In this document: piece after piece, positions 1-42,850 of the stretch
How the letters are laid out: the number at the start of each line of letters is the position of its first letter
Numbering within the stretch: position 1 is the first letter of the stretch
Source of the DNA: a virus
Reading direction: 5' to 3' (one strand)
DNA length: 42,850 nt
UHGV virus genome: UHGV-0182515
Translations under genes and position numbers: made by a program
The notes under the pieces: generated by a model
The model's input: only the letters and a program-made list of their open reading frames with translations
Told to the model about the DNA's origin: nothing
The model's database searches: none

Positions 1-552
1 TATAACATTTTTGATCAACAACTCTTTCCTGTCTTTTATGCAGGTTTATTCGAATCCCACGATGTAGGAACGCGCCTGTATGGTTATCTCAACTCATTCC
101 AGGTGGTACTCGAAGCGCTGTGCATGGCGATTATTCCTTTCTTTGTGAATCGGGTAGGGCCAAAAAATGCATTACTTATCGGTGTTGTGATTATGGCGTT
201 GCGTATCCTTTCCTGCGCGCTATTCGTTAACCCCTGGATTATTTCATTAGTGAAGCTGTTACATGCCATTGAGGTTCCACTTTGTGTCATATCCGTCTTC
301 AAATACAGCGTGGCAAATTTTGATAAGCGCCTGTCGTCGACGATCTTTCTGATTGGTTTTCAAATTGCCAGTTCGTTGGGGATTGTGCTGCTTTCAACGC
401 CGACTGGGATACTCTTTGACCACGCAGGCTACCAGACGGTTTTTTTCGCAATTTCGGGTATTGTCTGCCTGATGTTGCTATTTGGCATTTTCTTCCTGAG
501 TAAAAAACGTGAGCAAATAGTGATGGAAACGCCAGTACCTTCAGCAATATAA
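1..552 (+). CDS. LacY-family sugar:H+ symporter, C-terminal part (5' end lies outside the window); possibly a CscB-type sucrose permease
   Basis: Frame is open from base 1 to the stop at 550-552. The translation is hydrophobic with TM-like segments and aligns with the C-terminal half of LacY-type permeases (GTRLYGY..NRVGPKNALL..FKYSV). The CscB assignment is an inference from the argW-adjacent position. Confidence 0.6.
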   Translation, partial: YNIFDQQLFPVFYAGLFESHDVGTRLYGYLNSFQVVLEALCMAIIPFFVNRVGPKNALLIGVVIMALRILSCALFVNPWIISLVKLLHAIEVPLCVISVFKYSVANFDKRLSSTIFLIGFQIASSLGIVLLSTPTGILFDHAGYQTVFFAISGIVCLMLLFGIFFLSKKREQIVMETPVPSAI

Positions 553-991
553 ACGTAAACTTTTTCCGGTTGTTGTCGATAGCTCTATATCCCTCAACCG
601 GAAAATAATAATACCAAAATGCTTAGCCCTGCTAATAATCGCCTAATCCAAACGCCTCATTCATGTTCTGGTACAGTCGCTCAAATGTACTCCGGATACA
701 CGGCTCGCTGATTTCCAGGGCATTGTCGTAATTCAGCGACCTGTCCCGTGTATCACGGGCCTGCGAATTCATCAAGGAAAGCATTGTGGAGTGAAGTATC
801 AAGTCACGCCATATTTCGCGATCAGGATTGTGTGTGATGGTTACATCGCCCAGCCCAGGGCTGTTTAGTCATCAGCGTTTTCTGACCGTGTTGAGATTTC
901 AACCTGTTGCAGGAAAAATGAGTAGATAGGGCAAATGTGCTGCCAAACTTATCTTTTACGGGGTGAAGGTAGATATCGTTTGAAGGGTATC

Positions 992-1006
992 TGGTGTCCC
1001 CTGCAG
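992..1006. repeat. attR core candidate: 15-bp direct repeat tggtgtcccctgcag identical to the 3' terminal 15 nt of argW
   Basis: Exact 15-bp match to 41244-41258, read directly from the sequence. Lies 73 bp beyond the stop of the excisionase gene. Confidence 0.6.
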
Positions 1007-1079
1007 ACATCTACTTGACGCGGCAGGGGATTGATTAGAATGGTGTTTTTTAGATGTGAGAAATATTTTACCCGCTATT

Positions 1080-1280
1080 TTACCCATTGGCGCGGCTTAA
1101 GAGCTTATTTTTGAATTCACAATGGTCACGATATAACCATCTTGCTCGCCCGTGGATAACTTTGGCTTTTGGCAGGTCGCCGGACTTAATCCGGTCGTAG
1201 ATGAAGGTTTTACCAAAGCCAGTATCGGCCATGATGAATTTCAAATCAACCAGTGAATCAGGCTGTAGTTCGTGTTGCAT
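1080..1280 (-). CDS. torI: Excisionase / recombination directionality factor, TorI/AlpA-like (66 aa)
   Basis: 66-aa protein MQHELQPDSLVDLKFIMADTGFGKTFIYDRIKSGDLPKAKVIHGRARWLYRDHCEFKNKLLSRANG, recognised as TorI/AlpA family; sits at the prophage end opposite the integrase. Confidence 0.75.
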   Translation of the reverse strand: MQHELQPDSLVDLKFIMADTGFGKTFIYDRIKSGDLPKAKVIHGRARWLYRDHCEFKNKLLSRANG

Positions 1281-1299
1281 GAGTGCTATCTCCGAATAG

Positions 1300-1315
1300 G
1301 GAATCGAACCTGCAA
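1300..1315. repeat. Second argW-derived 16-bp segment ggaatcgaacctgcaa (T-arm region of the tRNA), internal to the prophage left arm
   Basis: Exact 16-bp match to 41257-41272, which is the part of argW immediately adjacent to the 15-bp core. Confidence 0.6.
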
Positions 1316-1322
1316 ATCAGGT

Positions 1323-1345
1323 AATAAAAAACCGCATTGATGCGG
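1323..1345 (-). terminator. Rho-independent terminator candidate (minus strand)
   Basis: Inverted repeat ccgca/tgcgg with a 4-nt loop; on the minus strand it is followed by a T-run (complement of aataaaaaa). Confidence 0.4.
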
Positions 1346-1404
1346 CGATGGTAGGTCTGGATATCTTGAGAAATGAACAGGCCTCATCGAGTGTGAGGCT
1401 GTGG

Positions 1405-1749
1405 TTAATCCTTGCGTAACTCGCTAATTCTTCTGTAAGTCTCTGGTGCTTTGTTTCCGTGTATCTTCATTTCAGACTTCAACAGAGCAACGAGGGAATC
1501 CCATTCGTTGAGAATGCCTTTGAATGCCGGAACACGCTTTGCAACCTTGTCGAATGAATCTCTGACTTCTGGAATCTGCTCAACAAGTGCAACGCATCGT
1601 CGGAAATCTGCTGCGTCATGTGGAGCGCCGAAGTGATGACCATAGATATTCTTTTTCAGTCCACATGCGATTGAGGCAAGAGTTGCGCTACTGATGCCAA
1701 CATCGCCAGTCGTTTGCCATTTCAAAATCTTCATAGCCAAATCTGACAT
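1405..1749 (-). CDS. Hypothetical phage early protein
   Basis: ORF with GGAGA Shine-Dalgarno 6 nt upstream of the ATG at 1749; last gene of the leftward early operon. Confidence 0.5.
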   Translation of the reverse strand: MSDLAMKILKWQTTGDVGISSATLASIACGLKKNIYGHHFGAPHDAADFRRCVALVEQIPEVRDSFDKVAKRVPAFKGILNEWDSLVALLKSEMKIHGNKAPETYRRISELRKD

Positions 1750-1761
1750 TTCTTGTCTCCA

Positions 1762-1784
1762 ATAAAAAACCGCCATCAGGCGGC
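1762..1784 (-). terminator. Rho-independent terminator candidate inside the pL operon
   Basis: Stem ccgcc/ggcgg with loop, followed on the minus strand by TTTTTT. Confidence 0.4.
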
Positions 1785-1826
1785 TTGGTGTTCTTTCAGT
1801 TCTTCAATTCGAATATTGGTTACGTC

Positions 1827-2126
1827 TTATTCGATGCGCACTCCTGGTATTTCGCCTTTTGATATTGCGAAGTCATAAATTTGCGCAGCACTATACCCAT
1901 CTCGCATCCATGAATCTAATGCGCGAATAGCCTCGCTACGCTTTTTATCTTCTCTCTCATTTTTGATATCAACGAGGACATCAACGCAATTAAGGCAAAT
2001 GTGGATTTTGTCCTTACATTCGATCATGGCGGCTTTACCATGATTTCCGCCACACAGTGAGCATAAATCTTCAGGGTCTGGCTGGTATTTCTGTAACGTT
2101 AGATGGTTGAATGTTGAACAGGCCAT
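1827..2126 (-). CDS. Hypothetical Cys-rich (zinc-ribbon-like) early protein
   Basis: CSLCGG...C..C..C Cys cluster in the translation; GGAG located 6 nt upstream of the third in-frame ATG. Confidence 0.45.
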   Translation of the reverse strand: MACSTFNHLTLQKYQPDPEDLCSLCGGNHGKAAMIECKDKIHICLNCVDVLVDIKNEREDKKRSEAIRALDSWMRDGYSAAQIYDFAISKGEIPGVRIE

Positions 2127-2197
2127 AATCATCTCCATAAAACAAAACCCGCCGTAGCGAGTTCAGATAAAAGAAATCCCCGCGAGTTCGAGGATTG

Positions 2198-2482
2198 TTA
2201 TTCATTGCCGATATTCACCTTTATCGCGAACACCTTTACCGGTTTATCGCCGAAGTGGGGATGTGTGATTGTCTTGATTTCATATCCGTCATACGGGACG
2301 TCAATTCTGCGGCTGGAATCGTCGCGCTTCGGATATCCCTTTGTGATAATCAGGCGGTCATACTTACGGTTAACGAGGCGCTTATTCCAGTAGTCATTAC
2401 ACAGGCGATACTCTTCCGTTTTCTCCCCGCGAATCATGGCATCGAAGTATTCACCTTTAACGGCAAGTTGCAGGTTAGCCAT
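2198..2482 (-). CDS. ASCH-domain (PUA-like) protein
   Basis: Contains GEKTEEYR, matching the ASCH GxKxxExR signature. Start ATG overlaps the upstream stop (translational coupling). Confidence 0.5.
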   Translation of the reverse strand: MANLQLAVKGEYFDAMIRGEKTEEYRLCNDYWNKRLVNRKYDRLIITKGYPKRDDSSRRIDVPYDGYEIKTITHPHFGDKPVKVFAIKVNIGNE

Positions 2483-2742
2483 TACCTCACCTCCAGTCTC
2501 CATACCGCCTGACCAATCCGGCTGGCATGGGTATCTTTGGATACTGTTCCGTCTTTAGCCAGCTCCATAAGAATTTTGCGCAAATCTGCCGAACGCCATT
2601 CTTCATCAGGAAATTCCTTCTCCATTGCCAACCGCAGATTCCAGGTTGCCATCCTGAATGGATATTCCCCGCCGAGAGCTTTATCTTGCAGGGCAGCCCG
2701 GGAACGCATCACCTGCAAAACCTTCTCTTTTACATCCATCAT
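2482..2742 (-). CDS. Hypothetical phage early protein
   Basis: ORF coupled by ATGA overlap to the upstream DUF551 gene. Confidence 0.4.
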   Translation of the reverse strand: MMDVKEKVLQVMRSRAALQDKALGGEYPFRMATWNLRLAMEKEFPDEEWRSADLRKILMELAKDGTVSKDTHASRIGQAVWRLEVR

Positions 2743-3566
2743 TTTGCCTCCTGCGGCGGTTCTGGTAGCGGCATCCAGTGTGACGGTTTCCACGACGCAC
2801 CAGGAATTATCCAACCATCATTAGCGTCAGGATGCCCCGGTATGTAAGTCGCCCATTTCATTCGCCAGTCACCTTTCCTATCAAACTCCTTGGCAACAAG
2901 AACAGCTGTTTTGCTATCCGGCATTCGCTCACTACAGCTTATCCAACCATCCGGAGTTACCGGATAGTTGACAGCCAGTCTGCGCAAAACAGCCTTAACA
3001 CCCTCAATACGGTCATCATCACAATTTTCCAGCGTATCTATGCGGTCGAGCATGATGATGGCGTTATCAATATCAGGATTGCCAGTCCACTCATTGCCGC
3101 GTACTGGTTGATTCTCGGCTTTACCCAGTCTGTCGTCGCTGCATGAACGCCCTTCCAGCCAGGCCAATGCTTGTCGCATGAAATACGCAATATGTTTGCC
3201 GTGGTAATCGTCTTCATCTATGTGAAAAGCGATACTGCGAATGTATTCAATTGCATTTTCAATAGCCTCCAACGCTATCGGCGCTGGCGGCACAGCGAAT
3301 AGATATCCGCCAAAATCAGGAAGCTCTCCAATGGCCTGTACGAACTTTTGTTTGCCTACGTCAATTCCTAATGGGTAGTGAGCTATAATCTTTGCCACTG
3401 GCTCTGCTTCCAGCGATGCCAGCGTAATTTCAGCCAGCTTGAGGTGAATAACCGCCGCATCATAAGCGCCTGGGACTCTTTCCACCGCAACGCGAAGAAC
3501 CTCAATATTCTTCTTAGCCTGCTCAATCAACTGCTCTTTGGTGAACTCTTTGGTAATCGTGATCAT
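2739..3566 (-). CDS. DUF551-domain protein (275 aa)
   Basis: C-terminal W/P-rich segment ...SHWMPLPEPP typical of DUF551 proteins found in lambdoid early regions. Confidence 0.5.
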   Translation of the reverse strand: MITITKEFTKEQLIEQAKKNIEVLRVAVERVPGAYDAAVIHLKLAEITLASLEAEPVAKIIAHYPLGIDVGKQKFVQAIGELPDFGGYLFAVPPAPIALEAIENAIEYIRSIAFHIDEDDYHGKHIAYFMRQALAWLEGRSCSDDRLGKAENQPVRGNEWTGNPDIDNAIIMLDRIDTLENCDDDRIEGVKAVLRRLAVNYPVTPDGWISCSERMPDSKTAVLVAKEFDRKGDWRMKWATYIPGHPDANDGWIIPGASWKPSHWMPLPEPPQEAK

Positions 3567-4078
3567 GCCGCGTTTCCTTCTTTCTTATTAACAATTACAC
3601 CGTCATATATTTCATTAAGGTGCCCTCTCAACTCCATGCGCCTTAATGCAGATAACATGTAATCGCATTCAACCTGCTTATTTCCAGTAAATGGCTTATC
3701 GTCAGGATTACCCCAACAGCAATTACCCTTGGGCCACCCATGTACTTTCCGTACTCTTCCGTTAACAACGTGAAGTAATCCCCAGCCGGGAGGTAAATCC
3801 TCAATTGAAATAATTCCCGGCTCACTAATAAAGAATCGCCAGTCGCCCATTCCAAAAGACGGATTTTTACGGAAACGCTTTTTTCTATCTGCCAACAAGT
3901 CAGCACGAGAACACTTCGCCTCTATCAGGCATGATGCTGAATTTCTGAATCCCATAGCATCTGGCTGTTCTCCGGTACTGGTTACAGCTATAAAGCGGTC
4001 ATGAAAATAAACCTTGAACCCGTTGCGCTTAAGGAACTTGTACGCAATCTGACAGAGTTCGCTGTGTGTTAACGCCAT
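3563..4078 (-). CDS. Putative PD-(D/E)xK-fold nuclease-like protein
   Basis: Motif ..QPDAMGF..(13 aa)..LIEAK fits a PD-x(n)-ExK core; the family assignment is an inference from that motif only. Confidence 0.35.
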   Translation of the reverse strand: MALTHSELCQIAYKFLKRNGFKVYFHDRFIAVTSTGEQPDAMGFRNSASCLIEAKCSRADLLADRKKRFRKNPSFGMGDWRFFISEPGIISIEDLPPGWGLLHVVNGRVRKVHGWPKGNCCWGNPDDKPFTGNKQVECDYMLSALRRMELRGHLNEIYDGVIVNKKEGNAA

Positions 4079-4079
4079 A

Positions 4080-4487
4080 TCACTCTCCTTTGATGCGAAT
4101 GCCAGTAGCGCGGATTGCATCGATGACTTCAGAAACTTTGTATGCCATTACCGTTTGGTAATCATCGTGAAAATCTGTTCGATGAAGCATGCTGCTACGT
4201 TCCGGGAGCGATATTTCCCGCGCTTCCAGTTCTGCAATGCGCTTTTTTGCTGCTTCCAGTTCATCCAGTAATTCCAGCACGGTAGCCGGATTAGCCTTGG
4301 CAACAAAATCCCGGACTGGCTTACAATCAATCTCCGCAATGGGTTGATACGATGTGTAGCCATGCTGTCTTGTATAACTACCGTGACGAATAACGAAAAA
4401 ATCACCATTTATTTTTTTAGCCTGCCACTTATCTTCACCGGCTTTCTCTGCCGCTTCACGCAGTGCCTGATAGTCAATCTTGCTCAC
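4080..4487 (-). CDS. Hypothetical coiled-coil protein; probable GTG start
   Basis: AAGGAGG Shine-Dalgarno lies 6 nt upstream of a GTG at 4487-4485; the longer ATG-initiated ORF (to 4679) would overlap the Lar-like gene by about 200 bp. Confidence 0.45.
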   Translation of the reverse strand: MSKIDYQALREAAEKAGEDKWQAKKINGDFFVIRHGSYTRQHGYTSYQPIAEIDCKPVRDFVAKANPATVLELLDELEAAKKRIAELEAREISLPERSSMLHRTDFHDDYQTVMAYKVSEVIDAIRATGIRIKGE

Positions 4488-4707
4488 TGGTTGCCTCCTT
4501 TGCTCGCTGATTCCACTCTGCTCTAACCTCTGAATAAAAAATCGCGCAGTCATTTCCAGGCGCTGCATATTTGCTACCAGATTGAGCGCGACACGTACCG
4601 CATCGAACGAAATAGAATCGACCGCCAGAGCCATATTCAGGGTGATCTGCTTCGCTGGCAACGTGCGCTGCACCGCCACAGAATGGACATGGTAGTAGGT
4701 TGCTCAT
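4474..4707 (-). CDS. Lar-family restriction alleviation protein
   Basis: [12 protein letters not shown]....CGTC zinc-ribbon pattern characteristic of Lar-like proteins of lambdoid prophages. Confidence 0.55.
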   Translation of the reverse strand: MSNLLPCPFCGGAAHVASEADHPEYGSGGRFYFVRCGTCRAQSGSKYAAPGNDCAIFYSEVRAEWNQRAKEATSEQD

Positions 4708-5141
4708 GAATGCACTCCCTTGTGAAGCTGTTCCGCACAATGCAGCAGGGCGTCAGTCGCCTCTTTCACCGTAACGCAGTCGCCATCGTCCAGCCCGGAC
4801 ACCGACGCGTGCTTAACGAACGCCGCGCAAAGGTCATCAAACGCCTTAGCCCGGACTTCAGTCAGGAAAGCATCGGTGGCCGGGGTTTTGCAGGACATTT
4901 GAATTGCCTTCTCTGTGTATAAAACACCCGTTCGATTGGCGGTATACATGATGGTGTTTACAGCATCTTGATGTGCTGATTTCACAGCCTCAACTTCAGC
5001 AGCCAGCGCCGCGCACTTGGCCTCCGCTTCAGCAAATTTACGCACCAGATATTCAGCGTTTGTTTCGTTAACCTTTAAATCTCGTGGGATGCATTTACCT
5101 TTCAGAAAACCATCCATCTCAATTAGTGACATTTGTTTCAT
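4704..5141 (-). CDS. Hypothetical phage early protein
   Basis: ORF in the early operon; ATGA overlap with the upstream small gene. Confidence 0.4.
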
Positions 5142-5302
5142 TTTTTCCCACTCCGCCACATCGCATTCAGATATTTGTTTTGATTCACTGATGGAAAAGA
5201 ATTTCTCTTAAGCAATTCCTCTCTCGATGGCATTGGCTTTACGCGTTGGCGAATAATCATTTCTGCCGGAAGAATGCCGGGATTGTATGCAAGTCCTCTC
5301 AT
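5138..5302 (-). CDS. Small hypothetical protein (about 54 aa)
   Basis: Short ORF filling the gap; the start was chosen to avoid overlap with the upstream gene. Confidence 0.25.
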
Positions 5303-5312
5303 GGTAAATTCC

Positions 5313-5606
5313 TCAGTCATTACTGATAGCGCCATAGCGTGAGCGGTAATTACGCAGGCGCGGGTCAATTTCAGGGAAGTGGGTATATGTGGCTTTGCGG
5401 AATGGTCGGATTGATGTCTGGTAAATTCGCTCGCGTTCTTCTTTCTCTGCAAGCCATATACAATGGCGAAATTCCTTTTCCTCTTTCGTTTCCTGCGGTA
5501 GCGACATTATCCGGTCGTAGTTTTTCCTGAATTTATCCAGCACCTCCGATACGGAATTGCCGGAACAGCGGCGCGCGTCATCCGCACCATACAGAGGCGC
5601 TGGCAT
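5313..5606 (-). CDS. Hypothetical phage early protein (97 aa)
   Basis: ORF in the early operon; no recognisable domain. Confidence 0.4.
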
Positions 5607-5622
5607 GGTTTTCTCCTGTTGA

Positions 5623-6171
5623 TTATTTAGCTAACTTTTTCCAGATCGCTGAAACGTATTTGGCTTGGTGAATGGCATCATCAAGAGCGTTGTGGCGAGT
5701 TCCTTTGAATGGCATATCTCGCTTAGGGTCGAATCCTATTACCTTTCCAAGCTCGACGATTGTTCTTACGTCGCGGTCATTCCACCACTGCCACGGAACT
5801 GGCTGCCCTGTCAGCGAATAACTGTTTCGGAGAATAACGCAGTCAAATGATGCTCCATTCCCCCAAACCTGAACGAATTTGTGGTTAGCGTTCTTTATGA
5901 TGAATTCAGATAACCATGAAAGAGCCGTTGAAAGCTCCTGAGTGTTGCTGGTTAGCGATTTTCTGGCTTCTTCACTCTGTTCCATCCACCATAAAATCGT
6001 TGAAGCGTCAGGACGCGCTCGATATCGCATTGATGACTCAAGCGAGATATTTACCGAGAACTCTTCTCCTGTTTCTCCGGTATTCGGGTCAAAGAATACC
6101 GCCCCAATAGAAATAACTGGCGCGTATGGCCCGTTGCCTATTGTTTCAAGGTCAACCATCAAGTGATTCAT
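5623..6171 (-). CDS. DEDDh-family 3'-5' exonuclease
   Basis: MVDLETIG (Asp/Glu motif I) and H.ALDDA (motif III with His) are present in the translation. Confidence 0.65.
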   Translation of the reverse strand: MNHLMVDLETIGNGPYAPVISIGAVFFDPNTGETGEEFSVNISLESSMRYRARPDASTILWWMEQSEEARKSLTSNTQELSTALSWLSEFIIKNANHKFVQVWGNGASFDCVILRNSYSLTGQPVPWQWWNDRDVRTIVELGKVIGFDPKRDMPFKGTRHNALDDAIHQAKYVSAIWKKLAK

Positions 6172-6179
6172 GTAAGTCC

Positions 6180-6695
6180 TTAAATTGCGTGAATAGCGTG
6201 ACGAGGGAAAGGGAGAGTTACTGGTGCAAAGGGGATATCGTCGTCAAAATCCATAGGTGGTTCGCTGTGATTTCCCTGCTGCTGAGGTTGCTGTCTTTGT
6301 TGCTGACCATTATTTCGCTGAGGTGAAGACTGTTCATTGCCTCCTTGCTTGCCACCAAGCATTTGCATGGTTCCACCAACTCCCACGATGACTTCGGTAG
6401 TGAACCGATCCTGTCCGCTTTGATCCTGCCATTTTCTTGTCCGCAATTTGCCTTCAAGATAAACCTCAGAGCCTTTTCGCAGATATTCGCTGGCAATTTC
6501 TGCCAGTTTCCCGCTCATTACCACGCGGTGCCACTCCGTCTGCTCCTTTTGCTCTCCAGTTTTCTTATCACGCCATTGTTCTGACGTAGCAACGGTAAGG
6601 TTTGCAAATGCCGTTCCTGATGGTGAATATCTGATTTCTGGATCATGCCCAAGGCGACCAATAATGATCACCTTATTTACGCCTCTGCTTGCCAT
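6180..6695 (-). CDS. ssb: Single-stranded DNA-binding protein (phage SSB) with a C-terminal extension
   Basis: N-terminal OB-fold region [16 protein letters not shown].., Gly/Gln-rich linker, and the acidic MDFDDDIPF motif followed by 15 additional residues before the stop. Confidence 0.85.
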
Positions 6696-7403
6696 TTATG
6701 CCGCCTGTTTTAGTTCGTTAACTCTGATGTTCATTACCTGAACGCATTTAGCCTGCGCCTCCTCGTTGCCAGCCATTAATTGCCAGTCACGCTGATAACG
6801 CTCGATGAGTTTTTTCTTGTCAGTTTCTGTCGCTGCATAATCGCTGAAGTCTTTCAGGATTTGTTCGCAGTCAACCGATGGAGATTTCTGGTTGGTATTT
6901 TCTGGTGATGGTTTGTTATCTGATGCTGGGATTGCCCATCCCGGAAGTGATGGAGGGAGCCAGTAAAATCCTGTTCCATCCTTCAGTTTTGCCCTGTGCC
7001 ACCCCTGCTTTTTATCGAGAGATGTTTGTGCGAAACCTTCCTCAAGGTTATACAGATACCTACCGATTCCCCACTGAACGGCAGCGCGCTTCATTGCACC
7101 GGAACGACCACCTTTGACGGCTTCTACCTGCGTGTTTTCAGCAGCATCCCATTTGGTTACCCATTCGGAATCAATCTTTATTGATATGCCGCATTCAACG
7201 CCGCCGTTGTTGGGAATATCGCGGTATTCATTGCGCCATCCTGCTTTGCCGCAAACATCGTCCAGGCGTTTCATGATTGCCCTGTTCGTGACATAAGCCA
7301 GCACCATAGCCCACACCTTTCCATCGCGTGTTTTACCGCTTTGCTGTATTCGCCATTCGATATCTTCAGGGCTGAATGGCTCATCGAATTTGTTCAAATC
7401 CAT
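6696..7403 (-). CDS. Rad52-like single-strand annealing protein
   Basis: Sits where a recombinase is expected next to ssb; the N-terminal region shows the Rad52/Sak-like pattern (..AYVTNRAIMKRLDDVCGKAGWRNEY..). Confidence 0.5.
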   Translation of the reverse strand: MDLNKFDEPFSPEDIEWRIQQSGKTRDGKVWAMVLAYVTNRAIMKRLDDVCGKAGWRNEYRDIPNNGGVECGISIKIDSEWVTKWDAAENTQVEAVKGGRSGAMKRAAVQWGIGRYLYNLEEGFAQTSLDKKQGWHRAKLKDGTGFYWLPPSLPGWAIPASDNKPSPENTNQKSPSVDCEQILKDFSDYAATETDKKKLIERYQRDWQLMAGNEEAQAKCVQVMNIRVNELKQAA

Positions 7404-7502
7404 AATTCACCTCAGAATGGACACGGCCCAAGGAAATAACGCTGATTTAATACTTCGACTCGGGACAAATTAAGGCATACCCGCATTCCTTCGCGGTCGC
7501 CA

Positions 7503-7661
7503 TTATGGCGATACCAGAGAGCTTTCTGCGTGTACATGCGCCTCTGTAACTTGCTCTCCTTCACTGTGGTTGCAAGTGACATGAATATCTCCTTCGTTAC
7601 CGATTAATTCTTTCATCTGACGAATGAATTCTTCGTCTGAACAGTTATCTGTAAAACTCAT
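7503..7661 (-). CDS. Small hypothetical protein in the kil position
   Basis: ATGA overlap with the cIII stop; Cys- and His-containing acidic peptide. Confidence 0.35.
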   Translation of the reverse strand: MSFTDNCSDEEFIRQMKELIGNEGDIHVTCNHSEGEQVTEAHVHAESSLVSP

Positions 7662-7828
7662 GGACGGCCTTGTTGTTTCAAAATATCCCAAATCTTTTCG
7701 AGCAAACTTTTCATTCTTGGTTGTTTAAAGTCTGCTCCGGTTAAAATATTTTTTCGTGAATGCTGTACCGATAAAATCGGGTTGAAAGGGCGAACCGATG
7801 CCGCCCCTGCAATAGCGAACTGTTGCAT
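7658..7828 (-). CDS. cIII: CIII-like FtsH inhibitor
   Basis: MQQFAIAG...LLEKIWDILKQQGRP resembles lambda CIII (MQYAIAG...LIDILNQPG); AAGGAG lies 6 nt upstream of the ATG. Confidence 0.7.
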   Translation of the reverse strand: MQQFAIAGAASVRPFNPILSVQHSRKNILTGADFKQPRMKSLLEKIWDILKQQGRP

Positions 7829-8013
7829 AGGATGCTCCTTCTGTTTGATTGCATAACGAAAACGCCTCGAGTGAAGCGTTATTGGTATGCATATAAAAAG
7901 GCCCTCACACTGGAGGGCAAAGAAGATTTCCAATAATCAGAACAAGTCGGCTCCTGTTTAGTTACGAGCGACATTGCTCCGTGTATTCACTCGTTGGAAT
8001 GAATACACAGTGC

Positions 8014-8202
8014 TTATTCGTCATGCATTTCAGGTAATTCTTCGTATTCGACGCCCCATACGAGTTTACACCAAGTGACTCGCTCATATCTTTTACAAAA
8101 ATCAGACCACATAACTTGTGTTCCATCATGGTTTGTTATTACTTCTGTAATATCACCAACACTAACAAAACTGGTATTAGAAGCAGTTATTTTTACTTTC
8201 AT
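8014..8202 (-). CDS. Hypothetical protein
   Basis: ORF between cIII and N; no recognisable domain. Confidence 0.35.
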   Translation of the reverse strand: MKVKITASNTSFVSVGDITEVITNHDGTQVMWSDFCKRYERVTWCKLVWGVEYEELPEMHDE

Positions 8203-8498
8203 TACTTATCCCCAAGAGCTTTTCTTATTGCTGCGAGACCTTTATTAACAGCTCCATACCATTCTGGATATGTTGTCGTTGTTCTATTTTTGGTTTGCTT
8301 AAGTAATAACTGAAGTGCTTCGAGAAGGTCAGGTGCTGCCGCTATTAGATTGGCATCTTCAATGCATTGAACTTCCTCACAGATTGCAATATACGAACGC
8401 CAGCCTGCGCCATTTTCAAGTGAGTCTGCCTGGATGATTTTAATCTCATCGCCATCCATCATTATTTCCCACTTACCTTCAGTACCTTTAAATTCCAT
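8202..8498 (-). CDS. Hypothetical protein
   Basis: ORF between cIII and N; no recognisable domain. Confidence 0.4.
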   Translation of the reverse strand: MEFKGTEGKWEIMMDGDEIKIIQADSLENGAGWRSYIAICEEVQCIEDANLIAAAPDLLEALQLLLKQTKNRTTTTYPEWYGAVNKGLAAIRKALGDK

Positions 8499-8550
8499 GT
8501 TAGCCTCTGTTGTTTATGCCAAAAATAAAGGCCGACTATGCGGCCATCAC

Positions 8551-8739
8551 TTAAATTTCCTTCCATCCCCAATCAAGCGTTTCAAATGCTACATCACGCA
8601 TGTTTTCGTCTTTTTCGTCCTGATCCATTTCATTCCACTCATTCTCGGATAAGCCAAGATCATCGAGTGTTACAACTGTCTTTTTGCAAGAATGAATGTT
8701 TGCGCCGGAATCCAACCAAATTTCAAATTTACGTTCCAT
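8551..8739 (-). CDS. Hypothetical acidic protein in the ral position
   Basis: First gene downstream of N; 62 aa; no similarity to Ral recognised. Confidence 0.35.
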   Translation of the reverse strand: MERKFEIWLDSGANIHSCKKTVVTLDDLGLSENEWNEMDQDEKDENMRDVAFETLDWGWKEI

Positions 8740-8747
8740 ATATCACC

Positions 8748-9074
8748 TCAAATAAGTGGTTTGCTGCCTAATTTCATTTTCTGGCGACCAACACAAGTCA
8801 CACCCATTTCACTGCGTGGCTTGCTGTACCATGTGCGCTGATTCTTGCGCTCAATACGTTGCAGGTTGCTTTCAATCTGTTCGTGGTATTCAGCCAGCAC
8901 CGTAAGGTCTATCGGATTCAGTGCGCTTTCTACTCGTGATTTCGGTTTGCGATTCAGCGAGAGAATAGGGCGGTTAACTGGTTTTGCGTTTACCCCAACC
9001 AACAGGGGATTTGCTGCTTTCCATTGAGCCTGTTTCTCTGCGCGACGTTCGCGGCGGCGTGTTTGTGCATCCAT
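8748..9074 (-). CDS. N: Antitermination protein N
   Basis: MDAQTRRRERRAEKQAQWKAANPLLVGV..; the Arg-rich N-terminal motif and most of the sequence match lambda N. Confidence 0.9.
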   Translation of the reverse strand: MDAQTRRRERRAEKQAQWKAANPLLVGVNAKPVNRPILSLNRKPKSRVESALNPIDLTVLAEYHEQIESNLQRIERKNQRTWYSKPRSEMGVTCVGRQKMKLGSKPLI

Positions 9075-9257
9075 CTGGATTCTCCTGTCAGTTAGCTTTG
9101 GTGGTGTGGTGGCTGGAGTCGAACCAGCTTCCATCGGTGCGCTGCCGATTGGGTTACGCGCATCCTGCGGTTAGTTGTCTAGAATCTTCACCGCAAAACT
9201 ATTCCCTAGCTCGCCGTTGAGCTTCACCACACCCCAAAGCTTTCTGCTTTGAATGCC

Positions 9258-9288
9258 GCCCTTCTTCAGGGCTTAATTTTTAAGAGCC
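9258..9288 (-). promoter_or_regulatory. nutL (boxB GCCCTGAAGAAGGGC, boxA GGCTCTTAA)
   Basis: Minus-strand sequence GGCTCTTAAAAATTAAGCCCTGAAGAAGGGC; boxB hairpin identical to lambda nutL, boxA differs at one base. Confidence 0.85.
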
Positions 9289-9327
9289 TCACCTTCATGG
9301 TGGTTAGTGCGTCCTGCTGATGGCTAA

Positions 9328-9356
9328 ATAGTACGATTTGTACTTTATTGAGTCAA
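9328..9356 (-). promoter_or_regulatory. pL promoter (-35 TTGACT, 17-bp spacer, -10 TACTAT) with overlapping operator AGTACGATTTGTACT (9330-9344)
   Basis: Hexamers read on the minus strand; a perfect inverted repeat AGTAC-N5-GTACT overlaps the -10. Confidence 0.6.
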
Positions 9357-9420
9357 TACAAAATGTTCTAAATATAATTAGTTTTTTATAACGCTTTGTA
9401 TTTAATGGGTTTATATTTTG

Positions 9421-9450
9421 GAAAAAGAAAACCCGACGCTAAGGTCGGGT
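9421..9450 (-). terminator. Rho-independent terminator downstream of cI
   Basis: Stem acccgac/gtcgggt with a 6-nt loop, followed on the minus strand by TTTCTTTTT. Confidence 0.6.
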
Positions 9451-9481
9451 TATTGTTGTGTATTTTAGAGTTGTGAGGCTG

Positions 9482-10141
9482 TTAACTAAATGTCTCTTCA
9501 GGCCACTGGCTGGCGATAACTTTCCCTACTACGGAACAGCTATCATTGCATGGAATCATTGGATATTGCGGGTTTAGTGGCTGTAGGAACACCTGACCGC
9601 TATCCCTGATCAGTTTCTTGAAGGTAAACTCGTCACCACCAAGTCTGGCTATGCAGAAATCACCTGGCTCAACAGCCTGCTCAGGGTCAACGAGAATTAA
9701 CATCCCGTCAGGAAAGCTTGGCTTGGATCCTGTTGGCGCGGTCATGGAATTACCTTCAACTTCAAGCCAGAACGCACAATCACTGGCTTTTTTGGTTGTG
9801 CTGACCCATCTCTCCGCATCACCTTTGGTAAAGGTTCTAAGCTCAGGCGAGAACATCCCGGCCTGAACATGAGAAAAAACAGGGTACTCATATTGTTTTT
9901 TTAACGGGGGCAGAGAGTATTCGCCAACAGGTGAAAATGTACCGTCGTGGTTGAATGAGACGTTATCAATACCAAGGTATTTAAACACCACACCAATCTC
10001 GTCAAGAGATGGATGACGAGATCCGCGCAACCAGTGACCAATTCCACCCTGCGTCATACCAAGCTCTTCAGCTAACCTCTCTTGAGTTATGCCGAGCTCT
10101 TTCATTCTGGATCTAGCCAGTTCATACCATTTCATTTTCAT
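9482..10141 (-). CDS. cI: CI-type prophage repressor (heterologous HTH N-domain joined to a lambda-like S24 C-domain)
   Basis: C-terminal part [18 protein letters not shown]...EVEGNSM...FKKL... is near-identical to lambda CI (catalytic Ser and Lys present); N-terminal 90 aa are an unrelated HTH domain. Confidence 0.85.
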
Positions 10142-10150
10142 ACCATTATT

Positions 10151-10227
10151 ATTACGCTATGTACTAAAACCATCCATGCACAAGATGTATTTTTTTGTTT
10201 GCATTCTAAAAGTACATATCGTATTAT
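10151..10227. promoter_or_regulatory. oR/pR/pRM region: operator-like sites ATTACgctatGTACT (10151-10165) and AGTACatatcGTATT (10211-10225); pR -35 TTGCAT (10199-10204), -10 TATTAT (10222-10227)
   Basis: Two imperfect copies of the AGTAC-N5-GTACT palindrome seen at pL; the second overlaps the putative pR -10. Confidence 0.45.
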
Positions 10228-10253
10228 TGTTTCATGGTTACTATGGAGGGCAT

Positions 10254-10469
10254 ATGAGCAACCTACGAAAATATCGAGAGTCACTGAATATCTCTCAAAC
10301 AACACTTGCTAAGGCAGTTGGATGCACACAGGGAGCTATCGGACATTGGGAATCTGGTCGTCGCTTCCCAGACCTTAAAACATGCCGTGCTCTTGTTGAG
10401 TGCCTAAACAAGTTAGGCGCAAAAGTCAGTCTTGATGACGTGTTCCCGCCGGAACACAAAGCCGCTTAA
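10254..10469 (+). CDS. cro: Cro-type repressor (HTH, 71 aa)
   Basis: GGAGGG located 4 nt upstream of the ATG; HTH motif QTTLAKAVGCTQGAIGHWESG; divergent from cI. Confidence 0.75.
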   Translation: MSNLRKYRESLNISQTTLAKAVGCTQGAIGHWESGRRFPDLKTCRALVECLNKLGAKVSLDDVFPPEHKAA

Positions 10470-10477
10470 GACATTCT

Positions 10478-10509
10478 CGCTCTTACACATCACAGCCCTG
10501 AAAAAGGGC
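10478..10509 (+). promoter_or_regulatory. nutR (boxA CGCTCTTAC, boxB GCCCTGAAAAAGGGC), followed by a tR1-like region
   Basis: Sequence matches lambda nutR and the lambda cro-cII intergenic region. Confidence 0.85.
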
Positions 10510-10588
10510 ATCAAATTAAACCACACCTATGGTGTATGCATTTATTTGCATACATTCAATCAATTGTTATCTAAGGAAATACTTACAT

Positions 10589-10882
10589 ATGGTTCGTGCA
10601 AACAAACGCAACGAGGCTCTAAGAATCGAGAGTGCGTTGCTTAACAAAATCGCAATGCTTGGAACTGAGAAGACAGCGGAAGCTGTGGGAGTTGATAAGT
10701 CGCAGATCAGCAGGTGGAAGAGGGACTGGATTCCAAAGTTCTCAATGCTGCTTGCTGTTCTTGAATGGGGCGTCGTTGACGACGACATGGCTCGATTGGC
10801 ACGACAAGTTGCTTCGATTCTCACCAATAAAAAACGCCCGGCGGCAACCGAGCGTTCTGATCAAATACAAATGGAATTTTAA
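10589..10882 (+). CDS. cII: CII transcriptional activator
   Basis: MVRANKRNEALRIESALLNKIAMLGTEKTAEAVGVDKSQISRWKRDWIPKFSMLLAVLEWGV.. is essentially lambda CII. Confidence 0.9.
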   Translation: MVRANKRNEALRIESALLNKIAMLGTEKTAEAVGVDKSQISRWKRDWIPKFSMLLAVLEWGVVDDDMARLARQVASILTNKKRPAATERSDQIQMEF

Positions 10883-10904
10883 CAACATCCAACGAGGTAA
10901 TTAT

Positions 10905-11177
10905 ATGCGAAACAAAGGCTTTAATCCACCTGATACACACAAAGAAGCTAAGCGTTTGCGCTTCCTTCGTTCCATTGATGAAAGAACTCAAATCTCTTTT
11001 GTGAAAGTTGCCAGAACTGAGCTTCTGAAGGCTGAGGCGAGGGCGTTGCTCCCGTCTCTACCAAAAGAGGAGGGATATACGTTCATTCCAAACGCATTTC
11101 TGGAAAAGCTTCTCAAAGAAGACATATCCGTAAGTCAGTTTAACGATGTTCTTAAGGTCTTTCGTCAAGGCAGGTAG
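10905..11177 (+). CDS. Hypothetical protein between cII and the replication genes (90 aa)
   Basis: ORF starting at the first ATG after the cII stop; basic; no recognised domain. Confidence 0.4.
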   Translation: MRNKGFNPPDTHKEAKRLRFLRSIDERTQISFVKVARTELLKAEARALLPSLPKEEGYTFIPNAFLEKLLKEDISVSQFNDVLKVFRQGR

Positions 11178-11179
11178 TT

Positions 11180-12127
11180 ATGAGCAATACAGCAAAAATC
11201 TACGATTTCAGCGCCGCACACGAGCGCAGGAGCAACAGGATGGAGAACCAGAAAACTGGTTACATTCCGTTGTACCGGAGCATTCTGAAACAGTCATGGG
11301 CGAAAGATGTTTATCTTCGCACCCTGTGGGAAAACCTTCTCCTGAATGCCGCCAGAAAGCCATACAAAGCGAATTTCAAAGGTCATGAATGGCATCTGCA
11401 ACCCGGTCAACTGGTTGTGACAGCAGCTGATTTAGGTCTTCAGTTATGCGACAGACATGGCAAGCCAGCAAGCCGTGATCAGGTTGAGCGGATGCTTCAG
11501 GTTTTTGTGAAAGAAGGGATGATCTCCATTGATGGAGAGAAGCAAAAAGGTCGTGTGATCACCATCACAAATTACCATGAATATGCTCAAAAAATGGACA
11601 ATTTACCCGCACATGATGCCGCACAAACAACCGCACATGATGCCGCACATGACGAAGCCAGTAATGGCGCAGCTTTCAGCGCACATTCCGCACATGAAAG
11701 CGCACATGAAGCCGCACAAACAACCGCACATCATGAACAAGAAGGTATTAACAAGAATATAAATAATACCCCCCTACCCCCCAATGGGGGCGGCGATGGG
11801 CAGGTTAAACCTGAACGTCGCAAGGCAGAACGAATCGACTACGAATCCTTCCTGAACGCCTACAACACCGAAGTCGGTGACAGACTTCCACATGCTGTTG
11901 CAGTCAACGAGAAACGCAAACGCCGCCTGAAGAAAATCATCCCGCAACTGAAAACGCCAAACGTGGACGGTTTCAGAGCGTATGTCAGGGCGTTTGTGCA
12001 TCAGGCCAAGCCGTTTTACTTCGGAGACAACGACACGGGCTGGACGGCTGATTTTGATTACCTGTTGAGGGAAGATTCGTTAACGGGAGTACGGGAAGGG
12101 AAGTTTGCAGACAGGGGGATTGCATGA
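11180..12127 (+). CDS. Replication initiator, O-like (contains the origin repeats)
   Basis: N-terminus [11 protein letters not shown] resembles lambda O (MTNTAKILNF..); the internal AH/AQ-rich segment is encoded by tandem DNA repeats. Confidence 0.7.
11606..11770. repeat. Putative replication origin: tandem about 12-bp iterons (CCGCACATGAxx) in two clusters followed by an AT-rich block
   Basis: Repeats CCGCACATGATG / CCGCACAAACAA / CCGCACATGACG etc. read directly; AT-rich aacaagaaggtattaacaagaatataaataata follows. Confidence 0.55.
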
Positions 12128-13500
12128 GACAGGATATCGAAGCGAGCGTTATCGGTGGCCTGCTGATTGGTGGATTAACTCCAACCGCCAGCGACGTTCT
12201 GGCAACGCTGGAGCCGGAAGCGTTTTCAATTCCGCTCTACCGGAAAGCCTTCGAGGTTATCCGCAAGCAGGCGCGAAACAGAAATTTAATCGACGCGCTG
12301 ATGGTTGCCGAGGCGTGCGGAGAGGAGCATTTCACGTCAATCCTGATGACCAGCAAAAACTGCCCGAGTGCCGCAAACCTGAAGGGATATGCCGGAATGG
12401 TCGCGGATAACTATCACCGCCGTCTGGTGCTGGAAATCATGGATGAAATGCGTGAACCAATTCAGAGCGGAACCATCGACGCATCGAGTCAGGCGATGGA
12501 TGAACTTGTAAAGCGTCTTTCAGCCATCAGAAAGCCCCGTGACGAGGTTAAACCGGTACGGTTAGGGGAAATCATCACTGACTACACTGACACGCTTGAC
12601 AGGCGTCTGAGGAACGGAGAAGAGTCAGATACCCTGAAGACCGGAATCGACGAACTTGACGCCATCACCGGAGGGATGAACGCAGAAGACCTGGTGATTA
12701 TCGCCGCTCGTCCCGGTATGGGTAAAACCGAACTGGCGCTGAAGATTGCCGAAGGCGTTGCAAGCCGCGTTATTCCTGGTTCTGACGTCCGGCGCGGAGT
12801 GTTGATTTTCTCAATGGAAATGAGCGCATTGCAGATTGCAGAGCGAAGTATTGCCAACGCCGGGAGGATGTCGGTTAGTGTGCTGCGAAATCCTGCATCG
12901 ATGGATGACGAAGGCTGGGCGCGCGTTGCTAACGGCATGAGTCAGCTTGCAGATTTGGATGTATGGGTAGTCGATGCCTCGCGGTTATCGGTCGAAGAAA
13001 TACGCTCAATCGCAGAACGGCACAAACAGGAAAATCCAAACCTGTCACTCATCATGGTGGATTATCTTGGCCTGATTGAGAAGCCGAAAGCAGATCGCAA
13101 CGACCTCGCAATTGCTCACATCTCCGGAAGCCTGAAGGCGATGGCGAAAGACCTGAAAACGCCTGTTATCTCCCTGAGTCAGCTTTCGCGCGATGTTGAG
13201 AAGCGACCAAACAAACGCCCGACAAACGCAGATTTGCGTGATTCAGGAAGCATTGAACAGGACGCAGACTCAATCATCATGCTCTATCGGGAAGCTGTAT
13301 ATGACGAGAACAGTAGCGCCGCGCCATTTGCTGAAATCATTGTGACGAAAAACCGTTTTGGCTCACTTGGTACGGTTTACCAGCGGTTCTGCAACGGACA
13401 CTTTGTTGCATGTGACCAGGATGAAGCCAGACAGATTTGCACAGCATCAAATGCACCTGCTGCGCGTGGCAGACGATATGCACAAGGGGCTGACGTATGA
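12124..13500 (+). CDS. Replicative DNA helicase, DnaB family
   Basis: Walker [13 protein letters not shown] and conserved DnaB C-terminal motifs; start overlaps the stop of the O-like gene. Confidence 0.85.
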
Positions 13501-13573
13501 CCATCTACATCACTGAGCTAATAACAGGCCTGCTGGTAATCGCAGGCCTTTTTATTTGGGGGAGAGGGAAGTC

Positions 13574-14014
13574 ATGAAAAAACTAACCTTTGAAATTCGA
13601 TCTCCGGCACATCAGCAAAACGCTATTCACGCAGTACAGCAAATCCTTCCAGACCCAACCAAACCAATCGTAGTAACCATTCAGGAACGCAACCGCAGCT
13701 TAGACCAAAACAGGAAGCTTTGGGCTTGCCTTGGTGACGTCTCTCGTCAGGTTGAATGGCATGGTCGCTGGCTGGATGCAGAAAGCTGGAAGTGTGTGTT
13801 TACCGCAGCATTAAAGCAGCAGGGCGTTGTTCCTAACCTTGCCGGGAATGGCTTTGTGGTAATAGGCCAGTCAACCAGCAGGATGCGTGTAAGCGAATTT
13901 GCGGAGCTATTAGAGCTTATACAGGCATTCGGTACAGAGCATGGCGTTAAGTGGTCAGACGAAGCGAGACTGGCTCTGGAGTGGAAAGCGCGATGGGGAG
14001 ACAGGGCGGCATGA
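13574..14014 (+). CDS. ninB: NinB (Orf-family recombination mediator)
   Basis: [56 protein letters not shown].. matches lambda NinB. Confidence 0.85.
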
Positions 14015-14187
14015 GACGACAGCGACGAAGTATCACCGACATCATCTGCGAAAACTGCAAATACCTTCCAACGAAGCGCTCCAGAAATAAACGCAAGCCA
14101 ATCCCAAAAGAATCTGACGTAAAAACCTTCAACTACACGGCTCACCTGTGGGATATCCGGTGGCTAAGACATCGTGCGAGGAAATGA
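14011..14187 (+). CDS. ninE: NinE-like small basic protein
   Basis: ATGA overlap with the ninB stop; [23 protein letters not shown].. recalled as NinE-like. Confidence 0.55.
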
Positions 14188-14189
14188 CG

Positions 14190-15134
14190 ATGACTGCGTA
14201 TTACAACGAAATAGATCCGTATGCAGCGCAATGGCTGCGTAACTTAATTGACGCTGGAGAAATTGCCCCCGGTTATGTAGATGAAAGGAGTATTGAAGAT
14301 GTCACACCAGGTGATTTGCGAGGATTTACCCAGCACCACTTTTTTGCAGGAATCGGAGTTTGGAGCTATGCACTTAGAAAAGCAGGATGGCCAGACAACA
14401 AGAGTATCTGGACAGGAAGTTGCCCATGCCAACCTTTCAGCTCGGCAGGCAAAGGAAAAGGGGTTGATGACGAGCGGCACTTATGGCCGGCATTCTTCTG
14501 GCTTATTGAAAAATGCAATCCTGGCATCGTTATTGGCGAACAGGTTGCAAGCGCAGACGGCCTCGCTTGGCTCGACCTTGTACAAACTGACTTGGAAGGT
14601 GCGAACTACACCTCTGCAGGTACCGATATTTGCGCTGCGGGCTTCGGTTCTCCGCACATTAGGCAGCGATTGTATTGGGTGGCCTACTCCAACGACAAAT
14701 ATCAACTTTCAGCCAGAGACGCGCAGGGGAATTCAGAACCTATCTGGATGCGTGAGACTAGCGGGATGGCAAACTCCTTTAGCGAACGATGCAACAGGTT
14801 CAACGCATTGCTACAGCGGAAAAGACAAGAGCGGAACCCCAAGAATCTGCTTGAAACTTCCCGGGACGGTGAAGCTATGTACCCATTACCGGTTAACGGC
14901 TTCTGGAGAGATGCAGACTGGCTTTACTGTAGAGATGAAAAATATCGTCCAGTTAGACCCGGCTCATTCCCGATGGTTAATGGCATTGCCAAAAGCTTGG
15001 GACGAGGCAAGTCCACACTGGGAAGAATGGCAAAGCGCAATCAAGATCAGCGAATTATTGGATATGGAAACGCAATCAATGCAGAAGTAGCAACGGCATT
15101 CGTGAAAGTTTGTATGGAGGTTGTTAATGCTTAG
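14190..15134 (+). CDS. DNA (cytosine-5)-methyltransferase, orphan
   Basis: Motif I FFAGIGVW, motif IV PCQPFSSAG (catalytic Cys), motif VIII RQR and motif X GYGNAI are present; GEQV sits where ENV is expected. No adjacent restriction endonuclease gene. Confidence 0.7.
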   Translation: MTAYYNEIDPYAAQWLRNLIDAGEIAPGYVDERSIEDVTPGDLRGFTQHHFFAGIGVWSYALRKAGWPDNKSIWTGSCPCQPFSSAGKGKGVDDERHLWPAFFWLIEKCNPGIVIGEQVASADGLAWLDLVQTDLEGANYTSAGTDICAAGFGSPHIRQRLYWVAYSNDKYQLSARDAQGNSEPIWMRETSGMANSFSERCNRFNALLQRKRQERNPKNLLETSRDGEAMYPLPVNGFWRDADWLYCRDEKYRPVRPGSFPMVNGIAKSLGRGKSTLGRMAKRNQDQRIIGYGNAINAEVATAFVKVCMEVVNA

Positions 15135-15303
15135 CCCATCCCAATCCATTCAATACCAGAAAGAAAGCGTCGAGCGGGCTTTAACGTGCGCTAACTGCGG
15201 TCAGAAGCTGCATGTGCTGGAAGTTCACGTGTGTGAGCACTGCTGTGCAGAACTGATGAGCGATCCGAATAGCTCAATGTACGAGGAAGAAGACGATGAA
15301 TGA
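15127..15303 (+). CDS. ninF: NinF-like protein
   Basis: MLSPSQSIQYQKESVERALTCANCGQKLHVLEVHVCEHCCAELMSDPNSS.. resembles lambda NinF. Confidence 0.7.
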   Translation: MLSPSQSIQYQKESVERALTCANCGQKLHVLEVHVCEHCCAELMSDPNSSMYEEEDDE

Positions 15304-15508
15304 TTACCTGAAATGGTATCTCTACCACCGCTGGTTAATTAAGTTTGCTGTAAAAGACTGGATGACAGCGGATGCCAACAAGCTTAAGCAAAGAAAAGAC
15401 TATTACTACGCCAGAATGAAGGAAAACTACTGCTCAATTCGCACTCGCATATTTATTAAAAAAGACCTTCAGTCAATTCTTCAATTGCGAGGGAAGGTAA
15501 ATGGCTAA
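15296..15508 (+). CDS. Hypothetical nin-region protein
   Basis: ORF coupled by ATGA overlap to ninF. Confidence 0.4.
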   Translation: MNDYLKWYLYHRWLIKFAVKDWMTADANKLKQRKDYYYARMKENYCSIRTRIFIKKDLQSILQLRGKVNG

Positions 15509-15791
15509 CCTACGCAAAGAAGCGCGCGGAAGAGAATGCCAGGTACGTATTTACGGCGTATGCAATGGTAATCCTGAAACTACAGTTCTGGCACATTACC
15601 GGATGGCTGGAATTTGCGGAACGGGAATGAAGCCTGACGACCTGATCTGCGCATGGGCTTGTAGTGACTGCCACGCGGAGATCGACCGACGCACCCGGAT
15701 TCTCGACAACAAAGACGCCAGACTTTACCACCTCGAAGGCGTGATCAGGACGCAGGCGATACTGCTGAAGGAGGGGAAGATTAAGCCATGA
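15501..15791 (+). CDS. YbcO-like (DUF1364) protein
   Basis: RGRECQVRIYGVCNGNPETTVLAHYR...CSDCHAEIDRR matches the Cys/His pattern of DLP12 YbcO-type proteins. Confidence 0.6.
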   Translation: MANLRKEARGRECQVRIYGVCNGNPETTVLAHYRMAGICGTGMKPDDLICAWACSDCHAEIDRRTRILDNKDARLYHLEGVIRTQAILLKEGKIKP

Positions 15792-16150
15792 ACGAATATC
15801 AGTTTGTACTTCCATACCCACCGTCGCTGAATACCTACTGGCGAAGACGGGGAAGCCAATATTACATAAGCGATAAAGGCCAGAAATACCGAAAAGACGT
15901 TCAGAAAATCATCCGCCAACTCAAGTTAGACATTTTTACCAAATCACGACTCCGTATCAAAGTCATCGCAGACGTTCCAGACTCCCGCCGCCGCGACCTC
16001 GACAACATCCTGAAAGGTTTACTCGACTCACTTATCCACGCCGGATTTGCGGAAGACGACGAGCAATTCGATGACATTCGCGTAATTCGTGGTGTGAAAG
16101 TACCAGGCGGAAGGCTTGGAATAAAAATCACCGAACTGGAGAACGTATGA
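15788..16150 (+). CDS. rusA: Holliday-junction resolvase RusA
   Basis: LPYPPSLNTYWRRRG...RRRDLDNILKGLLDSL..GGRLGIKITE matches the RusA family. Confidence 0.8.
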   Translation: MNEYQFVLPYPPSLNTYWRRRGSQYYISDKGQKYRKDVQKIIRQLKLDIFTKSRLRIKVIADVPDSRRRDLDNILKGLLDSLIHAGFAEDDEQFDDIRVIRGVKVPGGRLGIKITELENV

Positions 16151-16335
16151 ACGCCACAATTCAAACGATACCAGAGCTTCTTATCCAGACACGAGGCAAT
16201 CAGACCGAAGTGGCGAGGATGCTTTCCTGCGCAAGAGGAACAGTGCTCAAGTACAACCGAGACAGCAAAGGTGAGCGTCACGTAATAGTTAACGGCGTCC
16301 TGATGGTCAAACAGGGCAAGAGGGGTAGACCATGA
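16147..16335 (+). CDS. ninH: NinH-like protein
   Basis: ..GNQTEVARMLSCARGTVLKY... resembles lambda NinH (GNQTEVARRLKCSRGTVRKY). Confidence 0.65.
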   Translation: MNATIQTIPELLIQTRGNQTEVARMLSCARGTVLKYNRDSKGERHVIVNGVLMVKQGKRGRP

Positions 16336-16955
16336 GACTCGAAAGTGTAGCTAAATTTCATTCGCCAAAAAGCCCGATGATGAGTGACTCACCACGGGCC
16401 ACGGCGTCTGACTCTCTTTCCGGTACTGATGTGATGGCTGCTATGGGGATGGCACAATCACAAGCCGGATTCGGAATGGCTGCATTCTGCGGTAAGCATG
16501 AACTCAGCCAGAACGACAAACAAAAGGCTATCAACTATCTGATGCAATTTGCACACAAGGTATCGGGGAAATACCGTGGTGTGGCAAAGCTCGAAGGAAA
16601 TACTAAGGCAAAGGTACTGCAAGTGCTCGCAACATTCGCTTATGCGGATTATTGCCGTAGTGCCGCGACGCCGGGCGCAAGATGCAGAGATTGCCACGGT
16701 ACAGGCCGTGCGGTTGATATAGCCAAAACAGAGCAGTGGGGGAGAGTTGTTGAGAAAGAATGCGGAAGATGCAAAGGTGTCGGCTATTCAAGAATGCCAG
16801 CAAGCGCCGCATATCGCGCTGTAACGATGCTAATCCCAAACCTTACTCAACCCACCTGGTCACGCACTGTTAAGCCGCTGTATGACTCTCTGGTGGTGCA
16901 ATGCCACAAAGAAGAGTCAATCGCAGACAACATATTGAATGCGGTCACACGTTAG
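16332..16955 (+). CDS. Q: Late-gene antiterminator Q
   Basis: MRLESVAKFHSPKSPMMSDSPRATASD... with a Cys-rich zinc site; essentially lambda Q. Confidence 0.9.
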   Translation: MRLESVAKFHSPKSPMMSDSPRATASDSLSGTDVMAAMGMAQSQAGFGMAAFCGKHELSQNDKQKAINYLMQFAHKVSGKYRGVAKLEGNTKAKVLQVLATFAYADYCRSAATPGARCRDCHGTGRAVDIAKTEQWGRVVEKECGRCKGVGYSRMPASAAYRAVTMLIPNLTQPTWSRTVKPLYDSLVVQCHKEESIADNILNAVTR

Positions 16956-16997
16956 CAGCATGATTGCCACGGATGGCAACATATTAACGGCATGATA

Positions 16998-17026
16998 TTG
17001 ACTTATTGAATAAAGTTGGGTAAATT
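16998..17026 (+). promoter_or_regulatory. Late promoter pR' (-35 TTGACT, 17-bp spacer, -10 TAAATT) with the overlapping qut region
   Basis: ATTGACTTATTGAATAAAGTTGGGTAAATTTGAC matches lambda pR'. Confidence 0.8.
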
Positions 17027-17062
17027 TGACCTAACGATGGATAAATGCACTCGTTAAATAAA

Positions 17063-17090
17063 GCCCTGAGTTAATAGCTCGGGGCTTTTT
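17063..17090 (+). terminator. tR' terminator (end of the short 6S-type late leader transcript)
   Basis: Hairpin gccctgag/ctcggggc followed by TTTTT, about 55 nt downstream of the pR' start. Confidence 0.7.
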
Positions 17091-17388
17091 GCGTTTTAAG
17101 CACGGCCTTTCTGAAAGCACATCAAACCAAATACCAGACAGACCAAAATAATCACCTTATCCGCTGTGGCTACGGTGCGGTGTGCTTTGCATAAAACAAA
17201 ACCAGCTCAATGGCTGCCTTCGTGAAATCGGGTGGCAGGAGGTTGCGCTAACAACCTCCTGCCGTTTTGCCCGTGCATATCGGTCACGAACAAATCTGAT
17301 TACTAAACACAGTAGCCTGGATTTGTTCTATCAGTAATCGACCTTATTCCTAATTAAATAGAGCAAATCCCCTTATTGGGGGTAAGAC

Positions 17389-17712
17389 ATGAAGATGCCA
17401 GAAAAACATGACCTGTTAGCCGCCATTCTCGCGGCAAAGGAACAAGGAATCGGGGCAATCCTTGCGTTTGCAATGGCGTACCTTCGCGGCAGATACAATG
17501 GCGGTGCGTTTACAAAAACAGTAATCGACGCAACGATGTGCGCCATTATCGCCTGGTTCATTCGTGACCTTCTCGACTTCGCCGGACTAAGTAGCAATCT
17601 CGCTTATATAACGAGCGTGTTCATCGGCTACATCGGTACTGACTCGATTGGTTCGCTTATCAAACGCTTCGCTGCTAAAAAAGCCGGAGTAGAAGATGGT
17701 GGAAATCAATAA
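17389..17712 (+). CDS. S: Holin S (class I, dual-start)
   Basis: [34 protein letters not shown].. matches lambda S, including the Met1-Lys2-Met3 dual start. Confidence 0.9.
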
Positions 17713-18172
17713 TCAACGTAAGGCGTTCCTCGATATGCTGGCGTGGTCGGAGGGAACTGATAACGGACGTCAGAAAACCAGAAATCATGGTTATGACGTC
17801 ATTGTTGGCGGAGAGCTATTCACTGATTACTCCGATCACCCTCGCAAACTTGTCACGCTAAACCCAAAACTCAAATCAACAGCAGCCGGACGTTACCAGC
17901 TTCTTTCCCGTTGGTGGGATGCCTACCGCAAGCAGCTTGGACTGAAAGACTTCTCTCCGAAAAGCCAGGACGCTGTGGCATTGCAACAGATTAAAGAGCG
18001 TGGCGCTTTACCGATGATTGACCGCGGCGATATTCGTCAGGCAATCGACCGTTGCAGCAATATCTGGGCTTCACTTCCGGGCGCTGGTTATGGCCAGTTC
18101 GAGCATAAGGCTGACAGCCTGATTGCAAAATTCAAAGAAGCTGGCGGAACGGTCAGAGAGATTGAGGTATGA
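17696..18172 (+). CDS. R: Endolysin R (lytic transglycosylase)
   Basis: [42 protein letters not shown].. matches lambda R. Confidence 0.9.
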
Positions 18173-18606
18173 GCAGAGTAACCGCGATTATATCTGCTCT
18201 GATTATCTGCATCGTCGTCTGTCTGTCGTGGGCGGTCAATCATTACCGTGATAACGCCATCGCCTACAAAGAGCAGCGCGATAAAGCCACATCCACAATC
18301 GCTGACATGCAGAAGCGTCAACGTGATGTAGCAGAACTTGACGCCAGATACACAAAGGAGCTTGCTGATGCTAACGCGACTATCGAAAGTCTCCGTGCTG
18401 ATGTTTCTGCTGGTCGTAAGCGCCTGCAAGTCGCCGCCACCTGTGCAAAGTCAACGACCGGAGCCAGCGGCATGGGCAATGGAGAAAGCCCAAGACTTAC
18501 AGCAGATGCTGAACTCAATTATTACCGTCTCCGAATTGGAATCGACAGGATAACCGCGCAGGTTAACTACCTGCAGGAGTACATCAGGACTCAGTGCCTG
18601 AAATAA
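18169..18606 (+). CDS. Rz: Spanin inner-membrane subunit Rz
   Basis: [30 protein letters not shown].. has an N-terminal TM segment plus coiled coil; lambda Rz-like. Confidence 0.85.
18368..18553 (+). CDS. Rz1: Spanin outer-membrane lipoprotein subunit Rz1 (embedded in the +1 frame of Rz)
   Basis: [20 protein letters not shown] has a lipobox with Cys, followed by a Pro-rich segment; the ORF lies entirely within Rz. Confidence 0.7.
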
Positions 18607-18637
18607 TTTTTTTGCAAATCACAAAGTCCATTTAATG

Positions 18638-18662
18638 AGCCTCGCGATGCGGGGCTTTTTTT
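18638..18662 (+). terminator. Rho-independent terminator after the lysis cassette
   Basis: Hairpin gcctcgc-gat-gcggggc followed by TTTTTTT. Confidence 0.55.
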
Positions 18663-18811
18663 ACATCTGAATTTCACAGCGCATCTCACGCGCATATTAC
18701 ATCACCCGAGCCTTTCAGAAAGTTGAGCCTGAGAACTGCCGTATATGGTGGCGACCATCTCGGGGCGGCTTTTCTGTGAGACAGGCTCACTTTCTAAAAG
18801 GTAAAGACGCT

Positions 18812-19300
18812 ATGAACCAATTAGAAGAAAAGCTTCAAAGAATGATTTCCTTATACAAGGAAGATAACTGCCAAAAAGTTCCTGAAAACATCGCAGAGTT
18901 AATGGAATTGGCAAGTGAATTTTCTGGCATGCTTAAGTCGTCAGGTGTTCGGTCAGCGTTCTTTGTTGAAATGCTGATGCACGGCGGACTTATGGCAACA
19001 ATGAGACGTGTAATGGAAGACCAGAGAAAAGAACCTCCTCAGGTATACGTTTTGTCATCGAAGAAAACTGGGCTAACCAAAATTGGGTATTCATCCAACA
19101 TTCCACAACGCATCAAATCGCTTGGCAACTCTGGACCAGACTGCTTGAAGCTTGAGTGCCTGATCCCTGGTGGAAGAGAAACTGAAAACATGCTTCATCG
19201 CAAATTTGCCGCAAAGAGAAAGCACGGTGAATGGTTCGCCCTGTCCAAGGATGACATTGAGGGATTGAAATCTGTAGCGATTACTTCCGATGGCTATTAA
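18812..19300 (+). CDS. T5orf172 / GIY-YIG-like domain protein (moron)
   Basis: C-terminal half PQVYVLSSKKTGLTKIGYSSN..R..SLG....E..LHRKFAAKRKHGEWF fits the T5orf172 pattern (VYVL, KIGxT, EWF); sits between the Rz terminator and the packaging genes. Confidence 0.55.
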   Translation: MNQLEEKLQRMISLYKEDNCQKVPENIAELMELASEFSGMLKSSGVRSAFFVEMLMHGGLMATMRRVMEDQRKEPPQVYVLSSKKTGLTKIGYSSNIPQRIKSLGNSGPDCLKLECLIPGGRETENMLHRKFAAKRKHGEWFALSKDDIEGLKSVAITSDGY

Positions 19301-19685
19301 TGCTTGTTTAGAGCAATTTTCATAACAACTCTTCATTACAAAGCCCATCTACTGGTGGGCTTGATAATGAAACCGTGATTTACATCCCCACAATCCGGGT
19401 ATGTAAAAGATAGTTCAGGCGAGAACGGATTTAACTAAATCTGTGCGCCACCAGTTAACGGCAGTACCACGAAACAACCCAAGCCAGTAAGTGGGGAAAT
19501 AACACTGGCAGCCACTGAAAGATGAACCTCCTGCCTTATGGCAAAAAAGATTCTTTGTGGTGGCGGACTGATGGAAAGACATCGGTTATTGCAGAGACCA
19601 TTCAATGAGTGGTCTCGACAATGGCTTATACCCTACACGGGATAACTTAACTGATATCCCTTTTAACGGATAAACGGAGCCAACA

Positions 19686-19928
19686 ATGGCAGAGATTATT
19701 CCCATGACTGAAGAACAGAAATTCCAGTTAGAGATTTACAAGCTGGTCATGAACCAGAACGCAGCCGCAGAAGAAGCATTTCAGTTCATTGGTACTGACG
19801 AACTGAAGCTTGAGCTATTCAAAATTCACTTCCAGTCAGGTGGCGCTAATTCAGATATCACGACCCGCACTATCGAAGCGGTGCGTAAATCGAAGGAAGC
19901 GTTAGACCTGTTCACTACCGGAGCATAA
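19686..19928 (+). CDS. Hypothetical small protein upstream of the terminase genes
   Basis: 80-aa acidic helical ORF with GGAG upstream. Confidence 0.4.
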   Translation: MAEIIPMTEEQKFQLEIYKLVMNQNAAAEEAFQFIGTDELKLELFKIHFQSGGANSDITTRTIEAVRKSKEALDLFTTGA

Positions 19929-20007
19929 ACATGGCAACTCAAGGTTTCGACAACCCATCCAAATTCCGCGATGAATGGGATAAGCAAGCAGAAGGGAAAT
20001 AATCAAT

Positions 20008-20433
20008 ATGGCGACTGAGAAAAAGAATGTCGGTCGCCCTTCGGATTACCTGCCGGAGGTGGCTGATGATATCTGTGCGCTGCTTGCCTCCGGGGAAAGT
20101 CTGGTTAAGGTTTGCAAGCGCCCCGGCATGCCAGCAAAGGCTACTGTATTTCGCTGGCTGTCAGAGCATGAAGAATTTAGAGACAAGTACGCGAAGGCAA
20201 CTGAGGCACGAGCTGATTCTATTTTCGAAGAGATATTCGAAATTGCTGACACTGCGATTCCAGATGCTGCTGAGGTGGCAAAGGCAAGACTTCGCGTTGA
20301 TACCCGCAAATGGGCGCTGGCCCGAATGAATCCCCGTAAGTATGGCGACAAGGTAACTAACGAGCTTGTCGGTAAGGACGGCGGCGCAATCCAGATTGAA
20401 ACATCACCGATGAGCACTCTATTCGGAAAATGA
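20008..20433 (+). CDS. Terminase small subunit (Sf6/P22-like)
   Basis: 140-aa HTH-containing protein MATEKKNVGRPSDYLPEVADDICALLASGESLVKVCKRPGMP.. immediately upstream of, and overlapping, the large terminase gene. Confidence 0.75.
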   Translation: MATEKKNVGRPSDYLPEVADDICALLASGESLVKVCKRPGMPAKATVFRWLSEHEEFRDKYAKATEARADSIFEEIFEIADTAIPDAAEVAKARLRVDTRKWALARMNPRKYGDKVTNELVGKDGGAIQIETSPMSTLFGK

Positions 20434-21845
20434 CCTCGATTAATCCTATCTTTGAACCGTTCATTGAGGCGCATCGCTACAAAGTCGCCAAAGGCGGTCG
20501 AGGTAGCGGTAAATCATGGGCAATTGCGAGGCTGCTTGTTGAAGCGGCGCGTCGGCAGCCAGTGCGTATTCTCTGCGCTCGTGAACTGCAAAACAGTATC
20601 AGCGATTCGGTAATCCGGTTGCTTGAAGACACCATAGAGCGGGAAGGGTATTCGGCTGAGTTTGAAATTCAGCGTTCAATGATTCGTCATCTCGGAACGA
20701 ATGCTGAATTCATGTTCTACGGCATAAAAAACAACCCGACGAAGATTAAATCGCTCGAAGGCATTGATATCTGCTGGGTGGAAGAAGCGGAAGCGGTAAC
20801 GAAGGAATCATGGGACATCCTGATACCAACCATCCGCAAGCCGTTTTCCGAAATATGGGTGAGCTTCAACCCGAAAAACATCCTCGACGATACCTATCAG
20901 CGATTCGTCGTAAACCCTCCTGATGATATTTGTCTGCTGACGGTGAACTACACCGACAACCCGCACTTTCCTGAAGTTCTCCGTCTGGAGATGGAAGAGT
21001 GCAAACGCAGAAATCCGACACTGTATCGTCACATCTGGCTTGGTGAGCCAGTAAGCGCAAGTGATATGGCAATCATCAAACGTGAATGGCTTGAAGCTGC
21101 TACCGATGCGCACAAGAAACTCGGATGGAAAGCGAAAGGCGCTGTTGTCTCTGCGCATGACCCATCAGATACAGGGCCGGATGCCAAAGGTTATGCATCG
21201 CGCCACGGTTCGGTAGTTAAGCGCATTGCCGAAGGTCTGCTGATGGACATCAACGAGGGTGCTGACTGGGCTACTTCGCTGGCGATTGAAGACGGCGCTG
21301 ACCACTACCTGTGGGATGGTGATGGTGTTGGTGCCGGGCTACGCAGGCAGACAACGGAAGCGTTCTCCGGCAAGAAAATCACCGCCACGATGTTCAAGGG
21401 CAGCGAATCGCCATTCGATGAAGATGCGCCATATCAGGCCGGAGCATGGGCTGATGAAGTCGTACAGGGCGACAATGTTCGCACTATTGGCGATGTATTC
21501 CGCAATAAGCGAGCGCAATTCTATTACGCGCTGGCTGACAGGCTGTATCTGACATATCGGGCGGTTGTCTACGGTGAGTATGCAGACCCAGACGACATGC
21601 TGAGTTTCGACAAAGAAGCGATAGGCGAGAAGATGCTGGAGAAGCTGTTTGCAGAACTGACGCAGATTCAGCGCAAATTCAATAATAACGGGAAGCTGGA
21701 GCTAATGACTAAGGTCGAAATGAAGCAGAAGCTCGGTATTCCATCTCCTAACCTGGCTGATGCGTTGATGATGTGTATGCATTGCCCGGAGTCGGCTGCG
21801 CAACCCGACTATTCCAGTTACTCAATTCCTTGTGGTGTAGGTTGA
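20430..21845 (+). CDS. Terminase large subunit
   Basis: Walker A KGGRGSGKS, Walker B ICWVEE, and a C-terminal nuclease domain with acidic residues. Confidence 0.9.
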   Translation: MTSINPIFEPFIEAHRYKVAKGGRGSGKSWAIARLLVEAARRQPVRILCARELQNSISDSVIRLLEDTIEREGYSAEFEIQRSMIRHLGTNAEFMFYGIKNNPTKIKSLEGIDICWVEEAEAVTKESWDILIPTIRKPFSEIWVSFNPKNILDDTYQRFVVNPPDDICLLTVNYTDNPHFPEVLRLEMEECKRRNPTLYRHIWLGEPVSASDMAIIKREWLEAATDAHKKLGWKAKGAVVSAHDPSDTGPDAKGYASRHGSVVKRIAEGLLMDINEGADWATSLAIEDGADHYLWDGDGVGAGLRRQTTEAFSGKKITATMFKGSESPFDEDAPYQAGAWADEVVQGDNVRTIGDVFRNKRAQFYYALADRLYLTYRAVVYGEYADPDDMLSFDKEAIGEKMLEKLFAELTQIQRKFNNNGKLELMTKVEMKQKLGIPSPNLADALMMCMHCPESAAQPDYSSYSIPCGVG

Positions 21846-21846
21846 T

Positions 21847-24045
21847 ATGGCAGAAAAAAAGATGACTGACTGGCATCGCAAGGTGCTGTGCAACTTTGAT
21901 AATGCCTGGTCAGCAACGCAGGATATGCGTGAGCAGATTATTGAAGCTCAACGTTTCGTCCGGGTGTCCGGCGCACAGTGGGAAGGCAGCACAAACGCTG
22001 GTTACTCATTTGATGAAGGCAGGTTTGAGCATTACCCGCGCTTTGAGCTGAATAAGATTGCCCGTGAATGTGATCGCATCATTGGCGAGTATCGACAGAA
22101 TCGCATCAGCGTTAAATTCAGGCCGAAGGATGACAAGGCATCGGAAGCGTTAGCCGAAAAGATGAACGGCAAATTCCGCGCTGACTATCAGGAAACATCC
22201 GGTGGCGAAGCGTGTGATAACGCATTTGATGATGCTGTAACGGGCGGATTCGGTTGTTTCCGCATGTGTGCCGATTACGAAGATGAAATGGATCCGAGTA
22301 ACGAGCAGCGACGCATCAGCCTTCTTCCTGTTTACGACCCAGCGACATGCGTCTTCTTCGATCAGGACAGCAAGCAATATGACCGCTCTGATGCTATGTG
22401 GGCTATGGAAATGTTCTCCATGACGCCTAAAGCGTTCGAGGCTGAATACCCTGATTCCATCGCGGCAAGCCTTTCTCGTGATGACACTGGCACTCAATAT
22501 GACTGGTCAACTCCTGATGCTATCTATGTTGGTCGCTACTACGAAGTTCGCATAGAGAAGGTGAAGCTCACAGCATGGCGTAACCCTGTCAGCGGAGAAA
22601 CGGCAATCTATGATGAAGAGCAAATCAAAGATATTGTCGACGAGCTGACCGATGGTGCATTCGAACTGATTGGCGAGCGAACGGTGAAGAAACGCCGAGT
22701 TTATTGCGGTCTTCTGTCTGGCGCTGAATGGCTGGAAGAACCGAAGCGTATTCCGGGCGAACATATTCCTCTCATCCCGGTATATGGGCGTCGTTCATTT
22801 GTTGATAATCAGGAGCGAATCGAAGGCCACGCAGCAAAAGCGATGGATGCACAGCGTCTTGAGAACCTGATGGTTTCCATGATTGCAGATAACGCTACTC
22901 AGGCTGGCGGTGATGGCATTCCTGTAGTTGATGTTGACATGATTCCTGGTCCTCTTGCCACTCATTGGGCGGAGCGCAACAAAAAGCGCCCGGCGTTCCT
23001 GCCGATGGTCAGTTTGAAAAACAAAAACGGAGATATTACTGCGCAGGCTCAGGTCAGCAGTTATACGCCTCCGACACAAATGCCTCCAGCTCTTGCCGGG
23101 CTATTGCAGTACACCGGAACGGCTATTCAGCAAATTACAGGTGCGTCGCAGCTTGAGAACATGCCGAGCAACGTCGCCACCGATACCGTTGATAGCATCT
23201 TTAACCGGATGGACACGCAGTCCTATATCTACATGGACAACATGGCTAAATCTATGCGTCGCGCTGGCGTTGTGTGGCTTTCTATGGCGCGTGAAGTCTA
23301 TGGCAGCGATACGCCGATGCGTATCGTTAATGAGGACGGCAGCGATGACGTGGCGCTGATGACTGGTGAAGTGGTTGACCGTCAGACAGGGCAGGTTATC
23401 GCGCTTAACGACCTTTCGCAGGGTAACTACGAAGTGACTGTCGATGTCGGTCAGTCGTTCGCTACTCGCCGTGATGCAACGGTTAAGTCGTTACTTTCCA
23501 TGCTGGCACTTATCCCGCCAGGGACGCCGAAGCACGACCTTGTATCGTCGATGATTCTCGACAATATGGACGGAGAAGGGATGGACGACCTGAAAGAATA
23601 CAACCGCAATCAGTTGCTTCTGTCTGGAGTTATCAAGCCGAGAACGCCAGAAGAACAGCAGATGGTTGAGCAGGCGAAACAACAACAGGCCAGTCAGCCA
23701 GATCCGGCTATGGTTGCTGCGCAAGGTCAGCTTCTTGCTGGTCAGGCTGAATTGCAGAAAGCGCAGAACGAACAGGCAGCCATTCAGGTTAAAGCATTCC
23801 AGGCACAGACTGATGCTCAGGTTGCAGCGGCAAATGTTGTGAAAATCCTCGCATCTGCCGATAGCCAGCAGAAATCTGATATCCGCGAGGCTCTGAAACT
23901 GCTCGGACAGTTCCAGCAACAGCAAGGAGACAATGCCCGTGCTGATGCAGAGCTTGTCCTGAAAAGTCAGGCACAGGGTCATGCGCAGCGCATGGACATC
24001 AGCAGCATCCTGCAAAAATCAACTCAGCAACAACCACAGCAGTAA
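21847..24045 (+). CDS. Portal protein (P22 gp1-like, with a long C-terminal helical barrel)
   Basis: Shares recalled P22 gp1 motifs (DPAMV.AQGQLLAGQAEL.KAQN, RMDI..ILQ); 732 aa. Confidence 0.85.
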   Translation: MAEKKMTDWHRKVLCNFDNAWSATQDMREQIIEAQRFVRVSGAQWEGSTNAGYSFDEGRFEHYPRFELNKIARECDRIIGEYRQNRISVKFRPKDDKASEALAEKMNGKFRADYQETSGGEACDNAFDDAVTGGFGCFRMCADYEDEMDPSNEQRRISLLPVYDPATCVFFDQDSKQYDRSDAMWAMEMFSMTPKAFEAEYPDSIAASLSRDDTGTQYDWSTPDAIYVGRYYEVRIEKVKLTAWRNPVSGETAIYDEEQIKDIVDELTDGAFELIGERTVKKRRVYCGLLSGAEWLEEPKRIPGEHIPLIPVYGRRSFVDNQERIEGHAAKAMDAQRLENLMVSMIADNATQAGGDGIPVVDVDMIPGPLATHWAERNKKRPAFLPMVSLKNKNGDITAQAQVSSYTPPTQMPPALAGLLQYTGTAIQQITGASQLENMPSNVATDTVDSIFNRMDTQSYIYMDNMAKSMRRAGVVWLSMAREVYGSDTPMRIVNEDGSDDVALMTGEVVDRQTGQVIALNDLSQGNYEVTVDVGQSFATRRDATVKSLLSMLALIPPGTPKHDLVSSMILDNMDGEGMDDLKEYNRNQLLLSGVIKPRTPEEQQMVEQAKQQQASQPDPAMVAAQGQLLAGQAELQKAQNEQAAIQVKAFQAQTDAQVAAANVVKILASADSQQKSDIREALKLLGQFQQQQGDNARADAELVLKSQAQGHAQRMDISSILQKSTQQQPQQ

Positions 24046-24135
24046 TTAACCCATAACGTGCAATGGCTGTCTTTATGAGGCCTGGCACCCTATTGCCTTC
24101 CGATGGGCTGAACATCGAGTAAACAGGGGTAACAA

Positions 24136-25029
24136 ATGGACCAGATGGCAGAAAACACACCAGAAGTTGAAATCGAAACCGACGCGTCAGAGCAGATTCC
24201 TGATGATGTCGAACTGGCTGAAGAAGTCGAAACAGAAGATGGCAGTGAGTCCTCCGGCAATGATGCAGAGGAAGCTACTGAAACTGATGACGACGAATCA
24301 GAACAGGAATTCTACTTTGGTGACGAAAAGCTGGATTCGCCAACCAGCGAAGATGGCGCAGAGCATGGACTGGTAAAACACCTGCGCAAGACGATTAAAG
24401 AGAAAGACCGCGAGCTGAAAGAGCTGATGCGTCAGTCTCAGAAACCCGTCGAGCAGCAGCCGGTAATAACTCAACCACCGCGAATGCCAAAACTGGATGA
24501 TGAGGACATCGGTTTCGATGAAGAAATCTACCAGCAACGCATGGCTAAGTGGGCAGAGGATAACGGCAAGTACCAGCAACAGGAGATGGCTCGCAAGCAG
24601 AAGGAGCAGGAGCTTCAGGCTGCCTATCAAGAGCGATTATCCAAATATCAGCAACGTGTTAAGGCTCTCAAAGTTCCTGGCTATCAGGAAGCAGAACAGG
24701 CCGTACTCGAGGAAATCCCCATCGAGACACAAAACGCGATCCTGTTTGAGTCAGAGAAGCCGGAAATCGTTGTTCTGGCGCTCGGTCGCAACGCTGAACT
24801 GCGCAAGCAACTGGCAGAAGCTACCAACCCCGTAGCAATTGGTCGTCTGCTGGAACGTATCGAATCGAAGGCCAGAGTCATGCCAAAAGCAAAAACCACG
24901 GCAGCCACAACCCCGACAGTTAAGGGGAGCAACGGCGCAGTAATCAACAACCTCGGCAAATTGAAAGCCAAGGCGCTGGAAACTGGTGACTGGACGCCGT
25001 ATTTCGCCGCTAAAAAGGCAAAAAAATAA
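24136..25029 (+). CDS. Scaffolding protein
   Basis: Acidic N-terminus, coiled-coil middle and basic C-terminal helix-turn-helix; located between portal and coat as in P22. Confidence 0.75.
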   Translation: MDQMAENTPEVEIETDASEQIPDDVELAEEVETEDGSESSGNDAEEATETDDDESEQEFYFGDEKLDSPTSEDGAEHGLVKHLRKTIKEKDRELKELMRQSQKPVEQQPVITQPPRMPKLDDEDIGFDEEIYQQRMAKWAEDNGKYQQQEMARKQKEQELQAAYQERLSKYQQRVKALKVPGYQEAEQAVLEEIPIETQNAILFESEKPEIVVLALGRNAELRKQLAEATNPVAIGRLLERIESKARVMPKAKTTAATTPTVKGSNGAVINNLGKLKAKALETGDWTPYFAAKKAKK

Positions 25030-25047
25030 CCTATCGGAGCGTTAAAC

Positions 25048-26301
25048 ATGGCTAACCAATTAGCAAAAGACCTTGAAATCATGTTCGAAAACTACGTTGA
25101 AGGCTTTGAGGCCGCCTGCGTAGTTTCCCGTAACGCTAAAAAATTCCGTCCCGGTGATACAGCAATGCAGCGAGCAGGTGATGTTCTGTATCGTCCGCAG
25201 CATTACCACATGAACATTGAGGAAGGCCTAGACCTCAGCGGCAAAACGCCAACAGCACTGGTTCAGCGCCTTGTTCCTTCTGTGTTCAAGGAGCCGAAAA
25301 ACATTCTGTACACTCTGGATGCGCGTGAAATGCGTGACCCGGAACATAAAACTGAAGCTGGTCGCGCCGCAGGTATGCGCCTTGCTGCACAGATTGACTC
25401 TGACCTGATTTCCATGGTCACGCAGCGTGCTACTAACGTGATCACAATGGCTGACTCAACCACTGGTTCACAGGGCCGTGATTTGTGGAACTGTGCGGCA
25501 GGTATTGATGCCACCATGACGGCGATTGGTGTACCACAGGGTATCAACCGCCGCTCTTTCTGGAACCCCTTCAACTACAAAGACCTTGCTGGCGAGCTTG
25601 GTCACCGTGCCTATGCTCAGGGCGCAACCCTGACAGCATACGAAAAAGCGCAGATCCCTCCGGTTGCGTCCTTCGATAGCTACAAGACCGATATTTCTGG
25701 TCGTGTTCCGAAGGGTACAGCAACTTCCATTACGCTGGCAGCAGCACCTGCGCACAAGGTTGAAGCGAAAGATGCTAACGAAATGCCAGTGGATAACCGA
25801 CAGGGGACCATTACGGTATCTGCTGAAGGTTTGCAGGTTGGCGATGCGTTTACCATCGCAGGGGTGAATTCCGTACACCAGATCACCAAAGATACCACCG
25901 GGCAGCCGCAGGTATTCCGCGTTCTGGCAGTTAGCGGAACGACAGTAACTATCTCCCCGAAAATTCTGCCGCCTGACAACGCGGATGTCGCCAGCCGTCC
26001 ATATGCAAACGTTGATGCTAATGCGGCAAGTAGCGCAGCAATCACCATTCTCAACAAAAATGCCGCACCGGCTAACCTGTTCTGGGCTGATGGTTCTGTT
26101 GAACTGATGTACGGCAAACTGGCGTTCCCGACTGGTCAGGGTCCACAGGTAATGACGGCAACCACCGAGCAGGGCGCTACGCTGATTATGTCTTACGCCT
26201 TCGACCACATCAAAGGCGTAACCACTGCGCGTTTCACCACTCTGTACGGCTGCTCTGTACTTGTTCCTGAATATACGGGCATCGTTATTGCCGGGCAGTA
26301 A
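25048..26301 (+). CDS. Major capsid (coat) protein, P22 gp5-like
   Basis: 417 aa; shares conserved segments with P22 coat (NLFWADGSVELM versus NVFWADDAIRIV) and has the expected position. Confidence 0.8.
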   Translation: MANQLAKDLEIMFENYVEGFEAACVVSRNAKKFRPGDTAMQRAGDVLYRPQHYHMNIEEGLDLSGKTPTALVQRLVPSVFKEPKNILYTLDAREMRDPEHKTEAGRAAGMRLAAQIDSDLISMVTQRATNVITMADSTTGSQGRDLWNCAAGIDATMTAIGVPQGINRRSFWNPFNYKDLAGELGHRAYAQGATLTAYEKAQIPPVASFDSYKTDISGRVPKGTATSITLAAAPAHKVEAKDANEMPVDNRQGTITVSAEGLQVGDAFTIAGVNSVHQITKDTTGQPQVFRVLAVSGTTVTISPKILPPDNADVASRPYANVDANAASSAAITILNKNAAPANLFWADGSVELMYGKLAFPTGQGPQVMTATTEQGATLIMSYAFDHIKGVTTARFTTLYGCSVLVPEYTGIVIAGQ

Positions 26302-26303
26302 TT

Positions 26304-26531
26304 TTGGTGGGGCTTCGGCCCCATTTTTATTGGGAGAAGACAATGGCACGAACAATGCTCTATAAGCCGGGCAACATGATCACCTGTGGTCAGTTTGCTG
26401 TCGATTACATCATTGTTGATGACGAAGAAGTTAAATCTCACCTGAAAAAAGGTTGGGTAAAAACTCCTGAAGAAACCGCAACGAAGCAAAAAGTGGCTAA
26501 GGCGGAAGAAGATGGCGAAAACGAAGGGTGA
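26304..26531 (+). CDS. Hypothetical small protein between coat and gp4
   Basis: Short ORF; the real start may be the internal ATG at 26343. Confidence 0.35.
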   Translation: MVGLRPHFYWEKTMARTMLYKPGNMITCGQFAVDYIIVDDEEVKSHLKKGWVKTPEETATKQKVAKAEEDGENEG

Positions 26532-26973
26532 TCTCGTTCTAAAGGCTTTACGAAAAGCCGGGCTGTATTCCAATGCCACGTTGACAGATGCCGACCCTCA
26601 GGCAATTGAAGATGCCATTAATGACCTCGAAGACATGATGGCAGCATGGCAGGCGAAAGGTATCGAGCTTGGATATCAGTTTGCTGATACAGAAAACGGC
26701 ATCATGCCGTTACCTGACGATGATTCAGGTATCCCTGCATGGGCAAATGATGGCGTCGCTTTGAAACTCGCTGTGCAAGTGTGCATGGATAACGTCATTC
26801 AGCCGTCGGATGCTCTCCTTACCGCTGCTGACAGCGCATATCAGACAATCTGCATCGCTTTAACCAAAATACCACCACTTGAGCGGCGAAATGACATGCC
26901 TCGCGGTAGTGGTAACAAAAGCGCGTATACGTGGAATCGGTTTTACATCGAGAAAGATGATCCGAGTACGTGA
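26512..26973 (+). CDS. Head completion / tail adaptor protein (P22 gp4-like)
   Basis: KTKGDLVLKALRKAGLYSNATLTDADPQAIEDAINDLEDMMAAW aligns with the P22 gp4 N-terminus. Confidence 0.75.
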   Translation: MAKTKGDLVLKALRKAGLYSNATLTDADPQAIEDAINDLEDMMAAWQAKGIELGYQFADTENGIMPLPDDDSGIPAWANDGVALKLAVQVCMDNVIQPSDALLTAADSAYQTICIALTKIPPLERRNDMPRGSGNKSAYTWNRFYIEKDDPST

Positions 26974-26982
26974 GGTGAATAA

Positions 26983-28401
26983 ATGCCGATTCAGCAACTT
27001 CCGCTCATGAAAGGCGTCGGCAAAGACTTCCGAAATGCCGACTATATCGACTATCTGCCAGTGAATATGCTGGCTACACCCAAAGAAATCCTGAACAGCA
27101 GCGGATATCTTCGCTCATTCCCGGGAATTGCCAAACGTTCTGATGTGAACGGCGTATCGCGCGGCGTCGAGTACAACATGGCGCAGAGTGCCGTTTATCG
27201 CGTGTGTGGTGGCAAGCTGTACAAAGGCGAAAGTGAAGTCGGTGACGTCGCCGGAAGTGGTCGCGTATCAATGGCGCATGGTCGAACATCTCAGGCTGTA
27301 GGCGTTAATGGTCAACTGGTCGAGTATCGCTATGATGGCACGGTTAAAACCGTATCAAACTGGCCTACAGACAGCGGTTTTACGCAGTATGAGTTAGGTT
27401 CAGTTCGCGACATTACGCGCTTACGTGGGCGTTATGCGTGGTCAAAAGACGGTACTGATTCATGGTTTATCACTGACCTTGAAGACGAATCGCACCCTGA
27501 CCGCTACAGCGCACAATATCGTGCAGAATCGCAGCCTGACGGCATCATCGGCATAGGTACATGGCGAGACTTTATCGTCTGCTTTGGTTCATCGACGATT
27601 GAATATTTCTCCCTGACGGGTGCAACCACCGTTGGTGCTGCTTTGTATGTCGCCCAGCCATCGTTAATGGTGCAGAAAGGTATCGCTGGAACCTACTGCA
27701 AAACGCAGTTCGCTGATTCGTATGCGTTCATCAGCAATCCGGCAACAGGTGCGCCGTCTGTGTATATCATCGGCTCTGGTCAGGTATCACCAATCGCCAG
27801 CGCGAGCATTGAGAAAATACTACGCTCCTACACTGCTGATGAACTGGCTGATGGCGTGATGGAGTCTCTGCGATTTGATGCGCATGAGTTGCTGATTATC
27901 CATCTTGCGCGCCATGTTCTCGTGTACGACGCATCTTCAAGCGCCAATGGTACGCAATGGTGTGTGTTGAAAACTGGCTTGTATGACGATGTGTACCGCG
28001 CTATCGACTTCATTTACGAAGGCAATCAGATAACGTGCGGCGATAAGCTGGAATCTGTTACCGGGAAACTGCAGTTCGATATCAGCAGCCAGTACGACAA
28101 GCAACAGGAACACCTGCTGTTTACTCCACTGTTCAAAGCGGATAACGCCAGAGTGTTCGACCTTGAGGTTGAATCGTCAACTGGCGTTGCGCAGTATGCT
28201 GACCGCCTTTTTCTCTCTGCAACCACTGACGGTATCAATTACGGGCGTGAGCAGATGATTGAGCAGAATGAACCGTTCGTTTACGACAAACGCGTTTTGT
28301 GGAAGCGAGTTGGGCGCATCAGGAAAAATGTCGGCTTCAAATTGCGTGTTATCACTAAGTCACCTGTCACTCTGTCAGGCTGCCAGATAAGGATCGAGTA
28401 A
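26983..28401 (+). CDS. Tail hub protein (P22 gp10-like)
   Basis: 472 aa, the same length and position as P22 gp10. Confidence 0.75.
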
Positions 28402-29354
28402 TGGCTGATTCGAATCTCAATGAGCCGGTAATCATTCAGGCTACACGACTCGACACATCAGTCCTTCCACGCAATATCTTCTCGCAGTCATATCTGCTGT
28501 ACGTTATCGCACAGGGTGCTGATGTTGGTAACGTGGCTAACAAGGCCAACGAAGCAGGGAAGGGGGCTTATGATGCACAGGTGAAGAATGATGAGCAGGA
28601 TGTCACCCTTGCAGACCATGAATCCAGAATTGCTGCTGCTGAAGCAACTCTCGTCAATCATGAACATAGAATCGCAGCAGCGGAAAGCACTCTTGCAGAT
28701 CATGAAACAAGGATTACGGCTGCCGAAACAGAGCTGGCTGATCACGAGACGCGAATTGCTGCCAATGAATCTGAGTTAGCAAACCATGATGCGCGAATAA
28801 CTCAGAATACAACCGATATCAACGCACTTGATACCAGGCTCACAGCGGCAGAGGGAAGTATTTCGACGCTACAAAGCACAGTTGGTGATCACTCAACAAG
28901 AATATCTGCGCTTGAGTATGCCACCACGCGCAAGAAATCAGAGGTTGTTTACTCAGGAGTATCGGTAACCATTCCAACAGCGCCGACCAACCTTGTTAGC
29001 CTGCTGAAAACGCTCACGCCGTCATCCGGGACGTTGGCACCATTCTTCGATACTGATAACAACAAGATGGTTGTTTTCAACGAGAACAAAACCCTGTTCT
29101 TCAAGCTGTCGATTGTCGGGACGTGGCCCAGCGGAACCGCAAACAGGTCAATGCAGCTAACCTTTTCCGGCTCTGTTCCTGACACACTGGTAAGCAGTCG
29201 CAACTCGGCGACAACGACCGATAACATCCTGTTAGCTACGTTCTTCAGTGTGGATAAAGACGGCTTTCTTGCCACAAATGGCAGCACGTTAACCATTCAG
29301 TCGAATGGTGCGGCGTTTACTGCCACAACCATCAAGATAATCGCGGAGCAGTGA
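28401..29354 (+). CDS. Tail needle (P22 gp26-like) with heptad coiled-coil repeats and a C-terminal knob
   Basis: N-terminus [43 protein letters not shown] matches gp26; repeated [11 protein letters not shown] units; extra C-terminal about 100 aa. Confidence 0.8.
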
Positions 29355-29809
29355 TGATTCATTTCAAACCAACGCGAAACATCGACCTGATCGAAGCAGT
29401 AGGAAATCACCCTGACATTATCGCCGGGAGCAACAACGGCGATGGATACGACTACAAGCCTGAATGCCGTTACTTTGAGGTGAACGTGCACGGGCAGTTC
29501 GGCGGAATTGTTTACTATCAGGAGATTCAGCCGCTGACCTTTGATTGCCACGCCATGTACCTGCCAGAGATTCGTGGATTCAGCAAGGAAATCGGGCTGG
29601 CGTTCTGGCGATACATTCTGACTAACACCACCGTTCAGTGCGTCACATCGTTCGCCGCACGCAAATTCCGCCACGGGCAGATTTACTGCGCAATGATTGG
29701 CCTTAAGCGTGTCGGAACCATCAAGAAATACTTTAAAGGCGTGGATGACGTGACGTTTTACAGCGCCACACGCGAAGAACTAATCGACTTCCTGAATCAC
29801 GGGAGATAG
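29351..29809 (+). CDS. P22 gp14-like head/DNA-stabilisation protein
   Basis: Position after the needle gene and size (152 aa). Confidence 0.5.
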
Positions 29810-29811
29810 CC

Positions 29812-30504
29812 ATGTTATATGCATTTAAGCTGGGCAGAAAACTGCGCGGCGAGGAACCTTATTGCCCTGAAAAAGGCGGGAAAGGTGGAGCCGATAAAAG
29901 CGCAAAGTATGCAGCAGAAGCCCAGAAGTATTCCGCAGACCTGCAAAATCAGCAGTTCAACACCATCATGAACAACCTGAAACCGTTTACTCCTCTGGCT
30001 GAGAAGTATGTCGGCAGCCTCGAGAACTTATCGTCTCTGGAGGGGCAAGGTCAGGCGCTTAACCAGTATTACAACTCTCAGCAGTACAAAGACCTTGCTG
30101 GTCAGGCGCGCTATCAGAGTCTGGCGGCAGCGGAAGCAACAGGTGGATTAGGTTCCACCGCAACCAGTAATCAGTTAGCAACAATCGCACCAACGCTTGG
30201 TCAGCAGTGGCTGTCTGGCCAGATGAACAACTACCAGAATCTGGCAAATATTGGTCTTGGCGCTCTTCAGGGGCAGGCAAACGCCGGGCAAACATATGCC
30301 AACAACATGAGCCAGATTTCACAGCAAAGCGCGGCACTGGCGGCGGCAAACGCTAATAGACCTTCCGGCCTTCAATCTGCAATAGGCGGGGCTGCCTCTG
30401 GAGCAATTGCTGGAGCACAGCTTGGCAGCATTGTTCCCGGTATTGGTACTGGTATTGGTGCCGCTGTTGGCGGCGGTCTTGGTCTTCTTGGTTCACTGTT
30501 TTAA
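29812..30504 (+). CDS. Ejection (injection) protein, gp7-like
   Basis: Gln/Ala-rich with a Gly-rich hydrophobic C-terminus; first of three ejection genes. Confidence 0.65.
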   Translation: MLYAFKLGRKLRGEEPYCPEKGGKGGADKSAKYAAEAQKYSADLQNQQFNTIMNNLKPFTPLAEKYVGSLENLSSLEGQGQALNQYYNSQQYKDLAGQARYQSLAAAEATGGLGSTATSNQLATIAPTLGQQWLSGQMNNYQNLANIGLGALQGQANAGQTYANNMSQISQQSAALAAANANRPSGLQSAIGGAASGAIAGAQLGSIVPGIGTGIGAAVGGGLGLLGSLF

Positions 30505-30514
30505 GGGGTAATCA

Positions 30515-31990
30515 ATGGCTACGTGGCAACAGGGTATTAATTCTGGTGGTTTTCTGGCTGGCATTGGTGCGCAAAATGAGAATGCGCCAAAAGCAAGCGA
30601 CATTAACGCAACGCTTGGTCTGATCCGCGAAAACAATGAGTTGGCTCGCTCAGGTGCAAATAACGTTGGTCTGACCGCGTTACGTGGTCTGGCTGGAGTT
30701 GCTGATATTTACAATCAGGAACAGCAACAGAAAGCGATTAGTGCGTTCAATAAGGTTCACGCTGATGCATGGGCTTCTGGTGATCCATCGGGACTATTTA
30801 AGTTTGCCCAGGAAAATCCAGCGTTTGTTGCACAGGCACAACAGGCGTTTTCCGGTCTTAATGATCAGCAACGTAACGATATGGGCGATTTAGCCATGAG
30901 GGCTAACGTCGCTCTTTCTCAGGGACCGGAAGCCTACAGTAAATTCATTACTGACAACAAGGACAGGTTAAATCGCGTTGGTGCGAATGCTGACTGGATG
31001 ATTCAGACAGGTATCCAGAATCCAGAGCAGTTATCACACATGCTGACTACTATGTCTCTCGGTGCGCTTGGGCCAGAAAAGGCGTTTGCTGTTCAGGACA
31101 AGATAGCTGGTCGTGAGATTGACCGAGGCAGACTGGCAGAGACAATCCGCAGCAATCAGGCCAGCGAAGCACTTCAGGCGAGAGGGCAGGATATTAGCCG
31201 AGCAAATGCGTTAACGTCAGCATATGCACCAACAGCCGCAATGCAGAATTACAATCAGTACGCGCAAATGTTAAAGGCGGATCCAGATGGTGCAGCGGCA
31301 TTTGCGGCAGCGGCGGGAATTAATCCCAATGCTAAGAAATTACTTAAGGTTGAAACCAATCCTGATGGCTCGGTAACTAAGTATTACACCGATGGCAGCG
31401 AGGAAGCCGGAAAACTAAACCAACCTATATCTGGTGATGGCATTAAACCAATTAGCTTGCCACAAGCGCAAAGCATCATAGATAAGGCTAATGAGGGTTC
31501 CAAGAAGGCGGCAGGATTTGCTTTGCGATTAAAAGATTCAATGGACTCAATGAATCAGCTTAGTAAAAGCATTGACCCTAAGCGAGTTGCATTAATAAAT
31601 CGCTCTCTTGGTGATGGGACTATTGCAAATTTAAGCCTATCACCAGCGGAGCAGCAATATATGGTAAATGCGAGAGACGCCTTGTATGCAATTTTGCGCC
31701 CAGAAACAGGTGCAGCAATTACTCTGCCAGAGATGCAGGAGTATTCCAAAATGTACCTGCCTCAGCCCGGTGATTCCAAGGCTGCTACTGAAACAAAAAT
31801 GCGAAAAATGCAGGGCCAATATAACTCATTACGTGGTCAGTCTGGTCGCGTTTATGATGCTTTGGTGGTTTCAAGTGCTGCAAATAGTCAACAACAGAGC
31901 AATAGCCAACAACCGACAAATACCCAACAGCAGCAGAGTCAATCCGGATCATATACCTCAAAATCAGGCATTCAATTTACGGTGGAATGA
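30515..31990 (+). CDS. Ejection protein, gp20-like
   Basis: 491 aa, position and composition as in P22-like phages. Confidence 0.65.
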
Positions 31991-33828
31991 TGAAAGTAAC
32001 TGCAAACGGTAAGACATTTACCTTCCCTGATGGTACGAGCACGGAAGATATTGGCACCGCCATTGATGAGTATTTTGCTGGTCAGGCTGTTCAGCAACAA
32101 ACAGTTAATCAGGCCAATAATGAACCAGCACGTGAAGAACCATCATTGATGCAACAAGCTGGCGATTGGCTCACAGGTGGTCAAAGTGCAGGGCAAATTG
32201 CAGAGCAGGCTGGTCGTGGTCTGGTAAACATACCATTTGACGTATTGCAGGGCGGCGCAAGTCTGATTAATGCAATCAGTCATGGGCTTGGTGGACCCAA
32301 GGTTTTGGATGATGTTTATCGTCCAGTAGACAGACCGACAGACCCATACGCACAAGCCGGTGAAACAATTGGTGGGTATTTAGTTCCAGGAGTTGGAACG
32401 GCAGGAAGCATGGCTATTGGATCACTGGCAGAGGCCGCAAATCAGAAAGGCGATTTCGCACAAAATGCAGCTAAAAATGCCGGAGTTAACCTTGCCGCTC
32501 AGGGGGTTCTTTCCGCAGCAGCAAAGGGAATAGGGCGTGGAATAACGGCTATAAAAGGTGATATTGCGCCAGAAGTGGCGAAGAAAATTGCCACATCAGA
32601 ATCGATTGGCGTGACACCAATGACATCTGATGTTATCCCGCCGAAAAATGCTTTCACTCGCGGCCTTACTCAGGATGCCGAGGGGGCTTTGCTCGGGACA
32701 GGCTCAAAGCGAGCGGAGCAATATGCAACGCGTAGTAAGTTGGTAAGTAATTATTTTGACCGTTTTGGTGAGTACAACCCGGATGATGTGGTGAAATCTC
32801 TGACCACCACGTTAAGGGGACGGAAGGATGCCGCTGGCGCTGTTATCAATGACGTCACCAATAAAATGGGGAATGCCGCAGTTGATACCACAAACACTAT
32901 GAATGCTCTGAATACAGCGATCGCAAGACAGGAACGGCTTGGGACGTCTGCCAATCAAAGCCTGCTTACATCCTTGCGTAACCTACGCGAAGAATTAGCA
33001 AACCCTGCAACTGATTTGGATGTTACGTTTGATCTCTTGCGTCAGCACAGAACAGCATTTAGATCTAATGTTCAGGGAGATGCTATGGTCTTCCCCAACC
33101 AGGCAAAAGCAGCTACCAATATGGTAGAGAATGCAATGTCAAAAGACCTTCGTAACGCAGTTGCTAAAAACCTCGGTGCATCAGACGCAGCAAAATACCT
33201 TAAAGCAAATTCCGATTATGCAAACGTTTATAATAAGGTGCTTAATAAAAACATTGCCAACAAGCTCAACAAGGCAAGCAGTGAAGCCAGTCCTGAACTT
33301 ATAAATACCGTTGTATTAAGCAGAAAACCATCTGACGTGAAACGAATCTGGAGCGCATTGGATGATAAAGGGAAAGATGCTATGCGTGCAGCTTACGTCA
33401 GCAAAATAGCGGAAAAGGCCGGTGACTCTCCAGCCAAGTTCATCACTGAAGTTAATAAGCTTAAATCTCAGTCAGGCGGTGAAATTTACAACACTATTTT
33501 TTCTGGAAAGCACATGAAAGAGCTCGATGCTCTTCATGAAGTTCTACAGCAAACAGCAAGGTCAGACACCGCAAATGTAGTAACTCAGACGGGGCAATCA
33601 CAAGCCAACAGGATAAGGACGATTGGCGCAACTGCGACTCTTGGAGTATCAATGGGGATTGAGGCTGGTTTTGGTGCAATGATGCGTTTGTATGAGTCCA
33701 AAGCAGCAAGGAATGCGCTCTTACGTCTGGCAAACACTAAAGCTGGAACGCCAGCTTATGAAAGAGCGCTAAATCAGGCTGCTACTGCCGTGCGCCCGCT
33801 CTTAGCTAACGAAGCGACACGGCAGTAG
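31987..33828 (+). CDS. Ejection protein, gp16-like
   Basis: 613 aa Ala/Gly-rich protein ending the ejection gene trio. Confidence 0.65.
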
Positions 33829-33850
33829 CACTGTAAGCCAAGGACGGCAT

Positions 33851-34333
33851 TTATTTTATAGTTTTTATGAATTCTTTATTAAATCCCTTAGCTTCTCCGG
33901 GGTATCTTCCAAAGACAATTTTTATAAAAACAGAAAAAATAAAGATAGCAACGCTTAACAACAGTTGCAGTATCATTGGAACCCAAAGAACTACAGGCTC
34001 TATATTCATGAAACCAAATATTCTTCCGGCGATCATGGCGAAGTACCACACTGTTATCAGCAAACTTAGTGGCATATGAATTACTGATATTACCAATCCA
34101 AGAGCATCAGTAATTCTATTTTCAAATTTTTCAGGGGAAAACTTTTCTTTAAGGTAATTAAGTGCGCAGGTCTCATTCTCTGGATTTTCAGCATTTTTCC
34201 CTATGGCAATAGAAATCTCAGATATCCTTGATTCAATTCTTTTGCGTTTAATAAAACTAGAAAAAAAGAACCACGCAATCTGCAACCCTATCCCCATAAA
34301 TAGAGTTGCGGCAACTAGCACAGCGTAACTCAT
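33851..34333 (-). CDS. Inner-membrane protein in the sieA position (putative superinfection exclusion); may start at 34417
   Basis: Three hydrophobic TM segments; AT-rich codon usage; sits between the ejection genes and immI, where P22 carries sieA. Confidence 0.45.
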
Positions 34334-34395
34334 AGAATCAGACACACCAACCTCTTTAGTTTTTCTAGTTACTTTGTCACGATAGGATATGCGAA

Positions 34396-34605
34396 TTGAT
34401 AAAACTAAATTACGCACATGATAACTCAGTAATAATTGTTAATGAAAACATGATCACCTATATTGCACAAGGCGAAACAGGAAGCATAATCTGGTTTCAT
34501 GAGTGTGATCACGTTTGGGTAAATCAAAGTCAAGAGGAAATACTTGAAATTATCAAAAATAACTATCTAAACGTTGCACACGACTCATCTATCCATTTTT
34601 CATAA
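34396..34605 (+). CDS. Small hypothetical ORF (doubtful)
   Basis: 69-aa ORF on the opposite strand between two minus-strand genes; no RBS seen. Confidence 0.15.
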
Positions 34606-35144
34606 AATTGTATACCGAGATGGGCAAGAACAGATGGATGTATATCAACAAGCTTTTCGCCAAGATGTTCTGTTGGAGGTGGATAATCTTTGCCTTGGTT
34701 TCTTACGGTTATAGGCATAGTTGTTGCTGGATGAAACTCAACTATCATAGGGTCGCCTTCGTATTTTGCTATTTTCCCTGTTGAATCAATGATTAACTCT
34801 TTAATATAATGGCTTCTTGCTCCAGGAAATGCCCCAAGAGTAGTATAAGGAGGTTCAAGTTTTGAGATTTCCATAGTGGAATGATGATCAGCATTTCTTG
34901 CTTGGTGAAGGTAAGCAAGTGTTTTGTCTGTTTTTCTAAGCATGAACTTTTGGTTGAAGTGGCTGCTAAATTTTCCACTAACCGGCTTTGTTGCACAGAG
35001 CAACTTACTGAAAGACTTTTCTATATGCCCAAGACATTCTCGCCAGTGCATTTCAAAATCATCATGGTTTGTAGATGATTTCATCTGCTCTAGGCACTTT
35101 TTAGCTGCGATGATTTCTTTTTTTGCTGGGTTGTAATCGATCAT
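34563..35144 (-). CDS. Unknown cytoplasmic protein (193 aa) translationally coupled to mnt
   Basis: Start ATG overlaps the mnt stop (ATGA at 35141-35144); AT-rich; no recognised domain. Confidence 0.55.
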   Translation of the reverse strand: MIDYNPAKKEIIAAKKCLEQMKSSTNHDDFEMHWRECLGHIEKSFSKLLCATKPVSGKFSSHFNQKFMLRKTDKTLAYLHQARNADHHSTMEISKLEPPYTTLGAFPGARSHYIKELIIDSTGKIAKYEGDPMIVEFHPATTMPITVRNQGKDYPPPTEHLGEKLVDIHPSVLAHLGIQFYEKWIDESCATFR

Positions 35145-35395
35145 TTTGCATCCTTGCCATACATGTTTTTAAGTGTCTCAAATACCACAGACTTGAACTG
35201 TTCAGCCTGCATCTCGGCTAATCGTTCAGCTTCATTGCGATAACCTTTTACAGGAGATGGTCTCGATAGAGCATCTTGGACGATTTGCAACAATTCTGAG
35301 TTCATTGATCTACCATTTGACTCTGCTCTGTATTTTAATTTTTCTCTTACTTCCAAAGGCATGCGGAAGTTAAAGTGCGGATCATCTCTAGCCAT
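35141..35395 (-). CDS. mnt: Mnt repressor (ribbon-helix-helix)
   Basis: MARDDPHFNFRMPLEVREKLKYRAESNGRSMNSELLQIVQDAL.. matches P22 Mnt. Confidence 0.9.
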   Translation of the reverse strand: MARDDPHFNFRMPLEVREKLKYRAESNGRSMNSELLQIVQDALSRPSPVKGYRNEAERLAEMQAEQFKSVVFETLKNMYGKDAK

Positions 35396-35417
35396 GCCAT
35401 CACTCCAAGTTAGTGTA

Positions 35418-35470
35418 TTGACATGATAGAAGCACTCTACTATATTCTCAATAGGTCCACCGTGGACCTA
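35418..35470. promoter_or_regulatory. Pant promoter (-35 TTGACA 35418-35423, -10 TATATT 35441-35446), Arc operator (35423-35443) and Mnt operator palindrome AGGTCCACCGTGGACCT (35454-35470)
   Basis: Canonical hexamers with 17-bp spacing; the 21-bp arc operator lies between them; a 17-bp perfect palindrome follows. Confidence 0.8.
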
Positions 35471-35485
35471 TATTGTGAGGTGAAC

Positions 35486-35647
35486 ATGAAAGGAATGAGC
35501 AAAATGCCGCAGTTCAATTTGCGGTGGCCTAAAGAAGTATTGGATTTGGTACGCAAGGTGGCGGAAGAGAATGGTCGGTCTGTTAACTCTGAGATTTATC
35601 AGAGAGTAATGGACAGCTTTAAGAAGGAAGGGCGTATTGGCGCGTAA
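35486..35647 (+). CDS. arc: Arc repressor (ribbon-helix-helix)
   Basis: [53 protein letters not shown] matches P22 Arc. Confidence 0.9.
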
Positions 35648-35715
35648 AGTTGAAGCCCCAACTGCGGGAACAGTCAGGGCTTCTGTTGTCAGTAAATTCG
35701 TGGAGAAAAACCAAC

Positions 35716-36618
35716 ATGAATAGTATAGCAATTTTAGAAGCAGTGAACACCTCTTACGTACCTTTCAATGGTCAGCAGATTATCACCGCCATGACTGCCG
35801 GAGTTGCATATGTTGCGATGAAGCCAATCGTTGAAAACCTTGGAATGAGCTGGTCAACGCAGCAAACAAAACTCATGAAGCAGATTAGCAAATTCAACTG
35901 TGTTCATATGAACATGGTTGCCGCTGATGGTAAGCTTCGTAAGCTACTCTTCCTTCCTTTGAAGAAGTTAAATGGATGGCTGTTCAGCATCAACCCTGAG
36001 AAAGTTCGTGCTGACATTCGCGATAAACTGATTCAGTACCAGGAAGAATGCTTTACTGTGCTGCATGACTACTGGACGAAGGGAAAGGCAGAAAATGCAC
36101 GTAAGAAAACATCTGTTGATGACAGGACTCCGCTTCGTGATGCTGTAAATATGCTAGTCAGCAAAAAGCATCTAATGTACCCAGAAGCTTATGCAATGAT
36201 TCATCAGCGTTTCAACGTGGAAAGTATTGAAGAGCTTGATTCATCTCAGATACCGCAAGCAGTAGAGTACATCCACAGGGTAGTGCTTGAAGGCGAGTTC
36301 ATCGGAAAACAAGAGAAGAAAACCAACGAGCTTTCTGCAAAAGAAGCAAACAGCCTTGTATGGTTATGGGATTATGCCAACCGCTCACAGGCATTATTCC
36401 GCGAACTGTATCCGGCGCTAAAACAAATTCAATCGAACTATTCAGGCAGATGCTACGACTACGGTCATGAGTTCTCGTATGTTATCGGAATGGCGAGAGA
36501 CGTTTTAATCAATCACACACGAGATGTTGATATCAATGAGCCAGACGGACCAACGAATCTTTCCGCATGGATGAGACTTAAGAATAAAGAATTACCTCCT
36601 TCAGTACATAACTACTGA
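35716..36618 (+). CDS. ant: Antirepressor Ant
   Basis: [26 protein letters not shown]..; 300 aa, P22 Ant-like. Confidence 0.85.
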
Positions 36619-36635
36619 CAGATAACCAACGCAAC

Positions 36636-36660
36636 GACCCAGCTTCGGCTGGGTTTTTTT
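36636..36660 (+). terminator. Rho-independent terminator after ant
   Basis: Hairpin cccagc-ttcg-gctggg followed by TTTTTTT. Confidence 0.75.
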
Positions 36661-36728
36661 ATGCCCAAAATTCACCGTAGCCATGCTGCGGCGATTCCTT
36701 GTATCTGGAGCAAATTAAATGACAGACA

Positions 36729-37229
36729 TTACCTACTCAACAGATGGTCAGCAACCATGTTTGCTGCCTTATAAGCTATAGCCGCTTCATCAATGGTGTT
36801 GAATCTCCCAAGGGTTATGTTTTTACCTGAGACATTTATCTGAGCTTGCCATTGATTTCTGGCTTGACAGAAAGTTACCCCCTTGATTCCAGCATTGCTA
36901 TTTCGAGGTCCGACATTTAATGCATTTACGACTCTGCTGACATCCCTAAGGTTTGAGATTGCGTTATTTCTTCTGTTTCTATCAATGTGGTCAATCTCTT
37001 GTTTGGGCCATTCGCCATATACATACAGCCAGGCAAGTCTATGTGCAAAATATCTTACGCCATCAATATTAATTGCGTTATATCCATAAGAAATTGTGCC
37101 AGCAACTTTCCCAACAGCACCTCTGGCGCTTAATTTCTTTTTCCAAGTGAAAATTCCTGTTTCTTTATTGTAATCGAGAACCTCCATAAGGCGCTCCCGA
37201 GTTACTACCTCGTGACGTCTCTTACTCAT
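36729..37229 (-). CDS. HNH endonuclease with AP2-type DNA-binding domain
   Basis: HNH region [32 protein letters not shown] and an AP2-like segment [41 protein letters not shown] upstream of the ATG at 37229. Confidence 0.7.
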
Positions 37230-37242
37230 TATTTTCTCCGGA

Positions 37243-39726
37243 ATGTTTATTATGCCAGAACAATTATACAACGTAGTTGTTTCACAACCAAGTCAGTTAT
37301 TTACTTTAGCTCGCTCGTTTAAAGCAAATGCCAATGGCAAAATTTATATCGGTAAAATTGACACTGACCCGGTAAATCCAGAAAACCAGATTCAGGTTTA
37401 TGTAGAGAACGAAGACGGCTCTCACGTTCCTGTTTCGCAACCAATCATCATTAACGCTGCCGGATATCCGGTATATAACGGACAGATTGCCAAATTCGTT
37501 ACCGTGCAAGGCCATTCTATGGCTGTTTATGATGCGTATGGTGCGCAGCAGTTTTATTTTCCCAATGTGCTGAAGTATGACCCCGATCAGCTACGGCAGC
37601 AATTAGAAGATCCAGATGGCGCTAAAAAATATCCTGAGTTGCAGATGGCACGATGGAGAGATTGTGGAGATGTTAGAGGGTGGGGAGCAAAAATAGATGG
37701 GGAAACAGATGATTCAGATGCTTTTATTAAAGCTTTAAACTCTGGAAGGTCGGTTATAACAATTCCGGAAGGAATATGCATCATCAAGAAGAATATTAAC
37801 ATTCCTGAGGGGTGTTCACTGGTTGGATCTGGCATTGATTATTGGGATACATATAGACCAGCGCCTGAAAGATTATTAAAAAGTTGGAGTAAAGGAACCC
37901 ATCTTGTATTTACTGGTGATGGAGAAAAAAACAAATATTTTTTTAACATCTCTAATGAAAGACCGGTTAAAATTGTTGAGGGGATATCTTGTAAGTTCAC
38001 TGAGTTTACGAATGAAGATTCTGTAGGTGTTACTCCTGCTACACCAAAAGCCATGAGCGTAGCTGTTAGTATCAACAGGGCATCACAGTTACGCAATCTG
38101 AGAATAATGGTAAGTAAAAATGGTATTGAAGGATACAATAACCCTGATTCTTATTCATTGGGTGATAACTGGGATATAGGGTTGCATGTATACGATAGCT
38201 GTGATTCAGTTATTGATAACGTACAGATTGTCGGCTATTGGAGGGTAAAAGGACTACTACTGACAGAAAATGACGGGAGCCTTTCAATGAAGGGAAATCC
38301 TGAAAAAACGCACTTTAATAACGTTTATGTCCAGTCAGGAATCGCGATAAGGAATAGCCCTCAGATTGATCTTGTAAGTAATACTGAAAGCTCAGTGACA
38401 TTTAAACATAAAAAGTCGATGAGAATAACTTCAGTTAAACAGTTTAAAATTGCTGGCAGTGAATCAGTATATACGTATTCAGATGCATCATTTGATGGAA
38501 CTAACATCACACTATCTGGTATTTCTCCTGAAATACAAGGTACAATAAGTGTAATCAGGTTTCCGTCAATTGGTAATAATTTTAGCGGGACTGTTTTTGA
38601 GAATACAGTAGCCACTACTCTTGATCATACATCAGGTAAGCCATCAGAATACTTTGGCCTTCCTGCATCCTTTGCATTAGAGGTTGATGGTTTCCCTGTT
38701 CGTAATTTAAGGTTTGATAAATTCAAAGCTCAAACAACATTTGATAAAGGAAATTGCATTTTTGGTGATTGCCGTGATGTTAAAATAACATCATCTGAGT
38801 TTGAAAATGGAATTATGATTGCGTATAACCTGACCGAGACTCAGGGTTATACAGGAAATCTTAGATTTTTTGCTTCTGATCTTCAGAGCAGCGTTAACAC
38901 AAGTGAGTTTAAACCAAGAGACGCATTTGTAGACAATAGACAAATAAAAACGGAGTTTACTGATGGTTCGTTCATTATAAAGAACTGGAGGCCTACAGAT
39001 ACAAAAATACAATGGTCGTCTGGAGTAGATGCTATTGTTCTTAGAGAGTCACCTGACGAACAATCAAACGGAAATATTTACGGGTATCACATTGATGGTA
39101 AAAGATGGATTAATGTTAGTGGATATAACAAAGATATAAATATTTCATCAAGAAACTTAAGCGTAAAAAACCATGGTGATGACTCTACAGTTATTAATAT
39201 ATTCGGCGACTCTGGAAATATTGCCATTAAAGGTAATTTTTTACCAATTATTGATAACAGCAAATCTCTTGGTGCACCATCATTTAGATGGGCTCAGATT
39301 TATTCTGCATCCGGGACTATAAGCACATCAGATGAAACACTTAAAACAATATATGACATTACTCAGGCAGAGCGTGATGCTGCGCTGGAAATAAAGGGAA
39401 TTATATGCAAGTTCAGGTTTAATGAGTCGATTAATTTTAAAGGATTGGAGTTATCAAGGTATCATTTTGGAGTTGGCGCTCAAACCGTAGGAGATATTCT
39501 TAGAAAGCGTGGTTTAAATCCTGAGCAATATGCTTTTTGGTGTTACGATGAATGGCCAGACGTATGGGATGAAGAGGTGATAACTGAAGAGAGCACAGAT
39601 CCTGATACAGGTGAGAAAATTTATTCTCAATATAAAACAGGAAATATGATTCTTGTAAAAAAAGCAGGTGGACGCTACGGAATTCGTTATGACGAATTGG
39701 CTATGTTTATATTAATGGCAATGTAG
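37243..39726 (+). CDS. Tailspike protein (P22-type head-binding N-domain, distinct receptor-binding domain, C-terminal intramolecular chaperone)
   Basis: N-terminal about 120 aa resemble P22 gp9 ([46 protein letters not shown]); the C-terminal about 130 aa carry an SDETLK motif typical of the self-cleaving chaperone domain (peptidase S74 type). Confidence 0.8.
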
Positions 39727-39744
39727 TTGCAATAAATGCAGTAT

Positions 39745-39775
39745 ATCCCGCATGAAAACTGCGGGATTGTTTTTA
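39745..39775 (+). terminator. Rho-independent terminator after the tailspike gene
   Basis: Stem atcccgca/tgcgggat with a 7-nt loop, followed by a T-rich run. Confidence 0.6.
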
Positions 39776-39923
39776 TCTAGTGTATTTGTGAGTTTTAAAT
39801 AAAATTTGGTATGGATTCTTGCATCGTAGTGAACGCATGATTACCTATGAAACAAAACTGAGACACACAAAGCTTTGCACTGGATTGCAAGGCTTTGTGC
39901 TCTTCGATAGTGGTTAAGGTGGT

Positions 39924-41081
39924 TCACTCCACCTTCTCATCAATCCAGTCCGCCCACCACTGCATCATCTCCCTGCGCTTATCGAGATATTGCGCATGGT
40001 TGTAAATACCGCGCACAGATCCGCCGTTGGCATGTGCCAGTTGCACTTCAATAGCATCAGCAGGCCATTCGTGCTCGTTCATAATCGTGCTGAATTCATG
40101 CCTGAATCCGTGACCGCTTTCCAGCCCTTCATAGCCAATTTGTTTGATCACAAGCAATACCGCGTTCTCGCAGATTGGCTTCTTCTTATCGTTGCGCCCG
40201 GCAAAAACAAACTCTGACACTGGTTTAGTGATTGAGCTTAGCGTAGTGAGAAGTTCAATCACCTGGTCTGACATAGGAACCACATGAATTTTTCGCCCCT
40301 TCATCACACTGGCGTCGATGGTGATAATCCTGTTTTCAAAATCGACGTTCTTCCATTGCATGGAACGAAGCTCTTTCGTTCTTAGGGCTGTGTAGCGTAA
40401 AACTTTGGTCGCAATGAGCGATACGATGCTTCCTGAAAATGTTGCCAGTGCTTTGTTGAATGCAGGGATCTGGTCTGCTGGAAGAAACGGGAAGTTCTTC
40501 TTGCGGTATCCTTTCATGGCGTCTGCAAGGTCAGGTGCCGGGTTATATTTAGCCCTTCCGGTGACAATAGCGTAACGAAAAACCTCGCCGCATCTTCTGC
40601 GGGCTTTGTTGGCTCGCTCCATTGCACCGCGATCTTCAAATCTGCGGATTACTTCCAGCAGTTGCATCGGCTCAATATCCTGAATCTCAAGACCGCCGAT
40701 GATGGGTAAAATGTCGTCATCAAACATTTTGGCAAGTTCAGTTGCATAGCCTACTGACCAGACTTGCTTCTTGTGCTCGTACCATTCCTTGTAAATCGCA
40801 CTAAAGGAATTGTTGTTAGACGAAGCCTTTTTCGCTTTTACCGGATCGATGCCAACCGAGATGTCTTTCCTCGCAGTCCATGCTTTATCCCTTGCCTCCT
40901 GCAAAGTCATAAGCGGATATTTTCCTACGGTCAGGATTTTCTCCTTACCGTCAATCTTGTAGCGAAGCTGCCATACCTTTTTCCCTGACACAGGGACATA
41001 AAGGTACAGGCCATTACCATCGAGTAGGCGGTATGGTTTTTCTTTCGGCTTTGCTGCTTCAATCTGCTTAACGGTGAGCAT
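39924..41081 (-). CDS. intS: Tyrosine integrase, IntS/P4 family (ATG at 41081; an upstream GTG at 41117 is also in frame)
   Basis: C-terminal catalytic region ...HGFRHEFSTIMNE...LAHANGGSVRGIYNHAQY (catalytic Tyr) and N-terminus MLTVKQIEAAKPKEKPYRL..; adjacent to the tRNA. Confidence 0.9.
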   Translation of the reverse strand: MLTVKQIEAAKPKEKPYRLLDGNGLYLYVPVSGKKVWQLRYKIDGKEKILTVGKYPLMTLQEARDKAWTARKDISVGIDPVKAKKASSNNNSFSAIYKEWYEHKKQVWSVGYATELAKMFDDDILPIIGGLEIQDIEPMQLLEVIRRFEDRGAMERANKARRRCGEVFRYAIVTGRAKYNPAPDLADAMKGYRKKNFPFLPADQIPAFNKALATFSGSIVSLIATKVLRYTALRTKELRSMQWKNVDFENRIITIDASVMKGRKIHVVPMSDQVIELLTTLSSITKPVSEFVFAGRNDKKKPICENAVLLVIKQIGYEGLESGHGFRHEFSTIMNEHEWPADAIEVQLAHANGGSVRGIYNHAQYLDKRREMMQWWADWIDEKVE

Positions 41082-41243
41082 GGGTAAAAATCCGGTGGGT
41101 AAAATTATTTTATCCACTTTTTACCCGTCATGGAGTGCGGCTGTCAACGATCTGACGTGAACCATTACGAACTGTAAATCTACGGAAGGCTTGATATTCA
41201 GGGGATTTTGCGGACTGCTACGGATGGGAGCGAACTGATAAAT

Positions 41244-41258
41244 GGTGTCCCCTGCAGG
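41244..41258. repeat. attL core candidate (15 bp, identical to 992-1006), the 3' end of argW
   Basis: Exact direct repeat read from the sequence. Confidence 0.6.
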
Positions 41259-41318
41259 AATCGAACCTGCAATTAGCCCTTAGGAGGGGCTCGTTATATC
41301 CATTTAACTAAGAGGACA
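41244..41318 (-). tRNA. argW: tRNA-Arg (anticodon CCU)
   Basis: Reverse complement GTCCTCTTAGTTAAATGGATATAACGAGCCCCTCCTAAGGGCTAATTGCAGGTTCGATTCCTGCAGGGGACACCA folds as a cloverleaf with 7-bp acceptor stem, T-loop GGTTCGATTCC, anticodon loop CUCCUAA and CCA end. Confidence 0.85.
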
Positions 41319-41392
41319 ATGCGGCATGAGTATACCCGCTAATGGACTACGGGGTAAGTACACAGCCGCTCGATTGCTTAAACCCTCGCCAT

Positions 41393-42325
41393 TTATGCCG
41401 GGTTTTTATCATTTTTCTTAATGTTTTCCGCACGTTCTGCTTTTTGACGTGCTTCTACTTTGCGCTTGTTGCTCATGTCGTTACGAATCTGTGCATGACT
41501 CATTAACGCGAAGATAAAGGTGCCGCCGCAGATGTTCCCCGCTAAAGTAGGTAGTGCGAAGGGCCAGATGAAATCGCTCCAGTGCAGCGTACCGTTAAAC
41601 ACCAGATAGAGGATTTCTACAGAACCGACAACGATGTGGGTGGTGTCACCCAGGGCAATAAGCCAGGTCATCAATATAATCACCACAATCTTTGCCGCAC
41701 CCGCTGCAGGAAACATCCATACCATAGTGGCGATCAGCCAGCCGGAAATGATCGCGTTGGCAAACATCTCGCTGGGGGTGTTCTTCATCACATCCATGCC
41801 GATTTTGACAAATGCATCGCGAGTTTCTTCATTGAAGATAGGCATATATTCAAATGCCCACGCAGCAATACCTGTCCCGATAATATTACCCAGCAGCACG
41901 ATGCCCCATAACCGCATAAGTAAGCCGACGTTGCTCATTGTCGGTTTTTGCATGACGGGTAGTACCGCAGTTACAGTGTTTTCGGTAAATAATTGCTGGC
42001 GGGCCATTATGACGATAATAAAACCAAAGGTATAACCGAGATTCTCCAGCAAGAAGCTGCCCGGCACGCCTTCCAGTTCGACATGAAATATCCCTTTTGC
42101 CAGTAGCGAAGCGCCCATCGACAGGCCCGCCGCAATGGCTGACCACAGTAGCGCCATTGCGTCGCGTTCCAGCTCTTTTTCACCATCCTGGCGGATATGC
42201 TCATGAATTGCCATCGCCCGGGAGGGGAGTCGGTCTTCATCTATTTCTATTTTTTTACCGCGCTCTTTTTCTTCGCTCTCAACTTCAATTTCGTCGCTGT
42301 GTTGATCAATTTTGTCGTTGTCCAT
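41393..42325 (-). CDS. yfdC: Inner-membrane protein of the formate/nitrite transporter family (YfdC-like), host gene
   Basis: 310-aa polytopic membrane protein, recognised as YfdC by sequence and by its position next to argW. Confidence 0.75.
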   Translation of the reverse strand: MDNDKIDQHSDEIEVESEEKERGKKIEIDEDRLPSRAMAIHEHIRQDGEKELERDAMALLWSAIAAGLSMGASLLAKGIFHVELEGVPGSFLLENLGYTFGFIIVIMARQQLFTENTVTAVLPVMQKPTMSNVGLLMRLWGIVLLGNIIGTGIAAWAFEYMPIFNEETRDAFVKIGMDVMKNTPSEMFANAIISGWLIATMVWMFPAAGAAKIVVIILMTWLIALGDTTHIVVGSVEILYLVFNGTLHWSDFIWPFALPTLAGNICGGTFIFALMSHAQIRNDMSNKRKVEARQKAERAENIKKNDKNPA

Positions 42326-42618
42326 GGTCTCTTCTCTTGAATTAGCACGTATAGCTAAAGCGTAGCGGCTTTTTTGCTCGCAACTGGCGGGAGTTACTCT
42401 GAAAATGTAGAAAAGGCCGCGTTTGCCTTTTTCTGTTTCTATTGAATCAAGTAGCCTACAGGGCGACGATTACCAGGCTATGATCAAATCAGCAAATCAG
42501 GGCGTCTGGACATCAGTTGACGTGCTGTTACAATCGCCCACACCTAAACAGGCGGATACGGTATCGTTCCGTCATGGATGGCAAACTGCATAAGCCATAA
42601 AAAAACAGGGAGACATTT

Positions 42619-42850
42619 ATGAAGCTTCGCCTGTCGGCGCTTGCTCTGGGAACTACGCTTCTGGTGGGGTGTGCGAGTTCCGGTACAGATCAGCAAGGGC
42701 GTTCTGACCCGTTAGAAGGGTTTAACCGCACTATGTACAACTTCAACTTCAATGTATTAGACCCGTATATTGTTCGACCGGTCGCTGTTGCCTGGCGTGA
42801 TTATGTTCCGCAACCTGCGCGTAACGGTTTGAGCAACTTTACCGGCAACC
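42619..42850 (+). CDS. mlaA: Outer-membrane lipoprotein MlaA (VacJ), N-terminal part; 3' end lies outside the window
   Basis: MKLRLSALALGTTLLVGCASSG.. has a lipoprotein signal with lipobox LVGC; the ORF runs off the end of the window. Confidence 0.75.
   Translation, partial: MKLRLSALALGTTLLVGCASSGTDQQGRSDPLEGFNRTMYNFNFNVLDPYIVRPVAVAWRDYVPQPARNGLSNFTGN

What the first reader, a model, noticed from the sequence alone, without database searches (positions are those of the whole stretch)
992..1315. The argW 3' segment is split at the prophage left end: 15-bp terminal piece and 16-bp T-arm piece separated by 293 bp that contain torI
At the right junction the tRNA sequence tggtgtcccctgcag|gaatcgaacctgcaa is contiguous (41244-41272). 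At the left end the first 15 bp occur at 992-1006 and the next 16 bp at 1300-1315 (both exact), with the excisionase gene (1080-1280) in between. A 16-bp exact match is not expected by chance in 43 kb. This suggests either a nested or secondary att core, an insertion of the torI module into an ancestral 31-bp identity block, or a remnant of sequential integrations at argW. Which repeat is the true crossover site determines whether torI lies inside the excisable element.
Basis: seen in the sequence. Interest (0 to 1): 0.6.

Follow-up and report, generated by a model that had tools for sequence, protein, structure and literature searches.

The report
tRNA T-arm copy upstream of torI
The 15-bp piece is the well-known attachment-site core of an HK620/KplE1-type prophage in the argW tRNA gene, and the 16-bp piece is a second, phage-carried copy of the tRNA's T-arm just in front of the excisionase gene: an apparently unremarked, conserved detail of an otherwise well-understood system.

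Summary
TGGTGTCCCCTGCAG occurs only at 992-1006 and 41243-41257. GGAATCGAACCTGCAA occurs only at 1300-1315 and 41257-41272. torI (1080-1280, minus strand) lies between the two left-hand copies.

The "which is the crossover" question is already answered. An empty argW site places the prophage at 1007-41242, bounded by the 15-bp core. This is the published KplE1/HK620/Sf6/Kapi1 att core. Published in-vitro excision uses a torI-side substrate that stops about 200 bp short of the 16-mer. HK620 and Sf6 phage genome records carry the same order: 16-mer, torI, core, int. So torI is inside the element and the 16-mer is phage DNA.

The "split block" reading is not supported. In relatives from other genera, the arm next to the core already holds an in-register T-loop (TTCGAT-GTA-TGCAGGGG), so the 16-mer is a second copy.

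What is new is modest. The block CAGGTTCGATTCC sits about 30 nt upstream of the excisionase start in 19 of 29 non-E. coli sequence contexts. It is sometimes tandemly doubled, and its flanks have diverged. No conserved RNA structure was found. I infer a protein-binding control element, with TorI (motif GTTCG) or IntS as the binder. This is untested. One rare in-register 294-bp deletion between the two pieces leaves a pseudo-att role possible.

The parts
992..1006 (-). att core copy at the torI end of the prophage. It is the displaced bacterial 3' end of argW, CTGCAGGGGACACCA in tRNA sense.
   Evidence: Exact repeat of 41243-41257. In the empty site of strain M1/5 the left flank runs straight into the tRNA at this 15-mer. 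It equals the published 16-nt KplE1 core minus the final T (PMC2951348).
1007..1079 (-). P arm of the attachment site, between the core and the torI stop. It holds two GGGTAAAAT repeats (IntS arm-type motif TAAA) at about 1064-1086. It also holds the inverted repeat CCCCTGC (998-1004) / GCAGGGG (1023-1029).
   Evidence: Read from the sequence. It is nearly identical in HK620 and Sf6. HK620 annotates an attP repeat at the homologous place. The TAAA motif of the arm-type sites is from PMC2951348, section 8.
1080..1280 (-). torI, the excisionase (recombination directionality factor), 66 aa.
   Evidence: ORF. It is 100% identical to TorI/HkaC of E. coli and HK620 loci and is annotated torI in the identical genome Combat2C1.
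1281..1299 (-). torI leader, with the Shine-Dalgarno GGAG at 1290-1293.
   Evidence: Read from the sequence. CGGAG is conserved across lineages.
1300..1315 (-). T' : a phage-borne 16-nt copy of the argW T-arm (TTGCAGGTTCGATTCC in tRNA sense). It ends 19 nt upstream of the torI ATG.
   Evidence: Exact repeat of 41257-41272. Present in HK620 (1677-1692) and Sf6. The core block GGTTCGATT(C/T)CC is conserved in 19 of 29 non-E. coli contexts.
1322..1346 (-). Intrinsic-terminator-like hairpin (1331-1346) plus T-run. It ends the upstream early-left gene block just before T'.
   Evidence: The same hairpin occurs in phage Gally, where a different xis-int module follows. This places the mosaic joint between the terminator and T'.
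39924..41081 (-). intS-type integrase, 385 aa.
   Evidence: 98% identical to HK620 Int. Pfam domains: Arm-DNA-bind_3, Phage_int_M and Phage_integrase.
41082..41242 (-). P' arm, overlapping the intS promoter. It has TorI-type motifs GTTCG (41231-41235), GTCCG, GTTCG and GATCG, the -35 hexamer TTGACA, and GGGTAAAA arm-type repeats.
   Evidence: Reconstructed attP compared with HK620 and other lineages. The motif definitions are from PMC2951348, section 8.
41243..41317 (-). argW, tRNA-Arg(CCT). Its last 15 nt (41243-41257) are the att core and its T-arm (41257-41272) is the source sequence of T'.
   Evidence: ARAGORN.

Best explanation
The window holds a P22-like (HK620 / CUS-3 / Kapi1-type) prophage at 1007-41242, integrated into the 3' end of argW by the known IntS/TorI recombination module.

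Shown:
- The 15-bp repeat is the att core where strand exchange occurs.
- torI and the 16-bp piece are inside the excisable element.
- In the circular phage the order, in tRNA sense, is terminator, T', SD-torI, P arm, core, P' arm with the intS promoter, then intS.
- T' is not the other half of a split attachment site. It is a second copy of the argW T-arm that belongs to the recombination module. It sits at a nearly fixed distance (about -30) from the excisionase start codon in many genera.
- T' is conserved as primary sequence while its flanks have diverged.

Inferred:
- T' is a selectively maintained cis element. I put this at about 0.7.
- Its most likely job is as a protein-binding operator in the excisionase leader. 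The binder could be TorI, whose published site motif is GTTCG. It could instead be the core-binding domain of IntS, for which T' reproduces the tRNA half-site lying immediately 5' of the identity block. Either would feed back on excisionase expression. I put this at about 0.3.
- T' is not needed for the excision chemistry itself.
For: Boundaries and crossover site:
- The empty site and the exact repeats fix the prophage ends at the 15-mer.
- The 16-nt core and the excision of KplE1 are published (PMC2951348).
- Kapi1 has the same att, with attP lying between int and xis (PMC8787464).
- The in-vitro excision substrate on the torI side ends at primer attR-IHF2, which maps to window 1084-1103 (PMC3509656). 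That is about 200 bp short of T'.

T' is phage DNA:
- HK620 and Sf6 phage genome records carry T', hkaC/torI, core and int contiguously.
- Int is 98% identical to HK620 Int.

T' is a second copy rather than the missing half:
- In most non-E. coli attPs the arm abutting the core reads (G/A)TTCGAT-GTA-TGCAGGGGACACCA. The tRNA reads GTTCGAT-TCC-TGCAGGGGACACCA in the same register.

Conservation:
- GGTTCGATTCC (2 or fewer mismatches) lies at -27 to -36 in 19 of 29 distinct non-E. coli upstream contexts.
- Four Erwinia-type loci have the block twice, about 16 nt apart (two read directly as tandem repeats), and L123 twice 13 nt apart.
- In the 13-lineage alignment, T' is the only conserved block apart from the SD and the ATG.
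- Different lineages keep different edges of the tRNA match: E. coli keeps TTG on the 5' side and Serratia keeps TG on the 3' side. This points to an ancestral longer T-arm copy.
- 52 of 55 E. coli loci keep the exact 16-mer. T' is polymorphic at 2 of 16 sites, against 19 of 66 third-codon sites in torI.

Primary sequence rather than RNA structure:
- RNAalifold finds no consensus pairs.
- The single-sequence fold has z = -0.86.
- There is no relevant Rfam hit.

TorI motif:
- GTTCG, GATCG and GTCCG are the published site motifs (PMC2951348, section 8).
- GTTCGC repeats fill the P' arm in all lineages where the phage arm is seen.
- T' contains GTTCGA. Four of the aligned lineages have a second GTYCG 12 nt downstream, overlapping the SD.

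Module membership:
- Phage Gally shares the upstream terminator but has another xis-int module and no T'.
Against: - No binding or expression data exist for T'. The two papers that mapped the sites (Panis 2007 in J Biol Chem and Panis 2010 in Virology) could not be read here.
- T' is missing in 10 of 29 non-E. coli contexts. L014 looks like a recent loss of about 26 bp, so T' is dispensable.
- Some E. coli prophages carry single-base changes inside T'.
- The TorI sites in the P' arm read GTTCGC, whereas T' reads GTTCGA.
- The tRNA's own T-loop has the same 16 nt, yet the open papers count only five TorI sites at the tRNA-int junction (their attL), described as lying between the core and the intS -35.
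- The within-E. coli polymorphism difference is not statistically significant.
- The HK620 and Sf6 records offer another reading, a predicted promoter.
Confidence: 0.55

Rival explanations
1. T' is a functionless scar. On this view a piece of the argW T-arm was captured or duplicated once in an ancestor of the module, by illegitimate recombination or by duplication of the att region. It has simply not yet decayed.
For: It has been lost repeatedly (10 of 29 contexts; a 26-bp indel in L014). Point variants occur in E. coli prophages. The polymorphism contrast is not significant. Excision in vitro does not need it (PMC3509656).
Against: Sequence on both sides of T' has diverged beyond alignment between genera, while 9-11 positions of T' stay invariant or nearly so. 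Its distance to the ATG is held at -27 to -30 in most lineages. Doubled copies are retained in five contexts.
Confidence: 0.2
2. T' is part of a cII/C1-dependent 'integration' promoter (pI), as predicted in the HK620 and Sf6 records. On this view transcripts start within the torI ribosome-binding site and read across attP into int, giving integrase without excisionase. The first four bases of T' (TTGC) are one activator half-site and the rest is the spacer.
For: HK620 annotates a promoter at 1664-1702 and a cII site TTGCCTGATTTGC over T'. Sf6 annotates pI there too. Phage Gally has a canonical TTGC-N6-TTGC box at the same position after the same terminator. This parallels lambda pI lying inside xis (textbook knowledge).
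Against: The HK620 box has a 5-nt spacing, not 6, and in this window the first half-site is TTAC. The promoter scan finds no sigma-70-like site at 950-1900. Lineages such as Edwardsiella, Serratia and Erwinia conserve CAGGTTCGATTCC without any TTGC repeats. A promoter spacer is not expected to be sequence-conserved. The annotation is a prediction, not an experiment.
Confidence: 0.12
3. T' plus the 14 nt that follow it form a cryptic attB-like secondary site. On this view IntS binds T' as it binds the tRNA half-site and can, rarely, recombine the pseudo-site with the true core 294 bp away. This deletes torI and locks the prophage in place.
For: E. coli F404 carries exactly such a product: flank-ATGGTGTCC|GAATAGGGAATCGAACCTGCAA. 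It is a 294-bp deletion that restores the precise tRNA register of the two pieces. The switch point lies inside GGA, about where an overlap region at the start of the identity block would end. The same junction occurs next to a second, tandem integrase element in L138 and L140, and a 1-nt variant occurs in L139.
Against: Only 1 of 5,426 complete E. coli genomes has it. The shared junction could be one inherited event. A 3-nt microhomology (TCC at 997-999 and 1291-1293) is enough for replication slippage. By my rough estimate, an in-register outcome has a chance probability of a few percent. The putative overlap regions share only 1-3 of 7 bases, which normally blocks tyrosine recombinases. The 14 nt after T' show no significant similarity to the core.
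Confidence: 0.08
4. One reading: an ancestral attP had about 31 bp of contiguous identity to argW, and the torI cassette was inserted into it, splitting it into the two pieces.
For: The two pieces abut exactly in the tRNA and have the same orientation. The F404 deletion shows that the two can be rejoined in register.
Against: The arm directly next to the core is itself T-loop-like and in register in most relatives (TTCGAT-GTA-TGCAGGGG), so nothing is missing there. An insertion would need to carry CTGCAGG at its end by coincidence. The torI-less form is very rare (one of 5,426 complete E. coli genomes) and lacks part of the core, so it is the derived state.
Confidence: 0.03
5. T' acts in RNA as a tRNA T-arm mimic in the torI 5' leader, recognised by a tRNA-binding factor or by a processing enzyme.
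For: T' would be transcribed by any read-through of the upstream terminator. In the Edwardsiella lineage it forms a full hairpin, ACAGG-TTCGATTC-CCTGT. The stem is kept in L114 although the loop changed.
Against: There is no consensus structure across 13 lineages. In E. coli the 3' stem half is absent. There is no Rfam or ARAGORN hit.
Confidence: 0.02

Closest known systems
KplE1 (CPS-53) / HK620 / Sf6 / CUS-3 / Kapi1 recombination module at argW (IntS integrase, TorI/HkaC excisionase, 16-17-bp core)
   Same: The integrase is 98% identical to HK620 Int and the excisionase is 100% identical. The core, both arms, the gene order (excisionase, attP, integrase) and the target tRNA are the same (PMC2951348, PMC3509656, PMC8787464). 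K-12-type loci carry the identical T' (L007 and L010).
   Different: The module itself shows no material difference. Here the core identity is 15 rather than 16 nt, because the csc-side bacterial flank has C at 991 where the phage has A. The rest of the prophage is a different P22-like mosaic, with CUS-3 and Kapi1 the closest phages at 52-54% coverage.
Displaced tRNA 3' fragments at the distal end of tRNA-integrated elements (for example pawZ in K-12; recalled from memory)
   Same: The 15-mer at 992-1006 is exactly this kind of fragment.
   Different: T' is not at a junction. It lies 293 bp inside the element, is carried in the phage genome, and covers the part of the tRNA that lies outside the attP/attB identity block.
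TorI operator sites I1-I5 in the integrase-side arm (PMC2951348)
   Same: They share the pentamer GTTCG. Both lie next to the start of a recombination gene. The sites occur as repeats, as T' does in Erwinia-type phages.
   Different: The arm sites read GTTCGC with 10- or 20-nt spacing. T' reads GTTCGATTCC, and its conservation extends 8 nt beyond the pentamer. Binding of TorI to T' has not been tested.
Lambda/P22 pI-type cII-dependent promoter in front of or inside xis
   Same: The position is the same, directly after the early-left terminator and before the excisionase. HK620 and Sf6 annotate it so, and Gally has a canonical box there.
   Different: The box spacing is N5 and one half-site is mutated in this window. 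The conserved part in other genera is not the TTGC repeat.
Secondary attachment sites of lambda Int (textbook knowledge)
   Same: There is a sequence resembling one core-type half-site followed by a poorly matching overlap region, and a rare recombinant with its junction inside the presumed overlap.
   Different: Here the candidate site is inside the phage itself, in direct repeat with the real core. Use of it by the integrase is not shown.

Membership tests
KplE1/HK620-type argW recombination module | Tyrosine integrase of the IntS type next to argW, in the same orientation as the tRNA | tested here: met
   ORF 39924-41081 (minus strand) is 98% identical to HK620 Int. Pfam finds an arm-binding domain plus a catalytic domain. 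The tRNA is at 41243-41317 on the minus strand.
KplE1/HK620-type argW recombination module | TorI/HkaC excisionase at the opposite prophage end, reading toward the att core | tested here: met
   ORF 1080-1280 (minus strand) is 100% identical to TorI of E. coli and HK620 loci.
KplE1/HK620-type argW recombination module | Direct repeat of the core CTGCAGGGGACACCA(T) bounding the element, with one copy being the tRNA 3' end | tested here: met
   Identity is 15 of the 16 published nt.
KplE1/HK620-type argW recombination module | TorI sites (GTTCG / GTCCG / GATCG) and IntS arm-type sites (TAAA motif) in the arms | tested here: met
   The motifs are present at homologous positions in the reconstructed attP and the P arm. 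Motif definitions are from PMC2951348.
KplE1/HK620-type argW recombination module | Excision and integration activity | not testable with these tools
   Inferred from near-identity to experimentally studied KplE1 and HK620.
tRNA gene or tRNA pseudogene (for T') | Cloverleaf, or at least a complete T-arm hairpin | tested here: not met
   ARAGORN finds only argW. Rfam has no hit in 900-1500. The 3' stem half is missing in E. coli.
cII/C1-dependent promoter (for T') | TTGC-N6-TTGC activator box flanking a weak -35 | tested here: not met
   HK620 has TTGC-N5-TTGC. This window has TTAC-N5-TTGC. A canonical N6 box is seen in Gally instead.
cII/C1-dependent promoter (for T') | Transcription start dependent on the activator | not testable with these tools
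   Only a database prediction exists.
TorI operator (for T') | Contains the pentamer GTTCG/GATCG/GTCCG | tested here: met
   GTTCG lies inside T'. The motif is defined in PMC2951348, section 8.
TorI operator (for T') | Specific TorI binding | not testable with these tools
   Needs EMSA or footprinting.
Secondary att site (for T' plus the next 14 nt) | Core-type half-site resembling that of attB | tested here: met
   16 of 16 identity with the tRNA sequence immediately 5' of the identity block.
Secondary att site (for T' plus the next 14 nt) | Homology in the overlap region with the true core | tested here: not met
   The in-register comparison gives 4 of 14 matches. Local alignment is no better than with shuffled cores.
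Secondary att site (for T' plus the next 14 nt) | Recombinants between the site and the true core | tested here: inconclusive
   One in-register 294-bp deletion in F404, and the same junction in L138 and L140. Slippage at a 3-nt microhomology is not excluded.

The most novel reading that the evidence does not exclude
The phage keeps a copy of its own target's T-arm, the tRNA half-site next to the crossover region, in the leader of its excisionase gene as a working 'attB mimic'. On this reading the recombination proteins (IntS, TorI or both) bind it to set excisionase expression. As a side effect, it can serve as a cryptic internal att site, and rare recombination with the true core deletes the excisionase and strands the prophage. 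That would be a built-in route to domestication.
Probability: 0.2. Interest if true: 0.55.

Novelty: already known. Interest (0 to 1): 0.3.

Why it matters
The practical question has a settled answer: the excisionase lies inside the mobile element, and recombination happens in the 15-bp core. This prophage end is therefore an ordinary member of a well-studied module.

The part worth a specialist's attention is small. A 13-16-nt copy of the target tRNA's T-arm sits at a fixed place in front of the excisionase gene. It is the same 16-mer in E. coli K-12-type prophage loci, HK620 and Sf6, and is conserved into Erwinia, Serratia, Pantoea, Citrobacter and Edwardsiella.

In this system excision is thought to depend mainly on how much excisionase is made (PMC2951348). 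An unrecognised control site in its leader would be directly testable with reagents that already exist: purified TorI and IntS, and gfp fusions. It would also add a piece to how these prophages stay silent.

If the element is only a scar, it is still a useful marker of the boundary of the recombination module in mosaic phage genomes.

Tried and rejected
1. A decayed second core after T' (the model T-C1-torI-C2). Local alignment of the 19-28 nt between T' and the ATG against TGCAGGGGACACCA in 12 lineages scored no better than shuffled cores (p >= 0.35 in every case). Rejected for lack of support.

2. A conserved RNA structure in the leader. RNAalifold on 13 lineages gave zero pairs. The E. coli leader folds no better than shuffles (z = -0.86). 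Rfam gave nothing relevant.

3. Co-variation of T' with the target tRNA.
- The Proteus tRNA-Arg(CCT) has an ACAGG/CCTGT T-stem, like the Edwardsiella-lineage T'.
- Erwinia-type integrases sit next to a GCAGG tRNA while their T' copies read ACAGG or TCAGG.
- The test is inconclusive. tRNA genes were absent from nearly all torI-side loci.

4. Further copies of the motif elsewhere in the prophage. None were found: AGGTTCGATTCCC with 2 or fewer mismatches occurs only at T' and in the tRNA. GTTCGC is at chance frequency window-wide.

5. A longer or degenerate tRNA remnant at the left end. The 25-mer spanning both pieces, with 3 or fewer mismatches, occurs only in the tRNA.

6. Population constraint within E. 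coli. T' has fewer polymorphic sites than synonymous positions (2 of 16 against 19 of 66), but the numbers are too small to be significant.

7. Literature. Panis 2007 (J Biol Chem), Panis 2010 (Virology) and Menouni 2013 (PNAS) are not held. Whether footprints ever covered T' therefore could not be checked. A search for 'pawZ' gave nothing relevant.

8. The LF82/Gally transcript data (PMC9928086) at first looked relevant to termination before xis. Gally, however, carries a different xis-int module. I use it only to place the mosaic joint.
Full report
**1. The observation**

Both matches are exact, and each has only two copies in the window:
- TGGTGTCCCCTGCAG at 992-1006 and 41243-41257.
- GGAATCGAACCTGCAA at 1300-1315 and 41257-41272.

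Neither pattern appeared in 100 shuffles, even with one mismatch allowed.

ARAGORN finds one tRNA-Arg(CCT) at 41243-41317 on the minus strand. In tRNA sense the 15-mer is CTGCAGGGGACACCA, which is the end of the T-stem, the acceptor strand and ACCA. The 16-mer is TTGCAGGTTCGATTCC, which is the 5' T-stem, the T-loop and two stem bases.

The two pieces share one base, so together they cover 30 contiguous tRNA nucleotides. The block starts at 41243, not 41244. torI is the 66-aa ORF at 1080-1280 on the minus strand.

**2. What the locus is**

- Left flank: the end of a sucrose-type MFS permease, then a DUF4942 gene fragment.
- Right flank: argW, yfdC and mlaA (annotation).
- Closest genome: the window is 100% identical over the tested stretch to E. 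coli Combat2C1.

Strain M1/5 has the same left flank running directly into argW. The left junction diverges immediately after ...CTGCAG (1006) and the right junction immediately before TGGTG... (41243). So the insert is 1007-41242 plus one copy of the 15-mer.

The insert is a P22-like mosaic. Its closest phages are CUS-3, vB_EcoP-720R6 and Kapi1. Its integrase (39924-41081, minus strand) is 98% identical to HK620 Int. Its excisionase is 100% identical to TorI/HkaC.

**3. Which repeat is the crossover, and is torI inside?**

This is established knowledge.
- KplE1 is bordered by a duplicated 16-nt core, CTGCAGGGGACACCAT, and excises in vivo (PMC2951348).
- Kapi1 has the same att (17 bp). Its attP lies between int and xis, so the two genes end up at opposite prophage ends (PMC8787464).
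- In-vitro excision uses a 135-bp torI-side substrate whose inner primer is attR-IHF2 (PMC3509656). That primer maps to window 1084-1103, about 200 bp short of the 16-mer.
- The HK620 and Sf6 phage genome records contain the contiguous series 16-mer, hkaC/torI, core, int. In HK620 the 16-mer is at 1677-1692 and the core at 1368-1383. The Sf6 arrangement is equivalent.

So the 15-mer is the crossover core, torI is inside the element, and the 16-mer (T' from here on) is phage DNA lying 293 bp from the core in attP. It is not an assembly artefact. The identical arrangement is seen in dozens of independent genomes.

**4. Is T' the other half of a split tRNA block?**

No. In most relatives outside E. 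coli, the arm that abuts the core reads (G/A)TTCGAT-GTA-TGCAGGGGACACCA. The tRNA reads GTTCGAT-TCC-TGCAGGGGACACCA, which is a T-loop in the same register. E. coli has the more decayed form GTAGATGTC.

The core-adjacent position therefore already holds the T-loop equivalent. This may be a relic of a longer identity block, or it may be the integrase's core-type half-site. Either way, T' is an additional copy.

I also tested the opposite idea, that a decayed second core follows T'. It found no support.

**5. T' is conserved well beyond E. coli**

I collected excisionase homologues from one genome per species and from viral contigs.
- GGTTCGATTCC (2 or fewer mismatches) lies at -27 to -36 from the excisionase ATG in 19 of 29 distinct non-E. 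coli upstream contexts. These include Serratia, Citrobacter, Pantoea, Edwardsiella and Erwinia phage Midgardsormr38.
- Four Erwinia-type loci have the block twice, about 16 nt apart (two read directly as tandem repeats), and L123 twice 13 nt apart.
- In a 13-lineage alignment, T' is the only conserved block apart from CGGAG and the ATG. Everything around it has diverged.
- Different lineages retain different edges of the tRNA match: E. coli TTG-CAGGTTCGATTCC, Serratia CAGGTTCGATTCC-TG. This suggests an ancestral copy of at least 18 nt.
- T' has been lost several times. L014 differs from its close relatives by an indel of about 26 bp flanked by CTGG.
- Within E. coli, 52 of 55 loci keep the exact 16-mer.

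**6. What T' belongs to**

Phages Gally and 720R6 share the window's early-left region only from about 1327 onward. Gally has the same terminator hairpin, followed by a canonical TTGC-N6-TTGC box and a P22-type xis-int pair, with no T'.

The mosaic joint therefore lies between the terminator (1331-1346) and T'. T' travels with the torI-att-int module.

**7. How T' might work**

*RNA structure is unlikely.* There are no consensus pairs, the single-sequence fold is unremarkable and there is no Rfam hit. Only the Edwardsiella lineage keeps a full hairpin.

*The promoter reading is doubtful.* The HK620 and Sf6 records predict a cII-dependent integration promoter over T'. Against this:
- The box is N5 rather than N6.
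- One half-site is mutated in this window.
- No sigma-70-like site is found.
- Lineages without any TTGC repeat still conserve the block.

*A protein-binding site remains the best reading.* Two candidates are already part of the system.
- TorI. Its published site motif is GTTCG/GATCG/GTCCG (PMC2951348, section 8). GTTCGC repeats fill the integrase-side arm wherever the phage arm is visible. T' contains GTTCGA, and four of the aligned lineages add a second GTYCG 12 nt downstream, over the ribosome-binding site.
- IntS. Suppose, as is usual for tRNA-targeting integrases, the overlap region sits at the start of the identity block. This is my inference, supported by the imperfect inverted repeat GATGTC-TGCAGGG-GACACC in attP. 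T' would then equal the tRNA half-site that the catalytic domain contacts.

Both proteins are known to repress the integrase promoter by binding within the att arm (PMC2951348). Feedback on the excisionase leader would be the same logic applied to the other gene.

This step is inference only. I rate "T' is a maintained cis element" at about 0.7 and "it is an operator for TorI or IntS" at about 0.3.

**8. A lead noticed on the way**

E. coli F404 has a torI-less left end: dsdC flank-ATGGTGTCC|GAATAGGGAATCGAACCTGCAA.... In window terms this is a deletion of 1000-1293 (294 bp) at a TCC microhomology (997-999 and 1291-1293). It puts the two tRNA-like pieces back into the exact tRNA register, with six non-tRNA bases between them.

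- It is unique among 5,426 complete E. coli genomes.
- The same junction occurs beside a second, tandem P4-type integrase element in one viral and one metagenome contig. A 1-nt variant occurs in a low-coverage contig.
- One inherited slippage event explains this.
- An IntS-mediated exchange between T' used as a pseudo-half-site and the true core would give the same product.

I leave this unresolved and list the experiment that would decide it.

**9. Comparison with what is known, and verdict**

Every sequence-level defining feature I could test is met. Excision and integration activity could not be tested here (see the membership table).

T' fails the tests for a tRNA or pseudo-tRNA and for a canonical cII box. 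It meets only the trivial sequence criteria for a TorI site and for an attB-like half-site.

I found no mention of the T-arm identity in the papers I could read or in the HK620 and Sf6 feature tables.

I rate the finding as already known for the system. It carries one small, apparently unremarked and testable detail. Interest is 0.3.

Noticed in passing
L136 2496-2525 (E. coli F404, NZ_OY754364); window equivalents 992-999 joined to 1294-1315: A natural 294-bp deletion removes torI, the P arm and half of the core. It rejoins the two tRNA-like pieces in exact tRNA register (TGGTGTCC-GAATAG-GGAATCGAACCTGCAA), at a TCC microhomology. It is unique among 5,426 complete E. coli genomes.
   Followed up: partly
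L138 3161-4562; L140 7357-7392; L139 3669-3705: The same deletion junction lies directly beside a second, tandem element with its own P4-type integrase (405 aa, L138 3161-4378, minus strand). L139, a low-coverage metagenome contig, has a variant that is 1 nt longer. It is unclear whether this is one inherited event or a recurrent one.
   Followed up: partly
L004 about 2290-2335 (Erwinia phage Midgardsormr38); also L126, L127, L130, L123: The T-arm-like block is tandemly duplicated upstream of the excisionase gene: CAGGTTCGATTCCCGT-CAGGTTCGATTCCCA. L123 has a 13-nt period instead.
   Followed up: partly
L014 about 2470-2500 (Dryocola sp.), compared with L011 and L013: L014 has the same terminator and a near-identical excisionase but lacks the block. 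The difference looks like a 26-bp indel flanked by CTGG direct repeats.
   Followed up: no
window 998-1004 and 1023-1029: A perfect inverted repeat, CCCCTGC / GCAGGGG, with an 18-nt spacer. One arm lies inside the att core. The pair is kept in nearly all lineages examined. Its role is unknown.
   Followed up: no
attP arms of non-E. coli lineages (for example L012, L013, L015, L004); window equivalent 1007-1016: The arm abutting the core reads TTCGAT-GTA-TGCAGGGG, an in-register T-loop. E. coli phages have the more decayed GTAGATGTC.
   Followed up: yes
window 632-802 (minus strand): A 56-aa fragment of a DUF4942 protein sits in the bacterial flank between the sucrose permease gene and the att core. 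Empty argW sites carry a hypothetical ORF, or in other strains an annotated DUF4942 gene, at the same place. It is probably a relic of an older island at this hotspot.
   Followed up: partly
window 41257-41277 and 1300-1315: The published primer attL-KpnI (GCTAATTGCAGGTTCGATTCC, PMC3509656) lies on the tRNA T-arm. Its 3' 16 nt are identical to T', so it has a second perfect 3' annealing site near torI.
   Followed up: no
L023 3960-4067 (Proteus hauseri): This tRNA-Arg(CCT) has an ACAGG/CCTGT T-stem and no encoded CCA. It is followed by CAGTTCGCCTCAGTTCGC (TorI-type repeats). The excisionase homologue there lies on the opposite strand from the tRNA, a different layout of the module.
   Followed up: no
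L221 2150-2200 (phage Gally): A canonical TTGC-N6-TTGC activator box sits immediately after the same terminator as in the window and in front of a P22-type xis. It marks the mosaic joint with the torI-type module.
   Followed up: partly
window 1372-1381 (minus strand): CTGTTCATTT follows a hairpin and matches the TorR 'tor box' consensus CTGTTCATAT (recalled from memory) at 9 of 10 positions. By my arithmetic a match this good is expected about 2-3 times in the window by chance.
   Followed up: no

Follow-up and report, generated by a model that had tools for sequence, protein, structure and literature searches.

Judged from its sequence, the interval 1405–5606 of the 42,850-nt stretch of DNA analyzed here (the window) belongs to the early-left operon of an E. 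coli prophage of the P22-like type, where it forms the accessory, highly shuffled end. The explanation that accounts for it best, and that we consider very probably correct, is that it represents the promoter-distal accessory part of an N-antiterminated early-left (pL) operon in a P22-like prophage at argW, with a gene set assembled by module shuffling. In particular, the prophage carries P22-type capsid, portal and tailspike genes together with arc and ant, has intS beside a tRNA-Arg gene, and possesses the full P22-type set of structural, lysis, replication and immunity genes. (Note that RefSeq already holds the sequence of the window, with labels much like ours.) On one side of the accessory genes lie recombination genes specifying a Rad52-type recombinase (6696–7403), an SSB (6180–6695) and an Rv2179c-like 3′–5′ exonuclease (5623–6171), each above its Pfam cut-off; on the other side lies torI (1080–1280), the IntS/TorI-type excisionase gene at the end of the operon (so annotated in RefSeq for the identical sequence), as well as a 15-nt copy of the att core (992–1006). 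A consensus scan revealed a pL-like promoter (9356–9328), which is followed by a boxA-like sequence (9288–9277) and a lambda-type boxB, GCCCTGAAGAAGGGC (9272–9258), that together make up nutL, and by N (8748–9074; PF11438, N36, 87.9 bits); all of these features apart from the att core are on the minus strand. The region had been assigned to the early-left operon, 3′ of the recombination genes, and since the pL-like promoter, nutL, N and the recombination genes (5623–7403) are all placed upstream, this assignment is correct.

Ten genes had been counted in the interval by the first-pass annotation, whereas we find eleven, the one overlooked being a gene for a 54-aa DUF2737 protein (5138–5302). 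The limits themselves hold, with the last gene stopping at 1405 and abc2 starting at 5606, and all long ORFs between them are on the minus strand. In order of transcription the genes are abc2 (g11), the DUF2737 gene (g10), g9, g8, g7, g6, g5, g4, g3, g2 and g1. On the evidence of sequence comparison these are real conserved phage genes rather than chance ORFs: all eleven are intact, and each matches a full-length PHROG or Pfam family or has the length of its closest homologues. Every gene included in a PHROG scan found a match (E = 5.5e-13 to 2.6e-121), and the DUF2737 gene, which that scan left out, has a Pfam DUF2737 match instead (E = 2.6e-31). Starts were corrected for eight genes, the first bases (minus strand) being 5141 for g9, 4707 for g8, 4487 for g7 (GTG), 4078 for g6, 2742 for g4, 2482 for g3, 2126 for g2, and 1749 instead of 1776 for g1; the later start is favored for g1 because the ATG at 1776 sits within a terminator hairpin.

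The genes had also been described as tightly packed and mostly translationally coupled. This holds for abc2 through the ASCH gene (2198–5606), a block whose junctions measure +10, −4, −4, −14, +1, −4, −4 and −1 nt, but not for g2 (1827–2126) and g1 (1405–1749), which are set off by gaps of 71 and 77 nt, each with terminator-like hairpins. The consensus scan placed two overlapping predicted hairpins in the g3/g2 gap (2196–2175 and 2164–2145, together 2145–2196), one in the g2/g1 gap (1767–1786; AAGCCGCC-TGAT-GGCGGTTT and a T run), and two in the gap between g1 and torI (1399–1381 and 1346–1331, together 1331–1399), all on the minus strand. Given these flanking hairpins, the expression of g2 and g1 might differ from that of the coupled block. 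The two might even be moron-like cassettes, expressed while the prophage is at rest and serving the lysogen (in exclusion or defense, for example), rather than early lytic genes. Lysogenic-conversion genes are often found near the attachment-site end of a prophage, which g2 and g1 adjoin; each is 71–124 nt from its neighbors with terminator-like hairpins on both sides, and both assort independently of the remaining region. We nevertheless think such a role unlikely. No σ70-like promoter was detected before g2 or g1 in the consensus scan, PADLOC returned no match for them, and both share the strand of the operon and lie downstream of it, where N-antiterminated transcripts would cover them. Furthermore, g1 has a 97% identical copy in the 2.7-kb HK022 record X51962.1, which we take to be the int–xis region; if it is, this placement is the usual one for early-left genes.

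For the antiterminated early-left operon that we favor, operon anatomy together with the biology of lambda and P22 suggests the following course of events. Transcription from pL would begin upon infection or induction, and N acting at nutL would take RNA polymerase past the internal terminator-like hairpins up to torI. The abc2-to-ASCH block would be translated as one coupled unit, and the accessory products would then work separately on the DNA and RNA machinery of the host. The gene set itself was probably built by module shuffling, as lambdoid, Stx and P1-like phages swapped genes and gene halves, with breakpoints often falling inside Ead/Ea22-type and DUF551-type genes.

The region is a new combination of known parts. 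At least 80% of positions 1000–6200 is present in 2 of 5426 complete E. coli genomes, and some part of it in 4212; all of the genes occur together in just one of the 47 viral contigs that have a close Lar homologue. In those 47 contigs abc2, the DUF2737 gene, a relative of g9 and the Lar gene are often together, and g7 to g1 assort freely. Ea22 and DUF551 have been described as portable modules (PMC10834534), and regions beside abc2 are recognized accessory regions rich in counter-defense genes (bioRxiv 10.1101/2023.04.06.535777). The general view taken earlier, that of a variable accessory region like those in which counter-defense and host-takeover genes are found, fits the latter study and the mosaicism measured here; its counter-defense part draws on a single well-studied homologue (Abc2) and on analogy. 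As in our region, the accessory regions that Silas et al. studied (bioRxiv 10.1101/2023.04.06.535777; PMC12373910) are hypervariable clusters between conserved genes, beside abc2, in enterobacterial phages, and they are enriched in counter-defense genes and abortive-infection triggers; six peptide tags (from g1, g2, g3, g4, g6 and g8) were not found in the accessible supplementary files of these two reports, and as far as those files show, the six genes do not belong to the set assayed there.

The “ea” region of the P22 early-left operon (abc2, orf56, eaE, orf45, eaF, eaD, eaI, eaA, eaG, eaC and xis) has the same position and strand, from the recombination/abc genes to xis, and P22 is of the same phage type as our prophage. 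The P22 counterparts to our genes run in the same order from abc2 to xis (Abc2, 93% identity; orf56, 75%; EaE, 34%; the DUF551 part of EaA, 37%). However, at E ≤ 1e-3 a counterpart in P22 is lacking for 7 of the 11 genes (those for the Lar-like protein, g7, the MmcB-like nuclease, g4, the ASCH protein, the zinc finger and g1). Unlike P22, the prophage lacks abc1, has a Rad52-type recombinase, its own SSB and a 3′–5′ exonuclease instead of Erf/Arf, and has an IntS/TorI integration module with int at its far end. The exo–xis region of lambda corresponds in position to ours; in lambda and Stx phages (PMC10834534) it likewise comprises early-left genes that separate the recombination genes from xis, with an Ead/Ea22-signature protein, a portable C-terminal DUF551 and a mosaic make-up, but in our prophage the Ead/Ea22 core (g7, 135 aa) and DUF551 (g5) belong to two different proteins, whose genes flank a nuclease gene. 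A pro-lysogenic effect has been shown for lambda Ea22 (PMC10834534).

The first gene of the coupled block, g11 (5313–5606, minus strand, like all genes below), specifies the 97-aa anti-RecBCD protein 2, Abc2 (PF11043 over its full length, 209.6 bits against a cut-off of 25; phrog_656, “abc2 anti-RecBCD”). P22 Abc2 has an established role in redirecting RecBCD, and by analogy g11 likely does the same, given its identity to the P22 protein, the “anti-RecBCD” annotation of the latter and the family name. The DUF2737 gene (PF10930, 107.7 bits against a cut-off of 25) starts 10 nt after the abc2 stop and is the equivalent of P22 orf56, which is also placed just after abc2. The EaE-like g9 (4704–5141; 145 aa) matches phrog_614 (E = 7e-51) and resembles P22 EaE over 89 aa; a Pfam search found no family for it. 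In other phages its C-terminal part is fused behind an Ead/Ea22 N-terminus, and in phrog_368 profile positions 111–238 correspond to g9 residues 41–150 and positions 1–89 to the N-terminus of g7. (Abc2, DUF2737 and Ead/Ea22 had gone unrecognized in the first-pass annotation.)

The Lar-family assignment is borne out for g8 (4474–4707), a 77-aa zinc-ribbon protein (Cys7, 10, 36 and 39) that scores 38.1 bits with PF14354 against a cut-off of 28.6, although with the NCBIfam model TIGR03655 it reaches 29.4 bits, below the cut-off of 39.6. Its amino-acid sequence is kept down to 61% identity, and stops build up in the other two frames. Like Lar/RalR of Rac (PF14354, TIGR03655), g8 is a small zinc-ribbon protein whose gene belongs to a lambdoid early operon and lies just 3′ of the recombination genes, and by analogy it is probably a modulator of type I restriction or a DNA-binding protein. 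However, Rac Lar, the family prototype, has been described as a DNase toxin, its current annotation being endodeoxyribonuclease toxin RalR, paired with the sRNA antitoxin RalA (PMC4041452); with the N-terminal CPFCG...C..C zinc ribbon common to both proteins, g8 might itself be a RalR-type DNase toxin, possibly with an unrecognized sRNA antitoxin, instead of a restriction-alleviation factor. We consider this rather unlikely, in that the 64-aa Rac protein shares only 26% identity with g8 over 42 residues, the window has no counterpart of the ralA/rcbA neighbor of RalR, positions 1–10000 gave no Rfam family match, and g8 is translationally coupled within a long operon, unlike a stand-alone type I toxin locus.

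The Ead/Ea22-like g7 (4080–4487; 135 aa; PF13935, 67 bits against a cut-off of 27) begins with a GTG preceded by an AAGGAGG Shine-Dalgarno sequence. Coding is not conserved in a 64-codon 5′ extension of its ORF (to 4679), and phrog_1667 spans residues 65–199 of the long ORF, which is the entire 135-aa protein. The next gene, g6 (3563–4078), specifies a 171-aa MmcB/DUF1052-like protein with a PD-(D/E)xK nuclease fold. The PD..ExK motif picked out earlier stands up well: E37, D40 and E53-x-K55 (window positions 3914–3970) are invariant, AlphaFold models the protein with confidence, and fold matches are to nucleases, the best being DUF1052/MmcB-like, with viral proteins named MmcB-like among the significant Foldseek matches. 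Because these catalytic residues are all invariant, g6 is probably an active metal-dependent nuclease. It shares the motif D...ExK-x-SRxD-xxAD-xK with the DUF1052/MmcB-like nucleases (PF06319; structure 3dnx; Caulobacter MmcB), but the g6 family has additional conserved GMGDWRF and GWGLL motifs and a C-terminal helical extension, and PF06319 matched none of 46 family members even at E ≤ 10. Moreover, the family is phage-borne, whereas DUF1052 is by description mostly alpha-proteobacterial and MmcB is described as SOS-regulated and involved in crosslink repair. The gene is found in 928 of 5426 E. coli genomes, with 248 plasmid places among them, and is 98% identical in phage P7 and Shigella phage Ss-VASD.

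RefSeq labels g6 as frameshifted, which is an artefact, the ORF being unbroken and aligning without gaps to 45 homologues of ~160–190 aa. PGAP has a frameshifted pseudogene at 3900–4078 and leaves 3567–3899 empty, as might be expected if the region were decaying, non-functional prophage DNA; with eleven intact ORFs, g6 included, in a prophage with the complete P22-type gene set, we regard decay as extremely improbable.

The order Ead-like gene, g6, DUF551-type gene recurs in P7 (upf88.3, upf89.0 and upf89.5) and in Shigella phage Ss-VASD, and raises the idea that g7, g6 and g5 act as a co-operating unit, be it a nuclease and a partner that regulates or targets it, or a toxin and its neutralizer. 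The junctions of g6 are +1 and −4 nt. In a set of 80 viral contigs whose g6 has at least 97% identity to ours, no fewer than 72 have an upstream gene terminating in ...KGE, and of the 76 that are informative, 65 have a downstream gene beginning with M(I/T)T(I/F)T. However, conservation is limited to the ends that abut g6, and the bodies of these genes vary widely: the downstream protein, 44 to 468 aa long with a g5-like N-terminus, has DUF551 in 43 of the 80 contigs, and a g7-like protein lies upstream in 35. Recombination breakpoints would leave such end-only conservation, which is not what co-adapted partners should show. In addition, the 80 contigs hold near-identical g6 copies and are thus non-independent observations, neither Ead nor DUF551 appears among the names given to the annotated neighbors of distant g6 relatives in Vibrio and Vi1-like virulent phages, and PADLOC found no known defense or toxin module. 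A working trio is therefore, in our estimation, quite improbable.

The product of g5 (2739–3566) is a modular protein of 275 aa, with an N-terminal MITITKE module, a variable middle and, at residues 207–272 (window 2751–2948), the C-terminal DUF551 domain seen in the first pass (PF04448, 77 bits against a cut-off of 22), which resembles the C-terminus of P22 EaA; its N- and C-terminal parts match separate PHROG families. The 86-aa product of g4 (2482–2742) matches phrog_2814 over its full length (E = 1.9e-52), and searches of Pfam, NCBIfam, PADLOC and PDB gave nothing informative. The 94-aa product of g3 (2198–2482) had been taken for an ASCH protein, and both the GxKxxExR motif (residues 19–26, window 2405–2428) and an ASCH fold are present, though every sequence cut-off is missed: none of 60 relatives scanned reached that of PF04266 (best E = 0.001), a domain that includes the E. 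coli N4-acetylcytidine amidohydrolase YqfB and a Zymomonas ASCH protein and next to which g3 is small.

The Cys-rich zinc protein recognized at the outset is g2 (99 aa), for which a C4 zinc finger of the ClpX type is predicted at residues 22–54 (window 1965–2063), in which C22, C25, C44 and C47 are invariant across 22 homologues. ClpX is its top match in Pfam, NCBIfam and PDB, every score being below cut-off (best E = 0.0013–0.016): PF06689 gives weak matches to 20 of the 22 members (best E = 0.0013), and a PDB profile search returned ClpX alone (best E = 0.016). With the N-terminal zinc-binding domain of ClpX (PF06689; 1ovx, 2ds5-8), g2 shares CxxC-x18-CxxC in an I-C-x-x-C-V-D-L context and aligns without gaps over 36–37 residues, all four Cys matched, but it has no AAA+ module, and the 40 residues at its C-terminus vary and are unrelated. 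Its family is a small one of 36 clusters, and where a source is named it belongs to Enterobacteriaceae. No functional assignment was obtained for three of the eleven genes. The last gene before torI, g1, encodes a 114-aa protein that has no Pfam or PDB match, belongs with phrog_1229 (E = 1.8e-51) and has relatives in Vibrio, Salmonella and Haemophilus phages.

Eleven genes, all on the minus strand, occupy the region between 1405 and 5606; we designate them g11 (abc2, the first transcribed) to g1 (the last before torI). The first-pass annotation had placed ten tightly packed genes here, in the early-left operon downstream of the recombination genes. The placement was borne out: upstream, on the same strand, lie a pL-like promoter (9356–9328; TTGACT-17-TACTAT, from a consensus scan), a boxA-like sequence (GGCTCTTAAAAA, 9288–9277), a boxB hairpin (GCCCTGAAGAAGGGC, 9272–9258), the gene for N (8748–9074; Pfam N36, 87.9 bits) and genes assigned by Pfam to a Rad52-type recombinase (6696–7403), an SSB (6180–6695) and an Rv2179c-like 3'-5' exonuclease (5623–6171). 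Several small genes separate N from the recombinase gene. A minus-strand ORF of 56 aa at 7658–7828 (MQQFAIAG...SLLEKIWDILKQ), annotated as hypothetical, resembles lambda CIII and is a candidate CIII-type gene of the lambdoid phages.

As for the packing, the count had to be raised to eleven, and translational coupling held from g11 to g3, where successive junctions measure +10, -4, -4, -14, +1, -4, -4 and -1 nt. The last two genes follow gaps of 71 nt (before g2) and 77 nt (before g1), both of which contain terminator-like hairpins (2196–2175 and 2164–2145 before g2; 1786–1767 before g1); two more are found in the interval between g1 and torI (1399–1381 and 1346–1331), all on the minus strand. 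A promoter scan found none for g1 or g2; the region held 5 promoter-like sites, below the 13.4 of shuffled sequence, and the scan thus lends no support to separate expression. The cargo genes would be expressed from pL by N antitermination. (A search of window positions 1–10000 against Rfam at E≤1 found no known small RNA, its sole match being a chance tmRNA fragment.)

Ten of the eleven proteins matched PHROG families, with E values from 5.5e-13 to 2.6e-121, and five proteins passed curated Pfam cut-offs. In particular, g11 (5313–5606, 97 aa) scored 209.6 bits against PF11043 (cut-off 25) over residues 1–97 of 97, and its 93% identity to P22 Abc2, a protein annotated as anti-RecBCD, suggests that it would bind and redirect RecBCD. 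The product of g10 (5138–5302, 54 aa), which lay outside the PHROG scan, matched PF10930 (DUF2737) at 107.7 bits against a cut-off of 25 (E=2.6e-31). That of g7 (4080–4487, 135 aa) matched PF13935 (Ead_Ea22) at 67 bits against 27, over profile positions 1–90 of 139, leaving the C-terminal part of the model unmatched. These three families had been missed in the first-pass annotation; its Lar and DUF551 calls were both correct. The DUF551 protein is g5 (2739–3566, 275 aa), whose residues 207–272 cover positions 1–68 of the 68-position PF04448 profile at 77 bits against 22. The Lar protein is g8 (4474–4707, 77 aa), which scored 38.1 bits against PF14354 (Lar_restr_allev; cut-off 28.6, profile positions 2–58 of 58) and fell below the cut-off of NCBIfam TIGR03655, a stricter model (29.4 versus 39.6 bits). 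The two CxxC pairs of its predicted zinc ribbon (C7, C10, C36 and C39) persist in almost every homologue, to identities as low as 61%, and we regard the family label as sound. With the Lar protein of the K-12 Rac prophage (now RalR), g8 shares only 26% identity over 42 aa, confined to the N-terminal half (pairwise E=7e-5). RalR itself is reported to be a DNase toxin whose antitoxin is an sRNA (PMC4041452). Defence-system models (PADLOC-DB, E≤0.1) gave no match to any of the ten proteins scanned, the set being all but Abc2.

The start of g7 overlaps the Lar gene, and a longer reading of g7 was considered. An ORF of 199 aa at 4080–4679, beginning with GTG, would lengthen g7 by 64 codons (4488–4679) lying over the Lar gene in its +1 frame, and this extension matches phrog_4132 (E=4e-22) and phrog_250. 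Among 37 distinct Lar genes, however, the Lar protein stays conserved while the +1 frame gains one to three extra stops in all homologues of 61–93% identity except that at one locus (L031). We therefore rejected both the extension and dual coding with Lar, and place the start of g7 at GTG 4487, which is preceded by AAGGAGG. Given these stops in diverged homologues, phrog_4132 and phrog_250 probably include mis-called ORFs.

The gene next to g7 is g6. Its relatives begin at the second Met of a longer ORF, which sets the gene at 3563–4078 (171 aa). A search of 5.8 billion proteins returned 286 relatives, mostly of 160–190 aa, in Escherichia, Klebsiella, Cronobacter, Serratia, Morganella and Providencia among others; every named one carries the label "hypothetical" or "uncharacterised", and the only two Pfam entries recorded for them (PF13935 and PF04448) stem from fusions with neighbouring genes. 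In an alignment of 46 sequences 58–98% identical to the query, E37, D40, E53 and K55 are invariant, as are D60, D64, K67, R70, a GMGDWR motif and GWGLL. An AlphaFold model (pLDDT 85.7, pTM 0.81) has the order helix, three strands, helix, strand, with D40 opening strand 2 and E53-x-K55 closing strand 3, an arrangement that fits the alpha-beta-beta-beta-alpha-beta core. Among solved and predicted structures the closest fold is MmcB-like/DUF1052; indeed, a Foldseek comparison with viral models returned "MmcB-like DNA repair protein" at E values from 1.5e-7 to 7e-4. MmcB is a PD-(D/E)XK endonuclease of Caulobacter that is induced by the SOS response and linked to crosslink repair (PMC9578287). At the level of sequence, none of the 46 family members matched PF06319 (DUF1052) at E≤10, the alignment of a family profile with 3dnx was limited to ExK-SRxD-xxAD-xK (E=0.28), and a single-sequence PDB search gave nothing usable. 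Together, the invariant catalytic residues, the model and the fold matches support the PD..ExK motif originally noted in this protein, and g6 is best described as a phage-borne sister of the MmcB/DUF1052 family. Its intact catalytic residues suggest that it would act as a nuclease.

In RefSeq (NZ_CP069451.1, 3602074–3602252) the PGAP annotation confines this gene to its first 59 codons (window 3900–4078), labelled a "frameshifted" pseudogene, and leaves 3567–3899 empty. We reject that call. The 171-aa ORF is intact and full length and aligns, free of gaps, with 45 homologues, so the frameshift is an annotation artefact. (In the protein collection searched, full-length E. coli versions come mostly from non-NCBI gene calls, and NCBI entries are often fragments of 111–144 aa.) The gene is common: of 5426 complete E. 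coli genomes, 928 (17%) carry it at 95–100% nucleotide identity, with 248 places on plasmids, and phage P7 (as Upf89.0), Stx phages and Shigella phages have it at 98% identity. Klebsiella and Vibrio phages hold copies that are more distant, and approximately residues 4–113, the N-terminal two-thirds with the catalytic motif, match Vi1-like virulent phages at 41–47% identity. A common phage gene listed in RefSeq as hypothetical, and here as a pseudogene, can thus be redescribed as an intact gene with an MmcB-like PD-(D/E)xK nuclease fold and all catalytic residues conserved, and could reasonably be included when phage accessory genes are screened for function.

The surroundings of g6 bear on whether it works together with its neighbours. 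The order g7-g6-g5 recurs in P7 (locus L083, 86016–92528), behind the C1 repressor operator Op(hea), and in Ss-VASD (L084), and near-identical copies of g6 (at least 95% nucleotide identity) are found both in lambdoid prophages and on P1-like plasmids. Such recurrence could mean that the three genes form a functional cassette, a reading in which we place low confidence. We also surveyed the flanks of g6 in 80 contigs (L085–L164) whose copies show 97% identity or more. At least 72 of the 80 have an upstream gene ending in ...KGE, and 65 of the 76 informative contigs have a downstream gene that begins with M(I/T)T(I/F)T. The bodies of both flanking genes are highly variable: the downstream protein ranges from 44 to 468 aa, and DUF551 is present in 43 of the 80 contigs. 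We read these conserved ends and variable bodies as recombination breakpoints inside the flanking modular genes. That g6 is an uncharacterised, widely spread phage effector, which overcomes a host barrier or processes phage or host DNA and travels with the abutting ends of Ead/Ea22- and DUF551-type genes, strikes us as a long shot.

A similar mosaic extends over the whole region. At least 80% of window 1000–6200 is present in only 2 of the 5426 E. coli genomes, some part of it in 4212, and no phage record covers more than 49%. Among 47 IMG/VR contigs with a Lar homologue of 61–100% identity, a single one (L005) has all the genes; abc2, the DUF2737 gene, a relative of g9 and Lar often occur together, and g7 to g1 are each present in only 4 to 19 contigs, in many combinations. 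In P22 the early-left order is erf, abc1, abc2, orf56, eaE, orf45, eaF, eaD, eaI, eaA, eaG, eaC, xis, int. The two phages share Abc2 (93%), orf56 (DUF2737; 75%), an EaE-like protein (g9; 34%) and an EaA-type DUF551 domain (g5; 37%), whereas the other seven genes of the window are without counterpart in P22. By this comparison, the region is the "ea region" of another P22-like phage with different cargo.

Modular exchange is also visible within single proteins. The N-terminus of g7 and the C-terminal part of g9 (4704–5141, 145 aa; an EaE-like protein) both match phrog_368, the former at profile positions 1–89 and the latter at 111–238; phrog_60 is matched by g5 at profile positions 116–282 and, weakly, by the N-terminus of g7 at 1–35. 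It follows that g5, g7 and g9 are made of pieces that elsewhere are fused in larger Ea22-type phage proteins. In keeping with this piecewise make-up, Ea22 variants and DUF551 have been described as portable modules (PMC10834534). Outside PHROGs, no informative match was found for g9, g4 (2482–2742, 86 aa) or g1 (1405–1749, 114 aa) in Pfam, NCBIfam and PADLOC, nor, for g1 and g4, in the PDB, where single-sequence searches gave nothing usable. A TPR match of g4 was dismissed as a sum of weak repeat matches. A copy of g1 that is 97% identical is found in the HK022 record X51962.1, and relatives occur in Vibrio, Salmonella and Haemophilus phages.

For g3 (2198–2482, 94 aa), the ASCH identity suggested at first reading is settled by structure and not by sequence profiles. 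The protein scored 14.6–14.8 bits against PF04266, below the gathering score of 21.2, and its relatives matched that model at E≤1 in 17 of 30 close sequences and at E≤0.01 in 8 of 60 distant ones, with a best E value of 0.001 in either set. Profile searches for ASCH with the g3 family in Pfam and the PDB gave nothing significant, even with 60 diverse relatives drawn from a library of 1.8 billion proteins, and a single-sequence PDB search was likewise of no use. The GxKxxExR motif is present (G19-E-K21-T-E-E24-Y-R26); K21 does not vary among the 60 relatives, and conservation at G19, E24 and R26 is at least 90%. The predicted fold of g3 is the ASCH/PUA-like beta-barrel. A small ASCH label with no curated sequence model behind it is thus backed by fold.

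The Cys-rich protein g2 (1827–2126, 99 aa) had been called a zinc ribbon. It belongs to a small family of 36 clusters from Escherichia, Klebsiella and Enterobacter. Four Cys (C22, C25, C44 and C47) are indeed invariant among the homologues, in the arrangement CxxC-x18-CxxC. They lie inside a nearly invariant 40-residue block, YQPDPEDLCSLCGGNxGKAAMIExKDKIHICxxCxDLL, and the C-terminal 40 residues are variable. The ClpX zinc-binding domain ranked first in Pfam, NCBIfam and the PDB; all five PDB matches of the family profile were to ClpX (best E=0.016), and a gap-free alignment with the zinc-binding domain of E. coli ClpX matches all four Cys. Against PF06689, g2 scored 15.6 bits, below the gathering score of 27, and 20 of 22 homologues matched weakly and below cut-off (best E=0.0013); scores short of the cut-off are usual for a model of only 39 residues. 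The term "ClpX-type C4 zinc finger", denoting a resemblance, therefore seems more precise than "zinc ribbon". Likeness to the ClpX finger in particular suggests a testable link to the ClpX network: as a stand-alone protein, g2 might mimic the zinc-binding domain of ClpX and disturb substrate or adaptor delivery to ClpXP, a reading that we rank below that of g6 as an effector.

Accessory regions beside abc2 form the basis for a reading in terms of counter-defence or host takeover (10.1101/2023.04.06.535777), and by analogy with that literature the cargo described here may have such a general role. The original observation is confirmed and its interpretation supported. (Six peptide tags from the region's genes were absent from the supplementary files of two Silas et al. 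papers.) The object is an ordinary accessory region, already in RefSeq with mostly the same family labels, and a new combination of known modules. As a whole it matters little: for a lambdoid or P22-like prophage it is a textbook accessory region, and it opens no long-standing question. What is mildly new is limited to the identity of g6 and g3 at the level of fold and the likeness of g2 to the ClpX zinc-binding domain.

The E. coli FDAARGOS_1256 chromosome (NZ_CP069451.1) matches window 1000–6200 at 100% identity, and E. coli strain Combat2C1 matches it at 99.8%. RefSeq annotates in NZ_CP069451.1 a complete P22-like prophage with P22-family genes for capsid, portal, scaffold, tail needle and tailspike as well as arc and ant, together with lambda-type cII, replication genes, nin genes, Q and lysis genes; intS adjoins tRNA-Arg at one end, and torI lies at the other. 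In the window, the tRNA-Arg(CCU) gene (argW) at 41243–41317 and a 15-nt copy of its 3' end (the att core) at 992–1006 delimit the prophage to approximately 1007–41242 and place the accessory region at the torI end. The tRNA-Arg gene is offset by 333 nt from the position expected under strict colinearity with NZ_CP069451.1, the identity applying to 1000–6200; the window may come from another strain, or there may be an insertion or deletion elsewhere in the prophage.

A second piece of argW, a 16-nt exact copy of its T-arm (GGAATCGAACCTGCAA), lies inside the prophage at 1300–1315, between g1 and torI and just upstream of the latter, 294 nt from the att core copy. The two pieces adjoin each other in argW (compare 41243–41272), as if a duplicated tRNA 3' segment were split in two by torI. 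By our own estimate such a match would be expected by chance approximately 7e-4 times, and the copy may have been left behind when an earlier integration or recombination took place. The prophage adjoins sucrose-utilisation (csc) genes and a truncated dsdX (window 1–1000, RefSeq context); the window begins within an oligosaccharide MFS transporter gene (ORF 103–552), and a 50-aa "hypothetical protein" is annotated at approximately 632–784. Elsewhere in the prophage, a DNA cytosine methyltransferase gene in the nin region and an HNH-motif gene adjoining the tailspike gene (RefSeq record 3590595–3591539 and 3568632–3569090) are further accessory cargo.

Follow-up and report, generated by a model that had tools for sequence, protein, structure and literature searches.

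The analysed stretch of 42,850 nucleotides, called the window here, is a P22-like prophage of E. coli FDAARGOS_1256, to whose record it is 100% identical, and among its P22-like genes are those for a P22-type capsid, a portal, gp4/gp10 and a tailspike as well as an ant/arc region. Its early-left (pL) operon contains a tightly packed group of minus-strand genes coding for an annealase, an SSB and a DEDDh exonuclease (Table 1). A first-pass annotation made from the letters alone had proposed these three open reading frames together with their identities, and Pfam profiles confirmed all of them. The genes follow each other head to tail: the stop codon TAA of the annealase gene abuts the ATG of ssb, and a gap of 8 nt follows between ssb and the exonuclease gene; the two junctions read TAA-ATG and TAAGGA-N6-ATG. 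Within the module no excess of promoters or terminators was found, which supports co-transcription, and terminator-like hairpins are located just upstream of the cIII homolog (7918-7901 and 7880-7861). This homolog flanks the three genes on one side, whereas abc2, Ea22-like and DUF551 genes and torI (xis-like) lie on the other. The pL slot is the one in which lambda has gam-bet-exo, so that the proposed placement in the position of lambda red was correct. The description of the module as three genes stood for those three, but the span given for it left out a fourth, abc2, whose product matches PF11043 with E = 5.6e-63 and is 93% identical to P22 Abc2 over 97 aa. The DUF2737 gene is a conserved neighbour downstream of abc2.

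Table 1. Features of the recombination module and its borders (positions in the window).
Feature	Position	Strand	Remarks
DUF2737 protein, P22 orf56 homolog	5138..5302	-	75% identity to P22 orf56; DUF2737 according to PGAP
Abc2 anti-RecBCD protein	5313..5606	-	97 aa; PF11043, PHROG 656
DEDDh 3'-5' exonuclease, DexA/Rv2179c-like (predicted)	5623..6171	-	182 aa; between ssb and abc2
SSB	6180..6695	-	171 aa; tip 6228-6251, extension 6183-6227
Annealase (predicted chimera)	6696..7403	-	235 aa; residues 1-159 = 6927-7403, residues 178-235 = 6699-6872
56-aa ORF in P22 arf position	7412..7582	-	PHROG 1723, E = 9e-36; PHROG 2123, E = 1e-39
cIII homolog, upstream edge of module	7658..7828	-	PHROG 550 'CIII', E = 5.7e-22

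Directly upstream of the annealase gene, a 56-aa ORF left unannotated by PGAP in the FDAARGOS_1256 genome overlaps a second small ORF (7503-7691). The two PHROG families that it matches are both labelled 'recombinase', a label without tested function. Neither of the two small ORFs shows significant similarity to P22 Arf or Kil, and no window ORF compared is significantly similar to P22 Arf or Abc1, both of which are non-essential proteins (PMC12315714).

Exo, RecE, RecT, Bet and Gam are annotated nowhere in the prophage, and the module proteins matched neither Gam nor Beta/RecT-type annealase nor 5'-3' Exo (YqaJ/RecE type) families. Very probably the genes serve homologous recombination as the 'Rec' module of a prophage that is P22-like, packages by headful and sits at argW; almost all lambdoid phages with this type of packaging retain such a module (PMC12315714). 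This arrangement is already known. RefSeq gives the three genes of E. coli FDAARGOS_1256 exactly these names, and the module type is catalogued in a 2025 survey of 325 lambdoid phages (PMC12315714), so that the finding as stated adds nothing new. What is new here are details: the chimeric make-up of the annealase, the membership of the exonuclease in the DexA family and its status as an optional cassette, and a 15-residue tail on the SSB.

A chimeric annealase and an SSB with a tail

A profile search placed the 235-aa protein in the Rad52 family, as the first-pass annotation had suggested: residues 4-136 match positions 7-153 of the 153-position Pfam profile Rad52_Rad22 (PF04098) with E = 5e-26 and 91.9 bits, the gathering cutoff being 20.3. 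The characterised ul36 protein Sak aligns to residues 6-159 (59% identity over 155 residues, E = 3e-66); P22 Erf aligns by BLASTP, through its residues 134-205, to residues 157-235 (65% identity, E = 3e-30). With P22 Erf, BLASTP aligned only annealase residues 157-235 and nothing to the N-terminal domain of Erf; also, the Pfam Erf profile gave no match to the annealase at E<=0.01. In the AF2 model (pLDDT 82), residues 163-176 form a low-confidence linker and the C-terminal domain is modelled as a three-helix bundle (residues 179-234). When this model was compared with the PDB by Foldseek, the 18 best matches were all Mgm101, human RAD52 or 80alpha Sak (probability 0.97-1.00, E = 3e-4 to 6e-3), with TM-scores that were modest (0.2-0.5), as the C-terminal domain was included in the model. 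Sequence searches of the PDB with the annealase, as a single sequence and as a profile of 69 sequences, found no Rad52-family structure; the family was reached by Pfam profile and fold search only. The earlier description as a Rad52-like annealase thus applies to the N-terminal 160 residues but not to the C-terminal domain, which is that of P22 Erf. Judged by these alignments, the protein is a chimera of a Sak (ul36) Rad52-fold N-terminal domain and a P22 Erf C-terminal domain, and it is from the latter that the 'Erf' labels in PHROG and GenBank stem. The annealase allele occurs in 392 of 5426 complete E. coli genomes, and the order in which ssb follows Sak is kept as far as Lactococcus phage ul36. 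A natural annealase with a swapped C-terminal domain, accompanied by its cognate SSB, represents the type of combination that governs the transfer of recombineering between hosts.

The SSB matched the Pfam SSB profile (PF00436) with E = 3.7e-38 and consists of an OB domain followed by a Gln/Gly-rich linker. In the PDB, residues 1-142 match solved enterobacterial SSB chains at E of about 1e-66, among them E. coli SSB (E = 7e-66). The acidic tip DFDDDIPF occupies residues 149-156, and F156 is the last residue covered by all NCBIfam SSB profiles that extend to the C-terminal tip. In a canonical tip, DDDIPF ends the protein and leaves the Phe carboxylate free, whereas in the window SSB 15 more residues (157-171) come after it. 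The term 'extended SSB', used in the first-pass annotation, is therefore not appropriate for overall length (171 aa versus 178 aa in E. coli SSB) but does describe the 15 residues beyond DFDDDIPF. This extension is conserved at the protein level in distant phages, with the consensus AP-[VI]-[GT]-L-[PQ]-[FY]-[PG]-[RK]-x-[AF]-[IM]-[HY]-x-I-COOH, and the peptide is kept in SSB-like proteins of E. coli, Vibrio, Providencia and Vequintavirinae. A Klebsiella Vequintavirinae SSB-like-tail protein of about 400 aa has the same tip and extension as the window SSB, and in Sf6 the extension peptide is borne by an HNH nuclease instead of an SSB. A literature search on the extension strings returned no paper describing a motif beyond the SSB tip. 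The undescribed tail is the only part of the finding that goes beyond the ordinary. It could hide the canonical tip from the SSB interactome of the host, or it could bring in a specific partner; the core of the peptide, P-V-T-L-P-F, presumably resembles hexapeptide beta-clamp-binding motifs. The extension could in this way change which host proteins the phage SSB engages, including ExoI, lately tied to the triggering of RT-based defence.

Family, distribution and possible role of the exonuclease

The exonuclease matched the full Pfam profile of Rv2179c-like 3'-5' exonucleases (PF16473; residues 2-177 against positions 1-177 of 177) with E = 8.9e-73 and 244 bits. Of 113 aligned homologs, 111-113 share the DEDDh residues D7, E9, D110, H160 and D165, in line with the original assignment as a DnaQ-like DEDDh exonuclease. 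In the PDB the only sequence matches were 8kel/8ken (E = 2.5e-13), which have been identified as T4 DexA structures (PMC12153337). In the alignment, D7 and E9 fall on the D7/E9 pair of DexA and D110 falls on its D119, while DexA D169 aligns to F146 with D147 adjacent to it. The equivalent of DexA W152 is present as W130, and the position of DexA D90 falls in an alignment gap. Identity to T4-like dexA genes is about 30%, and thousands of phage relatives are dexA genes; among the best 120 of 3781 homologs no domain fusion was found, all being single-domain proteins of 120-294 aa. The protein thus appears to be a member of the T4 DexA family, and 3'-5' polarity would follow from its fold. Since the Pfam family is named after the 3'-5' exoribonuclease Rv2179c of M. 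tuberculosis and several RefSeq/PHROG labels read 'exoribonuclease', the enzyme might be thought to act on RNA primers or transcripts rather than on DNA. However, the structures reached by sequence were those of the DNase T4 DexA only, Rv2179c was not matched in the PDB search at E<=0.01, the phage relatives are dexA genes, and the literature searched yielded nothing of relevance on Rv2179c in phages. DNA is favoured as the probable substrate, given that the search reached DexA and not Rv2179c, and action on RNA seems very improbable to us.

The exonuclease allele was found in 152 of the 5426 complete E. coli genomes, about 39% of those with the annealase allele, and about 60% of the modules with the same annealase lack it. 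The gene is an optional cassette between ssb and abc2. In HK75 an otherwise identical module is without the exonuclease, abc2 following ssb directly at an exact intergenic junction, and in Sf6 an HNH gene takes its place; the ssb-abc2 slot of ES18 also houses an unrelated HNH gene. In other phages, relatives of the exonuclease follow SSB or annealase genes that are not homologous to one another: Rad52-SSB1 in Pectobacterium, Sak4-SSB2 in Providencia, an extended-tail SSB1 in Vibrio phage 1.106.O and a Gp2.5-like SSB/annealase in Klebsiella phage VLCpiM12a. In four of ten sampled contexts the exonuclease gene stands alone by int/xis or near nucleotide-metabolism genes, away from any annealase or SSB, a pattern that is also stated in PMC12315714.

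It is conceivable, if rather doubtful, that the SSB extension is an undescribed portable docking motif and, separately, that ssb and the DexA-like exonuclease gene make up a mobile two-gene unit that joins unrelated annealase systems. The annealase partners of the proposed unit are Sak, Sak4 or none, and the exonuclease follows Gp2.5-like SSBs too. Co-occurrence of the extension with the exonuclease was considered and rejected: HK75 has the extension only, in Pectobacterium the exonuclease goes with a plain tip, and both are missing from ES18.

With regard to mechanism, Abc2 would bind host RecBCD and make it a Chi-independent enzyme resecting the 5' strand, as inferred from characterised homologs; in the part of PMC5928155 that cites Murphy (2000), Abc2 is said to turn RecBCD into an exonuclease of 5'-3' polarity, which readies ends for recombination. 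Because Abc2 would redirect RecBCD, no nuclease of the lambda-Exo or RecE type would be needed. The phage SSB would then coat the exposed 3' single strands and the annealase would anneal complementary strands, the Erf C-terminal domain probably being the part that docks to a partner; for HK620, stimulation of the annealase by its cognate SSB has been described (PMC5928155). Annealing would close the injected genome, which is terminally redundant, into a circle; it would also sustain recombination-dependent replication and promote mosaic exchange.

The first-pass annotation had found it unclear how an exonuclease of the polarity opposite to lambda Exo could serve recombination. Opposite polarity is indeed what the DEDDh fold implies, but the puzzle is largely removed by abc2, because RecBCD modified by Abc2, rather than the 3'-5' exonuclease, would carry out the resection. 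The location beside the annealase in the red region could nevertheless suggest that the enzyme is the functional counterpart of lambda Exo and produces the substrate of the annealase. A 3'-5' enzyme would, however, destroy the very strand on which the annealase depends, about 60% of modules that are otherwise identical do without the gene, and Abc2 would supply resection via RecBCD. On the grounds of polarity, dispensability and the presence of Abc2 this reading was rejected, and we give it practically no chance; the exonuclease is not the resection nuclease.

Our best guess, which we hold tentatively and at somewhat less than even chances, is that the exonuclease is an add-on after ssb that would trim 3' ssDNA ends or heterologous 3' tails on SSB-covered DNA. 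An analogous SSB-linked 3'-5' exonuclease exists in the host, namely ExoI. T4 DexA, a 3'-5' DNase, acts preferentially on ssDNA and is known to take part in intron homing (PMC12153337). Several points count against trimming. Exonucleases acting 3'-5' on ssDNA usually reduce recombination, since they remove the 3' end that would invade (PMC12315714), and 3' flaps are not obviously made when terminal repeats anneal for circularisation. The contexts in which the exonuclease stands alone, together with the roughly 60% of modules without it, argue against an obligatory role in recombination, and for a more distant E. coli homolog a published experiment gives a role in defence against T4 (PMC12153337).

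The lone contexts are what would be expected if the enzyme scavenged nucleotides or degraded DNA, as is also documented for T4 DexA, and if its gene were a free-standing early-operon cassette for which the site beside ssb is an insertion hotspot. In a Salmonella/Citrobacter clade of roughly 60% identity the gene is found close to int, together with a dNMP phosphatase-like gene (PHROG 318) and without annealase or SSB, and in Vibrio phage 1.106.O the exonuclease gene is followed by genes for a Mre11/SbcD-like nuclease and for nucleoside deoxyribosyltransferase-like and dNTP pyrophosphohydrolase-like proteins. The unrelated HNH genes in the ssb-abc2 slots of Sf6 and ES18 fit a hotspot as well. 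Scavenging is unlikely all the same: the carriers are temperate lambdoid phages without known degradation of host DNA for precursors, and a single hotspot is hard to credit when the gene comes right after four different SSB/annealase types.

Defence experiments on the E. coli DexA homolog EcD raise the question whether the window protein is an 'HREX' nuclease for competition between phages, digesting cytosine-modified T-even-like DNA and sparing unmodified DNA. EcD is without the D90 tetramer contact, shows no activity on unmodified dsDNA but digests T4 DNA, and protects cells from T4 (PMC12153337). An HREX enzyme would lose D90, keep the modified-base contacts W152 and D169 and digest hmC DNA selectively; the window protein has its D90 position in a gap and retains the tryptophan corresponding to W152, and at the position of D169 it has F146, next to D147. 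Yet EcD is another protein and more distantly related. The primers used to clone it encode MIDTET... and ...TIPETYD, so that N- and C-terminus differ; identity of the window protein with EcD is thereby ruled out and the experiment is not directly transferable. Moreover, a gene in the repressed pL operon without a promoter signal of its own would hardly be expressed in the lysogen, and the adjacency to the SSB would stay unexplained. PADLOC gave only a weak generic match of the exonuclease to CRISPR-associated DEDDh proteins (E = 3.8e-4) and no defence-system match for the SSB, the annealase or Abc2. All in all, such a competition role has a poor chance of being correct. The close relatives of the exonuclease that were sampled are prophage or phage genes. 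Their origin bears on a conflict between two papers of 2025 that read this exonuclease family in incompatible ways, as a member of Rec modules (PMC12315714) or as a 'bacterial' anti-T4 defence nuclease (PMC12153337); the latter paper never mentions prophages.

The opposite direction, counter-defence, was also considered. When phage SSBs disturb ExoI/SbcB, an exonuclease encoded beside ssb might restore the degradation of ssDNA or cDNA made by defence systems and so keep their sensors silent. SbcB suppresses DRT10, and a Vequintavirus SSB-like protein with FDDDIPF is needed as the trigger (bioRxiv 10.64898/2026.04.29.721553); the Klebsiella Vequintavirinae protein that matches this description carries the tip and extension of the window SSB. 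The linkage of ssb and exonuclease across unrelated modules would be in agreement with such a function. The chain is one of inference only, however, and many phages with such SSBs, HK75 for instance, lack the exonuclease, so that we regard counter-defence as decidedly improbable. The module reading and the trimming role of the exonuclease, taken together as one explanation, are in our compromise estimate reasonably probable.

Comparison with known recombination systems

Lambda Red resembles the module of the window in position and overall purpose, with a Rad52-superfamily annealase and neutralised RecBCD in common. It differs in that the window has no Gam, no Beta/RecT-type annealase and no 5'-3' Exo, has an SSB and a 3'-5' exonuclease in addition, and would redirect RecBCD rather than block it. 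The Sak of phage ul36 shares the annealing domain (59% identity over 155 residues) and has an ssb gene directly next to it as in the window, but ul36 Sak has its own C-terminal domain instead of the Erf type, the SSB of ul36, at only 30% identity, ends in a plain DDDLPF, and there is neither abc2 nor an exonuclease gene. The order annealase-SSB-Abc2 recurs in the Sak4-SSB-Abc2 module of HK620, whose SSB stimulates annealing through its C-terminal residues (PMC5928155). However, the HK620 annealase is a RecA-core ATPase and its SSB belongs to a non-homologous type. Providencia prophages have the same DEDDh exonuclease after a Sak4-SSB2 pair.

With T4 DexA the window exonuclease has the DEDDh family, the catalytic residues and the W152-equivalent tryptophan in common. 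At about 30% identity it is shorter (182 aa versus 227 aa), without the extra loops and the D90 contact, and, unlike T4, its carrier is a temperate phage with unmodified DNA. E. coli SSB and ExoI (SbcB), a DEDDh 3'-5' ssDNA exonuclease that works with SSB, offer a functional analogy only, the window exonuclease not being an ExoI ortholog. As the tip of the window SSB is not C-terminal, the canonical reading of the free Phe carboxylate by ExoI may not apply to it.

P22 itself, with arf-erf-abc1-abc2, is like the window in operon position, in Abc2 (93%), in orf56/DUF2737 (75%) and in the Erf C-terminus (65%), and both modules would rely on Abc2 to hijack RecBCD, in place of a 5'-3' exonuclease of the phage. 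In contrast to P22, the N-terminal domain of the window annealase is of the Sak type and not of the Erf type, ssb and the exonuclease gene occupy the position of abc1, and homologs of Arf and Abc1 are lacking. The same four genes in the same order are present in the Rec modules of epsilon34, mEpX2, mEp235 and g341c. Modules of the epsilon34 type constitute the 'ES18 functional type' (anti-RecBCD + SSB + nuclease + SAP), and the DnaQ-type nuclease of epsilon34 was named as a likely Rec-module member in the 2025 Genome Research survey of 325 lambdoid phages (PMC12315714). Compared with these four, the module of the window is 85-92% identical in DNA and 93-99.6% in annealase protein, its SSB tail is identical, and the differences are allelic only.

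The recombination module and its prophage

Three minus-strand ORFs were found exactly where the first-pass annotation had predicted a Rad52-family annealing protein, a phage SSB and a DnaQ-like exonuclease, and profile searches placed the 235-aa protein in Rad52_Rad22 and its two neighbors in the SSB and, by a full-length match, the DEDDh 3'-5' exonuclease families. The SSB also aligned at E about 1e-66 with enterobacterial SSB chains of known structure, that of E. coli among them. As had also been proposed, the module occupies the lambda red position (exo-bet-gam): N and a cIII homolog lie on its upstream side, and Ea22-like and DUF551 genes and torI on its downstream side. The annealase TAA directly abuts the ssb ATG, and 8 nt separate ssb from the exonuclease gene, with the ssb stop codon forming part of a TAAGGA Shine-Dalgarno sequence. 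Promoter-like and terminator-like sites over the module stretch did not exceed their frequency in shuffled sequence, and the scan gave none between the module genes.

Coordinates and profile matches of features in the window
Feature	Position	Strand	Match or remark
torI	1080-1280		TorI excisionase-like, end opposite integrase
185-aa ORF, intact	3563-4120	minus	PHROG 9263/631, nearly full length
Lar-family restriction-alleviation gene	4474-4707
abc2	5313-5606	minus	PF11043, E=5.6e-63; 93% identity to P22 Abc2
Exonuclease, 182 aa	5623-6171	minus	full-length match to the Rv2179c-like DEDDh 3'-5' exonuclease family, E=8.9e-73
SSB, 171 aa	6180-6695	minus	SSB profile, E=3.7e-38
SSB tail, 15 residues	6183-6227	minus	follows tip DFDDDIPF (149-156), where NCBIfam SSB profiles reaching the tip end
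Annealase, 235 aa	6696-7403	minus	Pfam Rad52_Rad22, E=5e-26, 91.9 bits (cutoff 20.3)
Overlapping small ORFs, 56 and 62 aa, different frames	7412-7582, 7503-7691	minus	PHROGs 1723 and 2123
NinB, Orf-family mediator	14027-14437		nin region
DNA cytosine methyltransferase	14613-15557		nin region
RusA resolvase	16211-16573		nin region
intS	40257-41414		integrase
tRNA-Arg	41576-41650		argW attachment site

The annealase is a domain chimera. Residues 6-159 share 59% identity (E=3e-66) with the prototype of phage Rad52 homologs, Sak from Lactococcus phage ul36, and residues 157-235 share 65% identity (E=3e-30) with the P22 Erf C-terminal domain, which explains why database labels vary between Rad52, Erf and recombinase. 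The Pfam Erf profile did not match the annealase, so that the 'Erf' label often given in GenBank and PHROGs reflects the C-terminal domain only. In an AlphaFold2 model (pLDDT 82), a beta-sheet/helix N-domain and a three-helix C-domain are joined by a disordered linker (163-176), and the best PDB fold matches were all of the Rad52 family (yeast Mgm101, human RAD52 and Sak of staphylococcal phage 80alpha; probability 0.97-1.00). Such a chimera fits the remark that partner-interaction domains are shuffled between annealases (PMC12315714). In ul36, too, ssb directly follows sak. Just upstream of the annealase, where P22 has arf/kil, lie two small ORFs that RefSeq leaves unannotated in the FDAARGOS_1256 genome; their PHROGs both carry the label 'recombinase', a putative assignment, and neither ORF showed significant similarity to P22 Arf or Kil.

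The window holds a complete P22-like prophage at argW. Its capsid, portal, gp4/gp10, tail needle and tailspike are of P22 type, and an ant/arc region is present. Integration is at tRNA-Arg, with intS at one prophage end and torI at the other, which we take to be the arrangement of the K-12 KplE1/CPS-53 element. NinB and RusA represent further recombination functions in the same prophage, and a low-GC stretch (34-40 kb) covers the tailspike, an HNH-motif gene and the ant/arc immunity region. A prophage in E. coli FDAARGOS_1256 (NZ_CP069451.1) matches the window at 100% identity, and RefSeq lists there a 'Rad52/Rad22 family DNA repair protein', 'ssb', '3'-5' exonuclease' and 'phage anti-RecBCD protein'. 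The intact ORF at 3563-4120 may reflect an annotation discrepancy, as RefSeq gives there only a short 'frameshifted' pseudogene (window about 3900-4078). The same module is present in phages mEpX2, mEp235, epsilon34 and g341c, and a 2025 survey of 325 lambdoid phages sorted Rec modules into SSB, nuclease, annealase and anti-RecBCD functions (PMC12315714). The arrangement was therefore already known, and the module is both annotated and published.

A C-terminal peptide beyond the SSB tip

The SSB had been described as extended, and indeed 15 residues follow the canonical tip; all NCBIfam SSB profiles extending as far as the tip end at F156. An identical tail is found in the SSBs of HK75, mEpX2 and epsilon34. 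Three further proteins terminate in diverged versions of it that show many synonymous and conservative changes (loci L016, L017 and L018): the SSB of Vibrio phage 1.106.O, a short and divergent SSB from Providencia phage PSTNGR2lys (ending ...EDDIPFAPIGLPYPRHAIYVI) and a 406-aa protein with an SSB-like tail from the Klebsiella Vequintavirinae phage VLCpiM5a (L018 1364-2584; PHROG 4477, unlabelled function). This pattern of divergence indicates selection on the peptide. In Sf6 (L022 1257-1736) the insertion of an HNH gene falls precisely on the IPF|AP junction, so that the SSB ends ...DDSDIPF-stop and the HNH protein carries the tail at its own C-terminus; the peptide thus behaves as a C-terminal module that is portable between proteins. 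Coverage of the tail query reached at least 80% in 129 phage records and in 68 plasmid records, most of the latter phage-like. The extension is absent from the ES18 and Pectobacterium SSBs, and its presence does not track that of the exonuclease.

A literature search found no paper mentioning the motif. For E. coli SSB, binding to partners is generally considered to need a free C-terminal Phe, and the tail may thus change the set of proteins that the phage SSB contacts. Its P-V-T-L-P-F segment presumably resembles hexapeptide beta-clamp-binding motifs. The tail peptide is the one feature that might repay follow-up.

Bas52_0087, an SSB-like protein of ~400 aa with an FDDDIPF motif, was reported as the trigger of DRT10 defence (bioRxiv 10.64898/2026.04.29.721553). 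The VLCpiM5a protein fits this description; FDDDIPF is called the 'C-terminal tip' in that report, and in the Klebsiella relative 15 more residues follow it. The report also prompted the idea that the exonuclease serves counter-defence, replacing ExoI activity perturbed by phage SSBs, which we consider improbable.

An optional DexA-like exonuclease

A PDB sequence search with the exonuclease reached only 8kel and 8ken (E=2.5e-13), whose chain matches the residue numbers D119, W152 and D169 in a 2025 NAR paper on crystal structures of T4 exonuclease A (DexA; PMC12153337). T4-like dexA genes are ~30% identical to the window gene. Relatives occur in 1864 phage records, and catalytic D7, E9, D110, H160 and D165 are kept in 111-113 of 113 homologs. 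A role as an RNase is very improbable. The gene is optional: of 5426 complete E. coli genomes, 392 carry the annealase allele, 152 the exonuclease allele and 147 the entire 3-kb block. HK75 has no exonuclease gene, abc2 following ssb directly, and this junction shows that the cassette is inserted precisely after the ssb stop codon and before the ribosome-binding site of abc2. Unrelated HNH genes fill the same slot in Sf6 and ES18.

Ten genomic contexts of exonuclease relatives were sampled. In six, the gene lies beside, or at most one gene from, an SSB-type gene of several unrelated families: Rad52-SSB-exonuclease in the window and, without abc2, in a Pectobacterium prophage; Sak4, HK620-type SSB and exonuclease in Providencia prophages; SSB, exonuclease and Mre11/SbcD-like nuclease, with no annealase, in Vibrio phage 1.106.O; Gp2.5-like SSB/annealase, exonuclease and DNA polymerase in Klebsiella phage VLCpiM12a; and exonuclease, DUF2800 protein and OB-fold protein in Vibrio phage 1.094.O. 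That the gene repeatedly follows SSBs with no homology to one another makes the best case, albeit an indirect one, for a function on SSB-coated ssDNA. The other four contexts have the exonuclease alone near int/xis, in a ~60%-identity Salmonella/Citrobacter clade (also with a dNMP-phosphatase-like gene), Yersinia phage YeP1 and Vibrio phage K231, an int-proximal placement likewise reported for such nucleases (PMC12315714). These solitary copies show that SSB linkage is not obligatory; that the enzyme scavenges nucleotides, or is a free cassette, is unlikely.

'Bacterial' DexA homologs have been framed as host defence (HREX) with prophages unmentioned (PMC12153337); the close relatives sampled here (L003-L015) lie in prophage early-left operons or phage genomes. 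An anti-T-even defence role, as reported for the more distant E. coli homolog EcD, appears slightly less likely again than scavenging, as the EcD primers encode a different protein and the repressed pL operon, with no promoter of the gene's own, disfavours expression in a lysogen.

Abc2 and the polarity of resection

The first-pass annotation was correct but incomplete: it found the role of a 3'-5' exonuclease unclear, since its polarity is opposite to that of lambda Exo, and overlooked the next gene, abc2, which is followed by a P22 orf56 homolog. According to a passage in PMC5928155 citing Murphy 2000, Abc2 makes RecBCD a 5'-3' exonuclease that prepares ends for recombination; it binds RecC and blocks the Chi response (PMC12315714). 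No gene for Exo, RecE, Bet, RecT or Gam is annotated anywhere in the prophage, which together with Abc2 makes the module P22-type, not lambda-type. Delegation of resection to RecBCD mostly answers the polarity puzzle: the exonuclease need not, and by polarity cannot, be an Exo counterpart, and an analog of lambda Exo is hardly conceivable. Chi (GCTGGTGG) has 0 sites on either strand of the whole window (1-42850), against a random expectation of about 0.65 per strand and a far higher number at the density seen in E. coli; this agrees with the few Chi sites reported in lambdoid phages encoding an anti-RecBCD protein (PMC12315714).

Judging from close homology to characterized proteins, Abc2-modified RecBCD would very probably resect 5' strands, the phage SSB coat the 3' strands and the Sak/Erf chimera anneal them. 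Annealing would serve to circularize the headful genome with its terminal redundancy, to support recombination-dependent replication and to allow exchange with prophages related to this one. More tentatively, the DexA-like enzyme might be an accessory nuclease trimming 3' ends, by analogy with the host SSB-ExoI pair and with the documented role of DexA in T4 intron homing (PMC12153337). The survey of lambdoid phages lists DnaQ-like 3'-5' nucleases within Rec modules, comments that enzymes of this kind 'curiously, usually inhibit homologous recombination', and cites the epsilon34 nuclease gene as a likely genuine Rec-module member (PMC12315714). In contrast to lambda Red, resection in this prophage would, by homology to P22 Abc2, be outsourced to the hijacked host RecBCD.

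Follow-up and report, generated by a model that had tools for sequence, protein, structure and literature searches.

The C-terminal tip of SSB (single-stranded DNA-binding protein) of E. coli, SSB-Ct, is a hub for about 17 partner proteins. In the accepted model, genome-maintenance enzymes universally dock on the last residues of SSB, which end in a free Phe. Host partners dock the tip in a pocket that holds both the terminal Phe and its carboxylate. Phage ssDNA-binding proteins such as T7 gp2.5 and T4 gp32 also have acidic C-terminal tails for partner recruitment, and gp2.5 needs its terminal Phe. When E. coli SSB has GFP attached directly to its C-terminus, ExoI binding is lost and ssDNA binding is kept, and the fusion is dominant negative when supplied from a plasmid (PMC7293020). 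In phage HK620, the last six residues of SSB (NDYPPF) recruit the cognate annealase Sak4 (PMC5928155).

We analysed a 42,850-nucleotide stretch of viral DNA (virus genome UHGV-0182515; the whole stretch is called the window below). The ssb gene on its minus strand encodes a bacterial-type SSB. The product matches PF00436 (E=3.7e-38, residues 6-105), scores 183 bits with TIGR00621 against a cut-off of 54, and matches the PDB entries 7f2n (E=4.5e-66) and 1eqq (E=7.1e-66). One hallmark of SSB is present, namely a Gln/Gly/Pro-rich linker (residues 113-147) followed by DDDIPF (residues 151-156). Another is absent: the acidic motif does not stand at the extreme C-terminus with a free Phe alpha-carboxylate, as 15 residues follow Phe156. 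On the coding strand, the 3' end of the gene reads GAC GAC GAT ATC CCC TTT, then GCA CCA GTA ACT CTC CCT TTC CCT CGT CAC GCT ATT CAC GCA ATT TAA. In this protein, every match of an NCBIfam SSB profile ends with Phe156; curated SSB models go no further than that residue, which makes the extension invisible to annotation. A preliminary description of this DNA had pointed out a 15-residue extension past DDDIPF. Its residues and coordinates were correct; the codons are read on the minus strand, which it did not mention. It was also right that the tip is internal, with 15 codons (6183..6227) between the codon for Phe156 and the stop. The features discussed below are as follows.

6180..6695, minus strand: ssb gene, 171 aa and stop (ORF list, PF00436, NCBIfam SSB models)
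6360..6695, minus strand: OB-fold DNA-binding and tetramerisation domain, residues 1-112 (Pfam and PDB matches; dN/dS 0.13)
6255..6359, minus strand: Gln/Gly/Pro-rich disordered linker, residues 113-147 (hypervariable among homologues; dN/dS 0.34; pLDDT about 30)
6228..6254, minus strand: acidic SSB tip region, residues 148-156, internal here (sequence; NCBIfam matches end at 156; dN/dS 0.017)
6228..6245, minus strand: DDDIPF codons, residues 151-156 (sequence)
6183..6227, minus strand: 15-residue extension, residues 157-171 (sequence; 116/120 top homologues; homologous extensions elsewhere)
6180..6182, minus strand: ssb stop TAA (overlaps the Shine-Dalgarno-like AAGGA in front of the exonuclease gene; homology with relatives whose downstream genes are different ends here)
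6227..6228, minus strand: Phe156/Ala157 junction (two unrelated HNH endonuclease genes are inserted here in relatives; the window has the uninterrupted allele)
6696..7403, minus strand: Rad52/22-like single-strand annealing protein gene, directly upstream of ssb (PF04098, E=5e-26)
5623..6171, minus strand: Rv2179c-like 3'-5' exonuclease gene, downstream of ssb (PF16473, E=8.9e-73; not linked to the extension)
5313..5606, minus strand: Abc2 anti-RecBCD gene (PF11043, E=5.6e-63)

The ssb gene of the window is part of a recombination operon with the genes for the annealase, the exonuclease and Abc2. The annealase stop codon directly adjoins the ATG of ssb in the same reading frame (6695/6696). 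At the other end of the gene, in ATT TAA GGA CTT AC ATG (6171-6182), the AAGGA ribosome-binding sequence overlaps the ssb TAA and lies 8 nt ahead of the exonuclease ATG. Together, the abutting start and the overlapping stop suggest translational coupling along the operon. Two related database entries may be mentioned here. A representative protein of 144 aa (P0121) has SSB residues 1-113 joined straight to the last ~30 residues of an Rv2179c-like exonuclease (...GTMQMRDMPFKGTRHNALDDAIHQAKYVSAIWKKLAK); from its sequence, it is apparently the product of a deletion allele that has lost most of the exonuclease together with the linker, the tip and the extension. Also listed, in the cluster that contains the window SSB at 90% identity, are 98-aa DUF2856 / phage anti-RecBCD (Abc2) proteins, which looks like a database clustering oddity and not biology.

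An internal DDDIPF has an unusual look, and this is the only reason to think of an artefact or a recent accident. The preliminary description had named two, a sequencing error and a stop-codon mutation, either of which would have made a read-through. Neither fits the distribution of the extension. The exact 171-aa SSB is recorded on at least 1000 contigs. The extension is present in 116 of the 120 best homologues (by whole-protein similarity; 75-97% identity), from E. coli, Salmonella, Klebsiella, Citrobacter and Enterobacter, and it keeps its length of 15 residues amid abundant synonymous variation. The 141-nt region of tip and extension has a match at 90% identity or more in 406 of 5426 complete E. 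coli genomes. (Of the matches in genome contigs outside Enterobacterales, most are due to chance and lie in other frames.) There is practically no chance that either accident explains the extension, which is a genuine, ancestral part of SSB under purifying selection. The alignment with related SSBs that had been proposed as a check thus reveals a conserved extension, and since related functional SSBs commonly bear it, the window SSB is not aberrant. The general statement that bacterial and most prophage SSBs end in DDDIPF needs a sizeable exception: the ssDNA-binding proteins of phages and plasmids include a large clade in which this is not so.

The pattern P-x-TLPFPRH fits 112 of the 116 extensions, despite the hypervariable linker just upstream. 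Across 56 distinct extension-bearing genes, dN/dS is 0.13 in the OB domain, 0.34 in the linker, 0.017 in the tip and 0.055 in the extension. Along a minimum spanning tree of 25 distinct sequences, 58 changes in the extension codons are synonymous and 15 non-synonymous, even though synonymous sites make up only 27% of the total. Nine extension residues were forced by the DNA search pattern; the six codons free of this constraint show 20 synonymous against 12 non-synonymous changes. The bias introduced by the pattern is small (~3%), since only four of the 116 extensions retrieved by homology fall outside it. Between genera, up to about 9 of the 15 codons differ synonymously, and in Enterobacter, Kluyvera, Lelliottia, Buttiauxella, Citrobacter and Pseudescherichia many third positions have changed and the residues have not. 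Where the downstream gene is a different one, homology ends precisely at the ssb stop codon. From this end point and from the synonymous variation between genera, it follows that the extension belongs to ssb and is constrained as protein.

Conservation in the E. coli and Salmonella alleles has an additional component. Here dS in the extension is 0.16, compared with 0.8-0.9 in the rest of the gene, so that part of the apparent conservation is due to DNA sharing by recombination. The DNA of tip and extension is near-identical between the window (6183-6260) and L002 or other E. coli and Salmonella loci, though the OB domain and linker differ by about 30%; the pattern points to the 3' end of ssb as a recombination or mosaic boundary. 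Could the 45 nt be kept for something other than protein, be it regulation, a gene that overlaps ssb or a recombination boundary? Besides the low dS, the overlap of the ssb stop with the ribosome-binding site of the next gene would agree with this. However, third-position variation between genera is plentiful and the extension is kept next to entirely different downstream genes. Promoter, terminator and Rfam scans over the extension found no feature, and an opposite-strand ORF across the end of ssb (6126..6326) has no support. Selection on the DNA or RNA as such is therefore extremely improbable as the explanation.

Related extensions of 14-15 residues, of the form AP[IV][GT]L-x-[FYH]-[PG]-x-x-x-[IL]-x-x-[ILM]-COOH, are found after the tip in four cases: SSBs of Vibrio and Hafnia phages, an IncN plasmid SSB, a phage-plasmid-like SSB and the non-homologous phrog_4477 proteins. 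Tip and extension thus form a portable bipartite C-terminal module. A set of 69 distinct 15-residue extensions gives the profile A(93%) P(99%) [IV] [GT] L(99%) [PQM] [FYH] [PG] [R..] [H..] x [IL] [HYN] x [ILM]. A scan of IMG/VR for D-I-P-F-A-P-I-G-L yielded at least 120 contigs, whose tails are 14-15 residues long and of about 55 different kinds, among them APIGLPYPRHAIYVI, APIGLMYPRHLINVI and APIGLQYPALLMCM; the number of contigs is at least 120 for each of the two extension patterns. In the last ten codons of the APIGL clade, which the pattern leaves unconstrained, pN/pS is 0.39. Internal DDDIPF followed by other short tails (e.g. APVPFY, AQVPYLAGI, RQYQHRQLY, NYGEHDPR) was seen in the SSB representatives P0145, P0157, P0202, P0203, P0257, P0264 and P0269; some of these tails may be further extension types and some gene-calling artefacts.

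Among cultured phages, the SSBs of Hafnia phage Pocitis76 and Vibrio phage 1.079.O have a related extension at the C-terminus. Of 607 matches to a 29-residue tail query in cultured-phage records, 129 cover at least 80% of it, i.e. reach the extension; the same coverage is attained by 68 of 696 plasmid matches. Extension-bearing plasmid SSBs include those of the IncN conjugative plasmid pNDM-ECS01 (L286 2006-2539) and of pCVMN1543 (L288 2054-2590). Besides that of the IncN plasmid, the SSB of an 86-kb phage-plasmid-like replicon ends in a related extension. On pNDM-ECS01, ssb adjoins two antirestriction genes, one unnamed and the other ArdR, and a gene for a SprT-family protease.

The phrog_4477 proteins (315-423 aa, no Pfam match) are encoded by large lytic phages of the Vequintavirinae and Stephanstirmvirinae. 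They have an SSB-like acidic tip, mostly with the extension, as in Klebsiella phage VLCpiM5a, rV5_ev168 and muut. Their sole BLAST similarity to the window SSB is in the last 27 residues. Judging from sequence, phrog_4477 may comprise unrecognised ssDNA-binding proteins of these phages. The loci considered were L287 1364-2584, L289 801-2072, L290 1125-2072 and L162 269-1486. In rV5_ev168, a gene annotated 'endonuclease VII' (L289 2044-2667), which is read in another frame, shares 29 nt with the 3' end of the extension-bearing gene, and it may be a further mobile nuclease beside the tail.

One conceivable role for such an extension would be that of a cap, whose sequence does not matter. Its sole effect would be to block the Phe carboxylate and so keep host nucleases and helicases off phage recombination intermediates. 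The loss of ExoI binding on C-terminal fusion (PMC7293020) agrees with this idea, as does the presence of a gene for the anti-RecBCD protein Abc2 in the same operon. But any extension would serve as a cap, and yet both the residues and the length of 14-15 are conserved across phages, plasmids and a non-homologous scaffold; moreover, the internal tip is still under very strong selection. We find it quite unlikely that capping is all that the extension does. For the same reasons, i.e. the conserved residues and length and the transfer of tip and extension onto a different scaffold, we favour a second docking motif over a mere cap.

Free-standing HNH homing endonuclease genes of phages are known as presence/absence polymorphisms at conserved gene sites. 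In relatives of the window, two unrelated HNH endonuclease genes are inserted exactly between the Phe and Ala codons (window 6228/6227), as the junction alignment of Sf6, Huey and ES18 shows (L001 2472-2966, L161 2960-3445 and L163 1969-2531, respectively). In Sf6, IME10, N7 and CurroJimenez, SSB stops after ...DDSDIPF and is followed by an in-frame gene for a 159-aa endonuclease (Sf6 gp26; phrog_2340 'endonuclease', E=2.6e-47; no match in a Pfam search). Lacking its own stop, the Sf6 gp26 ORF runs into the extension codons of ssb, which encode the last 14 residues of the enzyme; a variant of this tail is also found. The Huey enzyme is 48% identical to Sf6 gp26 and has the same site and the same tail. 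In ES18 and S135, a different HNH gene (phrog_1872/6254/59, 'T7 gene 7.7-like') follows the same Phe codon, has its own TAATAA stop and replaces the extension, which is deleted; ES18 gp47 matches several 'HNH endonuclease' PHROGs, e.g. phrog_6254 with E=7.4e-30. Both insertions leave SSB with the canonical free IPF end. Loci in IMG/VR that hold the motif comprise about 85-100 uninterrupted ssb genes and 27 interrupted by HNH genes. As Sf6, ES18 and Huey are viable without the extension on their SSB, laboratory growth, at least, does not require it. In Hafnia phage Pocitis76 (L160 1984-2508), the genes for the ERF annealase and SSB are separated by an HNH endonuclease gene that overlaps the ssb start, which would be a third insertion position around ssb.

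An alternative origin of the 15 codons would be an HNH gene whose 3' end stayed joined to ssb when the endonuclease was deleted; homing and gene conversion could then have spread identical flanking DNA and mimicked conservation. The Sf6-type HNH ORF does end in the same 14 residues, and the extension DNA is near-identical in E. coli and Salmonella alleles that differ elsewhere. The tail is nevertheless foreign to the phrog_2340 family, because the phrog_2340 profile spans only residues 1-143 of the 159 in Sf6 gp26, and because the homologue in Pectobacterium phage DU_PP_I (50% identical) has no such tail and ends at ...NNDPVY. Vibrio and Hafnia phages, plasmids and lytic phages have homologous extensions but no HNH gene with them. 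The second, unrelated HNH gene simply deletes the extension, and the synonymous divergence between genera described above leaves the residues intact. That the extension is an endonuclease scar is thus very unlikely. In DU_PP_I, the gene for the phrog_4477 homologue, which ends at ...DFDLDIPF, is directly followed by the start of the phrog_2340 endonuclease gene. Taken with the Sf6-type ssb, this places the phrog_2340 family behind the tip codon of two unrelated genes.

A different role can also be imagined for the tail, which stays in frame on the Sf6-type HNH protein. The hydrophobic, His/Arg-containing C-terminus might be a degron for a host AAA+ protease (ClpXP or Lon) and would limit the lifetime both of the foreign SSB and of the endonuclease that borrows it. 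The last residue is a conserved hydrophobic one, within the pattern [HYN]-x-[ILM]-COOH, and ...HAI-COOH resembles the ...KAI of MuA. The MuA-type recognition motif of ClpX, ...RRKKAI-COOH, consists of basic residues, then a small one, then an aliphatic one. The window SSB ends in ...PRHAIHAI, but many family members end in ...LLMCM, ...LLHCI or ...LINVI and have no basic residues there. In addition, the most conserved part of the extension is the proximal AP[IV][GT]L and not the extreme C-terminus. A degradation tag is thus an unlikely explanation.

When the neighbourhoods of 141 dereplicated loci were clustered, ssb was the only gene family that the two extension clades had in common. A Rad52-like annealase gene is upstream of ssb in 56 of 63 TLPFPRH-type loci. 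Its linkage is confined to the TLPFPRH lineage, where it stands just as often beside extension-less, HNH-interrupted alleles. More generally, the gene upstream of an extension-bearing ssb can encode a Rad52-like protein, ERF or a wholly different product, and what lies downstream also varies. Since no neighbour co-occurs with the extension, and since plasmids and lytic phages carry it as well, the likeliest target is a conserved host protein or the ssDNA-binding protein itself. An AlphaFold2 monomer model (37-sequence alignment; mean pLDDT 54, below 50 for residues 106-171) was uninformative on docking of the extension.

One candidate can be suggested. The motif that binds the beta sliding clamp is QL[SD]LF or QLxLx[LF]. 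Hydrophobic residues at clamp-like positions 2, 4 and 6 are present in the extension as P-[IV]-[GT]-L-x-[FY] (residues 158-163) and are conserved across the family. The Gln at position 1 of the clamp motif is absent; residue 158 is Pro in 99% of distinct extensions. The beta clamp is therefore a candidate partner by resemblance of P-[IV]-x-L-x-[FY] to QLxLx[LF] minus Gln. Added contacts of the PxxP type are a further candidate role of the extension.

The reading that we prefer, and that is probably right, is that tip and extension form a selected bipartite module, which masks canonical docking and carries a second docking motif that re-addresses the ssDNA coated by the element. In such a scheme, the extension would remove the free alpha-carboxylate of the terminal Phe of the tip, which host partner pockets use. 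As these pockets would find the carboxylate buried by 15 residues, weaker canonical docking is expected, and host partners such as ExoI would bind less well to ssDNA coated by an SSB of the window type. The conserved positions A157, P158, I/V159, L161, aromatic 163, I/L168 and I/L171 would then act as a second short linear docking motif, with a conserved host protein or the ssDNA-binding protein itself as its target. The net effect would be that element-coated ssDNA is re-addressed to a set of partners different from that of host SSB.

The main point that this leaves unexplained is the tip. Extreme conservation of the internal DDDIPF (dN/dS 0.017) implies that it still does something, which is hard to reconcile with a simple abolition of tip function. 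By analogy with the SSB-GFP fusion, changed partner binding through the internal tip, as put forward in the preliminary description, is plausible. A more specific and more speculative version can also be put forward, and we regard it as possible, with some doubt. Tip and extension might be a docking peptide peculiar to mobile elements, bipartite in nature, which binds a conserved host replication/repair hub in a way that host SSB does not. The beta clamp would be the candidate, with P-[IV]-x-L-x-[FY] standing right behind the chi-binding DDDIPF. The ssDNA-binding proteins of phages, plasmids and lytic phages might in this manner redirect host machinery to their own ssDNA or shield that ssDNA from host nucleases, and two or more endonuclease families might favour the junction for homing.

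Whatever the partner is, the tip motif is perfectly kept, yet buried under a second conserved peptide, in a large and conserved class of ssDNA-binding proteins from phages and plasmids. A tip that is buried and kept would mean either that there is a second mode of tip recognition or that mobile elements deliberately re-wire the host SSB interactome. This could be relevant to recombineering, where compatibility of phage annealase and SSB matters, and to early plasmid establishment, since the SSB of an IncN plasmid bears the extension. The endonuclease insertions offer natural extension-minus alleles for comparison.

How does the window locus compare with the systems already described? As with free-standing HNH homing genes, the genes of the Sf6 gp26/Huey type and ES18 gp47 occupy one identical site in otherwise collinear ssb loci. 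Unlike typical free-standing HNH genes, the Sf6-type ORF borrows the last 14 codons of ssb; cleavage and homing by these enzymes are putative. Like T7 gp2.5 and T4 gp32, the window SSB is a phage ssDNA-binding protein with a C-terminal acidic peptide. The tails of gp2.5 and gp32, in contrast, end at the acidic/aromatic motif and have no conserved hydrophobic add-on. The window SSB shares with the SSB-GFP fusion, which retains ssDNA binding, a tip that has been made internal (PMC7293020). That fusion is artificial and bulky, whereas the extension is natural, short, conserved and presumably has a function of its own.

Among the papers covered, full-text searches with motif strings and topical literature searches returned no prior description of the extension; a preprint on Pol-SSB pairs concerns another system. 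The nearest published case is the SSB of phage HK620. It too is a phage SSB in a recombination module beside a single-strand annealing protein, and it binds a partner through its C-terminal tail. However, HK620 SSB has a variant tip with a free Phe, and its partner is encoded by the neighbouring gene, whereas the tip of the window SSB is internal and no neighbour tracks the extension. With E. coli SSB, the window protein shares an OB-fold about 70% identical over the aligned region, the architecture of the disordered linker and an identical tip motif. The last residue of E. coli SSB is Phe; in the window SSB, 15 conserved residues come after it. What appears to be new, as far as the sequences tell, is a conserved additional module on the tail of a bacterial-type SSB, widespread on mobile elements.

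Follow-up and report, generated by a model that had tools for sequence, protein, structure and literature searches.

A probable VT2-Sakai-type immunity switch between lambda-type flanks in a CUS-3/P22-like Escherichia coli prophage

Genes and control sites of the region

The window, that is, the whole stretch of 42,850 nucleotides that was analysed, is a chromosomal prophage adjoining tRNA-Arg(CCT). Its control region has the bipartite OL/OR architecture of lambdoid phages, with divergent cI and cro genes, three predicted operators over PR/PRM and three over PL, and is flanked by lambda-type N and nutL on the left and by lambda-type nutR, cII and PRE on the right (Table 1). Alignment of the region with lambda gave DNA identities of 84% over 8773-9322, 93.8% over 9488-9892 and 97.3% over 10478-10878; across 9323-9423 and 9893-10477, lambda homology was absent from this alignment. 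The left-hand homology starts at about 9322, close to the predicted start of the PL transcript. N is identical to lambda N at 97 of 108 residues, including all of its Arg-rich motif. In direct alignment, the boxB hairpin of nutL, which the scan for hairpins also picked up, is identical to that of lambda and its boxA differs at one base; both boxA and the boxB hairpin of nutR are identical to lambda's. The first-pass annotation had described N, nutL, nutR, cII, the cro-cII intergenic stretch and the CI C-terminal domain as lambda-like, and the CI N-terminal domain and Cro as unlike lambda; these alignments, and those of CI and Cro given below, bear it out.

Table 1. Coordinates of genes and predicted control sites in the window (rank, position among 42,834 scored with a matrix from ST64T sites)
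Feature	Position	Strand	Details
N antiterminator, lambda type	8748-9074	-	Pfam N36, E = 2.9e-25
nutL	9258-9288	-	boxA GGCTCTTA 9281-9288; boxB GCCCTGAAGAAGGGC 9258-9272
PL	9328-9356	-	-35 TTGACT 9351-9356; -10 TACTAT 9328-9333; scan match 9/12; 17-nt spacer
OL1 (predicted) TAGTACGATTTGTACTT	9329-9345		perfect palindrome; rank 2; overlaps PL -10 and spacer
OL2 (predicted) CAATACAAAATGTTCTA	9354-9370		two mismatches; rank 3; overlaps PL -35
OL3 (predicted) TATAACGCTTTGTATTT	9387-9403		weakest site; rank 9; putative operator in VT2-Sakai annotation
Intrinsic terminator of PRM/PRE cI transcript	9421-9451	-	8-pair stem and T-run
cI repressor	9482-10141	-	219 aa, or 217 aa from a translation start at 10135
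PRM (predicted)	10148-10176	-	-35 TGGATG 10171-10176; -10 AATAAT 10148-10153; read from sequence
OR3 (predicted) TATTACGCTATGTACTA	10150-10166		rank 4; overlaps PRM -10 and spacer
OR2 (predicted) ATGCACAAGATGTATTT	10176-10192		rank 5; abuts PRM -35
PR	10198-10227	+	-35 TTTGCA; -10 TATTAT; scan match 9/12
OR1 (predicted) AAGTACATATCGTATTA	10210-10226		rank 1; overlaps PR spacer and -10
cro	10254-10469	+	71-aa HTH_3 protein; Pfam HTH_3, E = 1.4e-12
nutR, lambda type	10478-10509	+	boxA CGCTCTTA 10478-10485; boxB 10495-10509
cII	10589-10882	+	Pfam Phage_CII, E = 5e-48; 95/97 identical to lambda cII
PRE -35 repeats	10598-10611	-	TTGC-N6-TTGC, inside cII
immI region	35141-36618		
immI, mnt	35141-35395	-	
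immI, arc	35486-35647	+	
immI, sar RNA	35648-35715	-	
immI, ant	35716-36618	+	

A second immunity region, a P22-type immI elsewhere in the prophage, was identified by the Rfam sar family (91 bits) and by the Pfam families Arc/Repressor_Mnt, Arc and P22_AR_N/P22_AR_C. A tRNA-like element lies in the N leader, where Rfam gave a sub-threshold tmRNA-like match, the only match to a curated RNA family over 8700-10900; ARAGORN called no tRNA in the N leader, either of the window or of five homologous loci.

CI combines HTH_3 (residues 11-58, E = 1.5e-10) with Peptidase_S24 (residues 87-209, E = 8.9e-29), the domain pair of the self-cleaving LexA/lambda-CI (S24) family. Residues 84-219 are identical to lambda CI 102-237 at 133 of 136 positions, and the N-terminal domain at about 21 of 83 (~25%); compared with lambda CI, the HTH domain is shorter and has no long N-terminal arm. 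The scissile bond and catalytic dyad of lambda (A112-G113, S150 and K193) align with A94-G95, S132 and K175. Aligned with lambda CI, the protein is chimeric: residues 1-83 form an HTH domain of the phage L kind with a linker, residues 84-219 form a lambda-type S24 domain, and the junction falls in the linker just ahead of the Ala-Gly cleavage site. Within the C-terminal domain, nucleotide divergence from lambda and VT2-Sakai reaches 7-9% with only 3 amino acid changes relative to lambda, which points to purifying selection. A PDB sequence search with the N-terminal domain returned distant HTH matches only; 434 repressor chains match both this domain and Cro marginally (E 0.1-0.4).

Cro is an HTH_3 protein, whereas lambda Cro belongs to another fold family, and the two have no meaningful similarity (a global alignment of 77 columns has 18 identities). 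Judged from its likeness to the CI N-terminal domain (35% identity, E = 7e-13) and from the recognition-helix motif TQGxIGHWxxG common to both, Cro is a paralogue of that domain. The PDB search with Cro gave one match that is unexplained, to a 'lambda repressor-like protein' of 82 aa (28tn, E = 2.4e-16).

A generic promoter scan of 8700-10900 yielded 3 sites against 3.2 expected, and what backs the PL and PR calls is their position over operators. The scan made no PRM call; the PRM hexamers are weak. The predicted PRM start falls at or near the cI ATG (10141), and the cI mRNA, as in lambda, is probably leaderless. Thirty nucleotides past the cI stop lies a hairpin (9430-9451) with its T-run on the minus strand, 88.9% identical over 36 nt to lambda 35799-35834, just downstream of rexB; in its stem a G:C pair is replaced by A:T, a compensatory change. 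Lambda has rexA/rexB, and the window ORF list holds no rex-sized ORF between cI and OL; the earlier description of a terminator directly after cI and no rex genes was thus correct, and the hairpin is a homologue of lambda's post-rexB terminator.

The pattern AGTAC-N5-GTACT, allowing at most one mismatch, occurs 5 times in the window against 0.52 expected, a count not attained in any of 100 shuffles. The first-pass annotation had proposed three of these matches (9330-9344, perfect, 10151-10165 and 10211-10225) as palindromic operators. They stand, as parts of OL1, OR3 and OR1, but the set was incomplete: six pseudo-palindromic 17-bp sites are predicted, with OL2, OL3 and OR2 having been missed, and their consensus is about T-A-(G/A)-T-A-C-N5-G-T-A-(C/T)-T-(A/T). 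With a matrix built solely from the sites of Salmonella phage ST64T, the six rank 1, 2, 3, 4, 5 and 9 among the 42,834 positions of the window. In a comparison of 8-10 relatives, columns within half-sites are variable far less often than other columns (5/60 vs. 46/149, Fisher p = 2.7e-4): OL2 varies in its central bases but not in its half-sites across 8 relatives, the sole OR3 half-site variant among 10 sequences is that of 2B8 (GTACT to GTATT), and one OL3 half-site base differs among relatives. A literal search of 8 million papers for five of the operator strings found no match. The idea that OL is a direct duplicate of OR (spacings of 25/33 and 26/34, both on the plus strand) was dropped, as no homology outside the operators could be seen by eye.

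Relation to VT2-Sakai, phage L and other immunity types

Comparison of CI and Cro with known immunity types, which the first-pass annotation had proposed as a check, shows a match to the VT2-Sakai (Sp5) type. The cI-cro DNA of the Stx2 phage VT2-Sakai (AP000422), the Stx1 phage and Stx2 II (AP005153/4), Nil2 and 2851 is 92-93% identical to that of the window, and YYZ-2008 and the PA-series Stx2a phages are of the same immunity type as VT2-Sakai. The window CI is identical to that of Nil2 at 206 of 217 residues and the window Cro to that of the Stx1 phage at 70 of 71, with no differences in the recognition helices TQGGIGHW and TQGAIGHW in these two comparisons. The VT2-Sakai CI joins its lambda-type C-terminal domain at the same junction, a hybrid structure already noted by Fattah et al. 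2000 according to a passage in PMC10742460.

GenBank entries AP000422 and AP005153 list all six sites as putative operators (OL1, for one, in both VT2-Sakai and the Stx1 phage), and the window sites pair with them one-to-one. The VT2-Sakai entry also marks, likewise as putative, a 'major leftward promoter', a 'major rightward promoter' and a 'maintenance promoter' at the positions of PL, PR and the predicted PRM. Annotated operator, promoter and terminator positions in VT2-Sakai, the Stx1 phage and Nil2 are identical to those of the window. The operators of VT2-Sakai differ from the window's in the central 5 bp and the flanks and at one base of an OL3 half-site (ATAAC in the window, ACAAC in VT2-Sakai), and the OL region as a whole is about 79% identical. 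The surroundings differ: by annotation, VT2-Sakai has N like 933W/H-19B and cII like 933W/HK022, whereas those of the window are lambda-type, and two ORFs (H0092 and H0093) lie between its cI and the terminator, whereas the window has none, so that OL and OR are about 0.85 kb apart compared with about 2.3 kb in VT2-Sakai.

The slot after cI carries different cargo in different phages and is empty in the window. For the cargo genes of the relatives, PADLOC and Pfam gave no firm defence assignment; they contain one NYN domain, and an ORF of 2B8 weakly matches HEC-09. Phages recovered as viable particles (720R6, 683R2, Dewey and Louie) also have the rex-less form, with about 99% identity over the 1.2-kb region, and 80% or more of the region is present in 768 out of 5,426 complete genomes of E. 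coli.

The HTH head, cro and operators are related, by sequence comparison, to immC of phages L and ST64T, whose host is Salmonella. The ST64T/L repressor shares 33 of 58 residues of the HTH core and the helix-3 motif with the window CI, and 50 of 71 residues are identical between ST64T Cro and the window Cro. The operator consensus, the 26/34 spacing in OR, the 25-bp OL1-OL2 spacing and the distance of 8 nt between OR3 and the repressor ATG are likewise the same. The repressor C-terminal domain of ST64T/L is not lambda-type (61/139 identical to the window CI), and on this account the window region is a relative of the L/ST64T module and not a member of it. Nor does the region belong to imm-lambda: it shares the tripartite OL and OR of 17-bp operators with lambda, but the DNA-binding domain of CI, Cro and the operators are not those of lambda. 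The classical case of an immunity module swapped into lambda flanks is imm434, from phage 434, in which Cro is likewise homologous to the repressor HTH and operators are shared. The 434 operators (ACAA-N6-TTGT) and sequences are unrelated to those of the window, and the C-terminal domain of the 434 repressor is not lambda's.

Taken together, these comparisons indicate that the region is very probably immC, the lysis-lysogeny or primary immunity switch, of a CUS-3/P22-like E. coli prophage, and that its cassette is, with the same high probability, a cI-OR-cro plus OL/PL set of the VT2-Sakai type between lambda-type flanks. The hybrid CI and operator structure described in the first-pass annotation stands; the immunity type is not a new one. 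The cassette is known and frequent among E. coli, and its operators had been annotated in VT2-Sakai before, which makes the switch real but ordinary.

Operator use and specificity relative to lambda

Operator spacing in the window is 26/34 bp in OR and 25/33 bp in OL, compared with 23/24 bp and 24/20 bp in lambda, and lambda-style OR1-OR2 cooperativity therefore cannot be assumed. On a reading that is possible but that we disfavour, only some of the sites work (e.g., OL1, OL2, OR1 and OR3) and pairwise cooperativity of the lambda kind is lacking. Equally possible, and equally disfavoured, is its corollary that the logic of the switch is nearer to that of 933W than to that of lambda despite the lambda-type C-terminal domain; a passage in PMC3317979 reports the 933W repressor to be non-cooperative in binding. 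The matches are weakest at OR2 and OL3, which deviate from the ideal palindrome at 3 positions each, the PR -35 is not covered by OR2, which lies upstream of it, and the OR1-OR2 spacing is not fixed across phages, being 34 bp in the window, 33 bp in 720R6, Dewey and phi458, and 32 bp in VT2-Sakai. Conversely, the half-sites of OR2 are conserved among the relatives while its centre and flanks vary, and ST64T, at about 64% DNA identity to the window, still keeps a site at the 26/34 spacing. Relative to the predicted PRM start, OR2 is centred at about -43 (-42 in lambda), which would suit activation, and the 34 bp between OR1 and OR2 exceed the 24 bp of lambda by about one helical turn, which would roughly keep the relative helical phase of the two sites.

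A distinct immunity specificity, as the first-pass annotation predicted, is what operator scoring suggests: on the matrix of the window phage, the lambda operators score -8.8 to +3.1, compared with 13.6-19.7 for the phage's own sites. This prediction is at odds with cross-immunity between VT2-Sakai and lambda, which Fattah et al. 2000 observed according to the secondary account in a passage of PMC10742460; operator scoring does not predict it, and it conflicts with a simple picture of distinct specificity. Lambda CI and the window CI might cross-act, by weak cross-binding of operators or by mixed dimers or tetramers, although we consider this improbable; the expected outcome, partial cross-immunity or dominant-negative interference, is no more probable. 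Beside the relayed cross-immunity, the affinity of lambda CI for VT2-Sakai operators (apparent KD 3.7-6.4 uM; PMC10742460) argues for cross-action, as do the near-identity of the C-terminal domains (133/136), some lambda-like HTH residues (lambda helix 3, GMGQSGVGALFNG, compared with 13 residues of the window CI) and the T1, A2, A5 and C6 that the half-sites share with lambda TATCAC. The low scores of the lambda operators argue against it. So do the reported affinities, which are 10-25x weaker than those for lambda OR1/OL1 in the same assay (PMC10742460), lie close to that for lambda's weakest site and may approach non-specific binding. Mixed dimers, too, should lessen immunity and would not be a source of it. 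The literature search turned up no direct binding, footprint or immunity data for a window-type CI on its own operators; the EMSA data that it gave use lambda CI alone.

It is very improbable that decay in a cryptic prophage has left the cassette unable to work as a switch, as the location beside a chromosomal tRNA gene and the empty post-cI slot might suggest, given that all ORFs are intact, the 1.2-kb region is nearly identical to that of phages isolated as particles, the CI C-terminal domain is under purifying selection and the terminator stem carries a compensatory change.

Predicted working of the switch and its meaning

In a working primary immunity switch of this type, which is the reading we favour, CI dimers would bind the six predicted sites via the HTH domain, and the lambda-type C-terminal domain would provide dimerisation and probably dimer-dimer cooperativity, and may permit OL-OR looping over about 0.85 kb. 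Self-cleavage of CI at A94-G95 by S132 and K175, stimulated by RecA, is the proposed route by which SOS induction would remove repression; Sp5, which has the same CI type, is strongly inducible by mitomycin (Stx2 titre 256 to 40,000; PMC4645166). Cro, with the same recognition-helix motif, would bind the same sites and shut PRM, and cII would activate a lambda-type PRE and so establish repression. The cI transcript would end at the homologue of the lambda post-rexB terminator, with the cargo slot ahead of it empty, and the mnt-arc-ant-sar region may add an antirepressor layer.

By itself, the finding is of little weight, being a correct rediscovery of a catalogued immunity type. It is nevertheless a clean natural case of domain and module shuffling, in which the HTH head, OR, cro and OL/PL move as a set, and the lambda-type C-terminal domain, terminator and flanks stay. 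The combination of a lambda C-terminal domain with a head and operator geometry of the phage L lineage raises the proposal, which we regard as unlikely, that CI uses the lambda cooperativity and looping surfaces in a rewired manner and joins lambda-type CIs from other prophages of the same cell in mixed dimers, tetramers or octamers. It is OR2-OR3 and OL1-OL2 that have short, lambda-like spacings; that of OR1-OR2 exceeds lambda's by about one helical turn. If true, mixed oligomers could explain the VT2-Sakai/lambda cross-immunity or cause dominant-negative cross-induction, and would imply widespread cross-talk among prophages, including Stx phages, in view of the number of genomes that carry the region. 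The predictive value of the assignment lies in homoimmunity: the phage is predicted to be homoimmune with VT2-Sakai/Sp5, the Stx1 phage, Stx2 II, Nil2 and 2851, that is, a non-Stx P22-like prophage should be homoimmune with Stx2a and Stx1 phages of the Sp5 type, and its carriers may therefore resist lysogenic conversion by these phages, or co-repress them.

Mosaic structure and operators of the immunity region

The CI repressor consists of an HTH_3 and a Peptidase_S24 domain and is identical to lambda CI at 154/237 positions overall (65%), with 133 of 136 residues identical between its residues 84-219 and lambda CI 102-237 vs. only about 21 identities in the N-terminal 83 residues. The 71-aa Cro belongs to HTH_3 and is unrelated to its lambda namesake. 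DNA identity to lambda is 84% at 8773-9322, 93.8% at 9488-9892 and 97.3% at 10478-10878; N is identical to its lambda counterpart at 97/108 residues and cII at 95/97, the boxB hairpins of nutL and nutR are identical to those of lambda, and boxA differs by one base in nutL and not at all in nutR. These comparisons bear out the first-pass annotation, which had described the CI C-terminal domain, N, nutL, nutR and cII as lambda-like and the CI HTH domain and Cro as different. Two segments are foreign relative to lambda, 9323-9423 (OL and PL) and 9893-10477 (cI head, OR and cro). The left boundary is close to where PL transcription is predicted to start, the right one 9 nt past the cro stop, and the internal one in the CI linker, at the same junction as in the Stx2 phage VT2-Sakai (Sp5; AP000422). 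The C-terminal-domain alleles are roughly equidistant at the nucleotide level (383/411 identities for the window and lambda, 375/411 for the window and VT2-Sakai, 381/411 for VT2-Sakai and lambda), and only 3 amino-acid changes separate the window's domain from that of lambda, which argues that the CI fusion is old and under purifying selection.

Allowing at most one mismatch, the pattern AGTAC-N5-GTACT has five matches in 42.8 kb, compared to 0.52 expected, and three of the five are the sites previously proposed at PL (9330-9344) and between cI and cro (10151-10165 and 10211-10225). That proposal was right in structure and incomplete in number: there are six putative operators, three at OL and three at OR, as there are putative 17-bp operators in the GenBank annotations of VT2-Sakai and of an Stx1 phage (AP005153). 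The half-sites of the window's six operators end in AC in 12/12 cases and carry A at the second position in 11/12. When a weight matrix was built from six sites of Salmonella phage ST64T only, the immunity DNA of which is only ~64% identical to that of the window, the six operators ranked 1, 2, 3, 4, 5 and 9 among 42,834 positions; the OR centre spacings of 26 and 34 bp and the OL1-OL2 spacing of 25 bp are common to both. Among 8-10 related phages, 5/60 columns were variable in half-sites vs. 46/149 in other intergenic positions (Fisher p = 2.7 × 10−4), a conservative estimate, since the count for half-sites is raised by a gap in the alignment; spacers and the central 5 bp of the sites are freely variable. 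Cross-validation and conservation, two independent tests, support the predicted sites.

Features of the prophage and of the slot after cI in related phages
Feature	Position	Strand	Remark
N	8748-9074	minus	
nutL	9258-9288		
PL	-35 9351-9356; -10 9328-9333		generic promoter scan
OL1, putative	9329-9345		TAGTACGATTTGTACTT
OL2, putative	9354-9370		CAATACAAAATGTTCTA
OL3, putative	9387-9403		TATAACGCTTTGTATTT
Terminator hairpin	9430-9451		between PL and cI
cI	9482-10141	minus	
OR3, putative	10150-10166		TATTACGCTATGTACTA
OR2, putative	10176-10192		ATGCACAAGATGTATTT
OR1, putative	10210-10226		AAGTACATATCGTATTA
cro	10254-10469		right of cI-cro intergenic region
nutR	10478-10509		
cII	10589-10882		contains PRE TTGC-N6-TTGC repeats
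immI (mnt, arc, sar antisense RNA, ant antirepressor)	35141-36618		sar by Rfam, 91 bits
tRNA-Arg (anticodon CCT)	41243-41317	minus	near window right end
Slot ORF, VT2-Sakai	1164-1685 of record L005		173 aa
Slot ORF, 2B8	1610-2467 of record L009		285 aa, NYN domain; weak PADLOC HEC-09 match
Slot ORF, phi458	1662-2708 of record L007		348 aa

A generic scan calls PL and PR, with OL1 and OR1 spanning the spacer and -10 of the respective promoter. The predicted cI promoter PRM (-35 TGGATG, 10171-10176; -10 AATAAT, 10148-10153; 17-nt spacer) is consistent in position with the VT2-Sakai annotation. It would start transcription at or near the cI ATG (10141), yielding a leaderless mRNA as in lambda, with the OR2 centre at about -43 (vs. 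-42 in lambda) and the -10 covered by OR3. OR2 appears to lie upstream of the PR -35, whereas in lambda it lies over it; the OR1-OR2 spacing (34 bp in the window, 33 in 720R6, Dewey and phi458, 32 in VT2-Sakai) is roughly one helical turn longer than the 24 bp of lambda.

Origin and specificity of the CI head and Cro

The CI head is paralogous to Cro (35% identity, E = 7 × 10−13), whose recognition helix is TQGAIGHWESG. The nearest different relatives of both, missed in the first reading, are c2 and cro of Salmonella phages L and ST64T: the HTH core is identical at 33/58 residues and Cro at 50/71, and operator consensus and spacing match, whereas the repressor C-terminal domain is identical at only 61/139. 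CI thus combines a head of the L type with a lambda-type body and is fairly described as a 'hybrid'. Separately, an 82-aa 'lambda repressor-like protein' (PDB 28tn, chain A), a solved structure of unstated origin, matches Cro residues 1-69 (E = 2.4 × 10−16), including the C-terminal DDVFPP motif, and could be a template for this Cro family.

On a matrix of the window's operators, the six lambda operators score -8.8 to +3.1 vs. 13.6-19.7 for the window's own sites, so that heteroimmunity towards lambda would be expected. Half-site positions T1, A2, A5 and C6 are common to the two systems, and the two Gln residues that read A2 in the lambda repressor-operator crystal structures are also present in the window's CI. 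The expectation has a minor rival in the cross-immunity between VT2-Sakai and lambda reported by Fattah et al. 2000, as relayed in PMC10742460, against which the low matrix scores of lambda's operators speak. The same relayed account gives VT2-Sakai and lambda CI similarity as high C-terminally and low N-terminally. Sedhom and Solomon 2023 measured apparent KD values of 3.7-6.4 uM for lambda CI on the six VT2-Sakai operators, and of 0.21, 0.35 and 3.07 uM on lambda OL1, OR1 and OR3, respectively (PMC10742460); our literature search found no report of cognate CI binding.

The slot after cI and the distribution of the cassette

As first annotated, a terminator directly follows cI: only 30 nt separate it from the cI stop, leaving no rex genes at this position, and the hairpin (9424-9459) can be aligned at 88.9% identity with the terminator immediately 3' of lambda rexB, with a compensatory change in the stem. 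The cargo between cI and this conserved terminator differs from phage to phage, comprising rexA and rexB in lambda, two small ORFs in VT2-Sakai and YYZ-2008, a 285-aa ORF in 2B8 and EC.P3, and a 348-aa ORF in phi458; it is empty in the window, 720R6, Dewey and Louie, and the empty slot leaves OL and OR ~0.85 kb apart. The missing rex genes thus reflect a variable cargo slot in its empty state. The slot ORFs of VT2-Sakai, 2B8 and phi458 are unrelated cargo genes that may act in exclusion or defence and would be transcribed together with cI.

The cassette itself is not new. VT2-Sakai/Sp5, the Stx1 phage, Stx2 II, Nil2, 2851, YYZ-2008 and many Stx2a phages of the PA series match its cI-cro stretch at 92-93% identity, and the complete arrangement without rex recurs at ~99% identity in vB_EcoP-720R6, 683R2, Dewey and Louie, all of them isolated phages. 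Among 5,426 complete E. coli genomes, 768 contain at least 80% of 9300-10500, and 253 records of chromosomes or plasmids match it at 95% identity or more. In Fagerlund et al. 2022, Clade I holds those CIs of Stx phages that come nearest to lambda CI, with 61% overall identity (PMC8951638); this is very probably the window's type given its 65% identity.

The N leader and the prophage as a whole

Between nutL and the N start codon (9100-9235, minus strand), a tRNA-like element replaces the interior of the lambda N-leader hairpin. It comprises a 9-bp acceptor-like stem, a D-like arm, a long central domain, an extra hairpin and a GGTTCGACTCC T-arm, with a fold z-score of -4.9; ARAGORN called no tRNA in the N leader, and Rfam gave only a sub-threshold tmRNA-like match. 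Homologues occur in 92 phage records, including the N leader of the Salmonella P22-like phage BIS08P22, E. coli PhiR5_2, and Skate-like Salmonella phages, where they adjoin tRNA genes and are once annotated 'tRNA-Ser'. Only 16 of 5,426 complete E. coli genomes carry the element, and the 720R6 leader, near-identical in other respects, lacks it. In an alignment of 6 sequences, 8 of 35 pairs show compensatory changes. The element might swap RNase III processing of N mRNA for tRNA-type processing; our literature search found no description of a tRNA-like N-leader element.

To the right, a strong terminator hairpin at the cII end (10831-10858, minus strand) corresponds to the lambda oop RNA terminator, judging by position and the 97% identity of the stretch to lambda. 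Tandem degenerate repeats (CCGCACATGATGCCGCACAAACAA...; 11600-11745) inside an O-like replication gene (11180-12127) encode AAH/AAQ-rich peptide repeats and, as in lambda O, probably represent iterons of the origin inside the initiator gene.

CUS-3, vB_EcoP-720R6 and Kapi1 are the best phage matches of the window, a prophage of the CUS-3/P22-like (Lederbergvirus) type beside a tRNA-Arg(CCT) gene that is probably its attachment site; CUS-3 integrates at argW. The P22-type immI region is complete (mnt, arc, sar RNA and ant), and the immunity of the prophage is therefore bipartite, with an antirepressor that is presumably able to override CI repression too.

What the first reader, a model, noticed from the sequence alone, without database searches (positions are those of the whole stretch)
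11606..11790. Iteron array and AT-rich block inside the O-like gene: probable replication origin
At least eight about 12-bp direct repeats (CCGCACATGAxx variants) are followed by an AT-rich stretch and a C6...G5 inverted repeat. This has the same architecture as the lambda origin inside gene O, but with different iteron sequence, implying a different initiator specificity.
Basis: partly seen in the sequence, partly recalled or inferred. Interest (0 to 1): 0.35.

Follow-up and report, generated by a model that had tools for sequence, protein, structure and literature searches.

The report
Replication origin inside prophage initiator gene
This is very probably the replication origin of a lambda-like E. 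coli prophage: binding-site repeats for the phage's initiator protein plus an easily melted AT-rich stretch, all inside the initiator's own gene. This is a known design with a repeat sequence that I did not find described.

Summary
Window 11607-11735 holds eight in-register 12-bp direct repeats (core CCGCACAT). They form two arrays of four, separated by a 33-bp spacer that contains a ninth, off-register core. A 32-bp block of 19% GC follows (11737-11768), then a weak C5/G5 inverted repeat.

All of this lies in the linker of an O-like initiator gene (11180-12127). A DnaB-type helicase gene follows (12124-13500). The context is a lambdoid prophage (cI, cII, NinB).

Evidence for an origin:
- The repeats cluster far beyond chance.
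- In 45 related loci from many Enterobacterales the same layout recurs.
- Two four-fold-degenerate codon positions inside the core are almost invariant (about 1.9 bits, against 0.57 in the flanking domain).
- A one-base core switch (CGCACA to CGCGCA) tracks three residues (82, 100, 110) of the predicted helix-turn-helix.
- More distant initiators carry different 12-bp-periodic repeats at the same place.
- The AT-rich block is the least stable 32-mer in 11000-13500. It is also the mosaic joint between the origin-specificity module and the helicase-partner module.

Binding, unwinding and autonomous replication are inferred, not shown. I rate it a new member of a known kind, of modest interest.

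The parts
11180..12127 (+). O-like replication initiator gene (315 aa). N-terminal origin-binding domain, repeat-encoded linker, and a C-terminal domain of the P22 gp18 / HK97 gp54 type.
   Evidence: ORF. Pfam Phage_rep_O at aa 20-132, E = 3e-15. PHROG 345 'replication initiation O-like'. 98% identical to O of CUS-3, HF4s and JEP4. aa 187-315 are 95% identical to HK97 gp54.
11267..11596 (+). Predicted winged helix-turn-helix origin-binding domain (aa 30-139). Helix 2 is aa 82-88, the recognition helix aa 99-111, the wing aa 115-129.
   Evidence: AlphaFold2 model, mean pLDDT 73, core blocks 74-91. Foldseek hits are only weak (E >= 0.014), mostly to wHTH DNA-binding proteins such as CodY, MarR, ArsR/SmtB and TubR. 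Residues 82, 100 and 110 co-vary with iteron core position 5.
11607..11654 (+). Left iteron array: four 12-bp direct repeats with core CCGCACA(T/A).
   Evidence: Unit positions 2-7 carry 1.8-2.0 bits, position 1 1.2 and position 8 1.3, across 142 units of 22 A-type loci. Positions 9-12 carry 0.1-0.6 bits.
11655..11687 (+). 33-bp inter-array spacer. The 5' half is conserved (AAxCCAGTAATGGCGCGGCTT). Contains an off-register, non-conserved ninth CGCACA at 11680-11685.
   Evidence: Spacer length is 33 bp in the 46 surveyed loci where both arrays were placed (two needed correction for a spurious extra unit). Per-position profile. The ninth core is absent in CUS-3.
11688..11735 (+). Right iteron array: four 12-bp direct repeats. 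The last abuts the conserved CATGAACAAGAAGG junction.
11737..11768 (.). AT-rich, purine-skewed block: the probable DNA-unwinding element. It also holds the mosaic breakpoint (11751-11763) between the N-domain/iteron module and the C-domain/helicase module.
   Evidence: 19% GC. Least stable 32-mer in 11000-13500 and top 0.1% of the window. Similarity to Klebsiella and Yersinia phages ends at 11763. Similarity to HK97, ST104 and many E. coli prophages starts at 11751-11753.
11769..11790 (.). C6-TA-C6-AAT-G5 short inverted repeat (arms about 11777-11781 and 11786-11790). It sits where lambda has its right-hand ori palindrome.
   Evidence: Conserved in HK97, ST104, S.Inf 5-2, ENT1 and L049. Not thermodynamically significant (z = -0.98), and it also encodes PPNGGG.
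12124..13500 (+). DnaB-like replicative helicase (P22 gene 12 type), translationally coupled to the O-like gene (ATGA overlap).
   Evidence: Pfam DnaB_C 1.2e-78 and DnaB N-domain 4.6e-13. PHROG 19. The C-domain type of O tracks the partner type across loci.

Best explanation
This segment is the vegetative replication origin (ori) of a lambdoid prophage, embedded in the linker of its own initiator gene.

Proposed mechanism:
1. After induction, rightward early transcription makes the O-like protein.
2. Its N-terminal winged helix-turn-helix domain binds the eight 12-bp direct repeats (core CCGCACAT, two arrays of four). This builds a multimeric nucleoprotein complex like the lambda O-some.
3. 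The strain from that complex opens the adjacent 32-bp AT-rich block.
4. The P22 gp18-type C-terminal domain of the initiator brings in the phage's own DnaB-type helicase, encoded next door. Theta replication then starts.

Shown here: the anatomy, DNA-level purifying selection on the repeat core, co-variation of the core with helix-turn-helix residues, the stability minimum, and the modular inheritance. Inferred from the lambda and P22 paradigms: binding, bending, unwinding and helicase recruitment.
For: 1. **Context.** cI, cII, O-like gene, DnaB-like helicase and NinB lie in lambdoid order. The window is 98-100% identical to E. coli prophages and to phages CUS-3, HF4s and JEP4.
2. **Clustering.** 9 same-strand cores in 136 bp, P about 1e-18. 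The simulated maximum was 3.
3. **Conserved layout.** 47 loci were parsed: 43 of the 47 found in GTDB genomes, spread across about 20 enterobacterial genera, plus the window and three phage records. In the 46 where both arrays could be placed, there are n units, a 33-bp spacer, n units (n = 3 or 4), then CATGAACAAGAAGG and an AT-rich block.
4. **DNA-level selection.**
   - Core positions 2 and 5 are third positions of four-fold-degenerate codons, yet carry 1.85-1.95 bits. The mean for 25 four-fold sites in the adjacent N-domain is 0.57 bits.
   - The first base of the xCC codon varies, giving P, A, T or S, while CC stays fixed.
   - Positions 9-12 are scrambled, which excludes recent duplication as the cause.
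5. **Specificity co-variation.** 22 aligned A-type loci (CGCACA) have D100 and A/P82. 23 aligned G-type loci (CGCGCA or CGAGCA) have H100 and S/T82, with no exception. Locus L037 is closest to A-type proteins but has G-type repeats. It differs from its A-type neighbours by A82S, D100H and V110E, the only three positions where it carries the G-type consensus residue instead of theirs. These residues map to the starts of helix 2 and of the recognition helix, and to the recognition helix's end, in the model.
6. **Distant initiators.** N-domains only 45-47% identical carry different repeats at the same position. ENT1 has CCnGTCGAA, S.Inf 5-2 has CCAxxCGAT, and Sodalis L056 has CGrTACAC.
7. **AT-rich block.** It is the local stability minimum and purine-skewed as in lambda.
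8. **Modularity.** The same N-domain and iterons occur with a lambda-type C-domain plus a P-like protein (40 loci), or with a gp18-type C-domain plus DnaB helicase (window, L043). The joint lies in the AT-rich block.
9. **Literature.** Iterons inside O / gene 18 are established for lambda. They are proposed for P22 (four repeats of about 20 bp) and phage L (six 11-bp repeats) (PMC8022706; PMC7466680).
Against: - There is no experimental datum for this origin type. I found no paper on these repeats, and CUS-3 has no ori annotated in the stretch examined.
- The repeats are direct 12-mers without dyad symmetry. The binding mode of lambda O, a dimer on a palindromic 19-mer, therefore cannot simply be transferred.
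- The co-variation rests on about two independent switches (one large G-type clade plus L037). Shared ancestry explains part of it.
- The structure model is of moderate confidence, and the fold matches are weak (E >= 0.014).
- The C5/G5 hairpin is not significant.
- Natural variants with only 3 to 5 units and no spacer exist. The full two-array design is therefore not strictly required, or else those prophages are defective.
Confidence: 0.85

Rival explanations
1. The repeats are only a by-product of a repetitive, flexible peptide linker (A-H-D/E-A). Replication slippage generated it, and it has no role as DNA.
For: The array encodes a low-complexity AH-rich linker between two folded domains. 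Linker length varies widely in nature, from 284 to 377 aa equivalents, as expected for a tolerant linker.
Against: Conservation follows the DNA register, not the codon register. Four-fold-degenerate third positions are nearly invariant (1.85-1.95 bits against 0.57), while the amino acid encoded by the xCC codon varies. The synonymous GCA/GCG switch is all-or-none within a phage and tracks helix-turn-helix residues. The inter-core bases are scrambled, so recent slippage cannot explain the core identity.
Confidence: 0.04
2. The repeats are genuine initiator-binding sites, but they serve mainly in control: autoregulation of O and helicase expression, a transcription roadblock, or copy-number handcuffing. 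Strand opening would then occur elsewhere.
For: Plasmid iterons do double duty in control (my own knowledge). The sites lie inside the transcribed initiator gene, upstream of the helicase gene. The two arrays with a fixed spacer could pair or loop.
Against: The adjacent block is the least stable DNA in 11000-13500 and is conserved in position next to the last repeat in all loci. No second repeat cluster exists anywhere in the window. In the lambda paradigm the same arrangement is the origin.
Confidence: 0.07
3. The conserved junction (CATGAACAAGAAGGTAATAACAAGAAT) is primarily a 'boundary sequence'. It would be kept because it promotes homologous exchange of modules among lambdoid phages, and the repeats would be incidental.
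For: Mosaic breakpoints fall at 11751-11763. The junction sequence is conserved across loci whose downstream modules are unrelated. The CUS-3 record annotates boundary sequences elsewhere.
Against: This does not explain the core conservation, the co-variation with the helix-turn-helix, or the AT-richness. It is compatible with the origin reading rather than an alternative to it, since a domain linker that is also the unwinding element tolerates crossover.
Confidence: 0.03

Closest known systems
Bacteriophage lambda ori (four iterons, AT-rich region and right-hand palindrome inside gene O)
   Same: - The origin lies in the linker of the initiator gene.
- Repeats lie on the promoter-proximal side. 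A purine-skewed AT-rich block of about 30-40 bp comes next, then a short inverted repeat.
- The initiator has a Phage_rep_O N-domain.
- The N-domain sets ori specificity, and the C-domain sets the partner.
   Different: - Lambda iterons are 18-19-bp dyad-symmetric sites spaced about 20-24 bp apart. Here they are 12-bp direct repeats without dyad symmetry, arranged 4 + 4 around a 33-bp spacer.
- N-domain similarity to lambda O is marginal (32% over 65 aa, E = 0.009).
- The partner is a DnaB-type helicase, not the lambda P loader.
P22 / HK97 gene 18 and gene 12 replication module
   Same: - The C-terminal domain (aa 187-315) is 95% identical to HK97 gp54, which its record describes as similar to P22 gp18.
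- A DnaB-like helicase follows with the same ATGA overlap.
- The CCCCC...GGGGG element is shared.
   Different: - The N-terminal domain is unrelated by BLAST.
- The HK97/P22-type linker carries TTAGC-N-GCTAA-type repeats of about 19-20 bp instead of CCGCACAT.
- The window gene is therefore a natural hybrid joined in the AT-rich block.
Phage L gene 18 putative origin (six imprecise 11-bp repeats, TGTCCAACGGA)
   Same: Short (11-12 bp) repeats inside an O / gene 18 homologue that precedes a DnaB-type helicase. That origin was also proposed from sequence only (PMC8022706).
   Different: The repeat sequence and the initiator sequence type differ. No two-array, fixed-spacer layout is reported for phage L.
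Iteron-type plasmid origins (winged-helix Rep initiators such as RepA, pi and RepE)
   Same: Direct repeats are bound (here, predicted to be bound) by a winged-helix initiator, next to an AT-rich unwinding element. The comparison rests on my own knowledge.
   Different: Plasmid iterons are 17-22 bp and lie outside the rep gene, usually with DnaA boxes. Here no DnaA box lies near the array, and the sites are coding. No sequence or strong fold match to plasmid Rep proteins was found.

Membership tests
Lambdoid phage origin embedded in the initiator (O / gene 18) gene | Lies inside the initiator coding sequence, between the N-terminal DNA-binding domain and the C-terminal partner-binding domain. 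| tested here: met
   The array at 11607-11735 encodes aa 143-186 of the 315-aa O-like protein. The Pfam N-domain ends at aa 132. Homology to the gp18-type C-domain starts at aa 187.
Lambdoid phage origin embedded in the initiator (O / gene 18) gene | The initiator belongs to the Phage_rep_O family. | tested here: met
   PF04492, 56.9 bits against a cut-off of 28.7. PHROG 345.
Lambdoid phage origin embedded in the initiator (O / gene 18) gene | A cluster of repeated sequences (iterons) under selection as DNA. | tested here: met
   Clustering P about 1e-18. Four-fold-degenerate core positions carry 1.85-1.95 bits against a 0.57 background.
Lambdoid phage origin embedded in the initiator (O / gene 18) gene | Iteron sequence co-varies with the initiator's DNA-binding domain (cognate specificity). 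| tested here: met
   The A/G core switch tracks residues 82 and 100 without exception, and residue 110 in most G-type loci, across 45 aligned loci with at least two switches. N-domains 45-47% identical carry different repeats.
Lambdoid phage origin embedded in the initiator (O / gene 18) gene | An AT-rich unwinding element directly downstream of the iterons. | tested here: met
   11737-11768: 19% GC, and the least stable 32-mer in 11000-13500.
Lambdoid phage origin embedded in the initiator (O / gene 18) gene | The initiator binds the repeats, and the segment supports initiator-dependent replication. | not testable with these tools
   This needs EMSA or footprinting and an ori-plasmid assay. 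The only circumstantial hint is a circular 42.6-kb lambdoid genome deposited as a plasmid, with a related O/P pair and no replicon type listed in the record output.
Lambda-type iterons specifically | Sites of about 18-19 bp with internal dyad symmetry, each bound by an O dimer. | tested here: not met
   The units are 12 bp and all in one orientation. No reverse-complement core lies in the array, and no inverted repeat was found within or between units.
Lambda O-P type replication module | The downstream partner is a lambda P-like helicase loader that hijacks host DnaB. | tested here: not met
   The downstream gene is a 458-aa DnaB-like helicase. Most relatives with the same iterons do have a P-like partner.
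P22 gene 18/12 type module | A gp18-type C-terminal domain followed by a gp12-type DnaB helicase. | tested here: met
   95% identity to HK97 gp54 over aa 187-315. Helicase domains. The HK97 and ST104 records annotate these genes as P22 18/12-like.
P22 gene 18/12 type module | A P22-type N-terminal domain with its cognate repeats of about 20 bp. | tested here: not met
   There is no BLAST alignment N-terminal of aa 187. The HK97/ST104 linker has different repeats.

The most novel reading that the evidence does not exclude
This origin family may use a different nucleoprotein geometry from lambda. Monomeric winged-helix domains would bind head-to-tail on 12-bp direct repeats, forming two equal-sized filaments (3+3 or 4+4). 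A fixed 33-bp conserved spacer would hold the filaments apart and might itself bind a further factor.

The family would also carry a simple natural recognition code. One base in the core (A or G at position 5) would be read by residues 82, 100 and 110 of the helix-turn-helix. That would give ready-made orthogonal initiator-origin pairs.
Probability: 0.25. Interest if true: 0.5.

Novelty: new member of a known kind. Interest (0 to 1): 0.3.

Why it matters
This initiator and repeat type is common. It occurs in 713 of 5,426 complete E. coli genomes, 272 of them with the full gene. It is also found in many Stx2a-converting phages, in K1-capsule phage CUS-3, and in prophages of about 20 enterobacterial genera. 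Yet no origin is annotated in the records examined, and I found no description of it.

Knowing the origin and its specificity determinants has three uses:
- It helps predict replication compatibility and exclusion between co-resident lambdoid prophages.
- It explains why the mosaic joint sits where it does.
- It offers a simple natural test case for how a winged-helix initiator reads its site, with three residues matched to one base.

It does not change the general picture of lambdoid replication.

Tried and rejected
- **Whole-window motif enrichment.** Not significant. Only the clustering is, so the test was redone as a scan statistic.
- **PDB sequence search** with the initiator: no hit at E <= 1.
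- **Foldseek on the N-domain model.** Only weak, generic winged-helix hits (best E = 0.014). They support the fold class and nothing more.
- **DNA folding of 11730-11800.** The hairpins are no more stable than in shuffles. I therefore do not claim a structural role for the C5/G5 repeat.
- **Inverted repeats downstream of the AT block across loci.** They are heterogeneous: strong (9-10 bp) in the Xenorhabdus/Proteus and Citrobacter-type loci, but at chance level in many others. This is not a universal feature.
- **DnaA boxes.** None lie near the array.
- **Literature.** A search for the repeat sequence returned only unrelated primer matches. Searches on CUS-3, P22 gene 18 and lambdoid replication modules found the general concept but not this repeat.
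- **Phi80 gene 15 as a relative**, suggested by a note in a Klebsiella phage record. A tblastn search of the phage collection with the N-domain did not list phi80 among the hits shown.
- **Plasmid records.** Matches are circular phage-sized records. This is weak evidence only.

Full report
**1. What is in the sequence**

Window 11607-11735 contains eight 12-bp units in strict register. Four lie at 11607-11654 and four at 11688-11735, separated by a 33-bp spacer. The conserved core is CCGCACA(T/A), and the last four bases of each unit vary.

A ninth CGCACA at 11680 lies inside the spacer, 9 bp out of register with the right array. It is not conserved in the 98%-identical phage CUS-3.

The + strand of the window has 22 CGCACA in all, and 9 fall within 136 bp. 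About 0.04 would be expected from the outside density (Poisson P about 1e-18). In 300 second-order Markov simulations the largest cluster was 3. The motif is not enriched over the window as a whole. The signal is therefore the clustering, the single orientation and the 12-bp phase.

Directly after the last unit comes a 32-bp block (11737-11768) of 19% GC, in a window of 47% GC. It is the least stable 32-mer between 11000 and 13500 and lies in the top 0.1% of the whole window. It is 72% purine on the top strand. The lambda AT-rich region is 67% purine on the same strand.

Next come C6-TA-C6-AAT-G5 (11769-11790), which can form a 5-bp stem. A 7-bp stem (GGTATTA / TAATACC) spans the AT block itself. 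Together they fold no better than shuffled sequence (z = -0.98).

**2. Context**

The segment lies in a 315-aa ORF (11180-12127). Its residues 20-132 match Pfam Phage_rep_O (E = 3e-15).

The next gene (12124-13500, ATGA overlap) is a DnaB-family helicase. The neighbours are a cI-type repressor (9482-10141, minus strand), cII (10529-10882) and NinB (13556-14014), in lambdoid order.

The gene is 100% identical to a prophage gene of E. coli FDAARGOS_1256. It is about 98% identical to the O genes of CUS-3, HF4s, JEP4 and many Stx2a-converting phages. 713 of 5,426 complete E. coli genomes have a match. No origin feature is annotated in the CUS-3 stretch examined.

**3. The gene is a natural hybrid, joined in the AT-rich block**

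- DNA similarity to Klebsiella and Yersinia phages (82% and 73%) covers the N-domain and the repeats and stops at about 11763.
- Similarity to HK97, ST104 and hundreds of E. coli prophages begins at about 11751-11753 and covers the C-terminal domain.
- Residues 187-315 are 95% identical to HK97 gp54, a P22 gp18-type protein. The N-terminal part has no BLAST match to gp54 and only a marginal one to lambda O.
- In 49 loci compared, the C-terminal domain type tracks the partner gene. The gp18-type goes with a DnaB helicase in 5 loci. The lambda-O-type goes with a lambda P-like protein in 42 loci, including lambda itself. Two loci have singleton C-domain types. This holds regardless of which repeat type is present.

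This is the classical division of labour in lambdoid initiators: the N-domain reads the origin and the C-domain recruits the helicase system.

**4. The repeats are selected as DNA**

I collected 47 loci from GTDB genomes that encode relatives of the N-domain, from about 20 enterobacterial genera. I parsed 43 of them, plus the window, CUS-3 and the Klebsiella and Yersinia phages (47 loci in all).

In the 46 parsed loci where both arrays could be placed, the layout is the same. There are n units, a 33-bp spacer, n units (n = 3 or 4), then CATGAACAAGAAGG and an AT-rich stretch.

Across 142 units of CGCACA-type loci, positions 2-7 carry 1.8-2.0 bits, position 1 carries 1.2 and position 8 carries 1.3. 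Positions 9-12 carry 0.1-0.6 bits.

In the reading frame the unit is xCC-GCA-CAT-nnn. Unit positions 2 and 5 are third positions of four-fold-degenerate codons, yet they are nearly invariant (1.85-1.95 bits). In contrast, 25 conserved four-fold codons of the adjacent N-domain in the same loci average 0.57 bits at the third position.

The first base of the xCC codon does vary, giving Pro, Ala, Thr or Ser. The conservation therefore follows the DNA register and not the peptide. The scrambled inter-core bases exclude recent duplication as the cause.

**5. Co-variation with the initiator**

The parsed loci split into 23 with CGCACA cores and 24 with CGCGCA or CGAGCA cores. GCA to GCG is a synonymous change. 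The two types are almost never mixed within one locus.

In the N-domain alignment (22 A-type and 23 G-type loci), two columns separate the types without exception. Residue 100 is Asp in all 22 A-type proteins and His in all 23 G-type proteins. Residue 82 is Ala/Pro against Ser/Thr. A third column, residue 118, also separates the types, but it is variable within both and I give it no weight.

G-type proteins form one large clade plus one outlier, L037 from Yersinia vastinensis. L037 is closest to A-type proteins (85% to L023). There are only three positions where L037 carries the G-type consensus residue instead of the one its A-type neighbours share: A82S, D100H and V110E.

An AlphaFold2 model of residues 1-147 (mean pLDDT 73; blocks 31-130 at 74-91) gives a winged-helix topology. 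Helix 2 spans residues 82-88, helix 3 spans 99-111, and a beta-hairpin wing spans 115-129. The three residues thus sit at the N-termini of the two HTH helices and at the end of the recognition helix. Foldseek hits are weak (best E = 0.014), and most are to winged-helix DNA-binding proteins.

More distant N-domains (45-47% identity) keep the layout but carry other repeats. Enterobacter phage ENT1 has CCnGTCGAA, Salmonella phage S.Inf 5-2 has CCAxxCGAT, and a Sodalis prophage has CGrTACAC. The last two are again 12-bp periodic.

Caveat: the A/G co-variation rests on about two independent events, so shared ancestry contributes to it.

**6. Population variation**

Among 78 IMG/VR loci with N-domains at least 99% identical to the window's, 74 have the same 130-bp array and four have 163 bp.

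Protein databases also hold minority variants with 3, 4 or 5 units and no spacer (284-292 aa). Others have three or four arrays (346 aa and a 377-aa equivalent). These are evidently products of unequal crossing-over between units.

The peptide linker is thus very tolerant of length. At least three cores next to the AT-rich block are always kept.

**7. Mechanism proposed**

By analogy with lambda (PMC7466680) and P22:
1. The N-domain binds the cores and assembles a multimeric complex.
2. The adjacent AT-rich block melts.
3. The gp18-type C-domain recruits the phage DnaB-type helicase.

These steps are inferred. The direct, non-palindromic 12-bp units argue for head-to-tail binding of single winged-helix domains, rather than lambda's dimer-on-palindrome mode. 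No DnaA box lies nearby.

**8. Comparison with what is known**

The design is that of lambdoid origins. A phage L genome paper (PMC8022706) states three things:
- Lambda has four iterons of about 20 bp inside gene O.
- P22 gene 18 has four different repeats of about 20 bp.
- Phage L gene 18 has six imprecise 11-bp repeats proposed as its origin.

Short direct repeats in an O / gene 18 homologue are therefore not new in kind. Other genome papers note several O-homologue types combined with P22-type helicases (PMC10307801).

I found no description of the CCGCACAT / CCGCGCAT repeat family, its two-array fixed-spacer layout or its co-variation. The searchable library omits much of the older subscription literature, so absence there is not proof.

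**9. Verdict**

I rate it a new member of a known kind, at interest 0.3. What lifts it slightly above routine:
- the clean DNA-level selection signal;
- the predicted match of three residues to one base;
- the unexplained conserved 33-bp spacer.

Noticed in passing
window 11655-11687, and the equivalent position in L002-L055: The spacer between the two repeat arrays is 33 bp in the 46 surveyed loci where both arrays were placed. Its 5' half is conserved (AAxCCAGTAATGGCGCGGCTT, encoding PSNGAA), and its 3' half is free. As in the repeats, 'CC' is fixed while the first codon base varies. This hints at a DNA-level constraint, possibly a binding site for another factor.
   Followed up: partly
L037 (Yersinia vastinensis) 2501-2863, compared with L023, L003 and L040: This initiator is nearest to CGCACA-type proteins but carries CGCGCA-type repeats. 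There are only three positions where it has the G-type consensus residue instead of the one its A-type neighbours share: A82S, D100H and V110E. It is a natural candidate for a minimal specificity switch.
   Followed up: yes
proteins P0001, P0013, P0042, P0045 and P0050; IMG/VR loci L069 and L097: Near-identical initiators differ in repeat number. Some have 3, 4 or 5 units without a spacer, and others have three or four arrays with two or three spacers. Four IMG/VR loci have arrays 33 bp longer. Unequal crossing-over between units seems to be ongoing.
   Followed up: partly
window 11214-11223: A tenth near-copy (CCGCACACGA) lies at codons 12-14 of the O-like gene, in a poorly modelled N-terminal extension. 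The same AAH peptide occurs in the S.Inf 5-2-type initiator, which has unrelated repeats. It is therefore probably coding only. Many database entries start the protein at Met21 instead.
   Followed up: partly
L013, L017, L018, L029, L032, L039, L042, L046 (Xenorhabdus, Proteus); L021, L024, L025, L027, L051, L052: In these relatives the AT-rich block is itself a strong perfect palindrome. Examples are ATCTAATAAT-AA-ATTATTAGAT (10-bp stem) and ATTAAATAC-TAAC-GTATTTAAT (9-bp stem), both well beyond shuffles. The window's version has only a 7-bp stem with a 13-nt loop.
   Followed up: partly
L057 = NZ_CP077781.1 (K. pneumoniae pCDI231-42.6); also the CP148757-type 36.7-kb Salmonella records: Circular, phage-sized 'plasmid' records are lambdoid genomes carrying a related O gene and repeat array. 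No replicon type appears in the output for the Klebsiella record. They may be episomal phage genomes or assemblies of induced prophages.
   Followed up: partly
window 11973-11997: Tandem Repeats Finder reports a 12-bp unit (TCAGAGCGTATG) in 2.1 copies inside the C-terminal domain coding region.
   Followed up: no
window 14148-15134: A 328-aa ORF lies downstream of NinB. I did not analyse it.
   Followed up: no
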